Origin: an uncultured Bacteroidia bacterium
GTDB lineage: Bacteria > Bacteroidota > Bacteroidia > NS11-12g > UBA955
Direction: 5' to 3'
NCBI GenBank assembly: GCA_938086785.1
Contig: CALKCM010000010.1
Span: forward strand, 35,741-99,740
Length of the DNA: 64,000 bases
The position numbers and the translations under genes were made by a program. Shown here piece by piece: positions 1 through 64,000 of this stretch. The notes below the pieces were generated by a model. That model did no database searches and was not told the DNA's origin. It saw only the letters and a program-made list of their open reading frames with translations. The first letter of the stretch is position 1, and every line of letters starts with the position of its first letter.

Positions 1-1458
1 AGTTTTTCCCTCTATGGTAGTTGCTCCTCTTATCTGCCTGAGCACATTCATTGCTCCTGTGGTGCTATAAATGGGTTCATTGGCAATATGAGTAATGACA
101 AATCCCTCGGGTATCCCAGCAGATTTGAAGGGCCCTTTTTGCACGTCTACAACTAAAACTCCATGTTTTAAACTCAGATTTTTTCTCTTTTCACTACTGG
201 CATTTTTCAAACTCAAACCTTTAAATTCTTCAGCTGAAGGAGCAGATGCTTTCGTCAATTCTTGAGAACCCTCTTTAGAAAGAAGTGTTACGGTAATTTC
301 TTTTTCATCGCTATTTCTTCTAAGAATAACTTGCACTTTATCGCCAGGGCGGTACTTTCCTATTTCCTCTTGCAATCTTGAACTGCTATTGATAGCACTT
401 GTCCCAATTTTTACAATTACATCCCCAGCTTTAATACCGGCTTTTGCGCCTGCTCCGCCTTCAACTACTTCTGGAATATACACGCCTTTCAAATCCTTCA
501 AGCCCTTTTCCTCCATAAGCTCCTGCGTTACATCTTGTATCATTACACCCAACATGGCTCTTTGAACTTTTCCATATTTCTGAATGTCTCCAACCACTTT
601 CTTCATTAAATTACTTGGTATAGCAAAACCATATCCTGCATAGGAGCCGGTTTGACTGGCAATAGCGGTATTGATTCCAACCAATTCTCCCGCGGTGTTA
701 ATTAAAGCTCCTCCAGAATTTCCTGGATTAATGGCTGCATCTGTTTGTATAAAATTCTCAATAGCATATTGATTTCCTTTGCTTCGCAACAAATCTATGT
801 TACGACCTAAGGCAGATATAATACCCAAGGTTACAGTAGAGTTTAGATTGAATGGATTACCTACGGCTACTACCCACTGCCCAACTTTTGCATCATCGCT
901 ATTTCCCAGTTTTACATAAGGAAGATCTGTTTCTGAAATTTGCAACACAGCAAGATCCGTATTTTTGTCTGAACCAATTAAATCTGCGATGTATGTTCTT
1001 TTATCATTAAGAGTTACTTCAATTTTATTGGCTCCCTCAATCACATGATTGTTGGTTACAATAATTCCGTCCTCTGCAATAATGACTCCTGAACCACTTG
1101 CTTGACTTGGCCTTTGTTGAGGCATTTCAAAATCAAAGCCGGGGCCTCCAAAAAAATCAAAGGGATTAAACTCCTGAGATCTTCGATTACCGCTTCTCTG
1201 CTTACTAGAAATAGTAGTTTTAATATGCACTACCGCTGGTGTTGAAACAGCACTTACTCCTGTAAAATCAAAGGCTTTTGATGTATTTAAACTAGCGTAA
1301 CGCGCCAGTTGGCTCTGTGTATTTGGGTATTGTGTATTCGCATTGTTCGTACCCCACATTGCAGAGAACGCGGCAATACTAAAAACACTTCCTGCAATAC
1401 CTGCTATGATATAACCGGTATATTTATTGGATTTAAAAATTTGTTTAATGCTTTTCAT
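1..1458 (-). CDS. htrA: HtrA/DegP-family periplasmic serine endopeptidase with PDZ domain(s); C-terminus runs off the window
   Basis: Not in the ORF track because it is open at the window edge. My own minus-strand translation from the ATG at 1458 reads MKSIKQIFKSNKYTGYIIAGIAG... (signal anchor). Catalytic-triad contexts are present: VTNNHVIEG, NTDLAVLQI, INPGNSGGALIN. PDZ-like GAKAGIKAGDVIVKIG follows. The frame stays open to nt 1. Confidence 0.85.
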   Translation of the reverse strand, partial: MKSIKQIFKSNKYTGYIIAGIAGSVFSIAAFSAMWGTNNANTQYPNTQSQLARYASLNTSKAFDFTGVSAVSTPAVVHIKTTISSKQRSGNRRSQEFNPFDFFGGPGFDFEMPQQRPSQASGSGVIIAEDGIIVTNNHVIEGANKIEVTLNDKRTYIADLIGSDKNTDLAVLQISETDLPYVKLGNSDDAKVGQWVVAVGNPFNLNSTVTLGIISALGRNIDLLRSKGNQYAIENFIQTDAAINPGNSGGALINTAGELVGINTAIASQTGSYAGYGFAIPSNLMKKVVGDIQKYGKVQRAMLGVMIQDVTQELMEEKGLKDLKGVYIPEVVEGGAGAKAGIKAGDVIVKIGTSAINSSSRLQEEIGKYRPGDKVQVILRRNSDEKEITVTLLSKEGSQELTKASAPSAEEFKGLSLKNASSEKRKNLSLKHGVLVVDVQKGPFKSAGIPEGFVITHIANEPIYSTTGAMNVLRQIRGATTIEGKT

Positions 1459-1673
1459 ACGTTATTTATTTCAAAAATGATTCCTTTTGCTTATTCAACG
1501 AAGTTATTCTGACAAAATTACAGTTCTTCAGCCAAAATCGACAAACGTTTACATGCAGTAGACAAACTCCATTTTAAACATTGAATTTTAGATTTTGAAC
1601 GGAGGATTAAATCAAAAATATAAAATACAAAACAAACCAATCTTAGACTGTTATAGAAGAAAAGAAAAAATGC

Positions 1674-1681
1674 TACCTTTG
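1674..1681 (+). promoter_or_regulatory. Bacteroidota-type -7 promoter box (TACCTTTG) for sucB
   Basis: Matches TAnnTTTG and lies 21 nt upstream of the ATG at 1702. This argues against the GTG at 1684 as the start. Confidence 0.5.
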
Positions 1682-1701
1682 TAGTGCTGACAAGCAAAAC
1701 T

Positions 1702-2949
1702 ATGGCCATTGAAATAATTGTACCCGCACCCGGAGAATCTGTAAGTGAAGTAACCATTGCCTCTTGGTTAAGAAAAGAGGGCGAATGGGTAGAGATGGAT
1801 GAACCCATTGCTGAATTTGAGAGTGATAAAGCCACATTTGAAGTGAACGCTGAAAAGGCAGGCGTTATTGATAAACTCATCGGAAACGAAGGGGACACCA
1901 TTCCTGTTGGAACGGTTGTGGCCGTAATAAATGAAAAAGCAAAGAAACCCGCTTCTGCCAAAAAGGAAGAAGTAAAGGCAGAAAAGACTCCAACTGTAAA
2001 AGAGGATAAACCGGCGGCAAAAACCGCAACAAAAGCGGAGAAAGCACCCGCTCAGGAAGACATCAATGCATCACCTGTAGCGGCTGGTTTATTAGCTGAA
2101 TACGGCATTAAAGCAAGCTTAGTAAAAGGAAGCGGAAGCAATGGTAAAATAACCAAAATGGATGCTTTGGAAGCCATTGTAAAACTTGGTGGTGTTAAAT
2201 CAGGTGGATTCGGTTCAGGCGGAAGGGAAGAAACTCGGGAGAAAATGAGTAACCTGCGCAAAACCATTAGCCGTAGACTGGTTGCTGTGAAAAATGAAAC
2301 GGCTATGTTAACCACTTTTAATGAGGTAGACATGAAGCCCATCATGGATCTAAGAAGCAAGTATAAAAAAGATTTTGCTGAGAAACATGGAGTTGGTTTA
2401 GGTTTCATGAGCTTTTTCACTAGGGCCTGTTGCATCTCCTTAATGGAATGGAGAGCAGTGAATGCCAGTATTGTTGGTGAAGAAATTGCATACCATGATT
2501 ATTGTGATATTTCAATTGCTGTTTCTGCACCCAAAGGCTTGGTGGTTCCTGTAATAAGAAGTGCGGAATCCTTAAGTTTAGATGGCATTGAAGCGGAAGT
2601 AAAACGCCTAGCCTTGAAAGCAAGAGATAATAAATTAAGTATTGATGAAATGACTGGCGGTACTTTTACCATAACCAATGGTGGAGTATTTGGCAGTATG
2701 ATGAGTACACCCATAATAAATGCACCGCAAAGTGCCATTTTAGGAATGCATAATATTGTACAAAGACCAGTGGCAATTAATGGGGAAGTTCATATTCGTC
2801 CGATGATGTATTTAGCTTTAAGCTACGATCACAGGATTATTGATGGGCGTGAGAGTGTTGGATTCCTTGTTAGGGTAAAACAATTGCTAGAAAATCCAGA
2901 GTGGATGGTGGATGGAAAGAAACCAGAAGAAACACTTCTGGGCATGTAG
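1702..2949 (+). CDS. sucB: 2-oxoglutarate dehydrogenase E2 component (dihydrolipoyllysine-residue succinyltransferase)
   Basis: N-terminal lipoyl domain ([23 protein letters not shown]...ESDKATFEV). An Ala/Pro/Lys linker follows, then a peripheral subunit-binding domain ([14 protein letters not shown]). The catalytic domain carries [11 protein letters not shown]. Confidence 0.9.
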
Positions 2950-2958
2950 ATTGCCCTC

Positions 2959-3555
2959 TTAAACAGCTGCCACTTGAACGAGGTAAAACTCTTCACACAC
3001 CTTAAAAAACACACCTTCTTGGCTTTGATTAATTCGAATGCTCATGGATACATCATTAGCTCCATATGCCGTATTTAGGATTTCTGCATTGATCCGCTTA
3101 CCAATGATATGCAAACTGTTTTCATTATGAAAATCTGTGGTTAAAGTAAAATCTTTGGTAAGAGCAAACTGCTTTACTGCAGAGGATTTAATGGATTGAT
3201 CTGCATTTGCCCCATAGGCTTCTATTAGGCCTCTTGTACCCAGTTTAGTACCCCCGTAATAGCGCACTACAATGACTAAACAGTTCAGCAACCCTGCACT
3301 TTGAATTTTTCGTAGGATAGGCAAACCGGCTGTCCCATTAGGCTCTCCATTGTCTTGCGAAAGATGTTCCTCTTTTGGATAATCATAAATAGCGGCGTAG
3401 CACCAATGCGTTGCATCTGGAAATTTTTCCTTGGCCAAGAATACTTGCTTTTTTATATCCGATTGATTGGCTACATGAAAAGACTTTCCCCAAAACTTAG
3501 ACCCTTTGTCTTTGTATAAGACCCAATCTGATTTTTGAATACTCTGATACTCCAT
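2959..3555 (-). CDS. YigZ/IMPACT-family (UPF0029) protein
   Basis: KDKGSKFWGKSFHV, ATHWCYAA and VVRYYGGTKLGTRGLIEAY match the IMPACT N-terminal domain signature. Confidence 0.7.
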   Translation of the reverse strand: MEYQSIQKSDWVLYKDKGSKFWGKSFHVANQSDIKKQVFLAKEKFPDATHWCYAAIYDYPKEEHLSQDNGEPNGTAGLPILRKIQSAGLLNCLVIVVRYYGGTKLGTRGLIEAYGANADQSIKSSAVKQFALTKDFTLTTDFHNENSLHIIGKRINAEILNTAYGANDVSMSIRINQSQEGVFFKVCEEFYLVQVAAV

Positions 3556-3556
3556 G

Positions 3557-4426
3557 TTATATATTTAATAAAACAATGGCTAAAACGGCTAAACCTATAC
3601 CTATATAATTGGCCTTATCCAGCCTACGTTTAAACATAAAAACAGAGATTCCTGTTGAAAGAAGTACGATGCCAATGTTATTTAACATCCAGTAATAAGC
3701 GGTATTGTCTGCATAAGAATCCAGCGCTTTAAACACACAATAAAGGCTAAAAAAGTTCACTAAACCTAGCACTAAACCAGCCAAAAGTTCAGGCTTTGCA
3801 ATGGTTTGCGTTTTTCGTACTTTGACCAAATATATCAATACCCCAAAAATAAAGGCCACCGTAAAAATAAAGGTAGAAATAAATACTGGAGAGTTTGCAT
3901 GTGAATCCCCAAAATAATGGGAAAGAAAATTTAAACCTGTATCTACCAAGCCCGAACCTATGAATACAAGAAGGAGCAGTAAGGCATGAGAACTCCCCTT
4001 TTTAGCAGAGGTTCCATTTCGTTTAGTAATAAAATAAACACATATAAGACCTACAAATATGCCTACTATTTGAAAATCAGTGGAGGGTTGACCAAGAAGT
4101 AATATGGCAGCCATTACGGGTACGATTACTGACATTTTGGAGGCTACACTAGACTTAGCCGATCCTGCTTTTGAAGTAGCCTGACCCATTAAAAAAAACG
4201 TGCCTATAAACATCCCTCCCATGAATATCATATACGGAAAACCGCGATGATCTAAGGTATTTGATTGAAAAATATAGTCTTCTCCTAAAAGAACATTGCC
4301 ACATACCAAGCAAACAAAATAGTTGGAAACAATGGCTGGAAACAAGTTAATTTTAAGCTTGCGTATTAATTCAAAAATAACAAATAAGCCTGTACTGGCT
4401 ATTATACTTAGTATTAACCAAATCAT
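3557..4426 (-). CDS. Polytopic inner-membrane protein, DMT/EamA-like transporter (about 10 TM segments)
   Basis: 289 aa and hydrophobic throughout with two similar halves. No diagnostic motif recognised. Confidence 0.45.
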   Translation of the reverse strand: MIWLILSIIASTGLFVIFELIRKLKINLFPAIVSNYFVCLVCGNVLLGEDYIFQSNTLDHRGFPYMIFMGGMFIGTFFLMGQATSKAGSAKSSVASKMSVIVPVMAAILLLGQPSTDFQIVGIFVGLICVYFITKRNGTSAKKGSSHALLLLLVFIGSGLVDTGLNFLSHYFGDSHANSPVFISTFIFTVAFIFGVLIYLVKVRKTQTIAKPELLAGLVLGLVNFFSLYCVFKALDSYADNTAYYWMLNNIGIVLLSTGISVFMFKRRLDKANYIGIGLAVLAIVLLNI

Positions 4427-5433
4427 TTTATTCCAGTAAAAATTATATCTTCAGAGAGTTCCTTCATTTCATAATTTAAGGCTGGTCTCTGTGGCGCCTG
4501 AATCCCGCTGCCCATTTGGACATGCTTGCTCTTTATTACTCTAATCTCATCGTAAAGTCCCGCATCCAAAAAGGAATTTAACACTTTCTGACCGCCTTCT
4601 ACAATAACACTTTGAAGGTCATTGTTTTTCATAGATTCCAGTAAACTTGGGAGGTTGGAATTATTCCAAATATTCCAGGACTCATCGAGATCTGGAATTT
4701 CAGATGCACCCCAAATAAGCCATTTCGATGGATCATTATTGTCCCAATGTCGAGCATCCAATTTTGGCTGATCTGTTAAATATGTATTCTTTCCTATGAG
4801 TATAGCTGCCTCTTGACTTCGCCATTGATGGTTTATTTTTTGGGCATCCCAATGGCTTATTTCGACACGCTCTCCCTCTTTTCCTATATATCCGTCTTCG
4901 CTTTCCGCCCATTTAAGAATAATATAGGGACGCTTCTCTTTTTGAAAAAGAACGAACCTTCTATTGCTAAAAAGACATTTAGATTGGAGTATGTTTTTAG
5001 TTACCTTCACCCCATTCGCCTTTAAATAGTCTATTCCCGAGCCATTTACTCGCTCGTTTGGATCTACCATTCCAACTACAACATGCTTAAAACCAGCCTT
5101 AACTATAGCATGGGAGCAGGGCGGTGTTTTTCCTCGATGATTGCAGGGCTCTAGATTAACATATAAGACACAATCCTTGGGCGATATACCCTTGGGCAAA
5201 TTTGCGATAGCATTAATTTCAGCATGCGGTTTGCCAAAAGATTGATGATAACCTTCTGCCACCACAGCACCGTTTTTTACGATAACTGAACCCACTTGAG
5301 GGTTTGGAGCTACAAATCCAATAGCCTTTTTGGCTAGAGCTAAACAACGGTTTATATGGATCTCATGATTGTCCAAACAAAATGCAAAGTTAACTCTAAT
5401 ATTAACGGGGTATTGTATAATTTTGCTGAGCAA
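4423..5433 (-). CDS. ribD: Bifunctional riboflavin biosynthesis protein RibD (pyrimidine deaminase / uracil reductase)
   Basis: CMP/dCMP deaminase zinc motifs HAEINAI and PCNHRGKTPPC, followed by a reductase domain (VIVEGGQKVLNSFL). The start is uncertain: the 5433 start collides with the nhaA start, and an in-frame TTG at 5376 is the alternative. Confidence 0.9.
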   Translation of the reverse strand: MLSKIIQYPVNIRVNFAFCLDNHEIHINRCLALAKKAIGFVAPNPQVGSVIVKNGAVVAEGYHQSFGKPHAEINAIANLPKGISPKDCVLYVNLEPCNHRGKTPPCSHAIVKAGFKHVVVGMVDPNERVNGSGIDYLKANGVKVTKNILQSKCLFSNRRFVLFQKEKRPYIILKWAESEDGYIGKEGERVEISHWDAQKINHQWRSQEAAILIGKNTYLTDQPKLDARHWDNNDPSKWLIWGASEIPDLDESWNIWNNSNLPSLLESMKNNDLQSVIVEGGQKVLNSFLDAGLYDEIRVIKSKHVQMGSGIQAPQRPALNYEMKELSEDIIFTGIK

Positions 5434-6629
5434 TGTCTAAAAGGAAACCTATACAAAAACGCTCTTTACCAGTAAAACTAAGTGAGCGGTTTTCTAAATT
5501 TTTTGAAAGCAATAAAGCGGGCGGCATACTTCTTATTTTTTGTACTATTGTATCGCTCCTATTAGCCAATTCGTTCCTCGCAAATGCATACGACCATTTA
5601 TGGAGTAAGGAAATACATGTCGACTTCTTAGGCTTGCATTTCCCACATCATTTGGTTGATTGGATTGATGATGGACTGATGACTGTCTTTTTTCTTTTAG
5701 TAGGCCTTGAAATTAAACGCGAACTCATTATTGGCGAATTAAATACCGTGAAAACCGCCATGTTGCCTGTAATGGCTGCCATTGGAGGAATGCTGTTTCC
5801 AGCCTTAATTTTCCTTTTGGTTAATAAAGGCCATGCGGAATTTATGATGGGTGCGGGAATTCCCACGGCTACTGACATCGCCTTTGCCATTGCCATATTA
5901 TCTATATTAGGCGATAAAATACCCAATTCGTTTAAAGTATTTTTAACGGCTCTTGCCATTATTGACGATTTAGGAGCCATTCTTATCATCGCTATTTTTT
6001 ATGGCGGTCATATCGCTTGGTTTTACTTACTTGCAATGCTGCTCATTGCTGGACTCATGCTTTTCTTAAATAAAAAAGGAGTTCAAAATATTTTTGTATA
6101 CACAATACTCGGTTTAATCCTTTGGGTGTGCACCTTGCAAAGTGGGATACATGCAACCATTGCGGGAGTAATCATGGCCTTTTGCATTCCTTTTGGGGAT
6201 GGCAGTAAGACCAACGTTTCAGGGAAGCTCATCTCACTTTTAGAACGACCTGTCAATTTTCTCATCATGCCCTTTTTTGCGCTAGGAAATACCGCTATAC
6301 ATATTAATTCTGAAATGATAAATGGCTTGGGGTCTGCCTTACCTATTGGAATATTTCTTGGGCTTATTTTAGGGAAACCTATTGGAATTTATTTAGGGGC
6401 AATCGCCAGTAGCAAGCTTGGGCTTGCAGAGATAAATAATAATATATCTAAAAAAATGATTGTGGGTGGAGGTTTTCTGGGTGGGATAGGTTTTACCATG
6501 AGCATTTTTGTTACCAATCTAGCCTTTGATCAAACTGCACTCATTAATATTTCTAAGTTGAGCATTATACTCGCTTCTGTTTCAGCCGCTAGTATAGGCT
6601 ACGGAATATTAGCGCAAAGAAAGAAATAG
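5433..6629 (+). CDS. nhaA: Na+/H+ antiporter NhaA
   Basis: About 12 TM segments. The conserved NhaA block TALAIIDDLGAILIIAIFY (Asp pair) is present, and the N-terminus is typical (AGGILLIFCTIVSLLLANS). Confidence 0.9.
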   Translation: MSKRKPIQKRSLPVKLSERFSKFFESNKAGGILLIFCTIVSLLLANSFLANAYDHLWSKEIHVDFLGLHFPHHLVDWIDDGLMTVFFLLVGLEIKRELIIGELNTVKTAMLPVMAAIGGMLFPALIFLLVNKGHAEFMMGAGIPTATDIAFAIAILSILGDKIPNSFKVFLTALAIIDDLGAILIIAIFYGGHIAWFYLLAMLLIAGLMLFLNKKGVQNIFVYTILGLILWVCTLQSGIHATIAGVIMAFCIPFGDGSKTNVSGKLISLLERPVNFLIMPFFALGNTAIHINSEMINGLGSALPIGIFLGLILGKPIGIYLGAIASSKLGLAEINNNISKKMIVGGGFLGGIGFTMSIFVTNLAFDQTALINISKLSIILASVSAASIGYGILAQRKK

Positions 6630-6644
6630 AATTATATTTGCATC

Positions 6645-8573
6645 ATGCGCAAATTAATATTCCTGTTTTTATTATCAAGCAGCTTCTTATCAGCACAAAT
6701 TACTACGGTTCAAACTCATTCGGATGTGGTTATTCAAACAAAACCGGGTTCAGGCCAAACCAATTACAGCGGTTGGGGCGAATTCCCGTCTTCAGATAAA
6801 ACATACTCCAAAGTTATTGCTACATTAACCTTTGAATGCGCTCCAGGGCTGAGATGCGGAGAGTGGGATTATTTGAATTATATTTTTTTAGGAAAACGCA
6901 GAGGAGATAAAAAAGATAGTTTAGGTTGGGAAATCATGCGATTTATTACCCCTTACGGCTTCTATTGGCGAAGCTCTGACAATTGGAAACACGGCTGGAA
7001 GTTTGATATAACTGACTTTGGACCTTTATTTCATGATAGCATTGAAATAATATACCGTCACACAGGATATGAGAAAAGAGATGATAGAGGGTGGAAAATA
7101 AACTTAAGTTTTGAATTAACTGAAGGGAAACCTGAAAGAGATATACTTTCTATAAATCATCTCGTTCAAAAAAGCATGAACTATACCAGTCAGCAGACCT
7201 TTGCTGATGCATATGCGGGAGATACCTTAAAGATTTTACCCAACTCTGATGTAAGCACCATAAAGGTTTTACAAACAGGCCATGGGGCAGTTCAACCGAA
7301 TAATTGTGGTGAGTTTTGTGCTAAAAAACGTTTTATAAAAATTAATGGAGAATCCGTAAATACTCAGACTGTATGGAGAGATGATTGCGGAGAAAATTCC
7401 CTTTTCCCTCAAGCTGGAACTTGGATTTATGACCGCGCTGGATGGTGTCCGGGAGACATTGTTTACGAGGATAACTTTGACGCTAAAGTCCGAAAAGATA
7501 CTATTCAATTTATTGATTTCGATATGGAGAACTATACCGCAGAAAAGAATGGAAGTAATTATAGATTTACTGCTTACCACATCGAAAAAGGACCAAAGAA
7601 TTTCCAGAGAGATTTAGCTATTACAGACATTATTAGTCCTAGTGATTGGTACAAGCACAAAAGATATAATCCCAGTTGTGGACTTGCTAAAATTGAGGTA
7701 CGGAATCAGGGAAAAGATACTGTACGAGCGGTAGACGTTAACTTTGGGTTTAACGGAAATAAAGATCAAAAACATTGGATTTGGCAAAAAATAGCCCCCG
7801 GTGAAACTGCCATTTTAGATATGCCTATTGAAAATGTGCCTTCAAATACGACCAGCTTTGATGTAGAAATAACCAAAGTGAACGATGTTGCCGGTGATGA
7901 TAACAGCACCAATAACGCAATGAGCTCCCCTTTAAGCAATCAGGTCCCCTCTTTGCATGAAGAAACCATTATCATATTCTTTAAAACAAATAATGCGCCT
8001 ACCGAGAATTCATACCGATTCTTTGATGCTGCAGGAAGGGTCATGTACGAGAGAAAAGGATTTACAAAGGCTCAGACCATTTATAGAGATACTTTTAAAT
8101 TTTACAATGGATGTTTTCAATTTGAATTTGACGATAGAGGACCGGCGCTTCCATCATTCCCATTGAATGAGGATGGTTTAGGCTGGTGGGCTAATACTAC
8201 TGACGGAAATGGAATCATTCAGTTTAGAAAAGGAAGTACTGGCTTTTTGGACAAGAACTTTGCAGTAGATTTTGGAACTAAATTTAATTATTTCTTTACG
8301 GTTGGTCATACTTTAAATACCTCATCAATTAAGACTTTGGAAACCAAAGTGTATCCAAATCCAGCAAAAGACGAAATCTTAGTGGAATATCCAAGCACAG
8401 CTAAAACCATACAGATATTTAATGCTAAAGGTCAGCAAGTAATGAGTCAAGCAATTGATTTAAATAGAGATCATGCGATACTAAAGGTGAATCATTTACC
8501 AAATGGAATTTACGCGGTAAAAGTGAATGGAGAAGGCACCAACAGCACTCACAAGGTTATTGTAATGCATTAA
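6645..8573 (+). CDS. Secreted peptide-N4-(N-acetyl-beta-glucosaminyl)asparagine amidase F (PNGase F)-like protein with T9SS type-A C-terminal sorting domain
   Basis: Signal peptide MRKLIFLFLLSSSFLSAQ. Several blocks match my recollection of Elizabethkingia PNGase F: CGEWDYLNYIFL (~CDEWDRYANVYV), EIMRFITPYG (~EIGRFITPYW), FDITDFGPLF (~IDVTDFKSLL), NCGEFCAKK (~GCAEWCFRT), DRAGWCPGD (~DRAGWCPGM). The C-terminus VYPNPAKDEILVEY...NGIYAVKV is a Por/T9SS CTD. Confidence 0.75.
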   Translation: MRKLIFLFLLSSSFLSAQITTVQTHSDVVIQTKPGSGQTNYSGWGEFPSSDKTYSKVIATLTFECAPGLRCGEWDYLNYIFLGKRRGDKKDSLGWEIMRFITPYGFYWRSSDNWKHGWKFDITDFGPLFHDSIEIIYRHTGYEKRDDRGWKINLSFELTEGKPERDILSINHLVQKSMNYTSQQTFADAYAGDTLKILPNSDVSTIKVLQTGHGAVQPNNCGEFCAKKRFIKINGESVNTQTVWRDDCGENSLFPQAGTWIYDRAGWCPGDIVYEDNFDAKVRKDTIQFIDFDMENYTAEKNGSNYRFTAYHIEKGPKNFQRDLAITDIISPSDWYKHKRYNPSCGLAKIEVRNQGKDTVRAVDVNFGFNGNKDQKHWIWQKIAPGETAILDMPIENVPSNTTSFDVEITKVNDVAGDDNSTNNAMSSPLSNQVPSLHEETIIIFFKTNNAPTENSYRFFDAAGRVMYERKGFTKAQTIYRDTFKFYNGCFQFEFDDRGPALPSFPLNEDGLGWWANTTDGNGIIQFRKGSTGFLDKNFAVDFGTKFNYFFTVGHTLNTSSIKTLETKVYPNPAKDEILVEYPSTAKTIQIFNAKGQQVMSQAIDLNRDHAILKVNHLPNGIYAVKVNGEGTNSTHKVIVMH

Positions 8574-9139
8574 TGGGCAAGGCCATTATTTTTTCTGCTC
8601 CCAGCGGCTCTGGAAAAACCACAGTTGTTAAACATTTAATGGAAAATATGGCTGAAAAGCTAAGTTTCTCCATTAGCGCTACTACACGCAAACCAAGGCC
8701 CAGTGAGACCGACGGAAAAGAGTATTACTTTTTAAGTGAATCCGATTTTAAGCAAAAAATTAAAGATGGGGAATTTGTGGAATATGAAGAAGTGTACCAA
8801 GGAATATTTTATGGAACACTCCAATCCGAAGTTCAACGAATTTGGGACAGTGATAAAACAGTTATTTTCGATGTAGATGTAAAAGGTGGTCTTTCATTAA
8901 AGCAAAAATTTGAGAACAATGCGTTGGCAATATTTTTAAGACCTCCAAGTATAGATGAACTCATTACTCGTCTAAGAGGACGCAGCACAGAAGTAGAACA
9001 CGAGCTGCAGCAAAGAATTGCCAAAGCAAACTACGAACTCACCTTCGAAAAAAGTTACGACACCGTGATTATCAATGATATTCTAGAAGAAACCTATAGA
9101 AAAAGCATTAATACGGTAGAAAACTTTATACATTCATGA
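8573..9139 (+). CDS. gmk: Guanylate kinase
   Basis: P-loop SAPSGSGKTT, then SATTRKPRPSETDGKEYYF, at typical length. The start overlaps the upstream stop (TAATG). Confidence 0.92.
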   Translation: MGKAIIFSAPSGSGKTTVVKHLMENMAEKLSFSISATTRKPRPSETDGKEYYFLSESDFKQKIKDGEFVEYEEVYQGIFYGTLQSEVQRIWDSDKTVIFDVDVKGGLSLKQKFENNALAIFLRPPSIDELITRLRGRSTEVEHELQQRIAKANYELTFEKSYDTVIINDILEETYRKSINTVENFIHS

Positions 9140-9708
9140 AAGTAGGATTGTACTTTGGATCGTTTAACCCCATTCACAAAGGTCATTTAGCGGTTGCAGA
9201 GTATATGCAGTCCAATGCAAAAATGGACGAAGTTTGGCTTGTAGTATCCCCACAAAATCCATTTAAAAATAAAGAAAGTCTGATTGATGAATCGCTCAGA
9301 ATAAAAATGGTTTCTTTAGCGATAGAGAGAAATACTGCCCTGAAGGCATGTGATGTGGAGTTTAGTTTAAAACAACCTTCCTATACATTTAATACACTAT
9401 CTAAACTAAGGGAAATGCATCCCAATCATTCCTTTTCCATTATCATGGGAGCAGATAATTTGGAATTTCTGAATACCTGGTATCGCATCACAGATATACT
9501 TGAGCAGTATCCGGTGCATGTATACCAAAGAAACAATGAAATACTGCAATCTCCCATACCAGGCGATTTCACCTACCACAATGCGCCCCAAATAGATATA
9601 TCGAGCACGGACATACGTCAAAAGATAAGAAGCAATGCGTCTATCAAAGATGCAGTATCCCAAAAGGTTGAACAATTTATTCTTAAAAATAAGCTTTACT
9701 TAAACTAA
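9136..9708 (+). CDS. nadD: Nicotinate-nucleotide adenylyltransferase
   Basis: GSFNPIHKGHL (HxGH nucleotidyltransferase motif), IMGADNL, ISSTDIR. Confidence 0.9.
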   Translation: MKVGLYFGSFNPIHKGHLAVAEYMQSNAKMDEVWLVVSPQNPFKNKESLIDESLRIKMVSLAIERNTALKACDVEFSLKQPSYTFNTLSKLREMHPNHSFSIIMGADNLEFLNTWYRITDILEQYPVHVYQRNNEILQSPIPGDFTYHNAPQIDISSTDIRQKIRSNASIKDAVSQKVEQFILKNKLYLN

Positions 9709-9711
9709 GGC

Positions 9712-10608
9712 TCAATTTGCCTCTGATTTAAATGGGAACCATCGGGAAAGGATAAAACCAATACCTAATGTTATAAAAAAACTGAACAAGGCATAAACCA
9801 GTGCGGGTTGCTCCATGGTTTTGTTTCCAATTTTTTCTCCTGCTATAATTAAGGCTAAAGCGGTATTATGAAGGCCAATTTCAATGGTACAGGTTAAGGT
9901 GTTTCTATCGTTTAGTTTAGATATCCTTCCAAAGAAAAATCCAGCAGCCATTGAAACAATATTTAGAATAATCATCCATGGTGCTAAAGATAAAATGATG
10001 CTTATTGTGATGTTAGAACCACCGTAAACGGTACCTGCAAAGAATTTTATTCCGAATATTAGAACAAGCAATAAAGGAAGTATTCGATTCAAGTATTTAT
10101 TGATAACAAAACCAGCCATATTGAATAAGCTCCTAAAGTAAAAGCCAAGAAATGTGGGCAAAACAGTTACATAGAATATCTCAACCAAGGTGCGCCAAAA
10201 GGAAAACTGCACTGATTGTGGAGGAAGACCGATTCTTTGACTAAATAACAGAATAAGAAAAGGAATACTAAAAACCGATATAACGGCATTTAATACCGTT
10301 AGACTTATTCCAAGAGCCACATTAGCACGCAAAAAGTAACTCACTAAATTACTGGTTATTCCACCTGGACAAATACTCAAAATCATAATCCCCATTTTAA
10401 GTTCGAGGCTGAACGAGCTGCATTGAACTATAATCCAAGCGATGAGAGGCAATAATATCATCTGACCTAGCAATCCAATCATTAATGCTTTAGGAGACGC
10501 CATTAAGTTATTTAAATCTCTCTTCGTTAATGAGAGGCCTAGGCCAAACATAATAGCAGCCAGCGTAAGGTTGAGAATTGTATTTAGAGACTCAGAAGTT
10601 AACCACAT
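9712..10608 (-). CDS. Bile acid:sodium symporter (BASS) family transporter
   Basis: Polytopic membrane protein with the BASS signature SICPGGITSNLVSY. Confidence 0.75.
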   Translation of the reverse strand: MWLTSESLNTILNLTLAAIMFGLGLSLTKRDLNNLMASPKALMIGLLGQMILLPLIAWIIVQCSSFSLELKMGIMILSICPGGITSNLVSYFLRANVALGISLTVLNAVISVFSIPFLILLFSQRIGLPPQSVQFSFWRTLVEIFYVTVLPTFLGFYFRSLFNMAGFVINKYLNRILPLLLVLIFGIKFFAGTVYGGSNITISIILSLAPWMIILNIVSMAAGFFFGRISKLNDRNTLTCTIEIGLHNTALALIIAGEKIGNKTMEQPALVYALFSFFITLGIGFILSRWFPFKSEAN

Positions 10609-11263
10609 TATGCTCGCATAATAATTTCCAGAAAAGATAGAGAAAATAAACGCCTATGCAAGTAAGAATGAGTCCAAAATACTTTTGAATAAAAAAGTAG
10701 ATCTTCTTAGAAATTTTCTTCCCCAAAAACTCACTTAAATACACCTTACCTAAATCAATGCTTAATAAGGTTAGTAGGATACTACACACGTTAATAAATA
10801 AAAGCCACTTATCATTTGAACCGCTTTCTTCATATCCTATGGAAACTCCTGCTAAAATACCAATCCACAACATAATTGGAAATGGATTCATCAAGTTCAC
10901 AAGAAAACCCTTTACAAAAGAGGCAGATCCTGAGGGCGGCTTGGACAATCCTTTTAAGAATACATTATATTTAGTTACATAACTCTGAATTCCAAGAAAC
11001 AAGACCGTGATGGAAGCAACTAATGCAAATCCCATTTGAAAAAATGGTTTTGTGAAAAAATCGCTTAGGCCGAAAAAAACGATCATGGCTACTGCAAACT
11101 CACTGAGAAAAATACCTAAAGCCATGCGTGTGGCCGATTTTCTACCAGATCCTATGCCCGTATTTACAAGCGTAAAAAATGAGGGACCAAAACTAAGTAG
11201 ACCAATAACAACGCCTTGCCACATACCAGTAAGTATAGCTATAATCCAGTCCAATCTGCGCAA
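10592..11263 (-). CDS. LysE/RhtB-family amino-acid exporter-like membrane protein
   Basis: About 220 aa with roughly 6 TM segments, the size and topology of LysE translocators. The start is TTG at 11263; the first ATG is at 11224. Confidence 0.5.
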   Translation of the reverse strand: MRRLDWIIAILTGMWQGVVIGLLSFGPSFFTLVNTGIGSGRKSATRMALGIFLSEFAVAMIVFFGLSDFFTKPFFQMGFALVASITVLFLGIQSYVTKYNVFLKGLSKPPSGSASFVKGFLVNLMNPFPIMLWIGILAGVSIGYEESGSNDKWLLFINVCSILLTLLSIDLGKVYLSEFLGKKISKKIYFFIQKYFGLILTCIGVYFLYLFWKLLCEHNVVNF

Positions 11264-11370
11264 GTTAAAACTCTATATTCACTTTGTGAAATTTAGATTT
11301 CCATATAAGATTAAATAAGAAGGCAGCATAAACAAAAATAATTCATTTCATTCATGTATGATGGGAGCGC

Positions 11371-12165
11371 TCAAGAGAAGTACTTTTTAATAGACTTCAT
11401 GAGCTCTTCTTTTACTAACGGATTGCTAGCCACAATTGAATTGCCGAATACATAGTCATTGCCTTCACTAAAATCACACATCTCGCCTCCTGCTTCGGTC
11501 ACTATAAGTGATCCAGCAGCAACATCCCAAGGACTTAAATTTAGTTCGAAAAAACCTTCAAACTTACCCCATGCTACATAGGCTAAATCAATAGCAGCTG
11601 AACCCATTCTCCGCAGGCCATGCGTTCCTTTCATAAAATGCGCTAAGAGATCAAGGTATTTTTCCGTTTCGTCAAAGGTGTAATACGGAAAACCTGTTGC
11701 AAGGAGAGACTGATCTAAACTCTTAATTTTTGATACTCCAATTTGAACGCCATTTAAATAGGCTCCTTTTCCTTTTTGGGCAAAGAACATTTGCTCCATT
11801 TTAGGGCAGTACACCCATGCCAATTCAGCTTCTCCGTCCTTATAGAGAGCTACACTGATGCTAAACACTTGCAAACCGTGCAGAAAATTAGTTGTCCCAT
11901 CTAGAGGATCAATAATCCAACAATATTCCGCATCTTTAGACTGTGGAATGGTATTTTCCTCAGTAATAAAGGCAGCGCCTGGGAGAGCTACTTTACAGGC
12001 TTCAACCAAGCGTTGTTCACTGGTTACATCCACCTTACTTACCAATTGATTGAGTCCCTTACTTTCTACTTTTAGCGAGAGCAAGGACTTTTGCTCATCC
12101 ATTTGATACTGGCCTACTTCCTTTATGCGGGTTTCAACTAAATCAATAATTTTTTTTGTTAGCAT
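11371..12165 (-). CDS. suhB: Inositol monophosphatase family protein (SuhB-like)
   Basis: WIIDPLDGTTNF, GSAAIDLAYVA and WDVAAG motifs. Confidence 0.88.
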   Translation of the reverse strand: MLTKKIIDLVETRIKEVGQYQMDEQKSLLSLKVESKGLNQLVSKVDVTSEQRLVEACKVALPGAAFITEENTIPQSKDAEYCWIIDPLDGTTNFLHGLQVFSISVALYKDGEAELAWVYCPKMEQMFFAQKGKGAYLNGVQIGVSKIKSLDQSLLATGFPYYTFDETEKYLDLLAHFMKGTHGLRRMGSAAIDLAYVAWGKFEGFFELNLSPWDVAAGSLIVTEAGGEMCDFSEGNDYVFGNSIVASNPLVKEELMKSIKKYFS

Positions 12166-12621
12166 TTAGCAATGCTCTGCATAGGCAGCGCTTAGATTAT
12201 CTGCTACCATTTCTGCAGTTCGTCCTTCGATCATGTGACGTTCTACCATATGAACCAATTCTCCATTCTTAAAAAGAGCCACTGCCGGGCTACTTGGAGG
12301 AAATGGAGCAGTATACTCTCTTAACTTAGCAACTGCATCGAGGTCCTGACCGGCAAAAACAGTCGTTAACTGGTCTGGTTTTTTATCGCCAGTTAAACTG
12401 TGAACAACACCAGGACGTGCCATACCTGCTGCGCAACCGCAAACACTATTTACAACAACCAGAGTACTTCCCTGCATATTGCTCATCATATTCTCCACAT
12501 CTTCTGTGCTCTTTAATTCTGTAAAACCATTTTCGGTCAACTCTGCACGCATGGGTGCTACTAACATTTCTGGGTAAGGCATAATATCTTTTATTTCTCT
12601 GGTGCCTATTCTACGTCCCAT
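12166..12621 (-). CDS. Bacilliredoxin (BrxA/BrxB, YphP/YqiW, DUF1094 family)
   Basis: VVVNSVCGCAAG redox motif, TVFAGQD and PSSPAVALFKNGELVH align closely with my recollection of B. subtilis YphP. The real start may be the internal ATG at 12582. Confidence 0.85.
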   Translation of the reverse strand: MGRRIGTREIKDIMPYPEMLVAPMRAELTENGFTELKSTEDVENMMSNMQGSTLVVVNSVCGCAAGMARPGVVHSLTGDKKPDQLTTVFAGQDLDAVAKLREYTAPFPPSSPAVALFKNGELVHMVERHMIEGRTAEMVADNLSAAYAEHC

Positions 12622-12821
12622 ATCTTAATAAGGGATCATTTTTTAACACCTTTTTGAATAGTACAAATTTCAGGCAAAAAAGTTAAGTCTGCCAAATTAA
12701 CAGGAAAAATAAAAATATTGTTCTCTTTTACATAAGCGAGCTCCAGTAATTTAATTTACGTCATAATTACTTGTTTAATAACATTTTAAATATTAGATTT
12801 GGTTTAAACAATCTTAAAATT

Positions 12822-13271
12822 ATGAAAATTAAAAAATTTAATTGGCTTGCCATTTTTGCTGGCGCCGTAGCATGTTTCTTTCTTGGCTTTCTGTGGTATG
12901 GAGTATTATTTCTTGATACCTGGGCTGCTGGAAATGGATTAGAATTAGACAAAGTAGCCGAAACAATGTCAAGGAACGGAGTAGACATTCCCATGAGCAG
13001 CGCTCCAATGATTATTAATATCATAGCGATATTATTCTTTTCTTGGTTCATGCATTGGCTTCAAAACAAAACAGGTGGCCGCTCATTAAACAATGGGCTA
13101 TCTCTAGGAATTCTTATTGGTATTGTCATGTTCTTAGGAATCATGACTGGAAACTTATTTGCAGCGAATCCCGTTAGCTTAACCATGGTAGATGGATCAT
13201 ACACCTTTATAACTTGGGTCCTGCTTGGTTTAATAATTGGGGCATGGCCACAAAAGAAAATAGATAAATAA
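12822..13271 (+). CDS. DUF1761-like small membrane protein
   Basis: MKIKKFNWLAIFAGAVACFFLGFLWYGVLF...W is the typical DUF1761 N-terminus, with 4 TM segments. An ATG at 12822 is preferred over the non-ATG start at 12771. Confidence 0.5.
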   Translation: MKIKKFNWLAIFAGAVACFFLGFLWYGVLFLDTWAAGNGLELDKVAETMSRNGVDIPMSSAPMIINIIAILFFSWFMHWLQNKTGGRSLNNGLSLGILIGIVMFLGIMTGNLFAANPVSLTMVDGSYTFITWVLLGLIIGAWPQKKIDK

Positions 13272-13293
13272 AAATAAAATTATAAGATATTCG

Positions 13294-13326
13294 CAGCCAA
13301 TTCCTCCAAAGAATTGGCTGTTTTTA
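13294..13326 (+). terminator. Rho-independent terminator
   Basis: Perfect 10-bp stem CAGCCAATTC / GAATTGGCTG with a 7-nt loop, followed by TTTTT. Confidence 0.8.
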
Positions 13327-13486
13327 TTGGTATTTTAGCAGTCAAATACTCTTTTTAGAAAGCCTATAATTGAGGTGCTCGTTGCATTCGTATTGCAAAA
13401 TTCCTATTCTAGTACTTGCATTAAAAAAGTTGCATAATCATTTGTAAATCTGCATCTTTGTTTCACTCAAAATACGACATAAATAA

Positions 13487-15385
13487 ATGACTGATAATTC
13501 CCACATGTTTGACGAGATGCCTTTTGATTCTCTTCATCATTTTTTATTGAACTCCGCTAACAATACTCATACGCCCGATTCTCCATATTTACATGAAAAG
13601 AAAAACGGTGAATGGATTCATTACACTTATGCGGAAATACTAACGAAGGTTAATTACTTCGCCAATTGGCTCGTAAGTCAAGGACTCCAAAAAGGAGACC
13701 GTGTAGGAATGATTACTGATAATTGTCCAGATTATTATGTAATTGATCAGGCTCTTATAAAACTGGGTTTAGTCAATGTAAGCATATACCCTACCCTAAC
13801 AGCAGATGAAACTAAATTTATCATTAACGATTCTGGTATAAAGGTTCTTTTAGTGGGAACACCATTTCTTTATAAAAAATTCAAAAAGATAGAGGCTGAT
13901 TGCCCAGAGGTTTTTAGGGTAATACACCTAAAAAACGAGGTGTTTTTAGATGACAAATTTCTTTTTTGGCCACATGTTCTTGAGGAAGGAAAAAACTTAT
14001 CAGAAGAATATGCAGACGAGGTTGAAAAACGTTTTTCAGCAGTGAATCGGGATGATTTAGCCACGTTAATTTATACAAGCGGAACTACTGGCGTACCCAA
14101 AGGAGCTATGTTAAGTCACTTTAATTTCATGAGTAACTGTTATGATGCTGTAACATTGTGTCCAGCACTCAACGAGAATGATCTTTTCTTGAGTTTCCTA
14201 CCTCTAAGCCATGTATATGAGCGTATGGCAACGTATTACCTAACCAGTTATATAGGTGCTCAGGTTGCCTTTAGTGAAAGTTTAGAAAAAGTAGCGCAAA
14301 ACATTGGTGAAATAAGACCAACTATAATGGGTTGCGTTCCAAGGTTGTTGGAACGTGTACACGATAAAGTCATTAAAAATGCAAGTGATGCGGGAGGAGT
14401 AAAAAAGAAAATTTTCTTTTGGGCACTTGGAGTAGGAACAAAAGTGAGGCTCATTAAAGATGCTGGCAAAACGGTAGGACCTATAGATGCAGCTAAATAT
14501 GGAATAGCAAACAAACTTGTTTTTAGTAAAATCAAAGAAAAAATGGGTGGTCGCATGAGACTATTTGTCTCAGGTGGTGGAGCTCTTGCACCTCATGTAG
14601 GTGAATTTTTTGCTAACCTTGGATTTAAAGTACAAGAAGGCTACGGGTTGACTGAAACATCCCCCTTTGTTACAATAAACGAATGGGAAAGACAGCTTTA
14701 TGGAACAGTAGGTCGAGTTGCACCAAGCCAAACAGTGGCTCTTCAAAACATTGAAACCAAAGATATTATTGCGGAACAAACATACGATAGCTATTCTCCT
14801 GAATTTGAAAGTGAAGAAGGTGAAATATTAATTAAAGGGCCAAACATTATGCAAGGCTACTGGAAAAACAAACCTGAAACAGACAATGTTTTTGATGAGG
14901 ATGGTTGGTTTCACTCCGGAGATATTGGGCGATTTGATAGGGGATATTTGAAAATAACAGATCGCCTCAAAAACATGCTCAAGACCAGTTTAGGTAAAAA
15001 TATTTACCCTACTCAAATTGAAAGCACTTTGCTAAAAAGCAGTAGAATCGATCAAATTTTCATTATTGGAGATAAACGAGAATACTTAACAGCCATTATT
15101 GTCCCAAACCATGAAGAGGCTTTACAAACTTTTAACTTAAGCCCTGGATTTTTTGAGAAAGCAGATGATATTCTCATCCACGACGAAATGCATAAATGGT
15201 TGGCTGAAGGATTAAAAGATCATGGGAAAAATTTAGCCAAGTTTGAACGAATGAAAAACTTTGTTATCCGCTCTAGACCATTCAGTATCGAAACTGGTGA
15301 AATGACTCCTAAAATGAGTGTTAAGCGCAAAGTAGTCCTTGAAAACTACGCGGATGTTATAGACTCGATGTACGCCTCTCGTTAA
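13487..15385 (+). CDS. Long-chain-fatty-acid--CoA ligase (AMP-dependent synthetase/ligase)
   Basis: AMP-binding signature IYTSGTTGVPKGAMLSH. GYGLTETS, WFHSGDIG and PKMSVKRK are also present. Confidence 0.88.
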   Translation: MTDNSHMFDEMPFDSLHHFLLNSANNTHTPDSPYLHEKKNGEWIHYTYAEILTKVNYFANWLVSQGLQKGDRVGMITDNCPDYYVIDQALIKLGLVNVSIYPTLTADETKFIINDSGIKVLLVGTPFLYKKFKKIEADCPEVFRVIHLKNEVFLDDKFLFWPHVLEEGKNLSEEYADEVEKRFSAVNRDDLATLIYTSGTTGVPKGAMLSHFNFMSNCYDAVTLCPALNENDLFLSFLPLSHVYERMATYYLTSYIGAQVAFSESLEKVAQNIGEIRPTIMGCVPRLLERVHDKVIKNASDAGGVKKKIFFWALGVGTKVRLIKDAGKTVGPIDAAKYGIANKLVFSKIKEKMGGRMRLFVSGGGALAPHVGEFFANLGFKVQEGYGLTETSPFVTINEWERQLYGTVGRVAPSQTVALQNIETKDIIAEQTYDSYSPEFESEEGEILIKGPNIMQGYWKNKPETDNVFDEDGWFHSGDIGRFDRGYLKITDRLKNMLKTSLGKNIYPTQIESTLLKSSRIDQIFIIGDKREYLTAIIVPNHEEALQTFNLSPGFFEKADDILIHDEMHKWLAEGLKDHGKNLAKFERMKNFVIRSRPFSIETGEMTPKMSVKRKVVLENYADVIDSMYASR

Positions 15386-15460
15386 AAAAATGCATAATTG
15401 AAGGGACAGTAGAATAAACCCTACAGTAATGTAGTAGATTTAGATTATTTTTGCCACTGA

Positions 15461-16498
15461 ATGGATGCGTTAAACCTAAATTTTTTGGCTGTTTCCTCAG
15501 CAGCCGTTGGACTTTCCGCAATTGTATTCATGCGACTAGCCAATGTTTGGGGTTTAGTTGCTCATCCAAATAGCAGAAGCAGTCATGGAACTCCAACTGT
15601 TACTGGAATGGGTGTTTTGGTTCCCATTGCTGTACTGGTCTATTATTTATGGCAGCCACAATCACTTAATTTGGGGTTTTTCCTTGGATTTACGATAGTT
15701 AGTGTAATCAGTTTTATTGATGATGTCTACTTCTTAAAGCATTCTCTTCGACTCCTTTTTCAATGCTTAGGCTTGGGATTAATGATTTTATTTCTTCCTT
15801 TTCAAAGCACTGGAATAGAAATTATAGCGATTGGTACGGCTGGCTTGATTTTAGGAATAGGGGTAATAAATGCATATAACTTTATGGACGGGGTAAATGG
15901 AATGCTCACTCTGCATAGCATATTAGTGCTGCTTTCTTTCCTTTTCCTCAATGAAAATCTAACTGATTTTGAGAATAATGCCCGCCCTTTTACCGATTCT
16001 GATTTTATCATTAACCTTATTATACCCTTGGCTATTTTTGCCCTATTTAATGTGCGGGTGCATGCCAAAGCCTTTATTGGGGATGTTGGAGCTATAAGTA
16101 TAGCTTTTGTAATTCTTTATTTAATGTTTAGCCTATTGCTCCAATCCGGCAACTACGCTTATCTCTTGCTTTTTAGCATTTTTGGAGCAGACGCCGGTCT
16201 TACCGTATGCTACAAACTTATATTAGGTGAAAATATTTTTGTCCCTCACCGAGATTTTCTATTCAAAAAGTTGGTTCACATTAAGAAACTATCTCACTTA
16301 AAAGTAAGTGTTTACTACCTATTTGCTCAGACTATAATAAACGTAGTTATTCTTTTTGTTATTCCCCAACATCCAAAATTAAGCTCACAATTATCCATTC
16401 TTTTCATTGGTACTGTAACGCTCATTGCCGTTTACATCCTCCTTCAGCATCAAATGAACCGGATAGTAAAAGCCGCCGGCGGCCTAATTGAAGAATAG
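15461..16498 (+). CDS. Glycosyltransferase family 4 (MraY/WecA-like polyprenyl-phosphate hexosamine-1-phosphate transferase)
   Basis: Polytopic membrane protein with ISFIDDV, NAYNFMDGVNG and FIGDVGA motifs. Confidence 0.8.
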   Translation: MDALNLNFLAVSSAAVGLSAIVFMRLANVWGLVAHPNSRSSHGTPTVTGMGVLVPIAVLVYYLWQPQSLNLGFFLGFTIVSVISFIDDVYFLKHSLRLLFQCLGLGLMILFLPFQSTGIEIIAIGTAGLILGIGVINAYNFMDGVNGMLTLHSILVLLSFLFLNENLTDFENNARPFTDSDFIINLIIPLAIFALFNVRVHAKAFIGDVGAISIAFVILYLMFSLLLQSGNYAYLLLFSIFGADAGLTVCYKLILGENIFVPHRDFLFKKLVHIKKLSHLKVSVYYLFAQTIINVVILFVIPQHPKLSSQLSILFIGTVTLIAVYILLQHQMNRIVKAAGGLIEE

Positions 16499-16623
16499 TA
16501 AAAGCCACCTGTTTATAAATTTGCTCTTAAAGGTTTTAAGATTAATACAAGGCAAAATGCCCCTAAAATATCTCAGGGATAAGCATAAATAATATTGCAC
16601 CTTAAAAACGGATACATCCGAGA

Positions 16624-18363
16624 CTACTTTATATTTAAGTCTTTCAATTGCTCCGCGTTTAAAGGAGACGGCGCATCAATCATAACATCGCGGCCTGAGT
16701 TATTTTTAGGAAAAGCGATGTAGTCTCTAATACTACTGGTTCCTCCAATCAAACTGCACAACCTATCAAAACCTAGCGCAATTCCGCCATGCGGAGGAGC
16801 TCCATACTCAAATGCCTGCATTAAAAACCCAAACTGAGCTTGGGCATCTTCCTTGGAAAAACCCAATAAACTAAACATCTTTGATTGCAAGTCCTTATCA
16901 AATATTCGAATACTACCACCCCCAACTTCTACTCCATTAATAACCATATCATAGGCATTTGCTCTCACTTCACCAGGGGATGATTCCATTTTATCCAGAT
17001 CCTGTTCTAATGGGGCTGTAAATGGGTGATGCATGGCATGGTACCTTTGACTGTCTTCATCATATTCCAACAAAGGAAAATCTAATACCCAAAGTGCTTT
17101 ATATTCATCTGGGTTTCTTAAACCTCTTTGCTCTCCAATATGTAAGCGCAATTCTGACATTTGACTTTGAGTAGTGGCTTTATCTCCCGAAAGAACAAAG
17201 ATGATGTCATTGGCCTCAGCTCCACAAATAGAAGCCCATTGATCTAGAGCATCCTGATCATAGAATTTATCTACCGAACTTTTAAAACTTCCGTCCTCGT
17301 TGCATCTACAGTAAATTAACCCTTTGGCACCTACTTGCTGTGATTTCACAAAGTCTGTAAGTTTATCAATTTCTTTTCGCGTGTATGAGTTTCCATCTTT
17401 AACATTAATGGCTATAACAGATTCTGCTGAATCAAAAATTCCAAAACCTTTTCCTTGAGCCACTTCCGTAATATAATTAAAGGACATCCCAAAACGTGTA
17501 TCAGGCTTATCGCTGCCATACAAATTCATTGCATCAGCATAGGTCATGCGATCAAATTTAGGCATATCTAAACCCCTTGCTTCTTTCAAAATATGCTTGG
17601 TCATGCCCTCAAAGATGGTAAGAATATCTTCTCGTTCAACAAAGCTCATTTCACAATCTATTTGAGTAAACTCCGGCTGTCTGTCTGCACGTAAGTCTTC
17701 ATCTCTAAAGCACTTTACTATTTGGAAATACTTATCCATTCCACCCACCATTAGCAATTGCTTAAAGGTCTGAGGACTCTGAGGTAATGCATACCACTGA
17801 TTTTCGTTTAAACGGCTAGGTACAATAAAATCTCTAGCTCCTTCCGGAGTGCTTTTAATTAAAACTGGAGTTTCTACTTCTATAAAATTTTCATTGCTCA
17901 AATAGTTTCGAACCAGTTGAGCCACTTTATGCCTTAATATTAATTTTTCCTTTACGGGCTCTCTTCTAATATCCAGATACCGGTATTGCATTCGTAAATC
18001 TTCACCCCCATCTGTATCATTTTCAATCGTAAAAGGAGGAAGTTTAGACGGATTTAAGATTTCAATATCCTCTACGCGAATTTCAACCGCGCCACTTGGT
18101 ATTTTATCATTTTTACTTTCCCTTTCAATAACCTCACCCTTTACGGATAGCACAAATTCACGACCTAGGGATCGGGCGATCTTAAGCGAAGCCTCATTAG
18201 ATATTTCCTCATTTAAAACCAATTGGGTAATCCCATATCGATCTCTTAAATCAATCCAAAGAACAAACCCCTTGTCTCTAACTTTGGATACCCATCCACA
18301 TAGATTTACCTTTTGACCGATATGCGCAGCTCTTAATTCACCACAATGATGCGTTCGTAACAT
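16624..18363 (-). CDS. aspS: Aspartate--tRNA ligase
   Basis: [11 protein letters not shown]...GWV anticodon-binding OB fold. Class II motifs are present ([41 protein letters not shown]). Confidence 0.95.
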
Positions 18364-18456
18364 GGGTGCAAAGATACTTTTAATTGCAAGGCTTTCAAGG
18401 GTCTTTTGCCAAGATTTTCAATTGCATTCTACACCATATTCAACCTTATATTTTAG

Positions 18457-18464
18457 TATATTTG
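18457..18464 (+). promoter_or_regulatory. -7 promoter box (TATATTTG) upstream of the TRIC-family gene
   Basis: Perfect TAnnTTTG. It implies a leader of about 105 nt before the ATG at 18579. Confidence 0.4.
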
Positions 18465-18578
18465 CATCATACCATGCAAAAAGTTTGAATTTCCCGCAAG
18501 CTTACTCAAGGCGCAGGTAGCAATATAATGAACTAACCGACTTCAGGTGCAACCCACGATAGACCTCATAAATCAAAA

Positions 18579-19187
18579 ATGACTTTTATTTACTTTTTAG
18601 AACTCTTTGGAACCTTCGTTTTTGCTATTAGCGGCATTTTAACAGCTACTTCAAAAAAATTTGATTTGGTAGGCGCCATTATTATTGGCATCGTAACCAG
18701 TATGGGAGGTGGCACGCTGAGAGATCTTCTTATTGGCTCCACACCAGTAGGTTGGATGCTAGACCTAAATTACATATATGTGGTGGGAGCAGCACTTTTC
18801 ATTTGCTTTTTCTTTAGCAAATACTTTAAACACCTAAGAAAGAGCTTTTTTCTCTTTGACACGATCGGAATAGCTCTTTTTACAGTATTGGGAATGCAGA
18901 AAACACTGGATGCTGGCCTATCGCCAACCATGGCCATTATGATGGGTATTGTTTCTGCCGTTTTTGGAGGAGTGATTAGGGACGTATTAACCAATCGCAT
19001 CCCACTCATTTTTAGAAAAGAAATATACGCCATTGCTTGTCTAGCAGGGGCCTTAACGTATTATTTAATGATGCGATTTTCGCAATTAGATAATATCAAT
19101 CTTGCTGTCTCCATGCTCGTTGTTATTATTATCCGCGTTATTTCCGTAAAAAAGAGCATTACCCTTCCCTTTCAACCAAAAATATAG
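18579..19187 (+). CDS. Trimeric intracellular cation channel (TRIC)/UPF0126 family membrane protein
   Basis: Two internal repeats each carry the glycine-rich motif (GGGTLRDLL and GGVIRDVL). 7 TM segments. Confidence 0.8.
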   Translation: MTFIYFLELFGTFVFAISGILTATSKKFDLVGAIIIGIVTSMGGGTLRDLLIGSTPVGWMLDLNYIYVVGAALFICFFFSKYFKHLRKSFFLFDTIGIALFTVLGMQKTLDAGLSPTMAIMMGIVSAVFGGVIRDVLTNRIPLIFRKEIYAIACLAGALTYYLMMRFSQLDNINLAVSMLVVIIIRVISVKKSITLPFQPKI

Positions 19188-19328
19188 GGCCTGGCATCGT
19201 TCCCATCTCCCGATGCTATTCACCTCAAGAAACCTATAATTTTAGTTCAGGTCTCGTATTCAATAATTGCTAAAGGATACATTATCTATTCTTAAACTTT
19301 CGTATTACTTTCGCTGAACACAATAGTT

Positions 19329-20147
19329 ATGTCAAACGGAATTTTAAAAGGTAAAAAAGGAATTGTATTTGGAGCTTTAAACGATGCTTCTATTGCTTGG
19401 AAAGTTGCTCAGCGTTGCGTGGAGGAAGGTGCAGAAATTATTCTAACCAATGCTCCTGTAGCAAAAAAAATAGGTCAAACAGAAGTGCTTGCAAAAGAAT
19501 TAAACACCGAAGTGATTTATTGCGATGTTACCAAGATGGAAGATCTTGAAAACTTAGTAAGCCAAAGTTTGGAAAAACTTGGCGGAAAATTTGATTTTGT
19601 TTTGCATAGTGTAGGAATGAGCTTAAATGTTAGAAAGAAAAAAGCATACACTGATTTAAACTATGATTGGATGCATACATCCATAGATATCAGCGCCATG
19701 AGTTTCCACCGTTTAATGCAAGTTCTTTGGAAGCAGGATGCTGTTAAAGATTGGGGAAGCATTATGGCCTTATCCTACATTGCAGCCCAAAGAACCTTTC
19801 CCGACTACAGCGAAATGGCAGAAGCAAAAAGCATGTTAGAGAGCATTGCAAGAAGCTTTGGTTACCATTACGGAAAAGCTAAAAAGGTTCGTGTAAATAC
19901 CATTAGTCAAAGTCCTACCATGACCACTGCAGGTAGCGGAGTAGGTGGCTTTGATGCCTTTTATAACTACGCCAATAAAATGAGTCCACTAGGCAATGCC
20001 AGTGCAGATGCATGCGCCGATTATGTAATTACTATGTTTAGCGATTATACAAAAATGGTTACGATGCAGAACCTATTTCACGATGGTGGATTTAGCAATA
20101 CGGGAATATCCTCTGATTTGATGGATGACTTCAGAGATCCGGAGTAA
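19329..20147 (+). CDS. fabI: Enoyl-[acyl-carrier-protein] reductase (NADH), FabI
   Basis: LKGKKGIVFGALNDASIAW Rossmann start. The Y..M...K catalytic region (SYIAAQR...MAEAKSMLE) is present and the length is typical at 272 aa. Confidence 0.88.
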   Translation: MSNGILKGKKGIVFGALNDASIAWKVAQRCVEEGAEIILTNAPVAKKIGQTEVLAKELNTEVIYCDVTKMEDLENLVSQSLEKLGGKFDFVLHSVGMSLNVRKKKAYTDLNYDWMHTSIDISAMSFHRLMQVLWKQDAVKDWGSIMALSYIAAQRTFPDYSEMAEAKSMLESIARSFGYHYGKAKKVRVNTISQSPTMTTAGSGVGGFDAFYNYANKMSPLGNASADACADYVITMFSDYTKMVTMQNLFHDGGFSNTGISSDLMDDFRDPE

Positions 20148-20192
20148 AGAGATATAATAGAGTAAGGTATATTTCCACTGCTAATTTTGCTG

Positions 20193-20200
20193 TACTTTTG
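20193..20200 (+). promoter_or_regulatory. -7 promoter box (TACTTTTG) for panD and the downstream array
   Basis: TAnnTTTG lies 8 nt upstream of the panD ATG. A second match, TAATTTTG, is at 20182-20189. Confidence 0.45.
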
Positions 20201-20208
20201 CAAAACAC

Positions 20209-20559
20209 ATGCAATTAGAAGTACTTTATTCTAAAATACATAATGTAAAACTCACTCAAACCGAGTTAAACTACACAGGATCAGTAACCATTGATATGGA
20301 TTTAGTGGATGCCGCTGGGATGATTCCAAACCAAAAAGTTCTTATAGTAAACAACAATAATGGGGCTCGTATAGAAACCTATATTATTGCGGGAGAAAGA
20401 GGAACAGGAATCATAGGGTTAAATGGTTCTGCCGCTCGCCAAGGCCAATTGGGAGATGAACTTATAATCATGAGTTTTGCCCTAATGGAAATGGATGAAG
20501 CCAAGCAATGGTCGCCAAAAAACATTTTTCCTGGGCAATACAATAGATTAGTAGATTAA
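20209..20559 (+). CDS. panD: Aspartate 1-decarboxylase (pyruvoyl-dependent)
   Basis: MQLEVLYSKIHNVKLTQTELNYTGSVTID contains the G-S self-cleavage site. 116 aa. Confidence 0.93.
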   Translation: MQLEVLYSKIHNVKLTQTELNYTGSVTIDMDLVDAAGMIPNQKVLIVNNNNGARIETYIIAGERGTGIIGLNGSAARQGQLGDELIIMSFALMEMDEAKQWSPKNIFPGQYNRLVD

Positions 20560-20599
20560 GCCTCTGAAAAAGAAAATAATAAATATCATATTTGCCATT

Positions 20600-21535
20600 T
20601 TGGCTCTTGTTGTGTTTTACTACGTTTATGATAAAACCAATTGGAATCAGACGTTTTCCTCCATTAAAAACGCAAATATGGCTTGGTTATCTTTTGCTAT
20701 TATATGGCTAATTTCATCTCACCTCCTTCGTGCTATTCGATGGAATATGTTAACTAAACCGAGTGGATACAGCCTAAATATCAGAAGAAGCTTTTATGCG
20801 GTTATGATTGGTTATATCGTAAATGTCGCCACCAGTAGAGGGGGAGAAATTGCCCGATGTGCGGCAGTTAGCAAGAGCGAAAAAGCACCTGTAGATTTTT
20901 TAATTGGAACCGTTATCACAGAGCGCATTATAGATATGTTTATTATGGTCAGTCTCTGTTTTCTATGTCTTGCTACGCAGTATCAGTACATTTGGAATTT
21001 TGTAGATACCTATATTTTCAGCAAGATTACCCCACTTATGCCTATATGGTTGGCGGGCCTATTATTCCTTGCAGCTAGTGCAGGTCTTGTATGGTTTTTA
21101 AAATCACGCCAAACAAAGTCTCAGGGCAAAGATGGCATTATTCAACGTCTCTTTAAAGGCGTAAAGAGTATCTTCACACTTAAAAATCCATGGCTTTTTA
21201 TTTTTTATAGTGTACTTATTTGGGTGGGTTATTGGATGGGAGTGTATGGAACATTGCAAGCCTTGGAAGTAACCGAACACTTACATTTTTGGGCTTCACT
21301 CTCCACCTTGCTTTTTTCAGCCGTAGGAATTGCGATTCCATTACCTGCTGGAGCAGGAGTATGGGCCGCCATTTCCTTTGGACTTACTACAGTTTACAAC
21401 GTTCCTTCAGAACATGCTGAGACATTTGGAATATTTAATCTAGCTATATCGAACATCTTAGTTATTTCACTGGGAGGCTTAAGCGCTCTTCTGTGGTGGA
21501 TAGAACTACAAAAAATTGAAAAAGAGAATGGATAA
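20600..21535 (+). CDS. Flippase-like (LPG_synthase_TM / UPF0104) integral membrane protein, copy A
   Basis: About 8 TM segments, with RAIRWNML and a [11 protein letters not shown]-type loop typical of the MprF-flippase-like family. The frame is open back to 20555, so the true start (ATT, CTG or TTG) is uncertain. Confidence 0.6.
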
Positions 21536-22007
21536 AATTCAATCTTGGGAAGAAGCCCAGAATACATTAGCAAAATGGAAAGGCAAAAAACACACGACTG
21601 TTTTCACCAATGGATGCTTTGATATTCTTCACGCAGGACATGTGTCCTATCTAAAAAAAGCAAAAGAACTAGGTCACAAACTTATTCTAGGTTTAAATAG
21701 CGACCAAAGTGTTCAGCGCATGCAAAAATCTCCCAACAGACCCCTTCAATCAGAAACAAGTCGAAGTATTGTAATGGCCGGCCTAGAATCTGTTGATCTG
21801 GTCGTTGTTTTTAATGAAGACACTCCTCTGGAGCTCATAAAAGCTCTAAAACCCAATGTATTAGTAAAAGGTGCCGACTATAAAATAGAGGATATTGTGG
21901 GAGGAAAGGAAGTGATCTCATGGGGAGGATCTGTTGAAACTATTGAGTTCCTAGACGGATACTCAACAACAGCTATCGAACAAAAAATACTTAATCAAAA
22001 ATCATAA
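21528..22007 (+). CDS. Stand-alone RfaE domain II-type cytidylyl/adenylyltransferase (D-glycero-beta-D-manno-heptose 1-phosphate adenylyltransferase-like)
   Basis: [16 protein letters not shown] (HxGH motif), GLNSD.SV and VLVKGADY. The ATG at 21528 overlaps the upstream stop (ATGGATAA). There is no fused kinase domain. Confidence 0.8.
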
Positions 22008-22012
22008 AATCT

Positions 22013-22930
22013 ATGGTTGACGTTCCGAAGAAAAAAAAATTCGGCGTTCTTGATATCGCCAAATACTTTATTTTCGCCGCTTTTGCCATTTGGGCATTTA
22101 CGTATATCAAAGATCTAACATCAAAAGATGCCTTAAGCAAACTATTTATAAAAACCCCTTGGTGGGTATATTTTGGAGCATTGATAGGCACAGTAATCAA
22201 CTGGCTTTTAGAGTCTGCTAAATGGCATAAGTTAATAAATACCATACAAGTGAGCTCCTACACCACTTCCATAAAGGCGGTTTTATCTGGAACGGCTGTG
22301 GGCAATTTGCTCCCCTATAAAATAGGCGAGTATTTAGGCAAACTGTATTTTGTAGATTCAAATAAGAGAGCCTTAAGCATTCCACTCTCATTTATCAGCA
22401 GCACCATTCAACTCTTTGTAAATCTAAGCTTATGCATCATTCCAGCTATTTATATTTTAGGAAATACTGCAATTGCTGCTATGAACTGGCAAAAAGTTCT
22501 GATCATTTTTAGTCTGGCAATACTCGCTTTTTTCTTGGCATTTCAACATCCCAAATTTAAGAAATGGATGCTTGATATTCGTGCCCATTTTAACTTACTA
22601 ACCCTTAAGGTACTTCTACAGGTTTCATCAATTGCCCTCCTGCGATTTCTATTTTTTCTGAGTGCATATGCCTTTGTACTTCATGAAATGACTGAACTGA
22701 GCTGGACACAACTATATATGGGTATTTGTGCCATCTATTTCATGCAAAGTTTTGCCCCCGGGATGCTAATAACCGACGGACCCGTACGCATTCTATTACC
22801 ATTAGTTGTATTTAAAGCCATGGGAGCCAATGAAACAGTCCTTATTGCCGCATCCATTATTAACTATCTTGCATCCGTTATTCTTCCTTCACTAGTAGGA
22901 GTATTATTTATAGCACTCCGCAAACGATGA
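22013..22930 (+). CDS. Flippase-like (LPG_synthase_TM / UPF0104) integral membrane protein, copy B
   Basis: 305 aa, about 8 TM segments, same overall layout as copy A (ESAKWHKL, GEYLGK loop). Confidence 0.5.
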   Translation: MVDVPKKKKFGVLDIAKYFIFAAFAIWAFTYIKDLTSKDALSKLFIKTPWWVYFGALIGTVINWLLESAKWHKLINTIQVSSYTTSIKAVLSGTAVGNLLPYKIGEYLGKLYFVDSNKRALSIPLSFISSTIQLFVNLSLCIIPAIYILGNTAIAAMNWQKVLIIFSLAILAFFLAFQHPKFKKWMLDIRAHFNLLTLKVLLQVSSIALLRFLFFLSAYAFVLHEMTELSWTQLYMGICAIYFMQSFAPGMLITDGPVRILLPLVVFKAMGANETVLIAASIINYLASVILPSLVGVLFIALRKR

Positions 22931-24009
22931 TTTGGGCTTTATACATACTCAGTTTTATGTATTGCTTCCATATGGCAATTCAGATTTTTAGATTCAAAAA
23001 ATTTCCAAAAAAAACATCTTATAAAATCACAAAAGAACTCCCCTTAAGTATTATTCTTCCTTTCAAAAATGAGGCAAGTCATCTTCCCAACCTTTTAAAA
23101 AGTCTAGAAGAATTAAACTATGCGAATCATGAGTTCATTTTTGTCGATGATTCTTCCACAGATAAAGGATCTGATATAATTAACAAGCATAACAGCCCAA
23201 AAATATTGATTAGCAATGAAAATGAACCAGGTAAAAAAGGGGCTTTAGAAACAGGCATTAGACATGCTAAAAATAACTATATTATTACTTGGGATTCAGA
23301 TATTACGGTTCACTCCGAAATTTTAACTGAATTCAATCAGTATTTCCAACAAAACGAAGATATGATTTTAGGACCTGTCTCGTTTTCAGCTAAAAACAAT
23401 TTCATTGCAAATTATGGAATGCTTGAAAACACCAGTCTAGTGGCCTTTGGCCTAATGGATGCAAAGGCGAATAAGCCAAACATGGCTAATGGAGCAAACT
23501 TTGGATTCAAACGAGATTTATTTTTATCTCTTGGTGGCTATTCAAGCAATAAAGCCCATGCCGGGGGCGATGACGAGTTTTTGATGCATTTATTTATGAA
23601 AGCGGGTGCTAAAATAGCTGCTTTATCTTCAACAAATGCAATGGTCTATTCTCAATCCATGCCCAACTGGAAACAGTTTATCCATCAACGAATTCGTTGG
23701 GGTAAGAAAGTAAATGAATATCCCAATAACTTAATCAAAAAATACCTTACTAGCCAACTATTGTTCATTGCTTACTTAACCCTATCCGTCCTCGCTATTT
23801 GCAACCAACACTATCTTCCCTTAGCTCTTGTTTTGGGTGCAAAAATTACCATAGATTTAACTTGGTTTATTGCGATCAAAGCGTTCTTCCAAATCAAAAT
23901 TGACTATGCCTACGCACTGCTAAGTAGTGTTTTCCAAATACTCATTATACCCCTCGTTTTTGTTCATGTCTTAATTGGAAAAGCAGAATGGAAAGGAAGA
24001 GACATTTAG
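22927..24009 (+). CDS. Membrane glycosyltransferase family 2 with QxxRW motif
   Basis: LSIILPFKNEASHL, FVDDSSTD, WDSDITV, GGDDEF and QRIRWGKK, with N- and C-terminal TM helices. ATGA overlap with the upstream gene. Confidence 0.8.
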   Translation: MIWALYILSFMYCFHMAIQIFRFKKFPKKTSYKITKELPLSIILPFKNEASHLPNLLKSLEELNYANHEFIFVDDSSTDKGSDIINKHNSPKILISNENEPGKKGALETGIRHAKNNYIITWDSDITVHSEILTEFNQYFQQNEDMILGPVSFSAKNNFIANYGMLENTSLVAFGLMDAKANKPNMANGANFGFKRDLFLSLGGYSSNKAHAGGDDEFLMHLFMKAGAKIAALSSTNAMVYSQSMPNWKQFIHQRIRWGKKVNEYPNNLIKKYLTSQLLFIAYLTLSVLAICNQHYLPLALVLGAKITIDLTWFIAIKAFFQIKIDYAYALLSSVFQILIIPLVFVHVLIGKAEWKGRDI

Positions 24010-24050
24010 ATGCCTTGATTTACCCTCGAGAATCACTATTTTCGTAGGGT

Positions 24051-26585
24051 ATGCCACGCATTCTCCTAACGCTAATCTCCATCCTCTACCTGTCCCCTAT
24101 TTTTAGTCAATTTACCGATAGTTTTAGCGATGGTGATTTTAGCGCTAATCCCTCATGGATATCTAATTCTGGAGATTTCATCATAGATGATTCAGAATTA
24201 AGAAGCAATAAAGGAGATGCCAATAGCTTTGGAATAAGCACCCTTTTAGGTTCAAATATTTCCATCTGGAACTTCAGTTTCAAACTGAGTTTCAATCCTT
24301 CTTCAGCCAATTACATGCATGTATTCCTGAGTTCCGATTCATTAGTAGAAAATGCACAAAATGGGTATTATGTAAAAATTGGAAACACAAAAGATGAAAT
24401 CAGCCTGTATAAGTTAACGGATGGAGTATCTATCGAGATAATATCTGGGACGGATGATTTGTTGGACAAGAGCAGCAGTGCCTTTGATGTTTCCGTTCAG
24501 TATAAAAAAGACTCTTGGTACTTATATCAAAAACCAACGGGCACCATTCCGTTTCGCAAAGAAGGCGCCTACTCGGAGACTGCAGTTGACTTATCGACCT
24601 ATTTTGGAGCCTTTATAAAGCAAAGTAAATCGAATGCGGGCAAACATTACCTCGATAATTTTTTTGTTGGTCAACCACCCATTGATAACACATCTCCACA
24701 AATAGTATCCGTAAAGGCTTTGAACAATACAGACATTGAAATTCTTTTAAGTGAACCTATAAAGAGCGTTAATAACCTTCAGCTCACCGTAGATGGAGTA
24801 TTCGCCCAAAGCATTCTAAATTCTTTCCCGAGCAGCAGCCTTCAGGCCCGTTTTGCAAATCCCTTTCCCAAAAATAAATCTATCTCTGTAGCGTTAAAAG
24901 ACATCGAAGATTTAGCAGGGAATCAAACATTACTATCAAGCTATAATTGGGTTAATGTACAATTTGACTCAGCTGTTTACGGAGATATTATTCTTACAGA
25001 AATCATGAGTGTTCCAACTCCTGTTGTCGGCAGTCTACCCAACAATGAATATGTCGAGATATATAATCGAAGTCCAAAATATATAGATCTTTCGCAGTAC
25101 TCTTTTTCAGATGCAACAAATACTGTGGATATGCCCCAGATTAGCCTAAAACCTTATTCATATGTAATTCTCTCTCATGAGGATTATGATATGAGCAGTT
25201 ATGGCCAATGGGTTCCACTATCTATTTTCCCCAGTCTAAATAATGATGGAGACCAAGTATCAATAAAAAGTGCATCGGGAACTATCATACACCAAGTAAA
25301 TTATAAATCTGATTGGCATGAGAATGCACTAAAAAAGCAAGGAGGGTGGAGCTTAGAAATGATTGATACTCAGAAGTTTTGTTTGGGTGCAAACAACTGG
25401 ACCTCGAACCAAAGTTATGGTGGAAGTCCCGGGATTTTAAATGCTGCAAATGCATCCATCGTCATTGAAGCAGATTTTGCCATTGAAAGTGCGTTTGTGC
25501 AAAATGGAAATATTCATGTACTCTTCAACGAGAATAGTTCAGATTGCTCCAATTGTGTAGCGGAAATTTCCGATATAGGAGTGACATTAGACATCGTAAG
25601 TATAAATGGATCAGAGTTAATCCTCAGCTCCACTCTCCCCTTAATTCCTGATATTATTCATGATTTAGAACTCAGTGGTTTTAAAAGTTGTGATGGAAGA
25701 AACTTATCTAAAACTAGCATCAAATTTGGACGAAAAACAGAACGAGAAATCAATCCTTGGGATTTAATTGTCAATGAAATATTATTTAATCCCAAAAACA
25801 ATGATGATGATTACGTTGAAATCTACAACCGCAGCAACAAAATTATTGACTTGCAAGAAGTTTTTATTGCTAATGCCAACGATGATGGAAGTATCAAGGA
25901 TGCATTTCAGATTTACACGAGCCCACTCACCATTTTACCGCAGTCATACACAGCTATAACAACTAGTAAATTAAATACATTAAGCCAGTACTCTCCTCCC
26001 TCATCTGCATCAGTTACTGAAATAGATAAAATGCCTACCTATTCAAATGATAAAGGCACCGTAATACTTATATCTAAAACCAACATTATTCTGCACTCAT
26101 TTTTTTACGAAGACGACCTTCATTTTGAGCTTTTACTCAATAAAGATGGGGTCAGCCTAGAGCGAAGTCACCTAGACACAACCAATGAACATTGGAGCAG
26201 CGCCTCTTATAAAGTCAATTATGGTACTCCAGGGTATAAAAATTCCCAGTTCAGAAATATACCTAACTCCACTTCATTTGCCACCTTACTGTCCAAAACA
26301 GTGAGTCCTGACGGAGATGGATGGGAAGACAAGTTATTGATAAGAATTAATAGCCAACAATTGCCATCAGCCATTAACCTTACCATTTACAACGAATATG
26401 GTCAGCTCATGAGAAAAGTAAAATCTCAACAAGTGCTGGGGCAAGGTGACATCATAGAATGGGATGGCATTTTTAATAATGGCACTGCACCCATGGGTAA
26501 TTACATTGCTCTTGTTGAAGCTATTGGGAATAACGGATCTATTGAAAAGGCAAGACTGATTTTTACAATTTTAAAAAGGCAATAA
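24051..26585 (+). CDS. Large secreted multidomain protein: N-terminal beta-sandwich, Ig-like modules, two lamin-tail domains (LTD), T9SS type-B C-terminal sorting domain
   Basis: Signal peptide MPRILLTLISILYLSPIFSQ. LTD signatures occur twice: ILTEIMSVP...NEYVEIYNRSPKYIDLSQYSF (about nt 24972-25436) and IVNEILFNPKNNDDDYVEIYNRSNKIIDLQEVF (about nt 25752-26249). The C-terminus VSPDGDGWEDKLLI...LTIYNEYGQLM...WDGIFNNGTAPMGNYIALV resembles the gliding-motility/CHU_C type-B CTD. Confidence 0.7.
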   Translation: MPRILLTLISILYLSPIFSQFTDSFSDGDFSANPSWISNSGDFIIDDSELRSNKGDANSFGISTLLGSNISIWNFSFKLSFNPSSANYMHVFLSSDSLVENAQNGYYVKIGNTKDEISLYKLTDGVSIEIISGTDDLLDKSSSAFDVSVQYKKDSWYLYQKPTGTIPFRKEGAYSETAVDLSTYFGAFIKQSKSNAGKHYLDNFFVGQPPIDNTSPQIVSVKALNNTDIEILLSEPIKSVNNLQLTVDGVFAQSILNSFPSSSLQARFANPFPKNKSISVALKDIEDLAGNQTLLSSYNWVNVQFDSAVYGDIILTEIMSVPTPVVGSLPNNEYVEIYNRSPKYIDLSQYSFSDATNTVDMPQISLKPYSYVILSHEDYDMSSYGQWVPLSIFPSLNNDGDQVSIKSASGTIIHQVNYKSDWHENALKKQGGWSLEMIDTQKFCLGANNWTSNQSYGGSPGILNAANASIVIEADFAIESAFVQNGNIHVLFNENSSDCSNCVAEISDIGVTLDIVSINGSELILSSTLPLIPDIIHDLELSGFKSCDGRNLSKTSIKFGRKTEREINPWDLIVNEILFNPKNNDDDYVEIYNRSNKIIDLQEVFIANANDDGSIKDAFQIYTSPLTILPQSYTAITTSKLNTLSQYSPPSSASVTEIDKMPTYSNDKGTVILISKTNIILHSFFYEDDLHFELLLNKDGVSLERSHLDTTNEHWSSASYKVNYGTPGYKNSQFRNIPNSTSFATLLSKTVSPDGDGWEDKLLIRINSQQLPSAINLTIYNEYGQLMRKVKSQQVLGQGDIIEWDGIFNNGTAPMGNYIALVEAIGNNGSIEKARLIFTILKRQ

Positions 26586-27406
26586 TGCTAGCATCCGATT
26601 ACTTTATTCAGTTTAGTCAGCGTTTAAGCGGACACCCTAAAGAAGAACACCAAGCTATTTTTAAAGAACTACTCCATTACCATAAAATTCACTCTAATGG
26701 AAATTGGCATGAATTAACCATTGAGGATAATTTAATAGCCAAAATAGAGGAGCAACTGATCGCATTGAACACACACAAACCTCTACAGTATGTTTTGGGC
26801 ATAGCCCCCTTCTACAATATAGATATAAAGGTAAGTGAGCATACGCTCATCCCAAGACCAGAAACAGAAGAGTTGGTTCATTTTATTTTAGAAGAAAATA
26901 AGGGCAATACTTTGCATGTACTTGATATTGGTACAGGTTCAGGATGCATTCCAGTAACTCTCCTAAAAAATAGACAGCAATGGACTGCGCTCGGCGTAGA
27001 TATTGATGAAAAAGCCCTAAAAATTGCGTTACTAAATGCAAAAGAACACAAAATAAGTCCTAGAGTAGCCTTTGAAAAAATGGACGTTTTGAGGGAAAAC
27101 TTCAACCTAAAGGATGTGAGTATCCTTGTTTCTAACCCTCCCTATATTAGTGAATCTGAAAAAGCGATGATGACTAAAACGGTATTAGATTTTGAGCCAG
27201 AAAAAGCCCTCTTTGCAGACACAGGAGACCCCCTAATCTTTTACAGGAGAATAGCCAAGGAAATGACAACTCAGAAGTATGGAGGAAAAGCTTATTTTGA
27301 AATAAATCCTATTTATGCTGAAGAAATAATTACTATTTTCCAGTCGTTTAACCCAACTCTTTTGAGAGATATGCAACAAAAGAATAGATTCTTATGTATT
27401 TCTTAA
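26585..27406 (+). CDS. prmC: Peptide chain release factor N5-glutamine methyltransferase
   Basis: PLQYVLG, LIPRPETE, VLDIGTGSGCI and VSNPPYI motifs. TAATG overlap with the LTD gene stop. Confidence 0.9.
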   Translation: MLASDYFIQFSQRLSGHPKEEHQAIFKELLHYHKIHSNGNWHELTIEDNLIAKIEEQLIALNTHKPLQYVLGIAPFYNIDIKVSEHTLIPRPETEELVHFILEENKGNTLHVLDIGTGSGCIPVTLLKNRQQWTALGVDIDEKALKIALLNAKEHKISPRVAFEKMDVLRENFNLKDVSILVSNPPYISESEKAMMTKTVLDFEPEKALFADTGDPLIFYRRIAKEMTTQKYGGKAYFEINPIYAEEIITIFQSFNPTLLRDMQQKNRFLCIS

Positions 27407-27429
27407 AATAATTTTTACAAAAAAAAGGA

Positions 27430-27849
27430 TTAATTATCCGATTTTTTTGGTCTACCTACAGGTCTTTTAACCTTAGGTTCATCTGATATTATATTTTTTC
27501 TGGGACGACCCACAGGACGTTTAGGTCCCGTTTTAACAGGATGAATTCGAGGACGACCTACCGGACGAGTAGGACCTGTTTTCACAGGATGTATTCTTGG
27601 CCTTCCTACCGGGCGCTTAGGACCTGTATCAATAGGGTGAATTCTTGGCCTACCCACCGGGCGCTTAGGGCCCGTTTTAATTGGATGAATGCGAGGGCGA
27701 CCAGGACCTCTTTTAGTTGCAGCCGATTTTATCGCAAGTTGCAAAAGCTCTTTGAGTTCCTTTACCTCATCTTTTATTAATTTAAGATCTGCTTTTATTG
27801 CTTTAAGCTTTAAAGTCTGTTTCTTAACTTTGCTTTCGAAGTTTAACAT
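27430..27849 (-). CDS. Small basic protein: N-terminal coiled coil plus six tandem AT-hook-like GRP modules (putative DNA minor-groove binder)
   Basis: 139 aa. Residues 1-45 are heptad-like and K/L/E-rich. Residues 46-139 read KRGPGRPRIHPIKT, then three 16-aa units (GPKRPVGRPRIHPIDT, GPKRPVGRPRIHPVKT, GPTRPVGRPRIHPVKT), then GPKRPVGRPRKN...KRPVGRPKKSDN. Confidence 0.7.
   Translation of the reverse strand: MLNFESKVKKQTLKLKAIKADLKLIKDEVKELKELLQLAIKSAATKRGPGRPRIHPIKTGPKRPVGRPRIHPIDTGPKRPVGRPRIHPVKTGPTRPVGRPRIHPVKTGPKRPVGRPRKNIISDEPKVKRPVGRPKKSDN
27445..27714 (-). repeat. In-frame 48-nt tandem coding repeats (16-aa AT-hook-like units)
   Basis: Three full units plus degenerate flanking units. 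The units differ at many synonymous positions while the peptide is nearly invariant. Confidence 0.85.
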
Positions 27850-27968
27850 TGATAATTACCTTTCGTGATTTTCGTTTAAAATATGTTGAGTATTAATTGA
27901 GTGTATACAAATATAAAAATAACAATCTATTTAAAAAAATATCTACTAATAAATTAAAAATTAATTGA

Positions 27969-29666
27969 GTGATAGAGCATAATAATAAACATCATATTAA
28001 TCATCTAACCAATGAAGAAATCATAGAATTATGCATCTCTTTAAGAGAAGAGTTCATTCAAACAATTCTTGAGTCAGGTGGCCATTTTGCGGGCAATTTA
28101 GGAGTTGTAGAGCTCACAACAGCTCTGCTGGCAAGTTTCAACCCTCCAAAAGATTCCATAATTTGGGATGTAGGGCATCAATCTTACATTTATAAGATGC
28201 TCACAGGAAGAAGAGACTCTCTGCATACAATTAGGCAAAAAGGTGGCCTTAGTGGCTTCCCAAAAATGGATGAGTCAGAATATGATTCCTTTGGCACTGG
28301 GCATAGTAGCACCGCGTTAAGCGCCAGCTTGGGCATAGCAACAGCAAAGTTTTTGAGACAGGACAATAGTAAAACAATTGCTATTATTGGTGATGGTGCA
28401 TTAACCGGAGGAATGGTTTGGGAGGCCTTAAATAATATTCCAGAAAAACCCCTAAATTTGATAATTATCATTAATGATAATCATATTGGAATAGATCCTA
28501 ATACTGGGAATATTGATGCGCATTTACAAAATATTAAAAATTGTGCAGTAAATATTTTTGACAATTTTGGCATTCAATATTCGGGCCCAATTGATGGACA
28601 TAATATTCCAGATTTAATGAATGTATTAAGCGAGGCAAAGCAGCAGAGTAAGCCTCAGATTATTCATATTAAGACTGTTAAAGGCAAGGGATATGAGCCC
28701 GCAGAAAAAAAACAAACGCAATTTCATGCGCGATCTAAATATGTAAAAATAAATAAACATCAGCCGGCGCAAAAAAAATGGCAAGATGTATTTGGGGAAT
28801 GTCTTGTTGAACTGGCAAAGACCAATAAAAAAATTGCGGCTATTACTCCAGCAATGCCTAGTGGAAGTGGATTAAATACGTTTATGAAGATGTATCCAGA
28901 AAGAAGCTTTGATGTGGGTATAGCTGAGCAGCATGCCTTAACTTTTGCAGCAGGAATGTCCACCCAAGGATATATCCCTTTTGTTAATATCTACAGCACA
29001 TTTTTACAACGTGCGTATGATCAACTAATTCATGATATCGCATTGCAAAATCTGCCTGTTGTGATTGCTGTTGACCGGGCTGGATTAGTGGGAGAAGACG
29101 GGCCGACACATCATGGTGCCTTTGACTTATCTTACCTGCTACCCATTCCTAATTTAATCATCACAGCTCCTGCAAACGAAGGGCAGTTTAGGTTTCTTTT
29201 AGAACAAGCAAGCACCACTCAATCGCCATTTATTATCAGGTATCCAAGGGGGAACATTCTCCGTGAGAGTTCTTTATCAACAGCGAAGAAAACTCTAATT
29301 GAACATAAGAAGGGTAGCGTTAATTTAGTAATAAGTGTAGGAAATAGCTCTTCTATTGTTTCAAAAATTAAAGATTACGGTTTCACCTGGATTCAACCGC
29401 TTTACCTCAAACCTCTTCCACTAGAGGAAATAATCTCTTATATCTCTAACCACTCAAACGTAGTTATTATAGAAGATGGAAGCCTAAAAGGTGGTATTGG
29501 TGAATTCATAAAATCTAAAATACAAGAAACTGATATAAAATCAACGATCCATTCCTTAGGAATAAAAGATCAGTTTGTTTCCCATGGATCTATTTCAGAA
29601 TTACAGGAAGAATGTGGTTTTTCTGAGAATGATATTATCCAATGCTTACAACCTATGACTAATTAA
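27969..29666 (+). CDS. dxs: 1-deoxy-D-xylulose-5-phosphate synthase (short form)
   Basis: GGHFAGNLGVVELTTAL, WDVGHQSY, IGDGALTGGMVWEALNN, GPIDGH, FDVGIAEQHA and DRAGLVGEDGPTHHG. There is no in-frame ATG in the first ~75 codons, so it apparently starts at the GTG at 27969. Confidence 0.9.
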   Translation: MIEHNNKHHINHLTNEEIIELCISLREEFIQTILESGGHFAGNLGVVELTTALLASFNPPKDSIIWDVGHQSYIYKMLTGRRDSLHTIRQKGGLSGFPKMDESEYDSFGTGHSSTALSASLGIATAKFLRQDNSKTIAIIGDGALTGGMVWEALNNIPEKPLNLIIIINDNHIGIDPNTGNIDAHLQNIKNCAVNIFDNFGIQYSGPIDGHNIPDLMNVLSEAKQQSKPQIIHIKTVKGKGYEPAEKKQTQFHARSKYVKINKHQPAQKKWQDVFGECLVELAKTNKKIAAITPAMPSGSGLNTFMKMYPERSFDVGIAEQHALTFAAGMSTQGYIPFVNIYSTFLQRAYDQLIHDIALQNLPVVIAVDRAGLVGEDGPTHHGAFDLSYLLPIPNLIITAPANEGQFRFLLEQASTTQSPFIIRYPRGNILRESSLSTAKKTLIEHKKGSVNLVISVGNSSSIVSKIKDYGFTWIQPLYLKPLPLEEIISYISNHSNVVIIEDGSLKGGIGEFIKSKIQETDIKSTIHSLGIKDQFVSHGSISELQEECGFSENDIIQCLQPMTN

Positions 29667-30579
29667 AGCTATCCTCGTTATGGAACATACTCAAATAGGA
29701 GTAGTATCTCTCGGGATTAATAATTTGCTGTTCTACCGCACTTTTAACCGCACACTCGGGCTCATTTATATGCAGGCAATCATTAAATTTACAATCACTC
29801 ATATGGTATCTAAATTCTGGAAAAGTGTGAGCTAATTCCTGCTTAACTATATCTACCAGGCCAAAATCTCTAATTCCAGGAGTATCTATTATTCTAGTTT
29901 TATTGGTCACATACATCTGAGCAAATGTTGTGGTATGCTTCCCCTTTAAATGTGTTTTACTAATGGCTCCAACTTTAGCTAAAGATTCGGGATATAGCTT
30001 ATTTAACAAGGTAGACTTACCTACTCCACTATGCCCAGCCAGTAAGGATGTTTTATTAAACAAAAAAGCTTTTAACTCTTCTGTTCCATGACCTGTAGTC
30101 GCGCTTCCTACAAAGGTTTCATAGCCCAAATCTGAATATTCTTTGGCCATGTCTACGCTTAGCTCAATGCCGTCATCTTCGAGTAAATCAGTCTTATTAA
30201 AGAATATAGCCGCTGGGATGTGATAGGCTTCGCAGCAAGCCAAAAAACGATCTATAAACCCTCTAGATGTGCTGGGTGCAACCAACGAGGCTACCATCAA
30301 ACCCAAATCTAAATTGGATGCCAATATTTGCCTTTTACTGCTAAGTTTATTGGATTTTCGAATAATATAGTTTTTCCGATTATATATCTCAACAATCTGA
30401 GCGGTATCCTCAAAATTAGGATCTTCTTCAATGCGGACAAGGTCTCCCACCGCAATGGGGTTTGAAATATCTTTCTCTACCAGACGGAATTTACCTCTGA
30501 TCCGGGCTTCAAGAATAATACCATCTAAGGTCTCTACCTGATACCAACTTCCGGTGCTTTTAAGTACAAGAGCGTCCAC
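29659..30579 (-). CDS. rsgA: Ribosome small-subunit-dependent GTPase A
   Basis: OB-fold N-terminus, circularly permuted GTPase (FNKTDL ... GHSGVGKSTLLN ... DTPG), and a C-terminal Zn cluster (CKFNDCLHINEPEC). GTG start. Confidence 0.9.
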   Translation of the reverse strand: MDALVLKSTGSWYQVETLDGIILEARIRGKFRLVEKDISNPIAVGDLVRIEEDPNFEDTAQIVEIYNRKNYIIRKSNKLSSKRQILASNLDLGLMVASLVAPSTSRGFIDRFLACCEAYHIPAAIFFNKTDLLEDDGIELSVDMAKEYSDLGYETFVGSATTGHGTEELKAFLFNKTSLLAGHSGVGKSTLLNKLYPESLAKVGAISKTHLKGKHTTTFAQMYVTNKTRIIDTPGIRDFGLVDIVKQELAHTFPEFRYHMSDCKFNDCLHINEPECAVKSAVEQQIINPERYYSYLSMFHNEDSFN

Positions 30580-30585
30580 TTGGCA

Positions 30586-31542
30586 CTATTTAAAAATTTC
30601 TGAACAAATAGCCTTAGTACTTGACACTTTCCCCATCGTATAAAAATGGAGCACTGGAACCTTAGCCTCGATGAGTTCTTTGCATTGGTTGATAGCCCAA
30701 TCAATACCAATCTGTCTTACTTCTCCGTTATTTGCGCAAGCTTCTACTTTATTTGAAAGTTCAACAGGAATTTCAATATTAAAAACATTGGGCAAGACTT
30801 GAAGTTGTTTTTTTGTAGCAATAGGCTTAATTCCCGGAATAATAGGAACATTAATTCCGTTTTCCCGACAAGCATCCACAAATTCAAAGAAGCCTTTGTT
30901 GTCAAAAAACATCTGTGTTATAATAAATTCTGCGCCAGCAGCTACTTTTCTCTTTAAAAATTTCATGTCAGAATGCTTATTTGGAGCATCTGCATGCTTT
31001 TCTGGATACCCCGCAGAGCCCACGCAAAAATCTGTTACATGTGCATTGCTTAACTCTTCATCCAAATAAATCCCCGAGTTCATATTCTCTATCTGATGGA
31101 TTAATTCTAATGCGTTTGAGTTACCTGCTTCTTCAGGAACGAAACTACGTTCGGTTCTTAGAGCATCACCTCTGAGGGCTAAAACATTATCTATACCTAA
31201 AAAGTGCAAATCTATGAGCGCATTCTCTGTATCTTCTTTGGTAAACCCTCCACATATTAAATGAGGAACGGCATCTATGTTATATTTATTCTGGATGGCC
31301 GCGCATATGGCCACCGTCCCAGGTCGTTTTTTTGTAGCAATTCTATCAAAACTGCCATCCTTACGCTTCTTTAATATATATTCTTGCCGATGATAGGTTA
31401 CATCAATAAAACTAGGATTAAACTCTAAAAGTCCATCAATAGCATTATAAATACTATTGATACTCTCACCCTTGAGTGGAGGCAATATTTCAAAGGAAAA
31501 CAAGGTTCCTTTTGCTTTATTTATATGTTCTATTATCTTCAT
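30586..31542 (-). CDS. metF: Methylenetetrahydrofolate reductase
   Basis: FSFEILPP, VTYH, CAAIQ, HLICGG, LALRGD and AGAEFIITQMFFD motifs. 318 aa. Confidence 0.88.
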   Translation of the reverse strand: MKIIEHINKAKGTLFSFEILPPLKGESINSIYNAIDGLLEFNPSFIDVTYHRQEYILKKRKDGSFDRIATKKRPGTVAICAAIQNKYNIDAVPHLICGGFTKEDTENALIDLHFLGIDNVLALRGDALRTERSFVPEEAGNSNALELIHQIENMNSGIYLDEELSNAHVTDFCVGSAGYPEKHADAPNKHSDMKFLKRKVAAGAEFIITQMFFDNKGFFEFVDACRENGINVPIIPGIKPIATKKQLQVLPNVFNIEIPVELSNKVEACANNGEVRQIGIDWAINQCKELIEAKVPVLHFYTMGKVSSTKAICSEIFK

Positions 31543-33233
31543 TAAAAATTAAGTTGCTTCATTAACTCATTGCCATCCCGTATTACTTTAACTTCTAGGG
31601 TATCTCCCTCTTTTAATTTACTCAACGCCTTCATATAATCATAAATATCAACAATTTGCATTTCGCCCATTTGTATAATTATATCTCCTGATTCAAGCAA
31701 GGCTTTATCGGCAGGCCTTCCCTCTGAAACACCATCAATTTTTAAGCCCGTCCCGTCAAATGTATAATCAGGCATAATTCCCAAACTAACTTTCCATTTT
31801 GAACTCTTTTTGGCAACATCTTTCGTTTTCGTAAACGGAATAGCCTTTTTCTTATTGTTCAATTTCACAAACTGAGTGATAATATCTATAGACTTTTCCA
31901 TTCCCTCATAATTTATTTTCCAGGCATCATCTGAAGGTTTGTGATAATCCTCATGTTGGCCCGAGAAGAAGTGCAGTACTGGTATGTCTTTTAAATAAAA
32001 AGAAGTGTGATCACTCGCACCCAAGCCAGATTTAGATTGCACAATTTTTAACTGCGTGGTATCATATTCTAATTTTTCAATGGTTTCAGGCCATTTCGGA
32101 GAAGTGCCTGTGCCATTAATAATCAAGGTGCGTTTAGAGGTATCCATGCGCCCTAACATGTCTATATTTATTACGTATTTGATTTTTTCTATTGGAACTA
32201 AAGGGTGATTTACGAAGAATTTTGAACCCAACAAACCAAGCTCTTCTCCACTAACGGCCAAGAACAAGTAATTGTGCTTGCAAAACTTACGCCCTTTTAA
32301 GGTTCTGGCTAACTCTAGCATGGCAGCCACACCACTTGCATTATCATCTGCTCCATTATGAATCTCTTGACTTCCTGTATGCCTCGAATTCCCATATTCT
32401 CCCAGACCAATATGATCGTGATGAGCGACTACGACAATCGTCTTTTTTTTATGATAATTTCGATAACCCGCCACATTATGTGCCTTAACTTGAGGAGCGT
32501 AAATAGAACTATTCATAGAACAGAACATACCCCTAGGAATACCCTCTGATACCTTTTTGGCGTATACAATCGGAATACTTTTAACGTTCGCAAAGTTATC
32601 AAGCTGTCCCTTGGGCACCTCGGCAGATTTTGGACCTGGAATAAAAATAATTCCAGCCGCCCCGTATTTAATGCAATTCTCAATCTTCTGAGAAACGGAA
32701 CACACATCAGCCAAAGGACTATGTATATCTTCATCCATGGTTGGATATCCTAAACGAACTGCGAATATCTTTCCCTTTAAATCTTTAAAACTCTCAAAAT
32801 CATTTCTCTCCTCTGACTCACTTATTAAGCCGTAGCCCAAATCCATCACTTCCCCAAAGGCAGTGTCACTATTAGAGGCTTGAGATATGGGATAAAAATC
32901 GTCAAACAGTTTAAATTTTACCATTTTTGCTTGACCTGTTTCATCAGAGGTAAAATTTAATCTCGTATCATTCTTAGCCATTCTTAATTGTGTTATTGAA
33001 AAGTCTTGAAAATAACTCTTATTGATTTTCTTGAGCTTTAAATCTTTGAATCGCTGAGCAATATATTGCGCTGACAACTCCTCCCCTGGCGAACCTGTTT
33101 GCCTTCCCTGGAGAGCATCTGAAGATAGATATACAATATCTTTTTTTACTTGTTTTATATCTATCTGTCCAATAGCAGAAAGAGAAAAAAGAAAACTAAG
33201 AATAAGAAAATTTAATTTAATGTAGGATCGCAT
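31542..33233 (-). CDS. M28-family zinc aminopeptidase with C-terminal PDZ domain
   Basis: Signal peptide. VVVAHHDHIG, GADDNASGVA, AVSGEELGLLGS, NIDMLG and SDHTSF are M28 metal-ligand contexts. The C-terminus GVSEGRPADKALLESGDIIIQMG is PDZ-like. Confidence 0.8.
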   Translation of the reverse strand: MRSYIKLNFLILSFLFSLSAIGQIDIKQVKKDIVYLSSDALQGRQTGSPGEELSAQYIAQRFKDLKLKKINKSYFQDFSITQLRMAKNDTRLNFTSDETGQAKMVKFKLFDDFYPISQASNSDTAFGEVMDLGYGLISESEERNDFESFKDLKGKIFAVRLGYPTMDEDIHSPLADVCSVSQKIENCIKYGAAGIIFIPGPKSAEVPKGQLDNFANVKSIPIVYAKKVSEGIPRGMFCSMNSSIYAPQVKAHNVAGYRNYHKKKTIVVVAHHDHIGLGEYGNSRHTGSQEIHNGADDNASGVAAMLELARTLKGRKFCKHNYLFLAVSGEELGLLGSKFFVNHPLVPIEKIKYVINIDMLGRMDTSKRTLIINGTGTSPKWPETIEKLEYDTTQLKIVQSKSGLGASDHTSFYLKDIPVLHFFSGQHEDYHKPSDDAWKINYEGMEKSIDIITQFVKLNNKKKAIPFTKTKDVAKKSSKWKVSLGIMPDYTFDGTGLKIDGVSEGRPADKALLESGDIIIQMGEMQIVDIYDYMKALSKLKEGDTLEVKVIRDGNELMKQLNF

Positions 33234-34023
33234 ATAATGTTTTGATTAATATAATAATAGTTAGTAAAGCAAAAGTAATACGTAATACCGGAGTAGGTGT
33301 TCGCCGGCTTACTTTTATTCCAATTGGTGCAAAAATCAATACTCCGATTAATGTTGGCAGCAAAATACTCCATGCAATAAATCCTGTATGAGGTAAATTC
33401 AAAGCACTTTGGGTAGATAGGTATTGAACCAAAGGGAAAATAGCCAATAAAGGAATTACAGAAAGAGAAAGTCTGGAGGATTGTTTAAAATCCAGTTGAA
33501 ATAACCATTGGAATAAGGGTACCATCACAATGCCCCCGCCAAGTCCACTTACAGCAACCACAGCGCCTGCAAGAACTCCAACAAACATCGATTTACCTAT
33601 GGGTAATTTATTAGAAATAGAAACGCTGGATTTCATTTTATCTGGCAACAGCATTTTAAGAATACTTAGTTTTAAGAATACTAAAAAGACCAATTGAAAA
33701 ACAAATGGCTTGTACCAATCCCCGGTTGCTATAGATTGCGATATCAAATATGAAACAGCACCGCCCGGCAAACCTATAATTAGGGTATTCATCCAATTCA
33801 GAGATTTATCCGAGAGCTGTCTCAAGGTCCCACTAACTCCACTCCCCAAAACAAGAAACAAGGAATTTGCCAATGTTGCTTTAACTACATCTGTGGACGA
33901 AAGACCTTCTTTTTCGAAAAAATAGGTCAAAATAGGAATGAAAATAATACCTCCACCTACTCCAAGCATCCCTGCTAAAAATCCGCCTACAACACCAATG
34001 AGTAGTAAAACAAGAATCTCCAT
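33217..34023 (-). CDS. TauE/SafE-family (sulfite exporter-like) membrane protein
   Basis: Repeated GxGGG membrane motif (GMLGVGGGIIFIP and VSGLGGGIVMVP). About 8 TM segments. Confidence 0.7.
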   Translation of the reverse strand: MEILVLLLIGVVGGFLAGMLGVGGGIIFIPILTYFFEKEGLSSTDVVKATLANSLFLVLGSGVSGTLRQLSDKSLNWMNTLIIGLPGGAVSYLISQSIATGDWYKPFVFQLVFLVFLKLSILKMLLPDKMKSSVSISNKLPIGKSMFVGVLAGAVVAVSGLGGGIVMVPLFQWLFQLDFKQSSRLSLSVIPLLAIFPLVQYLSTQSALNLPHTGFIAWSILLPTLIGVLIFAPIGIKVSRRTPTPVLRITFALLTIIILIKTLYAILH

Positions 34024-35643
34024 TTACTTATTTAAGATTTTAGAATAAGAGGCAGAACCCATCACCTCGATGGCCTTCAAAATTTCAGGATCGGCTTGAA
34101 ACATTTTTTTGTATGTTAAATCCTGGTTATGGTACCTCTTAATAATTTCTACTTCCAATAGGAACTTAATAACAGATTTATTCTCATTTAGATTTTTCTG
34201 AATACTTTTTTCTAAAGACTCTTGAACACTACTTGCATTTAATGCACTAGTGACAAATGATTTATCCTCGAATGAAGCATTCAACTGTTCGCTAATTTCA
34301 TGTTCCACCTTTACACTAAGCTCGGCAGAGGCTGTTTTTATAAACTTCTGCAATTCTGCATCTGTCAAGAAGTCTATTTTTGTAATCGCATCATGACTAT
34401 TTCTATAATCATTCACAAAATCAAAAGGGATATAATGCTTTTCGAGTTGCTTAAAAAGATCTAAGCCTCCAAAAGGCTCCATAAAAACATCCGGTTGAAC
34501 ACCACCACCATCTTTAACAATTCTCCCCTTAGATGTAGTGAATTTTTTTCTAGCGCTATCAGGAATAGCACCTACAGAACCATCTTCTTGCCTATGACTG
34601 TAATCTAATAACTGTATGCAGCGGCCACTGGGGGTATAGTACTTAGCCGTCGTTATTTTCATCTGAGTGCGATACGGCAGTTGAAAATAATTTTGAACCA
34701 AGCCTTTTCCAAAGGAGGTTTGTCCTAAAACAACTCCCCTGTCTAAATCTTGTATACTCGCACTTACCACTTCGCTGGCAGAAGCACTCTTTTTATTTAT
34801 GAGAATTGCAATTTTTTTATTTAAAGCCACGGGCTCCATTTGACTGAACCATTTTCTATTATTGTTTTCTGTTCTTCCTCGCATATCCACAATGTTTTTA
34901 TTTCTCCCAACAAATAAGCCAACAATGTCGACCGCTTCATTTAAGAGCCCTCCCCCATTATACCTTAAATCTAAAATAACTTGATCTCGCACACCGCTTT
35001 CATCTAACTTAACAATGGCATTTCTGATTTCCGATGCAGCATCTCTTCCAAATTGATTGAGCTTGATGTAGGTTACATCCTTATTAATAGCCGCATAGTA
35101 AGGGACACTCTTATCTAGGACCTGCATTCGATTTATACGTTTATTTAATTGCTTTCCTCCCCGATCTATAACCATTGTAAAATCTGTATTTGCAGTACCT
35201 CTTAAAAGTACACTTACATCACTAATAGTGCTCTTAAAAAGGCTTTTTCCGTTGATAGACCTAATGATATCTCCAGCTCTAACATCAGATTTATGAAAAG
35301 CATATCCCGTAAAAACTTCTGTGACAACAATAGCCTCTTTCCGTATTTTAACTCTACAGCCCACTCCACCGTATTCGCCCATTCGATCAACCAGAGCCTT
35401 TTCTGCTTGATTCTCAGAATAAAAATTGGTGTATGGATCTAAATTACCCAACATGGCATCTATTCCCTTTTTAATTAAAGTCCCAGGTTGAACTTCATCC
35501 ACGTAGCTTTTATGAACCTCTTTATAAACACTAGTGAAAATCTCAATATTCTTAGATATCTCAAAAAAAGAATCAGCCACCTTAAAGGATGCAAGCAGCA
35601 AACAGGTCAATGAAACGATAAGAAGGTGATTAATCTTGCCCAT
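34024..35643 (-). CDS. S41-family C-terminal processing (tail-specific) peptidase with PDZ domain
   Basis: Signal anchor, PDZ (AGDIIRSINGKS), LDLRYNGGG, and the S41 active-site context SASASEVV ... GKGLVQ. Confidence 0.8.
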   Translation of the reverse strand: MGKINHLLIVSLTCLLLASFKVADSFFEISKNIEIFTSVYKEVHKSYVDEVQPGTLIKKGIDAMLGNLDPYTNFYSENQAEKALVDRMGEYGGVGCRVKIRKEAIVVTEVFTGYAFHKSDVRAGDIIRSINGKSLFKSTISDVSVLLRGTANTDFTMVIDRGGKQLNKRINRMQVLDKSVPYYAAINKDVTYIKLNQFGRDAASEIRNAIVKLDESGVRDQVILDLRYNGGGLLNEAVDIVGLFVGRNKNIVDMRGRTENNNRKWFSQMEPVALNKKIAILINKKSASASEVVSASIQDLDRGVVLGQTSFGKGLVQNYFQLPYRTQMKITTAKYYTPSGRCIQLLDYSHRQEDGSVGAIPDSARKKFTTSKGRIVKDGGGVQPDVFMEPFGGLDLFKQLEKHYIPFDFVNDYRNSHDAITKIDFLTDAELQKFIKTASAELSVKVEHEISEQLNASFEDKSFVTSALNASSVQESLEKSIQKNLNENKSVIKFLLEVEIIKRYHNQDLTYKKMFQADPEILKAIEVMGSASYSKILNK

Positions 35644-35894
35644 GAATAAGCAAATTTAATTTATTGCTTTTAAATTCAATGCAGATACAGAGTATAAAGT
35701 ATTAAATATCCGATGTGTTTACTAAAAATTTACACTCATCAAAAAAATGATTTACTCTGCTGAAAATTCTGACATGCATCGTCTAATGATCATTTAAACG
35801 ATTTATAAATCTATGGAGCCTCCTAGAAATAAAGGGTTTTTTCATATTTAAGACCCAATTCTTAGAACCCCTTTTTTATGTCTCTATCTGCCTT

Positions 35895-35902
35895 TATATT
35901 TG
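35895..35902 (+). promoter_or_regulatory. -7 promoter box (TATATTTG) upstream of the DUF1573 cluster
   Basis: Perfect TAnnTTTG about 100 nt upstream of the ATG at 36003. Confidence 0.35.
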
Positions 35903-36002
35903 TAAAACTTTGAAAAGTGATGTCATCTGCGATTCAAATAAGCGAAGCAGTTTGGCATAATGATTGTCTTATAGATAGAAACAACTATTAAAATTAGAAA
36001 AA

Positions 36003-36419
36003 ATGAAAAATATATTTACGTTTATCGGATTAGGAGCCATATCAATGGCCGCGCTATTTGCTGTTACAACGCCACAAAAAGCATCTGATTCTGTAGAATG
36101 GACTAAAACAACACATGACTTCGGAACAGTTAAGATGGGCCCAAAAGCAAATGCAGAATTTAACTTTACAAATAATGGTGCTGCGCCATTAACCATTAAA
36201 AGTGCAAACCCAAGTTGCGGATGTACAGCAAGTGATTACAGTCATGAGCCAATTATGCCCGGTCAAAAGGGATATGTAAAGGCAAGTTATGGAACGAAAG
36301 GGCGACCTGGCTTCTTTAAGAAGACCATAACTGTTACTCTGGACAATGGAACTACGCAAGTATTAACTATTACAGGTACCGTAACAAGCGATGCTGGAAC
36401 ATCTGGAGACGAACTATAA
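36003..36419 (+). CDS. DUF1573 domain-containing secreted protein (paralogue 1)
   Basis: Signal peptide. HDFGTVKMG...FNFTNNGAAPLTI...NPSCGCTAS...PGQKGYV is the DUF1573 signature. Confidence 0.75.
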   Translation: MKNIFTFIGLGAISMAALFAVTTPQKASDSVEWTKTTHDFGTVKMGPKANAEFNFTNNGAAPLTIKSANPSCGCTASDYSHEPIMPGQKGYVKASYGTKGRPGFFKKTITVTLDNGTTQVLTITGTVTSDAGTSGDEL

Positions 36420-36874
36420 TGAAGAGATTACTCATATTCAGCTCGATTTTCGCAATAGCCTCCTTTGCTACAGCGCAAGTTCAAGGAGATGCAGCAACCC
36501 CTCCGGCAGCCAAAAAAGTACAACCTTCTGCTCCTACAATTGAGTTTACTGAACTGAATCACGATTTTGGAAACATTATTGAAGGTGAAGTAGCTAGTTT
36601 CCAATTTACCTTTATTAATAAAGGAGATGATTCAATTAAATTAACAAATGTTAGAGCAAGTTGTGGATGTACTACTCCTTTATGGACCAAAGAAGAAATT
36701 GCACCAGGTGAAACAGGCGTTATCACAGCCCAATACAATAGTAAAGGACGCGTTGGAACCTTCCATAAATCAATTACTGTGAATAGTACAGGTGGAAATG
36801 TCTCACTAACTATTAAAGGTGTTGTTATTTCTGAACCAGAAAAACCAAAATCTCCTATTATTATCGGTGGATAA
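36419..36874 (+). CDS. DUF1573 domain-containing secreted protein (paralogue 2)
   Basis: Signal peptide. HDFGNIIEG...FTFINKGDDSIKL...RASCGCTTP...PGETGVI. TAATG overlap with paralogue 1. Confidence 0.75.
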   Translation: MKRLLIFSSIFAIASFATAQVQGDAATPPAAKKVQPSAPTIEFTELNHDFGNIIEGEVASFQFTFINKGDDSIKLTNVRASCGCTTPLWTKEEIAPGETGVITAQYNSKGRVGTFHKSITVNSTGGNVSLTIKGVVISEPEKPKSPIIIGG

Positions 36875-37403
36875 TAAGCGAAGAATATACCCCCTTATAA
36901 AAGCCGGCATTGCCGGCTTTTTTTTCATTCACACACTCGCCTGCCATTCTCTTACGAGAGTGAATCAGAAAGACAGAAGCCTCCATTCAAAAAATCTGAC
37001 CTCGGACTCTCCCTCTTTAAAAAGAGAGCCTGAAATTGCTAAGACTCCAGACAAAGGCATATTTACTCTGGGTGCTGATACTATTTTCACAAAGACCCAT
37101 TATTTAGGCGATACCATTGAGGCTGTATTTTATTTTACTGTTATTAAGGAACCTTTAAAAATATTGCAAGTGCACCCAGGCTGCCAATGCACAGCTCCTA
37201 TTTATCCAAAAGATTCCATACAACCAGGGCAAATAGACTCTGTTGTACTTATGTTCTATACTAAAAAAGTACATGCAGGTCAATTTATGAAGTATGCCTA
37301 TGTTTTAAACGCAGTGAAAGAGGTTGATTATTTTATTTCTGGTAAAGTTTTAGATCTTCCTGCAGGAATTAAACCAAAAAGAGTAAGATACACGAACAAA
37401 TAA
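36867..37403 (+). CDS. Divergent DUF1573-like protein (paralogue 3), probable lipoprotein if started at GTG 36867
   Basis: HPGCQCTAPIYPKDSIQPGQ replaces the CGCT core. Starting at GTG 36867 (GTGGATAA overlap with the paralogue 2 stop) gives M-DNKRRIYPLIK-AGIAGFFFIHTLA-C, which is signal-peptide/lipobox-like. There is no in-frame ATG before residue ~150 of the tracked ORF. Confidence 0.5.
   Translation: MDNKRRIYPLIKAGIAGFFFIHTLACHSLTRVNQKDRSLHSKNLTSDSPSLKREPEIAKTPDKGIFTLGADTIFTKTHYLGDTIEAVFYFTVIKEPLKILQVHPGCQCTAPIYPKDSIQPGQIDSVVLMFYTKKVHAGQFMKYAYVLNAVKEVDYFISGKVLDLPAGIKPKRVRYTNK
36898..36926 (+). terminator. Strong rho-independent terminator hairpin located inside the paralogue 3 signal-peptide codons
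   Basis: AAAAGCCGGC-ATT-GCCGGCTTTTTTTT: a 7-bp GC-rich stem, 3-nt loop and T8 tail, with an A-tract upstream. Confidence 0.75.
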
Positions 37404-37408
37404 ATATT

Positions 37409-38239
37409 CTATAAGTGGCTCATATCGGCAGCCTTAAAGCGTCCTCTCTCATCCTTGATTACTTTACAGGTCTCGTAAATATGGTCGTGTTCTAAAAAAT
37501 AACTCCAATTCTCTGAGAAAGCCCTCTCATTCGTCTTCTGCCTTTCCTCCATTGTAACAAGGGGCTCAATATCATATCCCAACACATAATTAACGGGAAT
37601 ATGAGTAGAAGAAGGAAATAAATCAGCAGCATATAAGAGAATCCCCTCATCTGTTTCTATTTTTGGACATATCATATCCACTGTATGTCCTCCAACAATG
37701 TGCGCCCATATTCCAGGGGCAATCTCTTCATCTTTATCTGCAAAACGAAGAACGCCATGTTCCTGTAAAGGCAAAAAGTTCTCGCCTAAAAAACTAGCTT
37801 TCTCACGCGCATTAGGAAAACAAGCGTGATCCCAATGTTTTTTAGATACATGATAGGTAGCATTTGGAAATGTTGGGACCAGCTTTCCGTCATTATTCTT
37901 GATTACAGCACCTCCCACATGATCAAAATGCAAATGGGTAAGTATTACATCTGTGATATCCTCAGGCTCTAAGCCTTTTAAAGAGAGAGAGCCTAATAGA
38001 GTTTCAGTCCCATTTAGAAAGTAATATGAATAAAACTTATCACTTTGCTTCGTTCCAATACCCGTATCAATAAGGATTTTTCTATTGCCTGTTTCTACCA
38101 ATAAACAGCGCATAGCCCAATTGCACATGTTATTTTCATCGGCTGGATTAAATGTATTCCAAATAGTTTTGGGAACGACCCCATACATAGCGCCTCCGTC
38201 TAACTTAAAAAAACCAGTATCTATGGCACTTACTTTCAT
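37409..38239 (-). CDS. MBL-fold metallo-hydrolase
   Basis: THLHFDHVGG (HxHxDH motif) plus downstream His/Asp ligand contexts. Confidence 0.8.
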   Translation of the reverse strand: MKVSAIDTGFFKLDGGAMYGVVPKTIWNTFNPADENNMCNWAMRCLLVETGNRKILIDTGIGTKQSDKFYSYYFLNGTETLLGSLSLKGLEPEDITDVILTHLHFDHVGGAVIKNNDGKLVPTFPNATYHVSKKHWDHACFPNAREKASFLGENFLPLQEHGVLRFADKDEEIAPGIWAHIVGGHTVDMICPKIETDEGILLYAADLFPSSTHIPVNYVLGYDIEPLVTMEERQKTNERAFSENWSYFLEHDHIYETCKVIKDERGRFKAADMSHL

Positions 38240-39004
38240 TTAAAAATCTCCGTAAATATCTGTTAAGGCTTCATATCCTGTATCTGTAATAAGAATAGTG
38301 TGCTCAAACTGGGCGCTTAATCTACCGTCAATAGTTCGGGCGGTCCATCCATCTTTACGATCGACTTTACATCTAGCCTTTCCTCCATTAATCATAGGTT
38401 CGATAGTAAAAACCATTCCTGGCTTAAGTATGGGACCTGTATTTTTTTCAGCAATATGACTCACCTCTGGATCTTCATGAAACTTAAGACCAACGCCATG
38501 TCCACAAAATTCGTATACCACACTATACCTATGTTTATGGGCATGCTCTGCAATGTGATACCCAATATTATTCAAATGATTTTCCGGATAGCATTGTTCC
38601 ATTCCAATTCTTAAACATTCTTTGGTGGTTTGGACCAGCTTCTCTGCATATTCACTAATCTCTCCAACCTGATACATTCTACAGGTATCCCCAAAGTATC
38701 CATCAAGTATGGTGGTTACATCAATATTTACGATATCGCCATGTTGAAGAACTGTATTGTTTGGAACCCCATGACAAACTACATCGTTGGGTGAAATACA
38801 GGTAGCATGTTTATACCCTCTATATCCTTTTGTTGCGGGTGTGGCATGGTTTTCTTTAATAAAATCTTCTGCAATTTGATCTAGTTCAATGGTTTTCACT
38901 CCAGGTTTTATAAACTGTTCCAAGTGTTTTAACGTTTTAGCAGCTAAGGCAGAACTCTTTCTAATGCCTTCAATTTGCTCTGGTGTTTTGATCACTATAG
39001 CCAT
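38240..39004 (-). CDS. map: Type I methionine aminopeptidase
   Basis: MAIVIKTPEQIEGIRKS start, then VCHG, DVTT..DGYFGD, GHGVG, FTIEP and QFEHT metal-ligand contexts. The ATG at 39004 is preferred over the upstream extension to 39070. Confidence 0.9.
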   Translation of the reverse strand: MAIVIKTPEQIEGIRKSSALAAKTLKHLEQFIKPGVKTIELDQIAEDFIKENHATPATKGYRGYKHATCISPNDVVCHGVPNNTVLQHGDIVNIDVTTILDGYFGDTCRMYQVGEISEYAEKLVQTTKECLRIGMEQCYPENHLNNIGYHIAEHAHKHRYSVVYEFCGHGVGLKFHEDPEVSHIAEKNTGPILKPGMVFTIEPMINGGKARCKVDRKDGWTARTIDGRLSAQFEHTILITDTGYEALTDIYGDF

Positions 39005-39189
39005 CGGGCAAAGATACCTTGCTTTGCTAATTGTATTTGCCAAATCTAAAATATCTTTTGAAAATAGCATCTAAATATATTCTTGGTCTAAAGCTTCAAT
39101 AGGGCGAGCCTCTCCTATTGTTTGCCGTTCATCTCTTCTTAAAATTATTAATTTCTATGGACGATGATATTTGCAGTATTTTTGAAACG

Positions 39190-39930
39190 ATGTCCGTAAA
39201 AGAAATACAATGGTTTAAATCTTGGTTTGATACCGAAGAATATCATGAACTCTATGGACATCGCGATTATACTGAAGCTGAGAAATTTATCAGTATACTT
39301 TGTGAAAAACTAAAAATCCCTGCTAAAAGCCATTGCATCGATTTAGCTTGTGGTAAGGGAAGGCATTCCAACATCTTGGCAAATTTAGGAATGAATGTAC
39401 TCGGGCTCGACTTGAGTAAAAATAGCATTTCTTATGCCATTAAAAATGCCCATAATGGAGCAACATTTAAGGTACATGATATGCGGGATGCGCTGCCTGT
39501 TCAAAATATGGATTATGTGTTTAATTTATTTACCTCCTTTGGTTATTTTGAAAAAGGAAAAACAGATTTAACTATTCTTCAGAACCAATTTGAGGCACTA
39601 AAAAAAGGAGGAATATTTGTTCAAGATTACCTAAATGCAGATTCAATTAAATCCGCGCTGCCTCTGCAGGAACTCATTAAAAGGCCAAAAAATACATATT
39701 CCATTAAGAAGTATATCGAGGACGGAAGCATTAAGAAGCAAATAACCTTTGTAAAAAATGGCGTAGACCAGACATATACGGAACAAGTGAAAATCTACCC
39801 TCTTGAGGCATTAAGAAGTCTTCATGAGCAAGCGGGCTTCCAAGTGCAACAAATCTTGGGCGATTATACTTTGGCGCCTTTTGATGCAAATACATCTAAA
39901 AGAATTATTATTATTAGTGAGAAATGTTAA
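39190..39930 (+). CDS. Class I SAM-dependent methyltransferase
   Basis: CIDLACGKGRHS (motif I), VLGLDLS, and DYVFNLFTSFGY. The start is ambiguous among TTG 39118, ATG 39157 and ATG 39190. Confidence 0.7.
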   Translation: MSVKEIQWFKSWFDTEEYHELYGHRDYTEAEKFISILCEKLKIPAKSHCIDLACGKGRHSNILANLGMNVLGLDLSKNSISYAIKNAHNGATFKVHDMRDALPVQNMDYVFNLFTSFGYFEKGKTDLTILQNQFEALKKGGIFVQDYLNADSIKSALPLQELIKRPKNTYSIKKYIEDGSIKKQITFVKNGVDQTYTEQVKIYPLEALRSLHEQAGFQVQQILGDYTLAPFDANTSKRIIIISEKC

Positions 39931-40505
39931 ACTGGTTTAAGGATATAGACTTCTGGATTTTTAAGTTAATTAATCAGCAATTGGCTAGTGAAATACTCGA
40001 TGCTTTTATGACAGCCATGAGTAATAAATTTTTATGGATACCCCTTTACGTGGTCATTCTTTTTTTCCTGATTAAGCACTATAGAAGAATGAGTTGGCTC
40101 TATATATTGGCTTTAATTCTTGCAGTATCAAGCGCCGATTTAATTAGCAGCAAGCTCATGAAACCTGGCTTTGAAAGAACCAGACCATGCAATATTGTTG
40201 AATTAAATCCAAGGCTACCCTCAGGGAAAAGCCCATCTTATGGGTTCGTGAGCAGTCATGCGGCAAACCATGCCGCCGTTGCTGCATTTGTAATTTTGGT
40301 GTTTTCACTGAAAAGATGGAAAAAAGCTGCATTTATTATATGGGCCGTTCTAATTGCTTACAGTAGAGTTTATCTTGGGAAGCACTTCTTTTTTGATGTT
40401 TTTTTTGGCGCGCTATTGGGCGTATTTCTGGCCTATTTTTGGTGGTTTCTGCTAAAATCAGTGAAGAAAAAATGGATTTCTCAACCAATAAAAGAAGAAC
40501 ACTAA
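39924..40505 (+). CDS. PAP2-family phosphatase (membrane)
   Basis: KPGFERTRP ... [10 protein letters not shown] ... [13 protein letters not shown] matches the three PAP2 motifs (KxxxxxxRP, PSGH-like, SRxxxxxHxxxD). Confidence 0.8.
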
Positions 40506-40551
40506 TTATTCAATCATAAGGATAACAAATCGGCTTACCTTTGCAACGAAA

Positions 40552-41538
40552 ATGGCGGAAAGTAACTTTATTGATTACGTAAAAATATTTTTTAAGAGTG
40601 GTAATGGAGGAGCTGGCAGCCATCACTATCACAGATCGAAAGGAAACCCGAAAGGGGGACCCGACGGTGGAGATGGAGGAAAAGGGGGTGACATCATACT
40701 CAGAGGGAATAAACAACTCTGGACCTTAATTCACTTAAAATTTCGTAAACATATTTTTGCCGATCATGGAAATCCGGGCGGGGAAAGCCACAGTACTGGA
40801 AAAAGTGGTCAAAATATATATTTGGACGTTCCACTTGGAACGGTTGCTAAAGATTTTGAAACAAAAGAATTCATAGGAGAAATAACAGATGAAGGGGAAG
40901 AACTCACTCTTCTTTCAGGAGGTAAAGGAGGTCTTGGAAACAGCAAGTTTAAAACGAGTACTAACCAAGCACCTAAATATGCTCAACCTGGTGAATCAGG
41001 AATTGAGCAAACCTTAATACTGGAATTAAAGGTACTCGCAGATGTTGGATTGGTTGGATTTCCTAATGCTGGAAAAAGCACTTTACTCAGTGTTGTTTCT
41101 GCGGCCAAACCAGAAATTGCCAATTATCCTTTTACCACCTTAGTGCCTAATTTAGGAGTTATTCCTTATAGAGACTATCGGAGTTTTGTGATGGCAGATA
41201 TACCCGGAATTATCGAAGGGGCACATGAAGGGAAAGGTCTCGGACATCGTTTTTTAAGACATATTGAAAGAAACTCTGTCCTTCTTTTCTTAATCCCCGC
41301 CGATAGCGATGATCATCTCAAGGAGTATCAAATCTTAGTGAATGAGCTTGAGAAGTTTAACCCTGAACTCTTAACAAAAGAGCATATGATTTCTATTTCA
41401 AAATCGGATATGTTGGATGATGAGTTAAAGGATGCTATTGCCAATGAATTCTCTGTCCCTGTACACTTTTTTAGTTCTGTAGCTCAACAAGGGCTTCAAG
41501 AATTAAAGGATAAGCTCTGGAATATTCTCCAAGAATAA
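40552..41538 (+). CDS. obg: GTPase ObgE/CgtA
   Basis: [18 protein letters not shown], the glycine-rich Obg fold, then [15 protein letters not shown] and SKSD. Confidence 0.93.
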
Positions 41539-41551
41539 AGAAAACACAGGT

Positions 41552-43750
41552 TTATAAAGAATTACAGATGGTGTTGTGTAAGCCCTCGGCGAATTCAATT
41601 AAAACAGTAACTTCTTCTTCTGTGGCATATCTAATATGCTCAAAAACTACAATTTCTTTTCCGTTACTCTCAATGTAAAAGGACTCTTCCTTGCTTACGA
41701 GATAATCACAAATTTCTTTCCCAAAGAAAGCCTGAATGCTTTCTTCATCATCTCCCTTTATCAATAGTTTTCGATCCAATTGCTCAGATGCAACATGCAC
41801 ATCTGTATGAACGGCTATTTCTCTAAGTCGATCGTACACTTGCTCGGGCTCCACGCTAAATGATGGAACAGGACATGGGCTAGCAAAACGAATTATAGTG
41901 GTGTGCAACTCATTTTGAGCTACCCACTCGCCTTCATGAAAATTTAAATCACTCAATACCCAAGGAGTTTTGTTCTGCTCAAAATTTCCGCGAATAGAGT
42001 TTTTTCTAAACTGTGGAGGCCTCGTACTAAAGAAGGGAAAGGTTTGCAAGGATGCGTTTTTATGTATGATTTCAGAATCAAATTCATACCCTTTCTCACG
42101 GCAAACATCTTTCAATTTATTTTGCCTTCTGGTCAAACCTCTATTTCTTTTCCATACACTATCGCTCAACCTCAAGGCCAAATGATGGGGTGAAGAACTA
42201 TGAAATTTCTCTAATCCAGTTATACTGAACTCCCCTCCTTTTTTCTCGAATACATCGGCCGTATTATGTACCATTTCCAACATGGTGTGATCGACCAATT
42301 TGGCATTAGCAAAGTTGAATGCCACTATACTTTCGTCTGGAATTTTATTGATGACTTTTTGCATTTTTAATGCACCCAGAAAATTAATAACTCCCTTGGC
42401 CGAAATAGCGACTTTTTTATTTTCCTCTTCGGTATATGAAAATTTCGGGTTGCGAGAAGCTCTCCAGAATTGTTTTAAGGTCATTCCAGAGAAGAAAGAA
42501 GTGAGAATAAAGTCAAATATGGTTCCTGCTATAATACCAACAACCAACCCATTATTTATGGTAAACCAAAAAGCAATGACAAAAATGAGCAATTGCTCCC
42601 AACCCATTTCCAAGGCGTCGTAGAATTTCTTTGGTGAACATAACCGGTACCCTGTAAAAACTAATATCCCAGCTAAAGCTGCTTTTGGAACAAGGTTCAG
42701 CATGGAAACCGCAAAGAATAATATCAAAATCAAAAATGCACCATGCGCTATATTACTGAGTCTTTGCTTACCACCCACATTAACATTTACACTACTTCGT
42801 ATAATTACGGTGATCGCTGGAATCCCTCCAAGTGCCGAAGAAAGAGCAGTTGTAAACCCACTACTGGTTAAGTCTTTATTTAAGTCTGTTTTTCGGTTTA
42901 AAGGATCCATTTTATCCACTGCCTTCGCACTTAATAAGTTCTCCACCAGTAAAATGATGAAAATAGAAAACGAATGAACCCAAAACATGGACTCCCAAAT
43001 TCGGTCAAATACTGGAAAAACCATCGAATGAATCACATCATGCGGCAGGCGAACCAGAAGGTCTCTACTCAACTCCACATCCATCCCAAAGAATACGGTT
43101 GAATCTGCATTTTGCATATTAAAAGCAAGCGTCCAAGGCAAACCCATGAGTAAAACCCAAATAGCCGCTGGAATTCGTCGGATCAATTTAATAGGGACTT
43201 TTGGATGTATATAAAGAAAAATAACGCTAATAAGCGCGATACAAGTGGCAATGGGATTAAGATTTAATATGCCCGCTGGGATTTCTTGAAAATTTTCGAT
43301 GGGTGAAACACCCTCTGGGGTATACCCAAAAAATTCATCAATCTGTTTAACAACGATAATAAACCCAATACCTGCCAATAAACCATTGATAGCTGAAGTT
43401 GGCAAGAGTTCGGCATATTTACCCAGTTTAAAAACACCCGTTAAAAACAAAAGTAAGCCCGAGGCCATAATACAAGCGAGTACATAAGGAATTCCATTTT
43501 CGCCTCCTCCAAAATACAGCAAGGCAGCCGAAAGCACTACAATAGAACCATTAGCTGGCCCCTTTATCCCCACATGCGTACCTCCAAATATCCATCCCGT
43601 AATTCCTCCAATAGCAGCAGCAATTATACCAGAAACAGGAGGAAGCCCACTGGCAATAGCAATTCCCAAACAAAGGGGCAAGGCTACTAAAGCCACACTT
43701 ACCCCAGCTAAAACATCTCCTCGGAAACTTGAAAATATACCCGTCTTCAT
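41552..43750 (-). CDS. SulP-family anion transporter with STAS domain and an additional ~216-aa C-terminal domain of unknown function
   Basis: N-terminus FRGDVLAGVSVALVALPLCLGIAIASG (SulP signature) and about 12 TM segments. A STAS-like segment follows (AISAKGVINFLGALK...GGEFSITGL), then the extra domain. The ATG at 43750 is preferred over the TTG at 43774. Confidence 0.8.
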   Translation of the reverse strand: MKTGIFSSFRGDVLAGVSVALVALPLCLGIAIASGLPPVSGIIAAAIGGITGWIFGGTHVGIKGPANGSIVVLSAALLYFGGGENGIPYVLACIMASGLLLFLTGVFKLGKYAELLPTSAINGLLAGIGFIIVVKQIDEFFGYTPEGVSPIENFQEIPAGILNLNPIATCIALISVIFLYIHPKVPIKLIRRIPAAIWVLLMGLPWTLAFNMQNADSTVFFGMDVELSRDLLVRLPHDVIHSMVFPVFDRIWESMFWVHSFSIFIILLVENLLSAKAVDKMDPLNRKTDLNKDLTSSGFTTALSSALGGIPAITVIIRSSVNVNVGGKQRLSNIAHGAFLILILFFAVSMLNLVPKAALAGILVFTGYRLCSPKKFYDALEMGWEQLLIFVIAFWFTINNGLVVGIIAGTIFDFILTSFFSGMTLKQFWRASRNPKFSYTEEENKKVAISAKGVINFLGALKMQKVINKIPDESIVAFNFANAKLVDHTMLEMVHNTADVFEKKGGEFSITGLEKFHSSSPHHLALRLSDSVWKRNRGLTRRQNKLKDVCREKGYEFDSEIIHKNASLQTFPFFSTRPPQFRKNSIRGNFEQNKTPWVLSDLNFHEGEWVAQNELHTTIIRFASPCPVPSFSVEPEQVYDRLREIAVHTDVHVASEQLDRKLLIKGDDEESIQAFFGKEICDYLVSKEESFYIESNGKEIVVFEHIRYATEEEVTVLIEFAEGLHNTICNSL

Positions 43751-43814
43751 TACTCTTGCAAAATAGGAATTCAAAACCTATAAAACAATTTGATAAAAAA
43801 ATAAAGATTTATTC

Positions 43815-45758
43815 TTAAGCAAAAAGCCAACGACTTAATAAGCCCAAGTCCTTGTAAACACTGTAATCTCTTGCATAAGCCAAATTGATGTTTTCCGATA
43901 GCGAGCGATCTTGGTGGTTTCCCATAGGACTGAGGATCCCCGGCTTTAATTGAGGCAGCCGTGGGGTATTTTCTCCAGAGGAATAGCTCACAATAGTTTT
44001 AATACCCAAAATAACCTTTGGTATATTTTTAATAAGAGCACGCCCATTCTTAAAAAATAACAACAAAGGCAATAGCGCAATAGAGAGCATTGCAATCGCA
44101 ATATCTAAGATTCTCTTTTTACGCTTAATATGCGTTTTAGCAATGTCAAACTTTATATCAATAGTGTATAATTCGCCAGGTTGATTTTTGGAATTCGAGC
44201 CAATAATAAATAGACTCTGTTCAGGAACTATTTTAAATTGAATATTTTGGTCTGCTAGCTGGCTCATGAAACCCATGATCTCTGAATTATCAATATCCTT
44301 TGCACTAAAAATAATCGTATTGATTTTAAAAATATCAATAATTTCATCCAGTTGACCAATCTGTCCCGTGGCACCATCTGCTTTCTCTGAGCTAGAATTA
44401 ATCCAAATACAATGGTCCATTTTTACTTGACTTTGACTCAATAGGCTATTAATTCTTTGGTGTTCCCTCTCCAAGGAGATAATGGCAATCCGCAACAACT
44501 CTTGGTCATTAGCTCCAAACCTCTTGTTCTTTGCAAAGAAGACAAGTTCTCGTAATGCAGGTAATATAAGAACTGCCCAAGCGGAGCCTAATCCCAAAAT
44601 AGCTCGAGAAAATCGATAGTCTCTGGGTAAAAAGGCGTAGATGGCAATTAAAAGAATAGAACCGGTTAGAGCACCTCGAATGAGTCTTTTTTGACTCAAA
44701 GGTTTATCATAGCCTCCCGAAAGAAATACCGTCGTTAAAATGACAACGATGTAAATCGGAATAAACATTTGATAAAATGAATCCGGATAAAAATTCAAAA
44801 CGAACTTATTATACTTTTCCCAGTATTTGGCTATTCCTAAAAAGCCAACATATATCGCAATAAAATCCAGTACTGGCCAAACCAAGCGTTTAAAAGTACC
44901 GTGGCACAGCGCAAGTAAAGCGCGAAGCCAAATAGCCAAATTAATGAAAGCTGCGAAGCTTCCAGCCATTTTTTTGGAATAGTGCTTATTCGCAAAAATG
45001 ACCATGGCTTGGTAAAATATTTTGATATAATTAGCAGATTTCTTTTTAGTACTCTCTCCTTTGTAGTGAATGACCGTGGTATCACTACAATAATAATTCT
45101 TAGCTCCACTTTGAGTAATGCGATAGCTCAAATCAATGTCTTCACCGTACATGAAAAAAGTTTCGTCCAACAAACCCACCTGATCCAGAACGCTGCTTTT
45201 CATAAACATAAATGCACCACTCAGAACTTCAACCTCATGATTTTTATGCTCATCCAAATATTTCAAGTGATACCCACCAAATTCTTTGCTTTTCGGAAGC
45301 AAAAAAGAAAGTCCGCACATTTTATAAAAGGCTCTTCGTGGAGTAGGTAATCCCCTCTTGCTTTCTGGCAAGAACTTCCCCTTCCCATCGATCATTCGTA
45401 CACCTAAAGCGCCAAAATCGTCTCTTTGATCGGCAAATTCGAGGCAAATCTTCAGGGTATCCTCCTGTAAAACAGTATCTGGATTTAAGAGTAAAATATA
45501 ATCTCCTTTAGCCTTCTTTATGGCAACATTGTTACCCCTACTAAAACCCGTATTTTCTTTCAGTGCAATGAGTTTTACCCAAGGAAACTTTGATTCAACC
45601 AACTCAACACTGCCATCCACCGAATTATTATCTACAACAAATACTTCCGTTTCCAAGCCTTGAATGGCTTTATTCACTGAGCGCAGTGTTTGCTCCAGAA
45701 AGTGTTTTACATTATAGTTTACAATTACAATCGAAAGCATGCTAGTATTGATATTCAA
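43815..45758 (-). CDS. Glycosyltransferase family 2 fused to a multi-TM region and a degenerate bacterial-sugar-transferase-like C-terminus
   Basis: LSIVIVNYNVKHFLEQTLRSV, VVDNNSVDGS, LLNPDT and MYGEDIDLSYR (GT2). The central region has about 5 TM segments. The C-terminus KRILDIAIAMLSIALLPLLL...KPGILSP...YARDYSVYKDLGLL is reminiscent of the PF02397 layout. Confidence 0.65.
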   Translation of the reverse strand: MNINTSMLSIVIVNYNVKHFLEQTLRSVNKAIQGLETEVFVVDNNSVDGSVELVESKFPWVKLIALKENTGFSRGNNVAIKKAKGDYILLLNPDTVLQEDTLKICLEFADQRDDFGALGVRMIDGKGKFLPESKRGLPTPRRAFYKMCGLSFLLPKSKEFGGYHLKYLDEHKNHEVEVLSGAFMFMKSSVLDQVGLLDETFFMYGEDIDLSYRITQSGAKNYYCSDTTVIHYKGESTKKKSANYIKIFYQAMVIFANKHYSKKMAGSFAAFINLAIWLRALLALCHGTFKRLVWPVLDFIAIYVGFLGIAKYWEKYNKFVLNFYPDSFYQMFIPIYIVVILTTVFLSGGYDKPLSQKRLIRGALTGSILLIAIYAFLPRDYRFSRAILGLGSAWAVLILPALRELVFFAKNKRFGANDQELLRIAIISLEREHQRINSLLSQSQVKMDHCIWINSSSEKADGATGQIGQLDEIIDIFKINTIIFSAKDIDNSEIMGFMSQLADQNIQFKIVPEQSLFIIGSNSKNQPGELYTIDIKFDIAKTHIKRKKRILDIAIAMLSIALLPLLLFFKNGRALIKNIPKVILGIKTIVSYSSGENTPRLPQLKPGILSPMGNHQDRSLSENINLAYARDYSVYKDLGLLSRWLFA

Positions 45759-46347
45759 TGCGATTTAAAATACTGTTGCCTAAGGTAAGTTCATCGGCAT
45801 ATTCAAGTTCTGCACCCACAGATATTCCTCTGGAGATAGTGCTTACTTTTACTTTATAAGGACTAAGTATTTTAGCAATATAAAATAATGTAGTATCACC
45901 TTCTACCGTGGTGTTTAAAGCAAGAATAATTTCTTTAGCTTCAGATTTAATTACTTTAGAAACCAACTGTTCTATATTTAATTGCTCCGGCCCAATTCCA
46001 TCTATGGGGGCAATAAGACCGCCAAGTACGAAATAGGTGCCCAAAAATTGGTTCGTATTCTCAATAGCCATTAAATCCGTAAAATCTTCCACCACACAAA
46101 TGGTCTGTGAATCTCTATTTGTATTTGTACAAATATCGCAGGTTTCCGAGTCAGCTATATTAAAACACTCCTCGCACAAGTGCAGCTCGGTTTTTAATTT
46201 TAAAATAGCGCCTGCAATATTTACAATTTCATGTTCCGGTCTTTTTATCAGATGCATGACCAAACGTAAGGCTGTTCTTTTCCCTATACCAGGAAATGAA
46301 CTTAAGGCATTGGTGGCTTCTTCTATAACCTGACTACTGAACTGCAA
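45742..46347 (-). CDS. recR: Recombination protein RecR
   Basis: FPGIGKRTALRL helix-hairpin-helix, a CEECFNIADSETCDIC zinc finger, and a Toprim domain (ICVVED). Confidence 0.93.
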   Translation of the reverse strand: MQFSSQVIEEATNALSSFPGIGKRTALRLVMHLIKRPEHEIVNIAGAILKLKTELHLCEECFNIADSETCDICTNTNRDSQTICVVEDFTDLMAIENTNQFLGTYFVLGGLIAPIDGIGPEQLNIEQLVSKVIKSEAKEIILALNTTVEGDTTLFYIAKILSPYKVKVSTISRGISVGAELEYADELTLGNSILNRIEYQY

Positions 46348-46368
46348 GCTGCAAATTTAAGCCGAAAT

Positions 46369-47502
46369 ATGAAGTATTGTGTACAAGCGTTAAATTCCGC
46401 TAACTTTGCATCCTTGAATATCTTCCTTTACATAGGCGCAGCCTATCTTCTTGTCCAAATATGGCAATGGATTCAATTCCTTCGTTACAAGGCTGTTTCA
46501 CAAAATAAACCCAGCGAATGGCCTTATATTTCAGTTTGGGTTGCTGCCCGAAACGAAGAGGAGAATATTGAAGCCTGCCTAAATAGTCTCATCGCAATGG
46601 ACTACCCAAAGGAAAAGCTTCAAATCATTGTAGGCAATGATCAAAGTACAGACGAGACAAAGAACATTGCCTCAAAAATTGCAGAACAAAACCCTCAACT
46701 ACTCATTATCGATGTCGTTGACCACCCAGAACTAAAAGCAAAAGCCCGAGTAATGGCACAAATAGATAAGCATGCTCAGGGAGACTTTTATTTAGTAACC
46801 GACGCAGATGTCATTGTAAAGCCAAGCTGGGCCAAAGAGATGATCATGCAACTTTCGGAGGAGATAGGAGTTGCCAGCGGCACCACTATGGTGCAGGCAG
46901 AAGGGTTCTGGGGGAGCATGCAAAGCATCGATTGGGCCTACTTTATGGGTCTATTAAACGTTATTAGTTACAGTGGAATACCTGCAACTGCCGTGGGGAA
47001 TAATATGATTGTTCGCAAAAAAGCGTATTGGGAGACTGGTGGCTATGGCGCTATTCGGTTTAGCATAACAGAGGATTACAAACTATACAGCGAGGTTTGC
47101 GCAAAAGGTTGGAAATGGAAAAATATTATGAATCCTAAAGTCTTGGCATATTCGCTTCCAACTAAAGGGTTTATATCACTACTGCATCAAAGAAAACGTT
47201 GGCTTAGTGGTGGAAAAGCGCTACCCTGGTACTGGTGGGTTTTATTTGGTATTTTTGGATTGTATTATTTCATTATACCAGCACTTCTACTTACCCAACC
47301 ATTAGCAGCCCTTGTACTACTTATGGCTAAATTTGGATTGCAATACCTTCATATCTATAGAATTTATTCCCTGTTAGGAGAACCCCAACCGCGGTTAATA
47401 CAGCATCTTCAATACGAATTTTACCTGTTTATACTAACGATAAGTACCGCTGTTTTCTTCCTTATTCCAGTAAAAACTATCTGGAAAGGCCGAGCATATT
47501 AG
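46369..47502 (+). CDS. Membrane glycosyltransferase family 2 with QxxRW motif (glycolipid or processive-type synthase-like)
   Basis: ISVWVAARNEEENI, GNDQSTDET, VTDADV, TEDYKL and QRKRWLSG, flanked by TM helices. Confidence 0.75.
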   Translation: MKYCVQALNSANFASLNIFLYIGAAYLLVQIWQWIQFLRYKAVSQNKPSEWPYISVWVAARNEEENIEACLNSLIAMDYPKEKLQIIVGNDQSTDETKNIASKIAEQNPQLLIIDVVDHPELKAKARVMAQIDKHAQGDFYLVTDADVIVKPSWAKEMIMQLSEEIGVASGTTMVQAEGFWGSMQSIDWAYFMGLLNVISYSGIPATAVGNNMIVRKKAYWETGGYGAIRFSITEDYKLYSEVCAKGWKWKNIMNPKVLAYSLPTKGFISLLHQRKRWLSGGKALPWYWWVLFGIFGLYYFIIPALLLTQPLAALVLLMAKFGLQYLHIYRIYSLLGEPQPRLIQHLQYEFYLFILTISTAVFFLIPVKTIWKGRAY

Positions 47503-47543
47503 ATCGGCAGCTAACACCATACTTAAAATCTGTATAAGAATAA

Positions 47544-48797
47544 CTATTCGTATAAATAATGGGCACTAGAATCTGTTTGCTGATGCATAAGAATAGTTTT
47601 ACCCTTCAGCGATTCAGGCATCTTACTGCTATTGTAAACCATGAGCATTTGCAGATTAGACTTTAGCTCAGGCCGAAACCCTGCATCCTCCAATTCTGCT
47701 ATAATCTCATCCTTATTTTGCCGATTATCGGTGGTTACCATAAAACTCAACGCTGAGTTTTGCATGATTCCAACATGCAGCTTCTCTTTAGCTAAAATAG
47801 AAAGTATTTGACTCAACTGATCTTCTACGATAAACGTAAAATCTTTGGTTCGGCAAGAGATTAGCATTTGATTTTCCTTGTGAATAAAACAAGCCGTTTC
47901 TAATTGCGCTGCATTCTTATGCACTAAGGTTCCCTTTTTTTTAGGATTTAAAAATGATTTTACTCTTAAAGGAATTTCTTTAGCTTTCAGAGGTTGCATG
48001 GTTTTGGGATGAATAACAGACGCACCATAATAGGCCAGTTCTATTGTATCCCGATAGGATATTTCAGATATCAGTTGGGCATCCTCAAACTTGCGAGGAT
48101 CGGCATTCATCAACCCATCTACATCCTTCCAAATCGTTAAACTCTCCGCATCCAAACAATAGGTAAATATGGCCGCAGAATAGTCACTTCCCTCCCTGCC
48201 TAAAGTGGTTGTTTCTCCCGATGGGCCTTTGCCCATAAAGCCCTGAGTTATAATAAGATTTTTCTCAGCCAAGGGTTTCAATCGCTTTCCAATCATATGT
48301 TCGCAATCCACCCATTTCACTCTGGCATCTCTATGCCTCGCATCCGTAATTATAAAGTTTCTGGAATCGATCCATTGATTTTTAATTCCCTCTCCTAATA
48401 AAAAATAACTTACTATTTTGGTCGAAAGCAACTCACCAAAAGTAACAACTTGGTCATAAATAAAGTCATAAGACTGGCCTTCAAAACCATGTTCGGCAAT
48501 GCAATCCAATTCTAAAAAAAGGTTTTCAATTTCATTTTGAATGGCCAATGAACTATTCATTTGAAGATCCAAAAGAATATCCAAATGATACTGTTTAATC
48601 TCGGCAAGAAAATCGCCTGATTGGCCTGTCCTATTGGCAATTGCGCTCACTACATTCTCTAAAGCATTGGTTGTTTTTCCCAATGCAGAAATAACTACCA
48701 GTACCTTTTCATTTTTGGAAGCATTTAATATGTTGGCTACATTTTTAATGCCCTCAGCATCCTTTACTGATGCTCCTCCAAACTTGTATACTTTCAT
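47544..48797 (-). CDS. lysC: Aspartate kinase (monofunctional)
   Basis: MKVYKFGGASV, VVISALGKTTN, TTLGREGSDYSAA, and C-terminal ACT-like repeats. Confidence 0.88.
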   Translation of the reverse strand: MKVYKFGGASVKDAEGIKNVANILNASKNEKVLVVISALGKTTNALENVVSAIANRTGQSGDFLAEIKQYHLDILLDLQMNSSLAIQNEIENLFLELDCIAEHGFEGQSYDFIYDQVVTFGELLSTKIVSYFLLGEGIKNQWIDSRNFIITDARHRDARVKWVDCEHMIGKRLKPLAEKNLIITQGFMGKGPSGETTTLGREGSDYSAAIFTYCLDAESLTIWKDVDGLMNADPRKFEDAQLISEISYRDTIELAYYGASVIHPKTMQPLKAKEIPLRVKSFLNPKKKGTLVHKNAAQLETACFIHKENQMLISCRTKDFTFIVEDQLSQILSILAKEKLHVGIMQNSALSFMVTTDNRQNKDEIIAELEDAGFRPELKSNLQMLMVYNSSKMPESLKGKTILMHQQTDSSAHYLYE

Positions 48798-48872
48798 GCG
48801 CGCTAAACCTGCTATTCAGTTTTTTATTGTTTCTTTGCAAAACTAATATATTTCTAAAGAATACAGCATAAA

Positions 48873-49886
48873 ATGAATAACAACGGCCTTATAACCTTAG
48901 AACAATTTATTGTAGACCAAGAAAGTCAATACCCCGATGCAAAGGGAGCTTTGAGCAAAATATTTAGAGCCATAGAACTGGCCTCTAAAATTGTAAATAG
49001 AGATGTAAGAAAAGCAGGTTTGGTAGATATCTTAGGAAGTCAAGGAGAAACCAATATTCAGGGCGAAGAGCAGAAAAAATTAGATGTCATTGCGAATAAT
49101 ATCTTCATAAGCGCCTTTAGCAGAAGTGGAGAGGTTTGCGCTGTTATTTCGGAAGAAGAAGATGAAATTCATCACCTCCCAAAAACGGAAAATGAAAAAT
49201 ACATTATTGCCATGGATCCCTTGGATGGGAGTAGCAATATTGATGTAAATGCGAGTATAGGAACCATTTTCAGCGTGTACAAACGCAAAAGCAAATCGGG
49301 CACCCCTACCCTAGATGACTGCTTGCAAGCAGGAAACCAACAAGTAGCAGCCGGCTATGTAATTTATGGGAGTAGTACCATGCTTATTTATACCACGGGC
49401 AATGGGGTAAATGGGTTTACCTTAGATGATGGAATTCAAGAATTTTGCTTGTCGCACCGAAATATAAAAACACCCGAAGATGGGAATTTCTTTTCTGTAA
49501 ACGAAGGGAATTTATCTGATTTTCCAGAAGGCATTGTAGACTATATTTCTTACTGCAAAGAGAAAGACAAAGCCACTAACAGGCCTTACTCCGCAAGATA
49601 TATAGGGAGTATGATTGCAGATTTACACCGAAATATTTTAAAAGGGGGCATATTTATTTATCCTCCTACCACCAAGGCTCCCAATGGAAAGCTGCGCTTA
49701 ATGTACGAGTGCAATCCCATGAGTTTTGTTGTGGAACAAGCCGGCGGAAAAGCACATACTGGCGAATGCCCAGTGATGGATGTTGAAACGACAGCACTTC
49801 ACCAAAGAGTGCCTGTTTTCGTAGGATCCAAGAATATGGTCGACAAGGCCCTAGCCATGCACCACGCGACAGACAAAAAATCTTAA
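48873..49886 (+). CDS. fbp: Fructose-1,6-bisphosphatase class 1
   Basis: LEQFI..., MDPLDGSSNIDVN, GSSTMLIYT, ARYIGSMIADLHRN, GGIFIYP, LRLMYECNPMSF. Confidence 0.93.
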   Translation: MNNNGLITLEQFIVDQESQYPDAKGALSKIFRAIELASKIVNRDVRKAGLVDILGSQGETNIQGEEQKKLDVIANNIFISAFSRSGEVCAVISEEEDEIHHLPKTENEKYIIAMDPLDGSSNIDVNASIGTIFSVYKRKSKSGTPTLDDCLQAGNQQVAAGYVIYGSSTMLIYTTGNGVNGFTLDDGIQEFCLSHRNIKTPEDGNFFSVNEGNLSDFPEGIVDYISYCKEKDKATNRPYSARYIGSMIADLHRNILKGGIFIYPPTTKAPNGKLRLMYECNPMSFVVEQAGGKAHTGECPVMDVETTALHQRVPVFVGSKNMVDKALAMHHATDKKS

Positions 49887-49899
49887 ATACATCTTTCAA

Positions 49900-50433
49900 A
49901 TGAATGTGCAACCCAACTCCTTACTGATTAGTGAACCTTACCTGCAAGATGCAAGTTTTCAAAGATCCGTTATTTGGTTATTGGAGCATAATGAAGAGGG
50001 AAGCATGGGTTTTGTGCTTAATCAGCCTAGTGTGAACGAAATATTTAAAACCATTGAAGAAAAAGAATACTCGGCGCCCATTTTGGAAGGAGGGCCCGTA
50101 GGGCTAGACAATACCTTTGCCATTCATCAAATGGGTCATATTAAAGATGCCCGAATGATAAGTAAAGGCTTTTATATTGGGGGTGATTTTGACACAATTC
50201 TGGCGGCTTTCGTCACCAAACCCACCCAAAACATGTGGGTTATTCAAGGGTATAGCGGATGGTCAGCAGGTCAATTGGAATACGAAATTGATCAAAGAAG
50301 TTGGATTGTATCGCCTTTTAGTGAGAGAGTTTTAAGAACGCCTCATAAACATATGTGGAGTGCAGCCCTTTTGCAACTTGGTCCTGAATATGAGCAGTAC
50401 GTAAATGCTCCCTCAGATATTTCCATGAATTAA
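49900..50433 (+). CDS. YqgE/AlgH-family (UPF0301) protein
   Basis: LLISEPYLQDASFQRSVIWLLEHNEEGSMGFVLN, GGPV, and YSGWSAGQLEYEI are family signatures. Confidence 0.85.
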   Translation: MNVQPNSLLISEPYLQDASFQRSVIWLLEHNEEGSMGFVLNQPSVNEIFKTIEEKEYSAPILEGGPVGLDNTFAIHQMGHIKDARMISKGFYIGGDFDTILAAFVTKPTQNMWVIQGYSGWSAGQLEYEIDQRSWIVSPFSERVLRTPHKHMWSAALLQLGPEYEQYVNAPSDISMN

Positions 50434-50459
50434 ATAGGCATTTAATCAAATTAGCGTTT

Positions 50460-50467
50460 TATATTTG
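50460..50467 (+). promoter_or_regulatory. -7 promoter box (TATATTTG) for tRNA-Arg(ACG)
   Basis: Perfect TAnnTTTG ending 15 nt before the mature tRNA 5' end. Confidence 0.5.
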
Positions 50468-50482
50468 TGCCTCGATTAAATT

Positions 50483-50556
50483 GGACCTGTAGCTCAACTG
50501 GATAGAGTACTTGACTACGGATTAAGAGGTTTGGGGTTCGAATCCCTACAGGTTCA
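50483..50556 (+). tRNA. tRNA-Arg (anticodon ACG)
   Basis: Hand-folded cloverleaf. Acceptor GGACCTG/CAGGTTC with G2:U71. D arm GCTC-AACTGGATA-GAGT. Anticodon arm CTTGA-CTACGGA-TTAAG. Variable loop AGGTT. T arm TGGGG-TTCGAAT-CCCTA. Discriminator A, with no encoded CCA. Confidence 0.9.
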
Positions 50557-50562
50557 CTACTT

Positions 50563-50596
50563 CCCTATGCATCATTGATGTATAGGGATTTTTTTA
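50563..50596 (+). terminator. Rho-independent terminator after tRNA-Arg(ACG)
   Basis: 10-bp stem CCCTATGCAT / ATGTATAGGG (one G:U) with a 5-nt loop, then ATTTTTTT. Confidence 0.7.
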
Positions 50597-50669
50597 AACC
50601 CTATTTTGGATATAGAGGCCCTCCATTTACTTATGTTTTTAAATCATTTGAAATCGATAAAAATGGCAG

Positions 50670-50677
50670 TACCTTTG
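50670..50677 (+). promoter_or_regulatory. -7 promoter box (TACCTTTG) for tRNA-Arg(UCG)
   Basis: Perfect TAnnTTTG ending 14 nt before the tRNA 5' end. Confidence 0.5.
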
Positions 50678-50691
50678 TCTCAATCTTATTT

Positions 50692-50765
50692 GGCTCCGTA
50701 GTTCAACTGAATAGAATTCTGGATTTCGGCTCCAGCGGTTACAGGTTTGAATCCTGTCGGAGTCA
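50692..50765 (+). tRNA. tRNA-Arg (anticodon UCG) with atypical D-loop/T-loop (A19, U56)
   Basis: Hand-folded cloverleaf. Acceptor GGCTCCG/CGGAGTC with G2:U71. D arm GTTC-AACTGAATA-GAAT. Anticodon arm CTGGA-TTTCGGC-TCCAG. Variable loop CGGTT. T arm ACAGG-TTTGAAT-CCTGT. Discriminator A. Confidence 0.8.
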
Positions 50766-50769
50766 CTAA

Positions 50770-50812
50770 AGCAGAGAATTTGTTGATATCAACTGATTCT
50801 CTGCTCTTTTTG
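50770..50812 (+). terminator. Rho-independent terminator after tRNA-Arg(UCG)
   Basis: 10-bp perfect stem AGCAGAGAAT / ATTCTCTGCT with a 16-nt loop, then CTTTTTG. Confidence 0.65.
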
Positions 50813-51217
50813 ATAAAACCATCGAGATTGAACAGTTTGAGGAAGATATAAAATTTTGCAGCTTTTAGTTTTTGATTGAAAGAATTTAAGAAAACTTGTA
50901 GTTAGGAGTTTGATGCCTAATGGAAGGGCTTCTAATCTCAAGCCATTTAGTGTTTAGATAAAATTACATCGATATCTCTAGTTATTGTTTTTTAAACAGT
51001 AGAAAATCACTACTCAGAAACAGTATATTAAAAGATAAAAATAAAACCCGAATTATAATTATTTCACATCATTGCTTAAAAACTGACCGACATGCTTTTA
51101 TTGAATACTAAGGCCAAATACAAGAACCCTAAATAGTGGAAATATACACCCTCAGAAACATATCACTGAGCCTTAAAACCAATGCACACCTAATTGGTTA
51201 TTTTAACATAGAAAAAT

Positions 51218-51694
51218 ATGAATTTTCACTCTTTAGATATCAAGAAGCCCAACGGCGAAATAATCAAAATGGCTGATTACAAGGGCAAAGTAGTTTTGAT
51301 CGTAAATACAGCAACAAAATGTGGCCTAACACCCCAATTTAAGGATTTGGAAGCCTTGCATCAGAAGTATAAAGACCGCGGTCTAGTTATTCTGGGGATG
51401 CCTTGCAATCAATTTTTAGGTCAAGAACCCCTAAAAAATGAGAACATGGAGGAAATGTGTTTGAAAAACCATGGAATTACCTTTCAACTCACTCAAAAAA
51501 TTGATGTCAATGGATTCAACACCCACCCCGTTTTTAAATTTTTAAAATCTAAATTATCAGGAACACTTATGAAAAGAATTAAGTGGAATTTTGAAAAATT
51601 TCTAATTAATGCAGAGGGAATTCCAATTAAACGATATGCTCCACGCACCCTCCCCTTAGAAATGGAAAAAGACATTTTAGCATTATTAAATTAA
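51218..51694 (+). CDS. Glutathione peroxidase-family thiol peroxidase (Cys type)
   Basis: VVLIVNTATKCGLTPQF, LGMPCNQF and WNFEKFLI signatures. The active-site codon is TGT (Cys). Confidence 0.9.
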   Translation: MNFHSLDIKKPNGEIIKMADYKGKVVLIVNTATKCGLTPQFKDLEALHQKYKDRGLVILGMPCNQFLGQEPLKNENMEEMCLKNHGITFQLTQKIDVNGFNTHPVFKFLKSKLSGTLMKRIKWNFEKFLINAEGIPIKRYAPRTLPLEMEKDILALLN

Positions 51695-51947
51695 ATTAAA
51701 TTTGTCATATTTGTGTCACCTAATATAGAATGGCTTACATTTTGTATTGATTAAGGCAATAACAAGGCTGTTTAAATTTATCCTTAAATTCTTGTTGTAT
51801 CCCTTTTAAAAAGTGAAAAAATCGCTTTTCAAAGGAAAAAAAATGGTTCTACGCACATTTACCACAGAGAAATCTAGGTAGTAGACAAAATAATATAAAT
51901 GTTTTTTTCGTATATGTGGGCTGGTTTGAAGGAACCCAGCCTGCATT

Positions 51948-52529
51948 TTATTGTTGATGCATTTTCTGCAAGTATTTTCCCAAAATATCAAATTCAATGT
52001 TGACTTCATCACCCACCGACAATGCCTTTAAATTGGTATGTTCCCAGGTGTAAGGGATTATCGATACGGAGAAGGAATCTTGAGTGGATACGACAACCGT
52101 TAAACTAATTCCATTGATGCAGATACTTCCTTTTTCAACGGTAATTCCAGCCTTTGGATTGTGCGTAAAATGCAAATCCCAGCTCCCATTCTTATTCTCT
52201 AATTTACTGAGCCTAGCAACGGAGTCTACATGCCCTTGAACAATGTGCCCATCAAAACGGCCATCGGCCGGCATACAGCGTTCAATATTTACAGCATTTC
52301 CCCTTTGCCAAGCGTTTAAATTAGTGCGATTTAATGTTTCTTGAATGGCCACCACTTCATACGATGTTTGATTCAATTTTTCTACAGTTAAGCAAACCCC
52401 ATTATGCGCTATACTTTGGTCAACCTTTAGCTCTGCTAAAAAGGGTATTTCCAATGTAAATCGCTTATTACTCCCCTCTGGCTTTATTTCTAAAACCTTG
52501 GCCAATGTTTCTATAATACCTGTAAACAT
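51948..52529 (-). CDS. ribE: Riboflavin synthase (alpha chain)
   Basis: MFTGIIETLAKV start. Two lumazine-binding repeats are present (QSIAHNGVCLTV and GSICINGISLTV). The ATG at 52529 is preferred over the tracked upstream extension. Confidence 0.9.
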   Translation of the reverse strand: MFTGIIETLAKVLEIKPEGSNKRFTLEIPFLAELKVDQSIAHNGVCLTVEKLNQTSYEVVAIQETLNRTNLNAWQRGNAVNIERCMPADGRFDGHIVQGHVDSVARLSKLENKNGSWDLHFTHNPKAGITVEKGSICINGISLTVVVSTQDSFSVSIIPYTWEHTNLKALSVGDEVNIEFDILGKYLQKMHQQ

Positions 52530-52574
52530 GAAACAAAAATAGGCAAAAACCCCATGAGAATGAGGGAGAATAAA

Positions 52575-52593
52575 TAGTGACAAGCTGTCACTA
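52575..52593. promoter_or_regulatory. Perfect 19-bp palindrome upstream of grpE-dnaJ (candidate operator or leader hairpin)
   Basis: TAGTGACA-AGC-TGTCACTA: 8-bp arms with a 3-nt spacer, 39 nt upstream of the grpE ATG. Confidence 0.35.
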
Positions 52594-52631
52594 ATACCTA
52601 CATTGGCAACATAATTGATATTCTTGATTTG

Positions 52632-53198
52632 ATGCAGTCAGAAGAAAATTTGGAAGAGCAAAAATCAAAAGATTCAATAAAAGAAACAGATGATACTCAG
52701 GCAACGGAGAGCCCAGAGGCTAAAGAAGTAAAAGAAGAAGAATCAGTAGAGGAAAAGGAACCGAAGGACCTGTTGCAAGAAGAGAAAGACCGCTACATGC
52801 GTTTGTATAGTGAGTTTGATAATTATAAGCGACGAACTGCAAAAGAGCGCTTGGAATTTGCATCCCTGGCGAATAAGGGAATGATGGAGGCATTATTGCC
52901 CATTATAGACGATTTTGATAGAGCTATGGCAGCCACTACCGAAAATCTCACAGACGAAGGGAAAAAAATAATGGAGGGCATGGAACTCATCCATAAAAAA
53001 ATGATCGCAATGCTTACTTCAAAAGGCTTAAAACCTATGGAAGCGAAAGGGAAAGATTTTGATGTAGAGTTTCACGAAGCTATAACCAAAATAAAAGCAG
53101 AGAAAAAGATGAAAGGGAAAGTCGTAGATGTAACCGAAAAGGGATATTTATTAAACGAAACCATTCTTCGTTACGCCAAAGTTGTTGTAGGAGAATAA
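52632..53198 (+). CDS. grpE: Nucleotide exchange factor GrpE
   Basis: Acidic N-terminus, coiled coil ([20 protein letters not shown]), and a C-terminal beta domain (HEAI...[23 protein letters not shown]). Confidence 0.92.
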
Positions 53199-53202
53199 AC
53201 GG

Positions 53203-54324
53203 ATGAGCAAGAGAGATTATTACGACGTATTAGGTGTAAGTAAAGGGGCCTCACCAGAAGAATTAAAAAAAGCATATCGAAAATTAGCGATAAAATATCA
53301 TCCAGATAAAAATCCAGATGATAAAGAAGCAGAAGAAAAATTTAAAGAAGCTGCAGAAGCCTATGATGTATTAAACAATCCAGAGAAACGCCAGCAATAC
53401 GATCAATTCGGGCACAATGCACCCGGTGGATTTGGTGGTGGAGGAGCCGGCGGCTTCAGCATGGAAGATATTTTTAGTCAATTTGGAGATGTATTTGGAG
53501 ACAATGATTTCTTTGGATCCTTTTTTGGCGGTGGAGGCGGCGGCGGAAGAGGCCGTGCCAGCAATCAAAGAAGTGGAAATAGCATTCGCATACGATTAAA
53601 ACTAAGCCTCAGCGAAATGAAAAATGGCGTTGAGAAAAAAGTAAAATACCGGCGAATGGTGGAGGCTGAAGGAGTAAAATATTCCGAATGTAAAATGTGT
53701 AAAGGCTCTGGAACTATTCGTAGGGTACAAAACACATTCCTTGGCCAAATGGCAACTTCTGCCGCATGTAACGTTTGCGGTGGGATGGGGAGAAATATCA
53801 GCTCAAAACCAAGAGAAGCAAATGACCAAGGCCTTGTTGCACAAGATTTTGAGACCACCGTTAAAATACCTGGTGGAGTAGCCGATGGGATGCAATTGAG
53901 TATTAATGGTCTAGGATCATATGGCCCTGCAGGTGGACAACCTGGAGACCTTATTGTACTAGTGGAAGAAATAGAACATGAAGACTTGCACAGAGATGAG
54001 AGCAATGTCATCTATCAATTGTGGTTGAGTTTTCCAGAAGCCGCTTTGGGTTCTGATGTTGAAGTTCCTACCCTTGACGGGAAAGCAAAATTAAAAATTG
54101 TAGCCGGCACTCAGCCCGGAAAAGTTCTTCGCCTAAAAGGCAAAGGATTTCCAAACTTAAATGGGTACGGACAAGGAGATCAATTAATACATATTCAAGT
54201 GTATGTTCCAACCAAACTCAGCAGCGATGAAAAAGAAACCTTGCTGGGATTACAAGAAAGCAAAAATTTTACTCCTGATTCAAAAGACAAGACATTTTTT
54301 GATAAAATGAAAGATTTATTCTAG
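53203..54324 (+). CDS. dnaJ: Molecular chaperone DnaJ (single zinc-centre variant)
   Basis: J domain (DYYDVLGV...KYHPDKN) and a G/F region. Only two CxxCxGxG motifs are present ([16 protein letters not shown]). The C-terminal substrate-binding domains are conserved. Confidence 0.93.
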
Positions 54325-54346
54325 TTCGCAGAAACGAACAACACAT

Positions 54347-54381
54347 AAAAAAAAGCCCAGATTATAATCTGGGCTTTTTTT
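54347..54381. terminator. Bidirectional rho-independent terminator between convergent dnaJ and icd
   Basis: A8-GCCCAGA-TTATAA-TCTGGGC-T7, a symmetric A/T-flanked hairpin. Confidence 0.8.
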
Positions 54382-54406
54382 ATATCCTTAAAATTGATTG
54401 GAGGAA

Positions 54407-55636
54407 TTATCCAACAATTCTATTTTTCAATTCTAAGTTAAGAGCTTCTAAAAAGTCCTCCGTGTTTAAGTAATGAGATTCATTTAAATCTTTACCATGT
54501 ATACAAAGCGCCAAATCTTTTGTCATTTTTCCGCTTTCTACAACATCCACACATACCTGCTCCAAGGTTGAACAAAAATCAATCAATTCTTGATTTCCAT
54601 CAAACTCACCTCGGTAAGATAAGCCTCTTGTCCATGCAAATATGGATGCAATTGGATTAGTGCTTGTTTTCTTTCCTGCTTGATGCTGACGGTAGTGTCG
54701 AGTTACCGTACCATGCGCTGCCTCAGCTTCCACTGTTTTACCATCTGGAGTAGCGAGAACACTGGTCATTAATCCAAGAGATCCAAACCCTTGCGCTACC
54801 GTATCGGATTGCACGTCACCATCATAGTTTTTACAGGCCCAAACAAAAGCACCATTCCACTTTAGAGCAGCAGCTACCATATCATCAATTAAACGATGCT
54901 CGTAAGAAATACCTGCATCTGCAAACTTTGTTTTAAACTCTGCTTCAAATACTTCTTGAAAGATGTCCTTAAAACGTCCGTCATATGCTTTTAAAATGGT
55001 GTTTTTTGTACTTAAGTATAAAGGCCATCCTTTCGATAAAGCCATATTCATGCAACTTCTTGCAAAACCATAAATGCTTTCGTCTGTATTATACATACTC
55101 ATAGCAACACCACCTTTTCCTTCAAAATCAAATACTTCGTATGTTTCTGATTTACCATCGGAATGCGTGAGTGTCATGGTCAATTTAGCTCCATCTTTTA
55201 CCACTACATCTGTAGCTTTATACTGATCGCCAAAAGCATGACGTCCAATAGTGATAGGATGTGTCCAGTTGGGCACTAGGCGAGGAACATTTTTGCACAC
55301 AATAGGCTCTCTAAAAACAGTACCGCCCACTATGTTACGAATTGTTCCATTCGGGCTACGCCACATTTTCTTTAAGTCAAACTCAACTACTCGGTCCTCA
55401 TCAGGAGTAATGGTCGCACATTTTATTCCAACTCCGTACTTTTTAATAGCTTCTGCAGCATCCACCGTGATCTGGTCATCGGTGTTATCTCTGCTTTTCA
55501 TGCCCAAATCATAATATTTGATATCCAAGTCTAAGTAAGGAAGAATTAATTTATCCTTAATAAAACTCCAAATTATTCGGGTCATTTCATCCCCATCCAA
55601 TTCTACGACAGGGTTGGCTACTTTTATTTTTGACAT
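54407..55636 (-). CDS. icd: NADP-dependent isocitrate dehydrogenase, eukaryote-like (IDH1/2-type) homodimeric form
   Basis: [44 protein letters not shown] and [10 protein letters not shown] are near-identical to my recollection of human IDH1. Confidence 0.93.
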
Positions 55637-55735
55637 GGTGCAAAATTACAATTTACCTGTGACATTTAATACTTGATTTGAGAATCAATTTAAAAATAAT
55701 AGGGAATTTAAAATTTGACTGAGTATTCTTTGGTT

Positions 55736-56959
55736 TTACTCGTATCTCAAAGAATCAATCGGATCAAGCTTTGCAGCTTTATTGGCCGGATATAGCCCAC
55801 TAGCTAAACCTACAATGGTGCAAATAACAACCGCTAAAAGCATCCAATTCCAGGGAATTACAAAAGGAGACCCTAAAGCAAGAGCTACCCCATTTCCTAC
55901 CAGTATTCCCAAAATAATTCCACCTATCCCACCGATTTGGCAAATAATTACCGCTTCTGCCAAAAATTGATTCCTGATATTCTTTTTACGCGCGCCAATG
56001 GCCTTTCGCAATCCAATCTCTCGAGTTCTTTCGGTAACAGACACGAGCATAATATTCATTAAACCAATGGCAGCTCCAAGCAAAGTAATGGCACTAATAA
56101 TAGATCCAAGTGTCGTTACCATACTAAGGTTATCTATGGCTTTTTTAACCACCGACTCTCCACTTGTAATGCTAAAATCTTCTTCTTCATGAGCCTTAAT
56201 TCGTCTAATTTGACGCATGTAGAGAGCGGCTTCTACCATAGAATTCTCTAACTTCTCCTCGTCCTTAACGGAAACATTAATGGTATAATTTGAACTCCGT
56301 TCATTAAAATTCTGCCTTCCAAAACCCGTTGGAATAAGGACCAGTCGATCCCCTCCGTTCATGCCCATAGAACTCCCTCTCGCTTTTAATTCCCCAATCA
56401 CTGTAACGCGTTTTCCATTGATAGATACTTGCTTACCCAGCCCACTGCCCTCGCCAAATAGTTTGAATCGAACATCTCTTCCAATAATAGCCACGGGCTG
56501 AGCCGCCTGTTCATCAAGCTGAGAAAAGTTACGACCTACATCCATCTCCAATCCGGTGAGAAGGTAATTTGCATCGCAGGCCGTTACCACAACATTTGGA
56601 TCTGTAGATTCCGATGCATATTGAACCTTAGAGGTAAAACTTACATTCTGAGAGATTGATATGCGATCACAGTTCTTAAAATTATCCTTAAACCACTTGG
56701 CTTGTTGGTATTTAATTTCTGGGAAATATCGTCGAGCCTCACCCATTCTGCGAAGGCCCGAAGTATTTCGGATGGTAAAGGTTTGTGACCCCAATTTATT
56801 AAAAGTTTTACTTACGGCACCTTCCAATGCGTCTACTGAGGTTAAAATTCCCACCAATGCAGTAATTCCAAGCAGAATAATTGTACTGGTAATCACCGTA
56901 CGGGTCTTATTCATTTTCACTGCTTGTAATCCTTCGCTAATTTGTTCTTTAAAGGTCAT
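55736..56959 (-). CDS. ABC transporter permease, FtsX/MacB-like (no adjacent ATPase)
   Basis: N-terminal TM helix ([19 protein letters not shown]), a large periplasmic domain, and a C-terminal FtsX domain ([14 protein letters not shown]...). The ATG at 56959 is preferred over the TTG at 56974. Confidence 0.8.
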
Positions 56960-57117
56960 GGAATTAGAATGCAAATAAACGCATTATTCCCAATGGGCCC
57001 GATTCTTTCTATGAACAACTCAATTGTCTCGTTTTTATTCCTTCATCAAGCCATCCACCAATTTTAGAACGTCAGAATCAAATCAAAAATGCAAATAAAT
57101 TAACCTAATATTGCAAG

Positions 57118-57528
57118 GTGGGAAGAGTACTAGCAATAGATTGGGGCGGAAGAAGAACAGGCTTAGCGGTTACAGACCCTTTGAGAATAAGTTGCAACCC
57201 CTTGCCTACTATTCCTACAAACACATTACAGGATTGGCTAAAAAAATATACCCAAATGGAGGTAGTGGATGAAATTGTGGTAGGAATGGCCCTTCGGTTA
57301 AATGGAGAGGATACCCACTCTACCGCGCCTATAACGGCCTTTATTGAAAAACTAAAAACGGACTTTACAATACCTGTATTTACAGTAGATGAGCGACTCT
57401 CTAGCAAAGAAGCAAAGTATTACATTCAAAATTCTGGATTAAAGAAAAGTAAAAGAAAAGAGAAGGGATTGGTGGATTCTGTAAGTGCTACTATAATTTT
57501 GCAGACACATTTAAACATGCTCTTATGA
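57118..57528 (+). CDS. ruvX: Putative pre-16S rRNA nuclease / Holliday junction resolvase-like YqgF
   Basis: RVLAIDWGGRRTGLAVTD, VVGMALRLNGE, DERLSS and DSVSATIILQ. GTG start. Confidence 0.88.
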   Translation: MGRVLAIDWGGRRTGLAVTDPLRISCNPLPTIPTNTLQDWLKKYTQMEVVDEIVVGMALRLNGEDTHSTAPITAFIEKLKTDFTIPVFTVDERLSSKEAKYYIQNSGLKKSKRKEKGLVDSVSATIILQTHLNMLL

Positions 57529-58073
57529 TATTCCCCATTGTTGCATACGGCAGCGCAATTTTGCGCAAGAAAACTAAAGAAATCGAAGAAAACTCAGACG
57601 AACTTCAAGAACTCCTGGTAAATATGTTCGAAACCATGGAGGGATCTAATGGCATTGGTCTGGCTGCTCCTCAAATAGGTAAAGACCTACGTTTATTTAT
57701 TGTGGACGCCAATGGAATAGAAGAACCGGGTTGTGAAGGGTTTAGAAAAGTATTTATTAATGCTCAAATTACAGAAGAGACTGGAAACCCATGGAATTTT
57801 GAAGAAGGCTGTTTAAGCATACCGCATGTTCGTGGCGATGTAATGCGTAAACCCGATGTAACCATAAGATACAGAGATGAGAACTGGGTGGAGCATACTG
57901 AAACCTTTACAGGAATGCCTGCTCGTATTATTCAACATGAATACGATCACATTGAAGGCATACTTTTTGTTGATCGCTTACATGCTTTAAAGAGAACCAT
58001 GCTCAAAGGAAAATTGCAAAAAATATCCAACGGTAATATTAGAACCGACTATAAAATGAAATTCCCTAAATGA
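57525..58073 (+). CDS. def: Peptide deformylase
   Basis: GIGLAAPQIG, EGCLSIP and QHEYDHIEG motifs. Confidence 0.95.
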   Translation: MIFPIVAYGSAILRKKTKEIEENSDELQELLVNMFETMEGSNGIGLAAPQIGKDLRLFIVDANGIEEPGCEGFRKVFINAQITEETGNPWNFEEGCLSIPHVRGDVMRKPDVTIRYRDENWVEHTETFTGMPARIIQHEYDHIEGILFVDRLHALKRTMLKGKLQKISNGNIRTDYKMKFPK

Positions 58074-58915
58074 TAAAATATGTGCCATATTATATCAGGT
58101 TAATACGGCCTGTGAATTTATGCATCATTTTTTTCACCCAGCTTATTTTCGTCCTAAAAGCAACCGATTATCAAATCTCTTCTATTATTCTTCCAGACTT
58201 TTTTCTCATTGTAGGCTCTATTATTTTTACTACAGCCGCAGGATATGTTGTAAATGACCTCTTTGATATTGAAATTGATAAAATTAATAAACCCTTAAAG
58301 CAATTCATCCCTAAACCCATCAGTTTTAAGGCAGCCAAGATATTCTACTTCGCTTTAGTTATCCTTGGCTTAATTACAGCTTTCCTCTTCGGAAAAAGCT
58401 TTTTTGCCATGGTTTTATCCGTTAATATACTGCTATATTTCTACTCGCAAGATCTTAAAAAATCGGTTCTGTTTGGAAATCTTTTGGTATCCTTTTTATC
58501 AGGAATGGTGGTCTTTACCACTACCTATGCTTGTTTTAATAATACCAATACCTTTTACGCGCTTTATAGTTTATTGGCATTTTTTATGACCATGTCCCGA
58601 GAGATCGTAAAAGATGTGCAAGACATGGAAGGCGATCAGGCTCATGGAGCCAAAACTCTTCCTATTGTTTATGGAGTAAGAGCAAGCAAATGGGCTGCAA
58701 GTATTTGCAGTACATTACTTGCAATGACCCTCCTTTTTATCGCCTTTAAAACAAATAAAACACCCTATTGGTTGAGCATTGGAGCGCTCATGGGCTGGTT
58801 TACATTTGCGATACAGCAACTATGGCTAGCTACTAAATCTTCGGATTACGGAAGAGTTAGCTTATTATTAAAAATAGGAATTTTTGCAGGAGTCTCCTCC
58901 GTACTTTTGGTATAA
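58070..58915 (+). CDS. UbiA-family prenyltransferase, digeranylgeranylglyceryl-phosphate synthase (DGGGPS)-like
   Basis: NDLFDIEIDKINKP (first Asp-rich motif) and KDVQDMEGDQAHGAKTLPIVYG (second). About 8 TM segments. Confidence 0.7.
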   Translation: MIKYVPYYIRLIRPVNLCIIFFTQLIFVLKATDYQISSIILPDFFLIVGSIIFTTAAGYVVNDLFDIEIDKINKPLKQFIPKPISFKAAKIFYFALVILGLITAFLFGKSFFAMVLSVNILLYFYSQDLKKSVLFGNLLVSFLSGMVVFTTTYACFNNTNTFYALYSLLAFFMTMSREIVKDVQDMEGDQAHGAKTLPIVYGVRASKWAASICSTLLAMTLLFIAFKTNKTPYWLSIGALMGWFTFAIQQLWLATKSSDYGRVSLLLKIGIFAGVSSVLLV

Positions 58916-58916
58916 A

Positions 58917-59687
58917 TTAATACGCCTCAGCAGCAAGCCCAAAAAAAGCACTGCTTCGGGCATAGTTTAAATTGTAGTAATCTTTCCCCACTTTTCGGCG
59001 GGCTCTCTGATAAATATGCTCTTGATCGTAGTAGTTCTTTTCGATGGGAAGAGCAATCAATTCCTCCCCAAAAACGCTCATCATATACCACTTCTCAATC
59101 AAGCGAGCAATAGGCATATTTAAGTTGTGGTATGGTTGAATTTTATGAAAAACTAAATGCATTGATGCAGCCATATATGCTTGCTCTGTCGCATTCAAAT
59201 CTTCATTTCCTAAGGCTTCAAGATCTCTATAAAATTTACCTAACTCATCCTCACATTTTTTGACATCGCAGGCAGTATACTCAATTTTATCGTTTCTATC
59301 GACCACGAATAACGGATTTGTACGAATTTCACCGTGATATACTTTTGGAAGATGCGGACCAGCTAATATAGCATGCACCTCATTGGCCGTTTCACGATCC
59401 ATTTTTTTATCTTTAATGTGCAAATAGGCTTTGTATATAGAAAACGCATCAACGTATTCCTCAGGAGCCTTTTCCTCTCCTTTTTTCACCCAATCTGCAA
59501 ATTTCTTTGGGTCAATCTCCTCCCTTTCACAACTTGCTGAATAGGCTGCCGATATAGCAGCTGCATATTCATAATCTGAAAGTCCATTGCTTTTTAAAGT
59601 CTCTAAGGAAGAAAGGGGGTTAATCATTTCTGAAGATTTAAACTCAGAAAGAATTTGGGTAGGTAAAATTTCAAATGTATAATCCAA
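58917..59687 (-). CDS. Hypothetical protein with Fic/DOC-like fold signature but degenerate active-site motif
   Basis: YHGEIRTNPLFV (G.xR...V) and MHLVFHKIQPYHNLNMPIARLI align position-for-position with ..H..F..IHPFx(D/E)GNGRxxRLL. The motif is at nt 59103-59138. TTG start at 59687; the first ATG is 20 codons in. Confidence 0.4.
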   Translation of the reverse strand: MDYTFEILPTQILSEFKSSEMINPLSSLETLKSNGLSDYEYAAAISAAYSASCEREEIDPKKFADWVKKGEEKAPEEYVDAFSIYKAYLHIKDKKMDRETANEVHAILAGPHLPKVYHGEIRTNPLFVVDRNDKIEYTACDVKKCEDELGKFYRDLEALGNEDLNATEQAYMAASMHLVFHKIQPYHNLNMPIARLIEKWYMMSVFGEELIALPIEKNYYDQEHIYQRARRKVGKDYYNLNYARSSAFFGLAAEAY

Positions 59688-59766
59688 AACGGATACAAAA
59701 TTAACGCAATCAGCTCAATAGATAACCAATTTGACCCGTATTTTTCAAAATAGAGGATTTTTGACT

Positions 59767-60309
59767 CTATTTTCGGGGCTCCCAAATGATCTCAGGGTTT
59801 CCACTCGCGTGATCAATAAATCGCGCTAAAATGAATAAATAATCACTTAAGCGATTCAGGTATTGAACAATAAGTGGTTCGATTTCTTCATGTTCTGCCA
59901 AGTGAACGACTAGCCTTTCTGCTCGTCGGCACACGCAGCGAGCCACATGCGCATGAGAACCGAGATTTGATCCTCCTGGTAGGATAAAGTTTTTTAGTTC
60001 AGGTAATGTGTTGGTATGCCTATCAATTTCATTCTCCAATAATTGCACGTCCTTTGGGACAATCTCCGGTAAAATCATTTTACTCTCACTCGAAGATGCT
60101 AAATAGCTCCCGAGCATAAATAGTCTATTTTGGATATGAGCGATGGTCTCTTCATCCTTCCCAGACAATCCACATCTAAGAAAGCCAAGATTTGAATTTA
60201 ATTCATCCACGGTACCGTAACTCTCCACACGAATGTGGTGCTTACTTACCCTATCTCCTCCAATGAGAGCTGTTTTCCCATCGTCGCCTTTCCGTGTGTA
60301 AATTTTCAT
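59767..60309 (-). CDS. ATP:cob(I)alamin adenosyltransferase, PduO type
   Basis: MKIYTRKGDDGKTALIGG start, FILPGG, and ARCVCRRAER. Confidence 0.88.
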   Translation of the reverse strand: MKIYTRKGDDGKTALIGGDRVSKHHIRVESYGTVDELNSNLGFLRCGLSGKDEETIAHIQNRLFMLGSYLASSSESKMILPEIVPKDVQLLENEIDRHTNTLPELKNFILPGGSNLGSHAHVARCVCRRAERLVVHLAEHEEIEPLIVQYLNRLSDYLFILARFIDHASGNPEIIWEPRK

Positions 60310-60372
60310 TGTCTAAACAACAAAAGTACTGAGGTCATTGTTTGAACCCAAGCATTATTATTGAAAAAAAAT

Positions 60373-61176
60373 TTAGTTAAAGGTAGAAGCGTCAACTACG
60401 GTGTACCGATTTCCGATGCGCTTCCATAAAACAAGCGTCACATAGCTGTCTTCACTTGCATCATGAACAAACGTGTGCTCAAACTCGACGGTTTGGGCCT
60501 CTCCCGTAGCTGTAATCTTTTTTCCCCATGCTCCATAGGCTGCATCTTGAATTACCGAATGGTGCCTTACAGGGTTATTCAAGGAACCTTGCTGATCGTT
60601 TCTTAAATTATTTTCCATGAGGTATGCGGCCAAATAATACTCCTCTCCCAAAGCCTTCGTTAACTTAAGGCCATATTTTGCAGTGATTTTCTTGTCTTCC
60701 AAAATAAATCCAGCTCCTAAAGAAAGGTCAGTATCCTGAATTTTTCCTGAGATACGCTCATTCATCATAGCTATGGAAGCTACCCCATCAATATATCCAG
60801 ATGAATTTATAATAGTCGTATTTTCATTATCTACCCATAACTGAGGAGTCCAGCGGCTACCCGTTCTATTGTCTGCTATTGCTTGAGAAATATCGGTAAG
60901 AAAGGGATCGTTGTATTTTATATGGACTGCTATAGGAACCACCTTAGACCCATGGGTTGTGCTTACAGCAGCCACGGTTGGCTTACCCCAAGATCCACAC
61001 CCCGGACAACCCGTACTGGTAAATTCAAAAAGCACGGCCTTGTTTGTATTCTCATATTTAACAGGTATCTCTGTTTCAACGGAGCTGTTATTCTCAACTA
61101 TAAGAGGTGGAGAATCTTTTTTACATGCGACAAATAGCACAGCACAAAAAAAACTGATATATGGTAAAGTTTTCAT
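60373..61176 (-). CDS. Outer-membrane lipoprotein, Omp28-related / thioredoxin-like N-terminal segment with CPGC
   Basis: Lipoprotein signal MKTLPYISFFCAVLFVAC. AVLFEFTSTGCPGCGSWG and a later YLMENNL...Q......HHSVIQ block resemble my recollection of the Omp28 family. Confidence 0.45.
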   Translation of the reverse strand: MKTLPYISFFCAVLFVACKKDSPPLIVENNSSVETEIPVKYENTNKAVLFEFTSTGCPGCGSWGKPTVAAVSTTHGSKVVPIAVHIKYNDPFLTDISQAIADNRTGSRWTPQLWVDNENTTIINSSGYIDGVASIAMMNERISGKIQDTDLSLGAGFILEDKKITAKYGLKLTKALGEEYYLAAYLMENNLRNDQQGSLNNPVRHHSVIQDAAYGAWGKKITATGEAQTVEFEHTFVHDASEDSYVTLVLWKRIGNRYTVVDASTFN

Positions 61177-61398
61177 TAAACAAACTTAACCATTGATTGC
61201 TTTAGAATTGTAATAGAAAACTCATTTATCGCTTCTTAAAATTCTAAAGCCGAATGGCTCCCGAAAAAGAAAACAGGTGTTTATAAAAAATTTAGTTTGA
61301 CCTTACAATATACAAGCGAAACCCTCTTAGTCTTTTAGATTTATACAAGGTAAACAATAAAAGTATTCTTACGCATTATTAATAGTCCCAATTCAATC

Positions 61399-61406
61399 TA
61401 TCTTTG
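61399..61406 (+). promoter_or_regulatory. -7 promoter box (TATCTTTG) for glyQS
   Basis: Perfect TAnnTTTG ending 10 nt before the ATG at 61417. Confidence 0.5.
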
Positions 61407-61416
61407 CACCAGTACA

Positions 61417-62949
61417 ATGAACGCTGATATTTTTGAGAAAATAATTGCCCACTGCAAGGAATACGGATTTGTATTTCCAAGCAGCGAAATTTATGGAGGC
61501 CAAGCTGCTGTTTATGATTACGGTCCAAATGGGGTTGAATTAAAAAACAAACTTCGCCAATATTGGTACCAATCCATGACACGACTGCACTCTAATGTCG
61601 TGGGTCTGGATAGCTCCATTTTTATGCATCCAACCACCTGGAAGGCCAGCGGTCATGTGGATGGATTTAACGATCCAATGATTGATAATAAAGATAGCAA
61701 AAAACGCTACCGTGCAGATGTACTGGTTGAAGATTATCAAGAAAAAATTAGAGGCAAAATCAAAAAAGAACTTACCAAAGCAGCCAAACGATTTGGAGAA
61801 GATTTTGATCCAAAAATGTATGCCGAAACCAATCCAAGAGTGCAGGGATACCACACTCAAATCAAGGAGATTGACGCACGTCTTAAGGCGGGTTTGGAAA
61901 ACAGTGATTTGGCGGATGTCAAAGCCCTGATCGAGGAATTAGGAATAGGCTGTCCCGTAAGTGGAAGTAAAAATTGGACAGAAGTGCGACAGTTCAATCT
62001 CATGTACAGCACACAAATGAGTGCTACCGATGGAGAGCAAGTGCTATACCTTAGGCCTGAGACTGCGCAGGGAATTTTTGTAAATTTCTTAAATGTTCAA
62101 AAAACGTCTAGGCAAAAATTACCCTTTGGAATCGCTCAAACTGGAAAAGCCTTTAGAAATGAAATAGTAGCCCGCCAATTCATCATGCGAATGAAGGAAT
62201 TTGAGCAGTTAGAAATGCAATTCTTTTGCCGCCCCGGTACGGAGATGGAATGGTACGAGAAATGGAAAGAATCAAGAATAAAATGGCATAAAGCTTTGGG
62301 AACCCCTGAAGCGAAATATCGTTTTCACGACCATGTAAAAATGGCCCATTATGCCAATGCAGCAGTGGATATTGAATATGAATTTCCCTTTGGCTTTAAG
62401 GAAGTCGAAGGCATTCACTCGCGAACCGATTTTGACCTGAAACAGCATGAGGAGCACAGCGGTAAAAAGCTGCGTTATTTTGATCCGGAGATTAATGAAA
62501 GCTATGTGCCTTATGTAGTAGAAACCAGTATTGGTTTAGATCGCTTATTTCTCTTAAACTTATGCCAGGCATACACTGAAGAGAAGCTTGAAAACGAATC
62601 AAGAATAGTTTTAAAATTTCACCCAGCCATTGCACCAATTTCTGCTGCTATTCTTCCCCTTGTTAAAAAGGATGGATTGCCAGAAATAGCTGAAACCCTT
62701 TATAAGGAACTCAAATTTGACTTTAATGTACATATCGAAGACAAGGACAGCATTGGTCGCAGGTATCGCAGAATGGATGCCTTGGGGACGCCTTTTTGCA
62801 TTACCATTGACCACGATAGTTTAGCAAACCAGGATTGCACCATTCGCTACAGAGATAGCATGGAGCAAAAAAGAGTAAAACTCTCGGAGGTCAAAGCCAT
62901 TATTGAGGCAGAAACCAGCATGAGTAGTTTGCTTAAAACCTTGGTTTAA
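61417..62949 (+). CDS. glyQS: Glycine--tRNA ligase (class II, homodimeric GlyQS type)
   Basis: IIAHCKEYGFVFPSSEIYGG, YLRPETAQG, FRNEI.AR, GIHSRTDFDL, ETSIGLDR, and a C-terminal anticodon-binding domain. Confidence 0.93.
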   Translation: MNADIFEKIIAHCKEYGFVFPSSEIYGGQAAVYDYGPNGVELKNKLRQYWYQSMTRLHSNVVGLDSSIFMHPTTWKASGHVDGFNDPMIDNKDSKKRYRADVLVEDYQEKIRGKIKKELTKAAKRFGEDFDPKMYAETNPRVQGYHTQIKEIDARLKAGLENSDLADVKALIEELGIGCPVSGSKNWTEVRQFNLMYSTQMSATDGEQVLYLRPETAQGIFVNFLNVQKTSRQKLPFGIAQTGKAFRNEIVARQFIMRMKEFEQLEMQFFCRPGTEMEWYEKWKESRIKWHKALGTPEAKYRFHDHVKMAHYANAAVDIEYEFPFGFKEVEGIHSRTDFDLKQHEEHSGKKLRYFDPEINESYVPYVVETSIGLDRLFLLNLCQAYTEEKLENESRIVLKFHPAIAPISAAILPLVKKDGLPEIAETLYKELKFDFNVHIEDKDSIGRRYRRMDALGTPFCITIDHDSLANQDCTIRYRDSMEQKRVKLSEVKAIIEAETSMSSLLKTLV

Positions 62950-63067
62950 GACTGCCTAAATGAACATTGGTAAAAGTTCTGTAAATAGATATGCCTTAGA
63001 TAGCGCTTAAAGGCTCTCTTTGAGATGCCGGAATTATTTAATACCCTAAAGTACAGCTGAGAAAGAC

Positions 63068-63745
63068 TTACAGCAATTGTTCCATCACTTTCAACCCTAA
63101 GATTTCCTTACCCTGGGTTATGTGCAAACTGTAATATTTCATGATTTTATGTAGTAAAAATCCACGCTGTTGGCGGTTCAGTTCTGGATCTAATTTATTT
63201 TCTATACTTTCCAGCGCTGCAATGTCTTCATTAGTAAACCTATCCTGAGTATTTTGCAATATCATCCCCTCATAAACGGCGGTAACTGCATTGCTTTGAT
63301 GCGATACTAGTGGAATGGCACAGCCCATTTCATTGGCTAATCCAATCGAAAATTCAATTAAAAAATAGGTCAACTTGGCTTTAGGTAAGGCCAATAGATA
63401 CTTTTTTATAAAATCAAAAACATCCGGATCTGCCTGCTCCTCGGATAAGGATTTTATGACCATTTCCAACATGATCTGTTGCAGCATACCAGCCAATGGG
63501 TTTAATGCACTTCGATTGATGGGCGAAACATCCTTAATGGTGCAAAGGCCCTGCGTGTTAGATTTATAAAACACCACATCCAGCAACATGCCCGGTTGAT
63601 ACAAGGCAGCTGTACTTTTTTTGGAATTCATGCCTCGAACTAAAAAGCCCAGCTTCCCAAATTCTCTGGTGAGAATATGAACCACCACAGAGTTCTCCTT
63701 GTGAGGTATTTTACGTAAAACCAGCCCTTGACTCTTTACAATCAC
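63068..63745 (-). CDS. recO: DNA repair protein RecO
   Basis: An OB-fold N-terminus (SQGLVLRKIPHKENSVVVHILTREFGKLGFLVRG) typical of RecO. 225 aa. Confidence 0.8.
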   Translation of the reverse strand: MIVKSQGLVLRKIPHKENSVVVHILTREFGKLGFLVRGMNSKKSTAALYQPGMLLDVVFYKSNTQGLCTIKDVSPINRSALNPLAGMLQQIMLEMVIKSLSEEQADPDVFDFIKKYLLALPKAKLTYFLIEFSIGLANEMGCAIPLVSHQSNAVTAVYEGMILQNTQDRFTNEDIAALESIENKLDPELNRQQRGFLLHKIMKYYSLHITQGKEILGLKVMEQLL

Positions 63746-64000
63746 TCCAATTCCTCCTCAATCCAAACAGCTACATGGTCATCAAAAAAATCATACCCCA
63801 ATTTTAGCGAGGCATTCATTTTGGGATGATGTACTTTGGCAAGTAGCGTATCATTGTCTTTTAGCATAAAAGGTAAAACAGAGAGGTGTTGTTTAAAATC
63901 AACCTCTTTCTTGCCATAATACTTAAACATGCTCTCTTTAGCTCCCCAAATCAGGAGCAATTCCTTCAAGTTCCCTCCATATTCAGTCAAAGATTTTGCA
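63742..64000 (-). CDS. 4'-phosphopantetheinyl transferase superfamily protein (C-terminal part; N-terminus beyond the window)
   Basis: LIWGAKESMFKYYG matches the W..KEA..K PPTase motif. The frame stays open to the window edge, and the tracked 'M' at 63990 is an internal TTG. Confidence 0.6.
   Translation of the reverse strand, partial: AKSLTEYGGNLKELLLIWGAKESMFKYYGKKEVDFKQHLSVLPFMLKDNDTLLAKVHHPKMNASLKLGYDFFDDHVAVWIEEELE

What the first reader, a model, noticed from the sequence alone, without database searches (positions are those of the whole stretch)
27430..27849. Coiled-coil protein built from six tandem AT-hook-like GRP modules: candidate bacterial minor-groove or nucleoid protein
The sequence shows a 139-aa monocistronic ORF.
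- Residues 1-45 are a heptad-like K/L/E-rich helix (KVKKQTLKLKAIKADLKLIKDEVKELKELLQLAIK).
- The remaining residues are almost entirely six G-R-P cores in basic/proline context. Three are perfect-length 16-aa units, GPKRPVGRPRIHP(I/V)(D/K)T. Degenerate units flank them, ending in KRPVGRPRKN and KRPVGRPKKSDN.

By established knowledge, an invariant GRP tripeptide flanked by Arg/Lys/Pro defines the HMGA AT-hook, which binds the minor groove of AT-rich DNA. Multi-AT-hook proteins are rare in bacteria; the Myxococcus CarD C-terminal domain is the textbook case.

At the DNA level the 48-nt units differ at many synonymous sites (for example aggacgacctaccggacg, tggccttcctaccgggcg, tggcctacccaccgggcg). 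My by-eye count is roughly a quarter of positions between units, while the peptide is nearly invariant. That points to selection on the peptide rather than recent slippage.

The gene's own upstream region (27850-27968, shared divergently with dxs) is almost pure A/T. It carries a 12-nt direct repeat, ATTAATTGAGTG, at 27892-27903 and 27960-27971. My inference is an oligomerising (coiled-coil) multivalent AT-tract binder, that is, a nucleoid-associated or silencing-type protein, possibly autoregulated.
Basis: partly seen in the sequence, partly recalled or inferred. Interest (0 to 1): 0.7.

Follow-up and report, generated by a model that had tools for sequence, protein, structure and literature searches.

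The report
Coiled-coil protein with six AT-hooks
A small, strongly conserved gene in an uncultured Bacteroidota lineage encodes a self-associating helix followed by six AT-hook-type DNA-binding repeats, so it is most likely a new bacterial chromosome-architecture protein, though no DNA binding has been tested.

Summary
Window 27430-27849 (-) is a 139-aa ORF. Residues 2-45 form a six-heptad amphipathic helix. The rest is a basic, proline-rich tail with six G-R-P cores, mostly 16 residues apart.

It is a real gene. Two orthologues from other metagenomes (92% and 88% identical) sit in the same prmC | gene | dxs position. dN/dS is 0.07-0.11, at or below the values for the neighbouring housekeeping genes. 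All six GRP cores and every heptad core position are unchanged in both.

No full-length homologue exists beyond this narrow clade. The helix has no detectable relatives.

The hooks match the literature definition of an AT-hook: a GRP core flanked by K/R and P. They carry Val or Pro where the canonical R-G-R has its first Arg. The window protein scores 15.1 bits against Pfam AT_hook, just under the 17.4-bit cutoff.

[quoted passage not shown] It uses the design logic of H-NS/Lsr2 with HMGA/CarD-type hooks. DNA binding, oligomeric state, silencing and autoregulation are all inferred. I rate it a new variant of a known kind, of moderate interest.

The parts
27430..27849 (-). Gene for the 139-aa protein, stop codon included (15.6 kDa, pI about 11.8, net charge +30)
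   Evidence: ORF list. Identical protein called on 5 independent metagenome contigs in the same synteny. Orthologues L057:2478-2897 and L058:4001-4414. dN/dS 0.07-0.11. Charge and pI.
27715..27849 (-). Residues 1-45: single amphipathic helix with six uninterrupted heptads; inferred coiled-coil self-association module
   Evidence: 12 of 13 a/d positions hydrophobic, matched by 2 of 5000 shuffles. AlphaFold2 helix 2-45, pLDDT 86-96. All a/d residues are identical in both orthologues; the substitutions fall at b, c, e and g positions (alignment, register). No sequence homologue.
27433..27714 (-). Residues 46-139: basic, proline-rich tail without secondary structure, carrying the six AT-hook-type units
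   Evidence: No DSSP secondary structure, pLDDT 58-74. 29 K+R, 21 P and 11 G in the 96 residues 44-139. Every significant database match falls in this part only.
27503..27702 (.). 48-nt tandem repeat array (4.2 copies, 76% matches) encoding the 16-aa units
   Evidence: Tandem Repeats Finder; unit-by-unit comparison.
27694..27702 (-). GRP core 1 (residues 50-52; context KRGPGRPRIHP)
   Evidence: Sequence; invariant in L057 and L058.
27646..27654 (-). GRP core 2 (residues 66-68; KRPVGRPRIHP)
   Evidence: Sequence; invariant in L057 and L058.
27598..27606 (-). GRP core 3 (residues 82-84; KRPVGRPRIHP)
   Evidence: Sequence; invariant in L057 and L058.
27550..27558 (-). GRP core 4 (residues 98-100; TRPVGRPRIHP)
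   Evidence: Sequence; invariant in L057 and L058.
27502..27510 (-). GRP core 5 (residues 114-116; KRPVGRPRKN). This is the stretch that scores best against Pfam AT_hook.
   Evidence: In L058 the unit after this core is a regular RIHPVETGP unit instead of RKNIISDEPKV.
27448..27456 (-). GRP core 6 (residues 132-134; KRPVGRPKKSDN, C-terminus)
   Evidence: L057 has KRSVGRPKKTDS and L058 has KRPVGRPTKTDS.
27850..27968 (.). 119-nt divergent intergenic region shared with dxs; 16.8% G+C; conserved among the three orthologous loci
   Evidence: 78-84% pairwise identity, with long invariant runs such as TTTATTAGTAGATATTTTTTT. Flanking genes have pS 0.44-0.58.
27908..27915 (-). TATATTTG, a match to the Bacteroidota -7 promoter consensus TAnnTTTG (consensus recalled from the literature), 59 nt upstream of the ATG
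   Evidence: The only match on this strand in the intergenic region. Identical in L058; TACTTTCG in L057. The background rate is about 1.6 per kb on both strands, so this is only a consistent placement, not proof.
27892..27903 (+). 12-nt direct repeat copy 2 (ATTAATTGAGTG). On the - strand it lies just downstream of the -7 box.
   Evidence: The core ACTCAATTA is kept in L057 and L058.
27960..27971 (+). 12-nt direct repeat copy 1; its last three bases are the GTG start codon of dxs
   Evidence: Partly conserved: - strand CACTCAATTGTT in L057 and CACTCAGTTATT in L058.

Best explanation
The gene encodes a small, very basic DNA-architectural protein restricted to a narrow clade of uncultured Bacteroidota.

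Shown:
- It is a real, strongly constrained protein-coding gene at a fixed housekeeping locus.
- Residues 2-45 are predicted to form one long amphipathic helix with a clean heptad pattern.
- The remaining 94 residues have no predicted secondary structure. They carry six G-R-P cores embedded in (K/T)RP(V/P)GRPR(I/K), most of them exactly 16 residues apart.

Inferred:
- The helices pair into a parallel coiled coil. It is a dimer at least; the L-at-a / I-d core of the two central heptads is of the type that favours tetramers in model peptides.
- Each particle would then present 12 or more hooks on flexible, proline-stiffened arms.
- Each hook lies in the narrow minor groove of an A/T tract, as HMGA, CarD and WhiB7 hooks do.
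- A single hook is probably weak here, because Val or Pro replaces the first Arg of the canonical R-G-R. Affinity and selectivity would come from avidity over several A/T tracts spaced roughly one to one and a half helical turns apart.
- Because the arms of one oligomer can engage two duplexes or distant segments, the protein would bridge, bend or condense DNA.
- In a genome of about 36% G+C, whose intergenic DNA can reach 83% A+T, binding would concentrate on promoter and intergenic regions. The protein would therefore act as a general nucleoid-associated or promoter-architecture factor rather than a specific silencer of foreign DNA.
- Binding to its own AT-rich, conserved promoter region is possible but untested.
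For: Real gene.
- Orthologues at 92% and 88% identity sit in the same prmC | gene | dxs synteny.
- dN/dS is 0.07-0.11 with dS 0.66-1.1. The neighbours give 0.10 (dxs, window vs L058) and 0.13-0.15 (prmC).
- The identical protein is called on 5 independent metagenome contigs.
- Antisense ORFs over the array are not conserved.

Hooks.
- There are six GRP cores flanked by K/R and P. This matches the literature definition and resembles the Reeves consensus TPKRPRGRPKK (unit GPKRPVGRPRI) (PMC11354804).
- All 18 cores in the three proteins are intact.
- The count stays at six in L058 even though one unit was replaced.
- Substitutions fall in linker positions.
- Pfam AT_hook is the top family: 15.1 bits for the window protein and 20.4 bits, above cutoff, for the L057 orthologue.
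- Database matches are arrays of KRP(R/V)GRPRK hooks in other proteins. V is nearly as common as R before GRP (117 vs 132).

Helix.
- Heptad statistics, AlphaFold2 helix 2-45 at pLDDT 86-96, and invariant a/d residues.
- The only resemblances in the PDB are to designed coiled coils and helical bundles, and these are non-significant.

Context.
- The locus is housekeeping. No viral relatives were found. No significant anti-phage defence family match beyond two weak low-complexity hits.

Precedent for the design.
- H-NS, Lsr2, MvaT and Rok combine an N-terminal oligomerisation module with a minor-groove reader of AT-rich DNA (PMC6936261).
- CarD's disordered RGRP domain binds AT-rich minor groove and localises to the nucleoid (PMC4374960).
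Against: - No experiment or expression data of any kind is available.
- The first Arg of the R-G-R core, described as central in HMGA-DNA structures (PMC11354804), is Val in five units and Pro in one.
- The window protein is below the Pfam gathering score, and the L058 orthologue gets no AT_hook match at E <= 0.1.
- AT-hooks can also bind RNA (PMC4615771).
- A single helix offers one association interface, not the two dimerisation sites that let H-NS-like proteins form filaments.
- The helix could instead bind a partner protein.
- The family was found in only three species-level lineages. No GRP-rich ORF lay within the up to 4 kb of flank fetched around dxs in 51 other genomes (mostly Bacteroidota; one contig ends at the dxs start). 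It is therefore not a general Bacteroidota nucleoid protein.
Confidence: 0.5

Rival explanations
1. Adaptor or specific transcription co-factor. The helix does not self-associate. It docks onto a partner such as RNA polymerase, a sigma factor or a regulator, and the hook array merely tethers that partner to AT-rich promoter DNA. [quoted passage not shown]
For: In CarD the hook domain is inactive on its own and only enhances a protein-protein interaction module (PMC4374960). Other metagenomic proteins fuse similar hook arrays to a sigma-70 factor (P0045) and to DUF5771 (P0019); P0001 and P0056 have N-terminal regions that look by eye like HTH and RHH folds but gave no Pfam match other than AT_hook. 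The gene shares a conserved divergent promoter region with dxs.
Against: The helix has a regular homotypic heptad core over six heptads, which is typical of self-association. No partner gene is linked to it; the gene is monocistronic between convergent and divergent neighbours.
Confidence: 0.17
2. RNA-binding or RNA-chaperone protein. The basic GRP array binds structured RNA (rRNA, tRNA or mRNA) rather than DNA.
For: Canonical and extended AT-hooks can bind RNA, some with about ten-fold higher affinity than DNA (PMC4615771). Because neighbouring hooks supply basic patches 6-20 residues from each GRP core, the internal units formally fit the extended AT-hook pattern (by inspection of the sequence). 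The nearby genes prmC and rsgA act in translation.
Against: Basic residues also lie directly next to each core, as in canonical DNA-binding hooks. The neighbouring genes are not co-transcribed with this one. All characterised bacterial GRP hooks (CarD, WhiB7) bind DNA.
Confidence: 0.12
3. H-NS-like xenogeneic silencer in the strict sense. The protein forms filaments on horizontally acquired AT-rich DNA and represses it.
For: It has the same modular logic as H-NS, Lsr2, MvaT and Rok. No member of those families is described for Bacteroidota in the papers found.
Against: The host genome is itself AT-rich (about 36% G+C in the window), so AT content cannot mark foreign DNA well. There is only one predicted association helix rather than two dimerisation sites. 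There is no folded DNA-binding domain.
Confidence: 0.1
4. Mobile-element or phage-derived accessory protein, for example an anti-restriction protein, or a spurious or decaying ORF created by a GC-rich repeat.
For: There is a weak match of the tail to PHROG 6422, 'Lar-like restriction alleviation' (30 bits), and weak PADLOC matches (16-17 bits). The protein is absent from the large protein collection.
Against: Those matches cover only the low-complexity tail. There are no viral relatives. The gene keeps a fixed position between housekeeping genes in three lineages, with dN/dS of 0.07-0.11.
Confidence: 0.03

Closest known systems
HMGA1/HMGA2 (eukaryotic high-mobility-group AT-hook proteins)
   Same: Both are small and intrinsically disordered, with several GRP-centred hooks flanked by K/R and P. 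The unit GPKRPVGRPRI resembles the consensus TPKRPRGRPKK. An architectural, multivalent minor-groove binding mode is expected for both.
   Different: HMGA has three hooks with an R-G-R core and an acidic C-terminal tail, and no coiled coil. This protein has six hooks with (V/P)-G-R, no acidic tail, and an N-terminal heptad helix. It is bacterial. The only similarity is in the short motif, so common descent cannot be claimed.
[quoted passage not shown]
   Same: Both are bacterial proteins with a disordered array of GRP hooks (four RGRP in CarD). [quoted passage not shown]
   Different: CarD has a folded N-terminal CarD_CdnL_TRCF domain that binds RNA polymerase and CarG, plus an acidic segment. 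Neither is present here (Pfam finds nothing). CarD is confined to myxobacteria.
H-NS / Lsr2 / MvaT / Rok (bacterial DNA-bridging xenogeneic silencers)
   Same: Design logic only: an N-terminal helical oligomerisation module plus a C-terminal reader of the AT-rich minor groove. H-NS and Lsr2 use an AT-hook-like Q/RGR loop.
   Different: Those proteins have two dimerisation sites and a folded DNA-binding domain with a single hook-like loop. This protein has one helix and six linear hooks on a disordered tail. There is no sequence or family match.
WhiB7 (actinobacterial Fe-S regulator with a C-terminal AT-hook)
   Same: It is a bacterial protein whose canonical AT-hook has been shown structurally to bind an AT-rich minor groove next to a promoter (PMC11354804).
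   Different: WhiB7 has a single hook attached to a WhiB Fe-S domain that binds sigma A. It has no repeat array and no coiled coil.
Unnamed metagenomic small proteins with KRPVGRPRK arrays (for example P0008, P0011, P0053)
   Same: They use the same hook variant (V before GRP) with 15-18-residue spacing. An adjacent helical segment is apparent by eye in their sequences. P0008 also sits in a housekeeping context.
   Different: There is no detectable similarity outside the hooks, the hook numbers differ (3-4), and the organisms differ. They are analogues rather than orthologues, and none is characterised.

Membership tests
AT-hook motif (literature definition; Pfam PF02178) | G-R-P core flanked by basic residues (K/R), often with nearby prolines, in a 10-15-residue peptide | tested here: met
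   Six cores in (K/T)RP(V/P)GRP(R/K)(I/K) context. Definition taken from PMC11354804 and PMC4615771.
AT-hook motif (literature definition; Pfam PF02178) | Score at or above the Pfam gathering threshold (17.4 bits) | tested here: not met
   Window protein: 15.1 bits, E = 0.021. L057 orthologue: 20.4 bits, which passes. L058 orthologue: no AT_hook match at E <= 0.1. The family as a whole is borderline.
AT-hook motif (literature definition; Pfam PF02178) | Central R-G-R tripeptide that lies deep in the minor groove | tested here: not met
   The residue before G is V in five units and P in one. V at this position is common among the related hook arrays retrieved (117 V vs 132 R).
AT-hook motif (literature definition; Pfam PF02178) | [quoted passage not shown] | not testable with these tools
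   Needs EMSA, footprinting or netropsin competition.
HMGA family | Three AT-hooks followed by an acidic C-terminal tail | tested here: not met
   Six hooks. The C-terminus is KKSDN, and the tail (residues 44-139) has only 4 acidic residues in 96.
CarD (CarD_CdnL_TRCF plus HMGA-like domain) | N-terminal CarD_CdnL_TRCF RNA-polymerase-interacting domain and an acidic segment before the hooks | tested here: not met
   Pfam and NCBIfam find no such domain. The N-terminus is a single helix.
H-NS-like DNA bridgers (H-NS, Lsr2, MvaT, Rok) | N-terminal oligomerisation domain with two dimerisation sites | tested here: inconclusive
   One 44-residue heptad helix is predicted. The number of interfaces and the oligomeric state cannot be derived from sequence.
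H-NS-like DNA bridgers (H-NS, Lsr2, MvaT, Rok) | Folded C-terminal DNA-binding domain; sequence membership in one of the four families | tested here: not met
   The tail has no secondary structure. There is no Pfam, NCBIfam or PDB match to any of these families.
Extended AT-hook (eAT-hook, RNA-preferring) | (K/R)>3 - X6-20 - GRP - X6-20 - (K/R)>3, with the basic patches set apart from the core | tested here: inconclusive
   The pattern is formally satisfied for internal units, because the neighbouring hooks supply 4 basic residues on each side at 6-20 residues (sequence). Basic residues also directly flank each core, as in canonical hooks.

The most novel reading that the evidence does not exclude
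This would be a fifth, independently evolved class of bacterial proteins that bridge or condense AT-rich DNA. It would be a functional analogue of H-NS/Lsr2/MvaT/Rok in a Bacteroidota lineage, a phylum for which I found no such protein described. Instead of a folded DNA-binding domain, it would be built from a coiled coil plus a fixed-valency array of six linear, eukaryote-type AT-hooks. Hook number would be held constant by selection even while individual units turn over.
Probability: 0.25. Interest if true: 0.7.

Novelty: new variant of a known kind. Interest (0 to 1): 0.45.

Why it matters
Bacterial chromatin proteins that read AT-rich DNA are known from a few phyla: H-NS and MvaT in Proteobacteria, Lsr2 in Actinobacteria and Rok in Bacilli. 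I found no description of one for Bacteroidota.

This gene shows that the same design can be assembled from canonical HMGA-type hooks on a disordered tail. The design is an oligomerisation helix plus a minor-groove reader.

The tail is also conserved as tightly as an enzyme (dN 0.05-0.07 at dS 0.7-1.1), which is unusual for an intrinsically disordered repeat.

The protein is only 139 aa and can be tested in vitro. It would make a compact model for how hook valency and spacing set DNA affinity, bridging and condensation. It would also help ask whether the widespread, uncharacterised KRPVGRPRK hook variant, which lacks the first Arg of R-G-R, is a true minor-groove binder.

Tried and rejected
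- Word-indexed homology search with the whole protein and exhaustive phmmer against 1.84 billion representatives. All matches lie in the hook array and none covers the helix. The top hits without any GRP (P0023, P0025, P0028, P0029, P0031, P0037) are 16-residue-period repeat proteins, which are periodicity artefacts and not relatives.
- Search with the N-terminal 56 residues alone found no candidate.
- Exact-sequence cluster look-ups of the three proteins, tried twice, found none of them in the collection.
- Synteny scan around dxs retrieved 51 loci, mostly Bacteroidota. The nearest genome (Dxs 87% identical, MAG SFB_South_Co_48) has a contig that ends at the dxs start. All others are 50% identical or less, and none has an ORF with 2 or more GRP in the DNA fetched.
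- Viral contigs and GenBank phages gave nothing.
- PDB sequence search gave only non-significant matches of the helix to designed coiled coils.
- The PHROG 'Lar-like' hit (30 bits) and the PADLOC REase_II and DrmC hits (16-17 bits) cover low-complexity stretches only. I rejected them as family assignments.
- The sigma-70 promoter scan was uninformative: 3 sites against 3.2 expected, and the wrong promoter type for this phylum.
- Antisense ORFs over the array were considered as the real gene. I rejected this because their peptides are not conserved, while the minus-strand frame shows dN/dS of about 0.07.
- Literature searches for VGRPRK, VGRPRI, KRPVGRP or PVGRPR, and for AT-hook nucleoid proteins in Bacteroidota, found nothing.
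Full report

Yes.

It stands alone as a transcription unit:
- Its 3' end faces the 3' end of a HemK/PrmC-like methyltransferase gene (26585-27406 +; MTS domain and an NPPY motif). The gap is 23 nt.
- Its 5' end diverges from dxs (27969-29666 +; DXP_synthase_N at E = 1e-89) across 119 nt.

The protein has six G-R-P tripeptides, starting at residues 50, 66, 82, 98, 114 and 132. Units 2-4 are full 16-residue units: GPKRPVGRPRIHPIDT, GPKRPVGRPRIHPVKT and GPTRPVGRPRIHPVKT. Unit 1 (ATKRGPGRPRIHPIKT) and units 5-6 (…KRPVGRPRKNIISDEPKV, KRPVGRPKKSDN) are degenerate.

Tandem Repeats Finder reports a 48-nt period with 4.2 copies and 76% matches at 27503-27702. Units 2-4 differ from each other at 9, 11 and 14 of 48 nucleotides. 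Their pS is 0.43-0.62 and their pN is 0.07-0.16.

It is not unusual window-wide, but it is unusual locally: 7 of 2000 dinucleotide shuffles of 27850-27980 reach a direct repeat of 12 nt.

**2. Is it a gene?**

The identical protein is called on five independent metagenome contigs with the same neighbours: metF, rsgA and dxs on one side and prmC on the other. Those contigs are 99.6-99.97% identical to the window and show only two silent differences inside the gene.

A metagenome scan recovered two diverged orthologues in the same prmC | gene | dxs arrangement:
- L057:2478-2897, 139 aa, 92% identical.
- L058:4001-4414, 137 aa, 88% identical, on a 198-kb contig.

| Gene | dN/dS | dS | dN |
|---|---|---|---|
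| AT-hook gene | 0.07-0.11 | 0.66-1.10 | 0.047-0.074 |
| dxs (window vs L058) | 0.10 | – | – |
| prmC | 0.13-0.15 | – | – |

These are Nei-Gojobori estimates. A predicted disordered repeat protein is thus conserved at least as tightly as its enzyme neighbours.

All 18 GRP cores across the three proteins are intact. Substitutions fall in linker positions (I/V, D/E/K, K/T). In the helix they fall at heptad positions b, c, e and g, and never at a or d.

The plus-strand ORFs that overlap the array (79 and 59 aa) give unrelated peptides in the orthologues. They are by-products of the codon composition.

**3. Anatomy**

The helix:
- In residues 1-43, 12 of 13 a/d heptad positions are hydrophobic (M1, F4, V8, Q11, L15, I18, L22, I25, V29, L32, L36, A39, A43). 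Elsewhere 8 of 30 are. Two of 5000 shuffles do as well.
- Single-sequence AlphaFold2 gives one helix at residues 2-45 with pLDDT 86-96.

The tail:
- AlphaFold2 gives no secondary structure for the remainder, at pLDDT 58-74.
- The protein is 15.6 kDa, with pI about 11.8 and net charge +30.

No signal peptide or membrane segment is evident in the sequence.

**4. Relatives**

No full-length relative exists outside the three lineages:
- Exhaustive phmmer against 1.84 billion representatives gave 78 hits. All fall within query residues of about 22 onward, and none covers the helix.
- The best-scoring hits without any GRP are other 16-residue-period repeat proteins. These are periodicity artefacts.
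- The genuine matches are arrays of KRP(R/V/P)GRPR(K/I) hooks attached to unrelated modules. P0045 is a sigma-70 factor and P0019 carries DUF5771 (Pfam). Other partners (HTH- and RHH-like N-termini, helical segments) are my reading of the sequences by eye.
- Among these hooks, Val is almost as frequent as Arg before GRP (117 vs 132). The modal core-to-core spacing is 16-18 residues.
- The helix alone finds nothing. The PDB offers only non-significant matches to designed coiled coils.

Distribution:
- The nearest genome in the species-representative collection is a San Francisco Bay Bacteroidota MAG (Dxs 87% identical). Its contig ends at the dxs start.
- All other dxs loci are 50% identical or less. 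None has a GRP-rich ORF in the DNA fetched.
- The neighbouring 844-aa protein has a CHU_C type IX secretion domain, which fits Bacteroidota.
- Viral collections have no relative.

**5. Repeat history**

Terminal units are in register between orthologues: unit 1 differs at 7-9 nt and unit 5 (window vs L057) at 7 nt. Internal units show some shuffling:
- Window unit 4 is closest to L057 unit 3 (5 differences).
- L058 unit 5 is closest to L057 unit 2 (5 differences).

In L058 the degenerate unit-5 spacer (RKNIISDEPKV) is replaced by a regular RIHPVETGP unit, yet the number of cores remains six. With only three sequences, this is weak evidence that valency itself is selected.

**6. The upstream region**

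The 119-nt intergenic region is 78-84% identical pairwise among the three loci and has long invariant runs. In the flanking genes, 44-58% of synonymous sites differ. The region is therefore constrained, as expected for a compact divergent promoter.

One TAnnTTTG match lies 59 nt upstream of the ATG on the correct strand (TATATTTG, 27915-27908). TAnnTTTG is the Bacteroidota -7 consensus as I recall it from the literature. The match is identical in L058 and has one mismatch in L057. At a background of about 1.6 matches per kb this is only suggestive.

The core ACTCAATTA of both repeat copies is largely retained. Copy 1 is partly explained by the dxs start codon and its translation-initiation region. 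Nothing here tests autoregulation.

**7. Mechanism**

The shown and inferred steps are separated in the Best explanation section. In short, a coiled-coil oligomer would present 12 or more weak minor-groove hooks on proline-stiffened arms. That gives avidity-driven binding to clustered A/T tracts and the capacity to bridge or condense DNA.

The inference rests on established AT-hook behaviour in HMGA, CarD and WhiB7 (PMC11354804, PMC4374960). It also rests on the recurrent 'oligomerisation module plus AT-rich minor-groove reader' design of H-NS-like proteins (PMC6936261).

Two points temper it:
- The first Arg of the canonical R-G-R is missing.
- The Pfam score is borderline: 15.1 bits for the window protein and 20.4 for L057, against a cutoff of 17.4, with no AT_hook match at E <= 0.1 for L058.

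Because the genome is itself AT-rich (about 36% G+C), I favour a general architectural or promoter-region role over xenogeneic silencing.

**8. Comparison and novelty**

The protein works like an HMGA/CarD-type hook array joined to an H-NS-type oligomerisation logic. It is not a member of the HMGA, CarD or H-NS/Lsr2/MvaT/Rok families; their defining features were tested and not met (see the membership table).

I found no paper describing a stand-alone coiled-coil/multi-AT-hook protein in bacteria, an AT-hook nucleoid protein in Bacteroidota, or the VGRPR(K/I) hook variant. Absence from the searchable library is not proof of absence.

My rating is a new variant of a known kind, with interest 0.45. 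It is a clean, well-conserved and experimentally tractable candidate. However, the motif is known, the clade is narrow and uncultured, and every functional step is still inferred.

Noticed in passing
L057:704-2359 (-): The dxs orthologue on this contig is only 67% identical to the window Dxs, against 86% for L058. It is 551 aa long, and reading the two translations by eye the divergence is concentrated in the C-terminal third. This suggests a recombinant gene or a chimeric assembly.
   Followed up: partly
window 27541-27780 (+) and 27689-27868 (+): The strand opposite the repeat array stays open for 79 and 59 codons. The corresponding peptides differ in L057 and L058, so these are composition artefacts that a gene caller could mistake for genes.
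   Followed up: yes
window 27557-27588 and 27658-27674 (+): Three terminator-like hairpins followed by T runs lie on the plus strand inside the array (3 found, 0.6 expected). They are antisense to the gene and downstream of prmC. No terminator-like site was reported in prmC's own 23-nt gap. They could stop read-through from prmC, or they could be a by-product of the CCGG-rich codons.
   Followed up: no
window 24051-26585 (+): An 844-aa protein with Lamin Tail Domain repeats and a CHU_C type IX secretion signal. Its stop codon overlaps the start codon of prmC (both at 26585), so the two are probably co-transcribed. This is an odd pairing of a secreted surface protein with a release-factor methyltransferase.
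   Followed up: partly
window 27969-29666 (+) and 29659-30579 (-): dxs starts with a GTG embedded in the 12-nt repeat. At 565 aa it is shorter than the roughly 620 aa I recall as typical for Dxs. Its 3' end overlaps the 3' end of the convergent rsgA gene by 8 nt.
   Followed up: no
window 50483-50556 and 50692-50765 (+): Two tRNA genes are the only Rfam matches in the 64-kb window.
   Followed up: no
L060:4001-4363 (protein P0008): A non-homologous analogue of 120 aa. Its N-terminal region of about 45 residues looks helical (my reading of the sequence) and is followed by four KRPVGRP hooks. It lies between a Mur ligase gene and a ThiF/rhodanese gene on a 334-kb contig of a different bacterium. 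The 'helix plus V-type hooks' design may therefore recur in housekeeping contexts.
   Followed up: partly
protein P0045 (590 aa): A sigma-70 family factor (regions 1.2, 2 and 4) with an N-terminal array of five AT-hooks. This is a direct fusion of AT-tract targeting to a sigma factor.
   Followed up: partly
window 27430-27849 and orthologues: The window protein and both orthologues are absent from the 15-billion-sequence protein collection, and the N-terminal query found no word matches. The exact protein is nevertheless called on five Logan contigs. Small repeat proteins of this kind may be under-represented in protein databases.
   Followed up: partly
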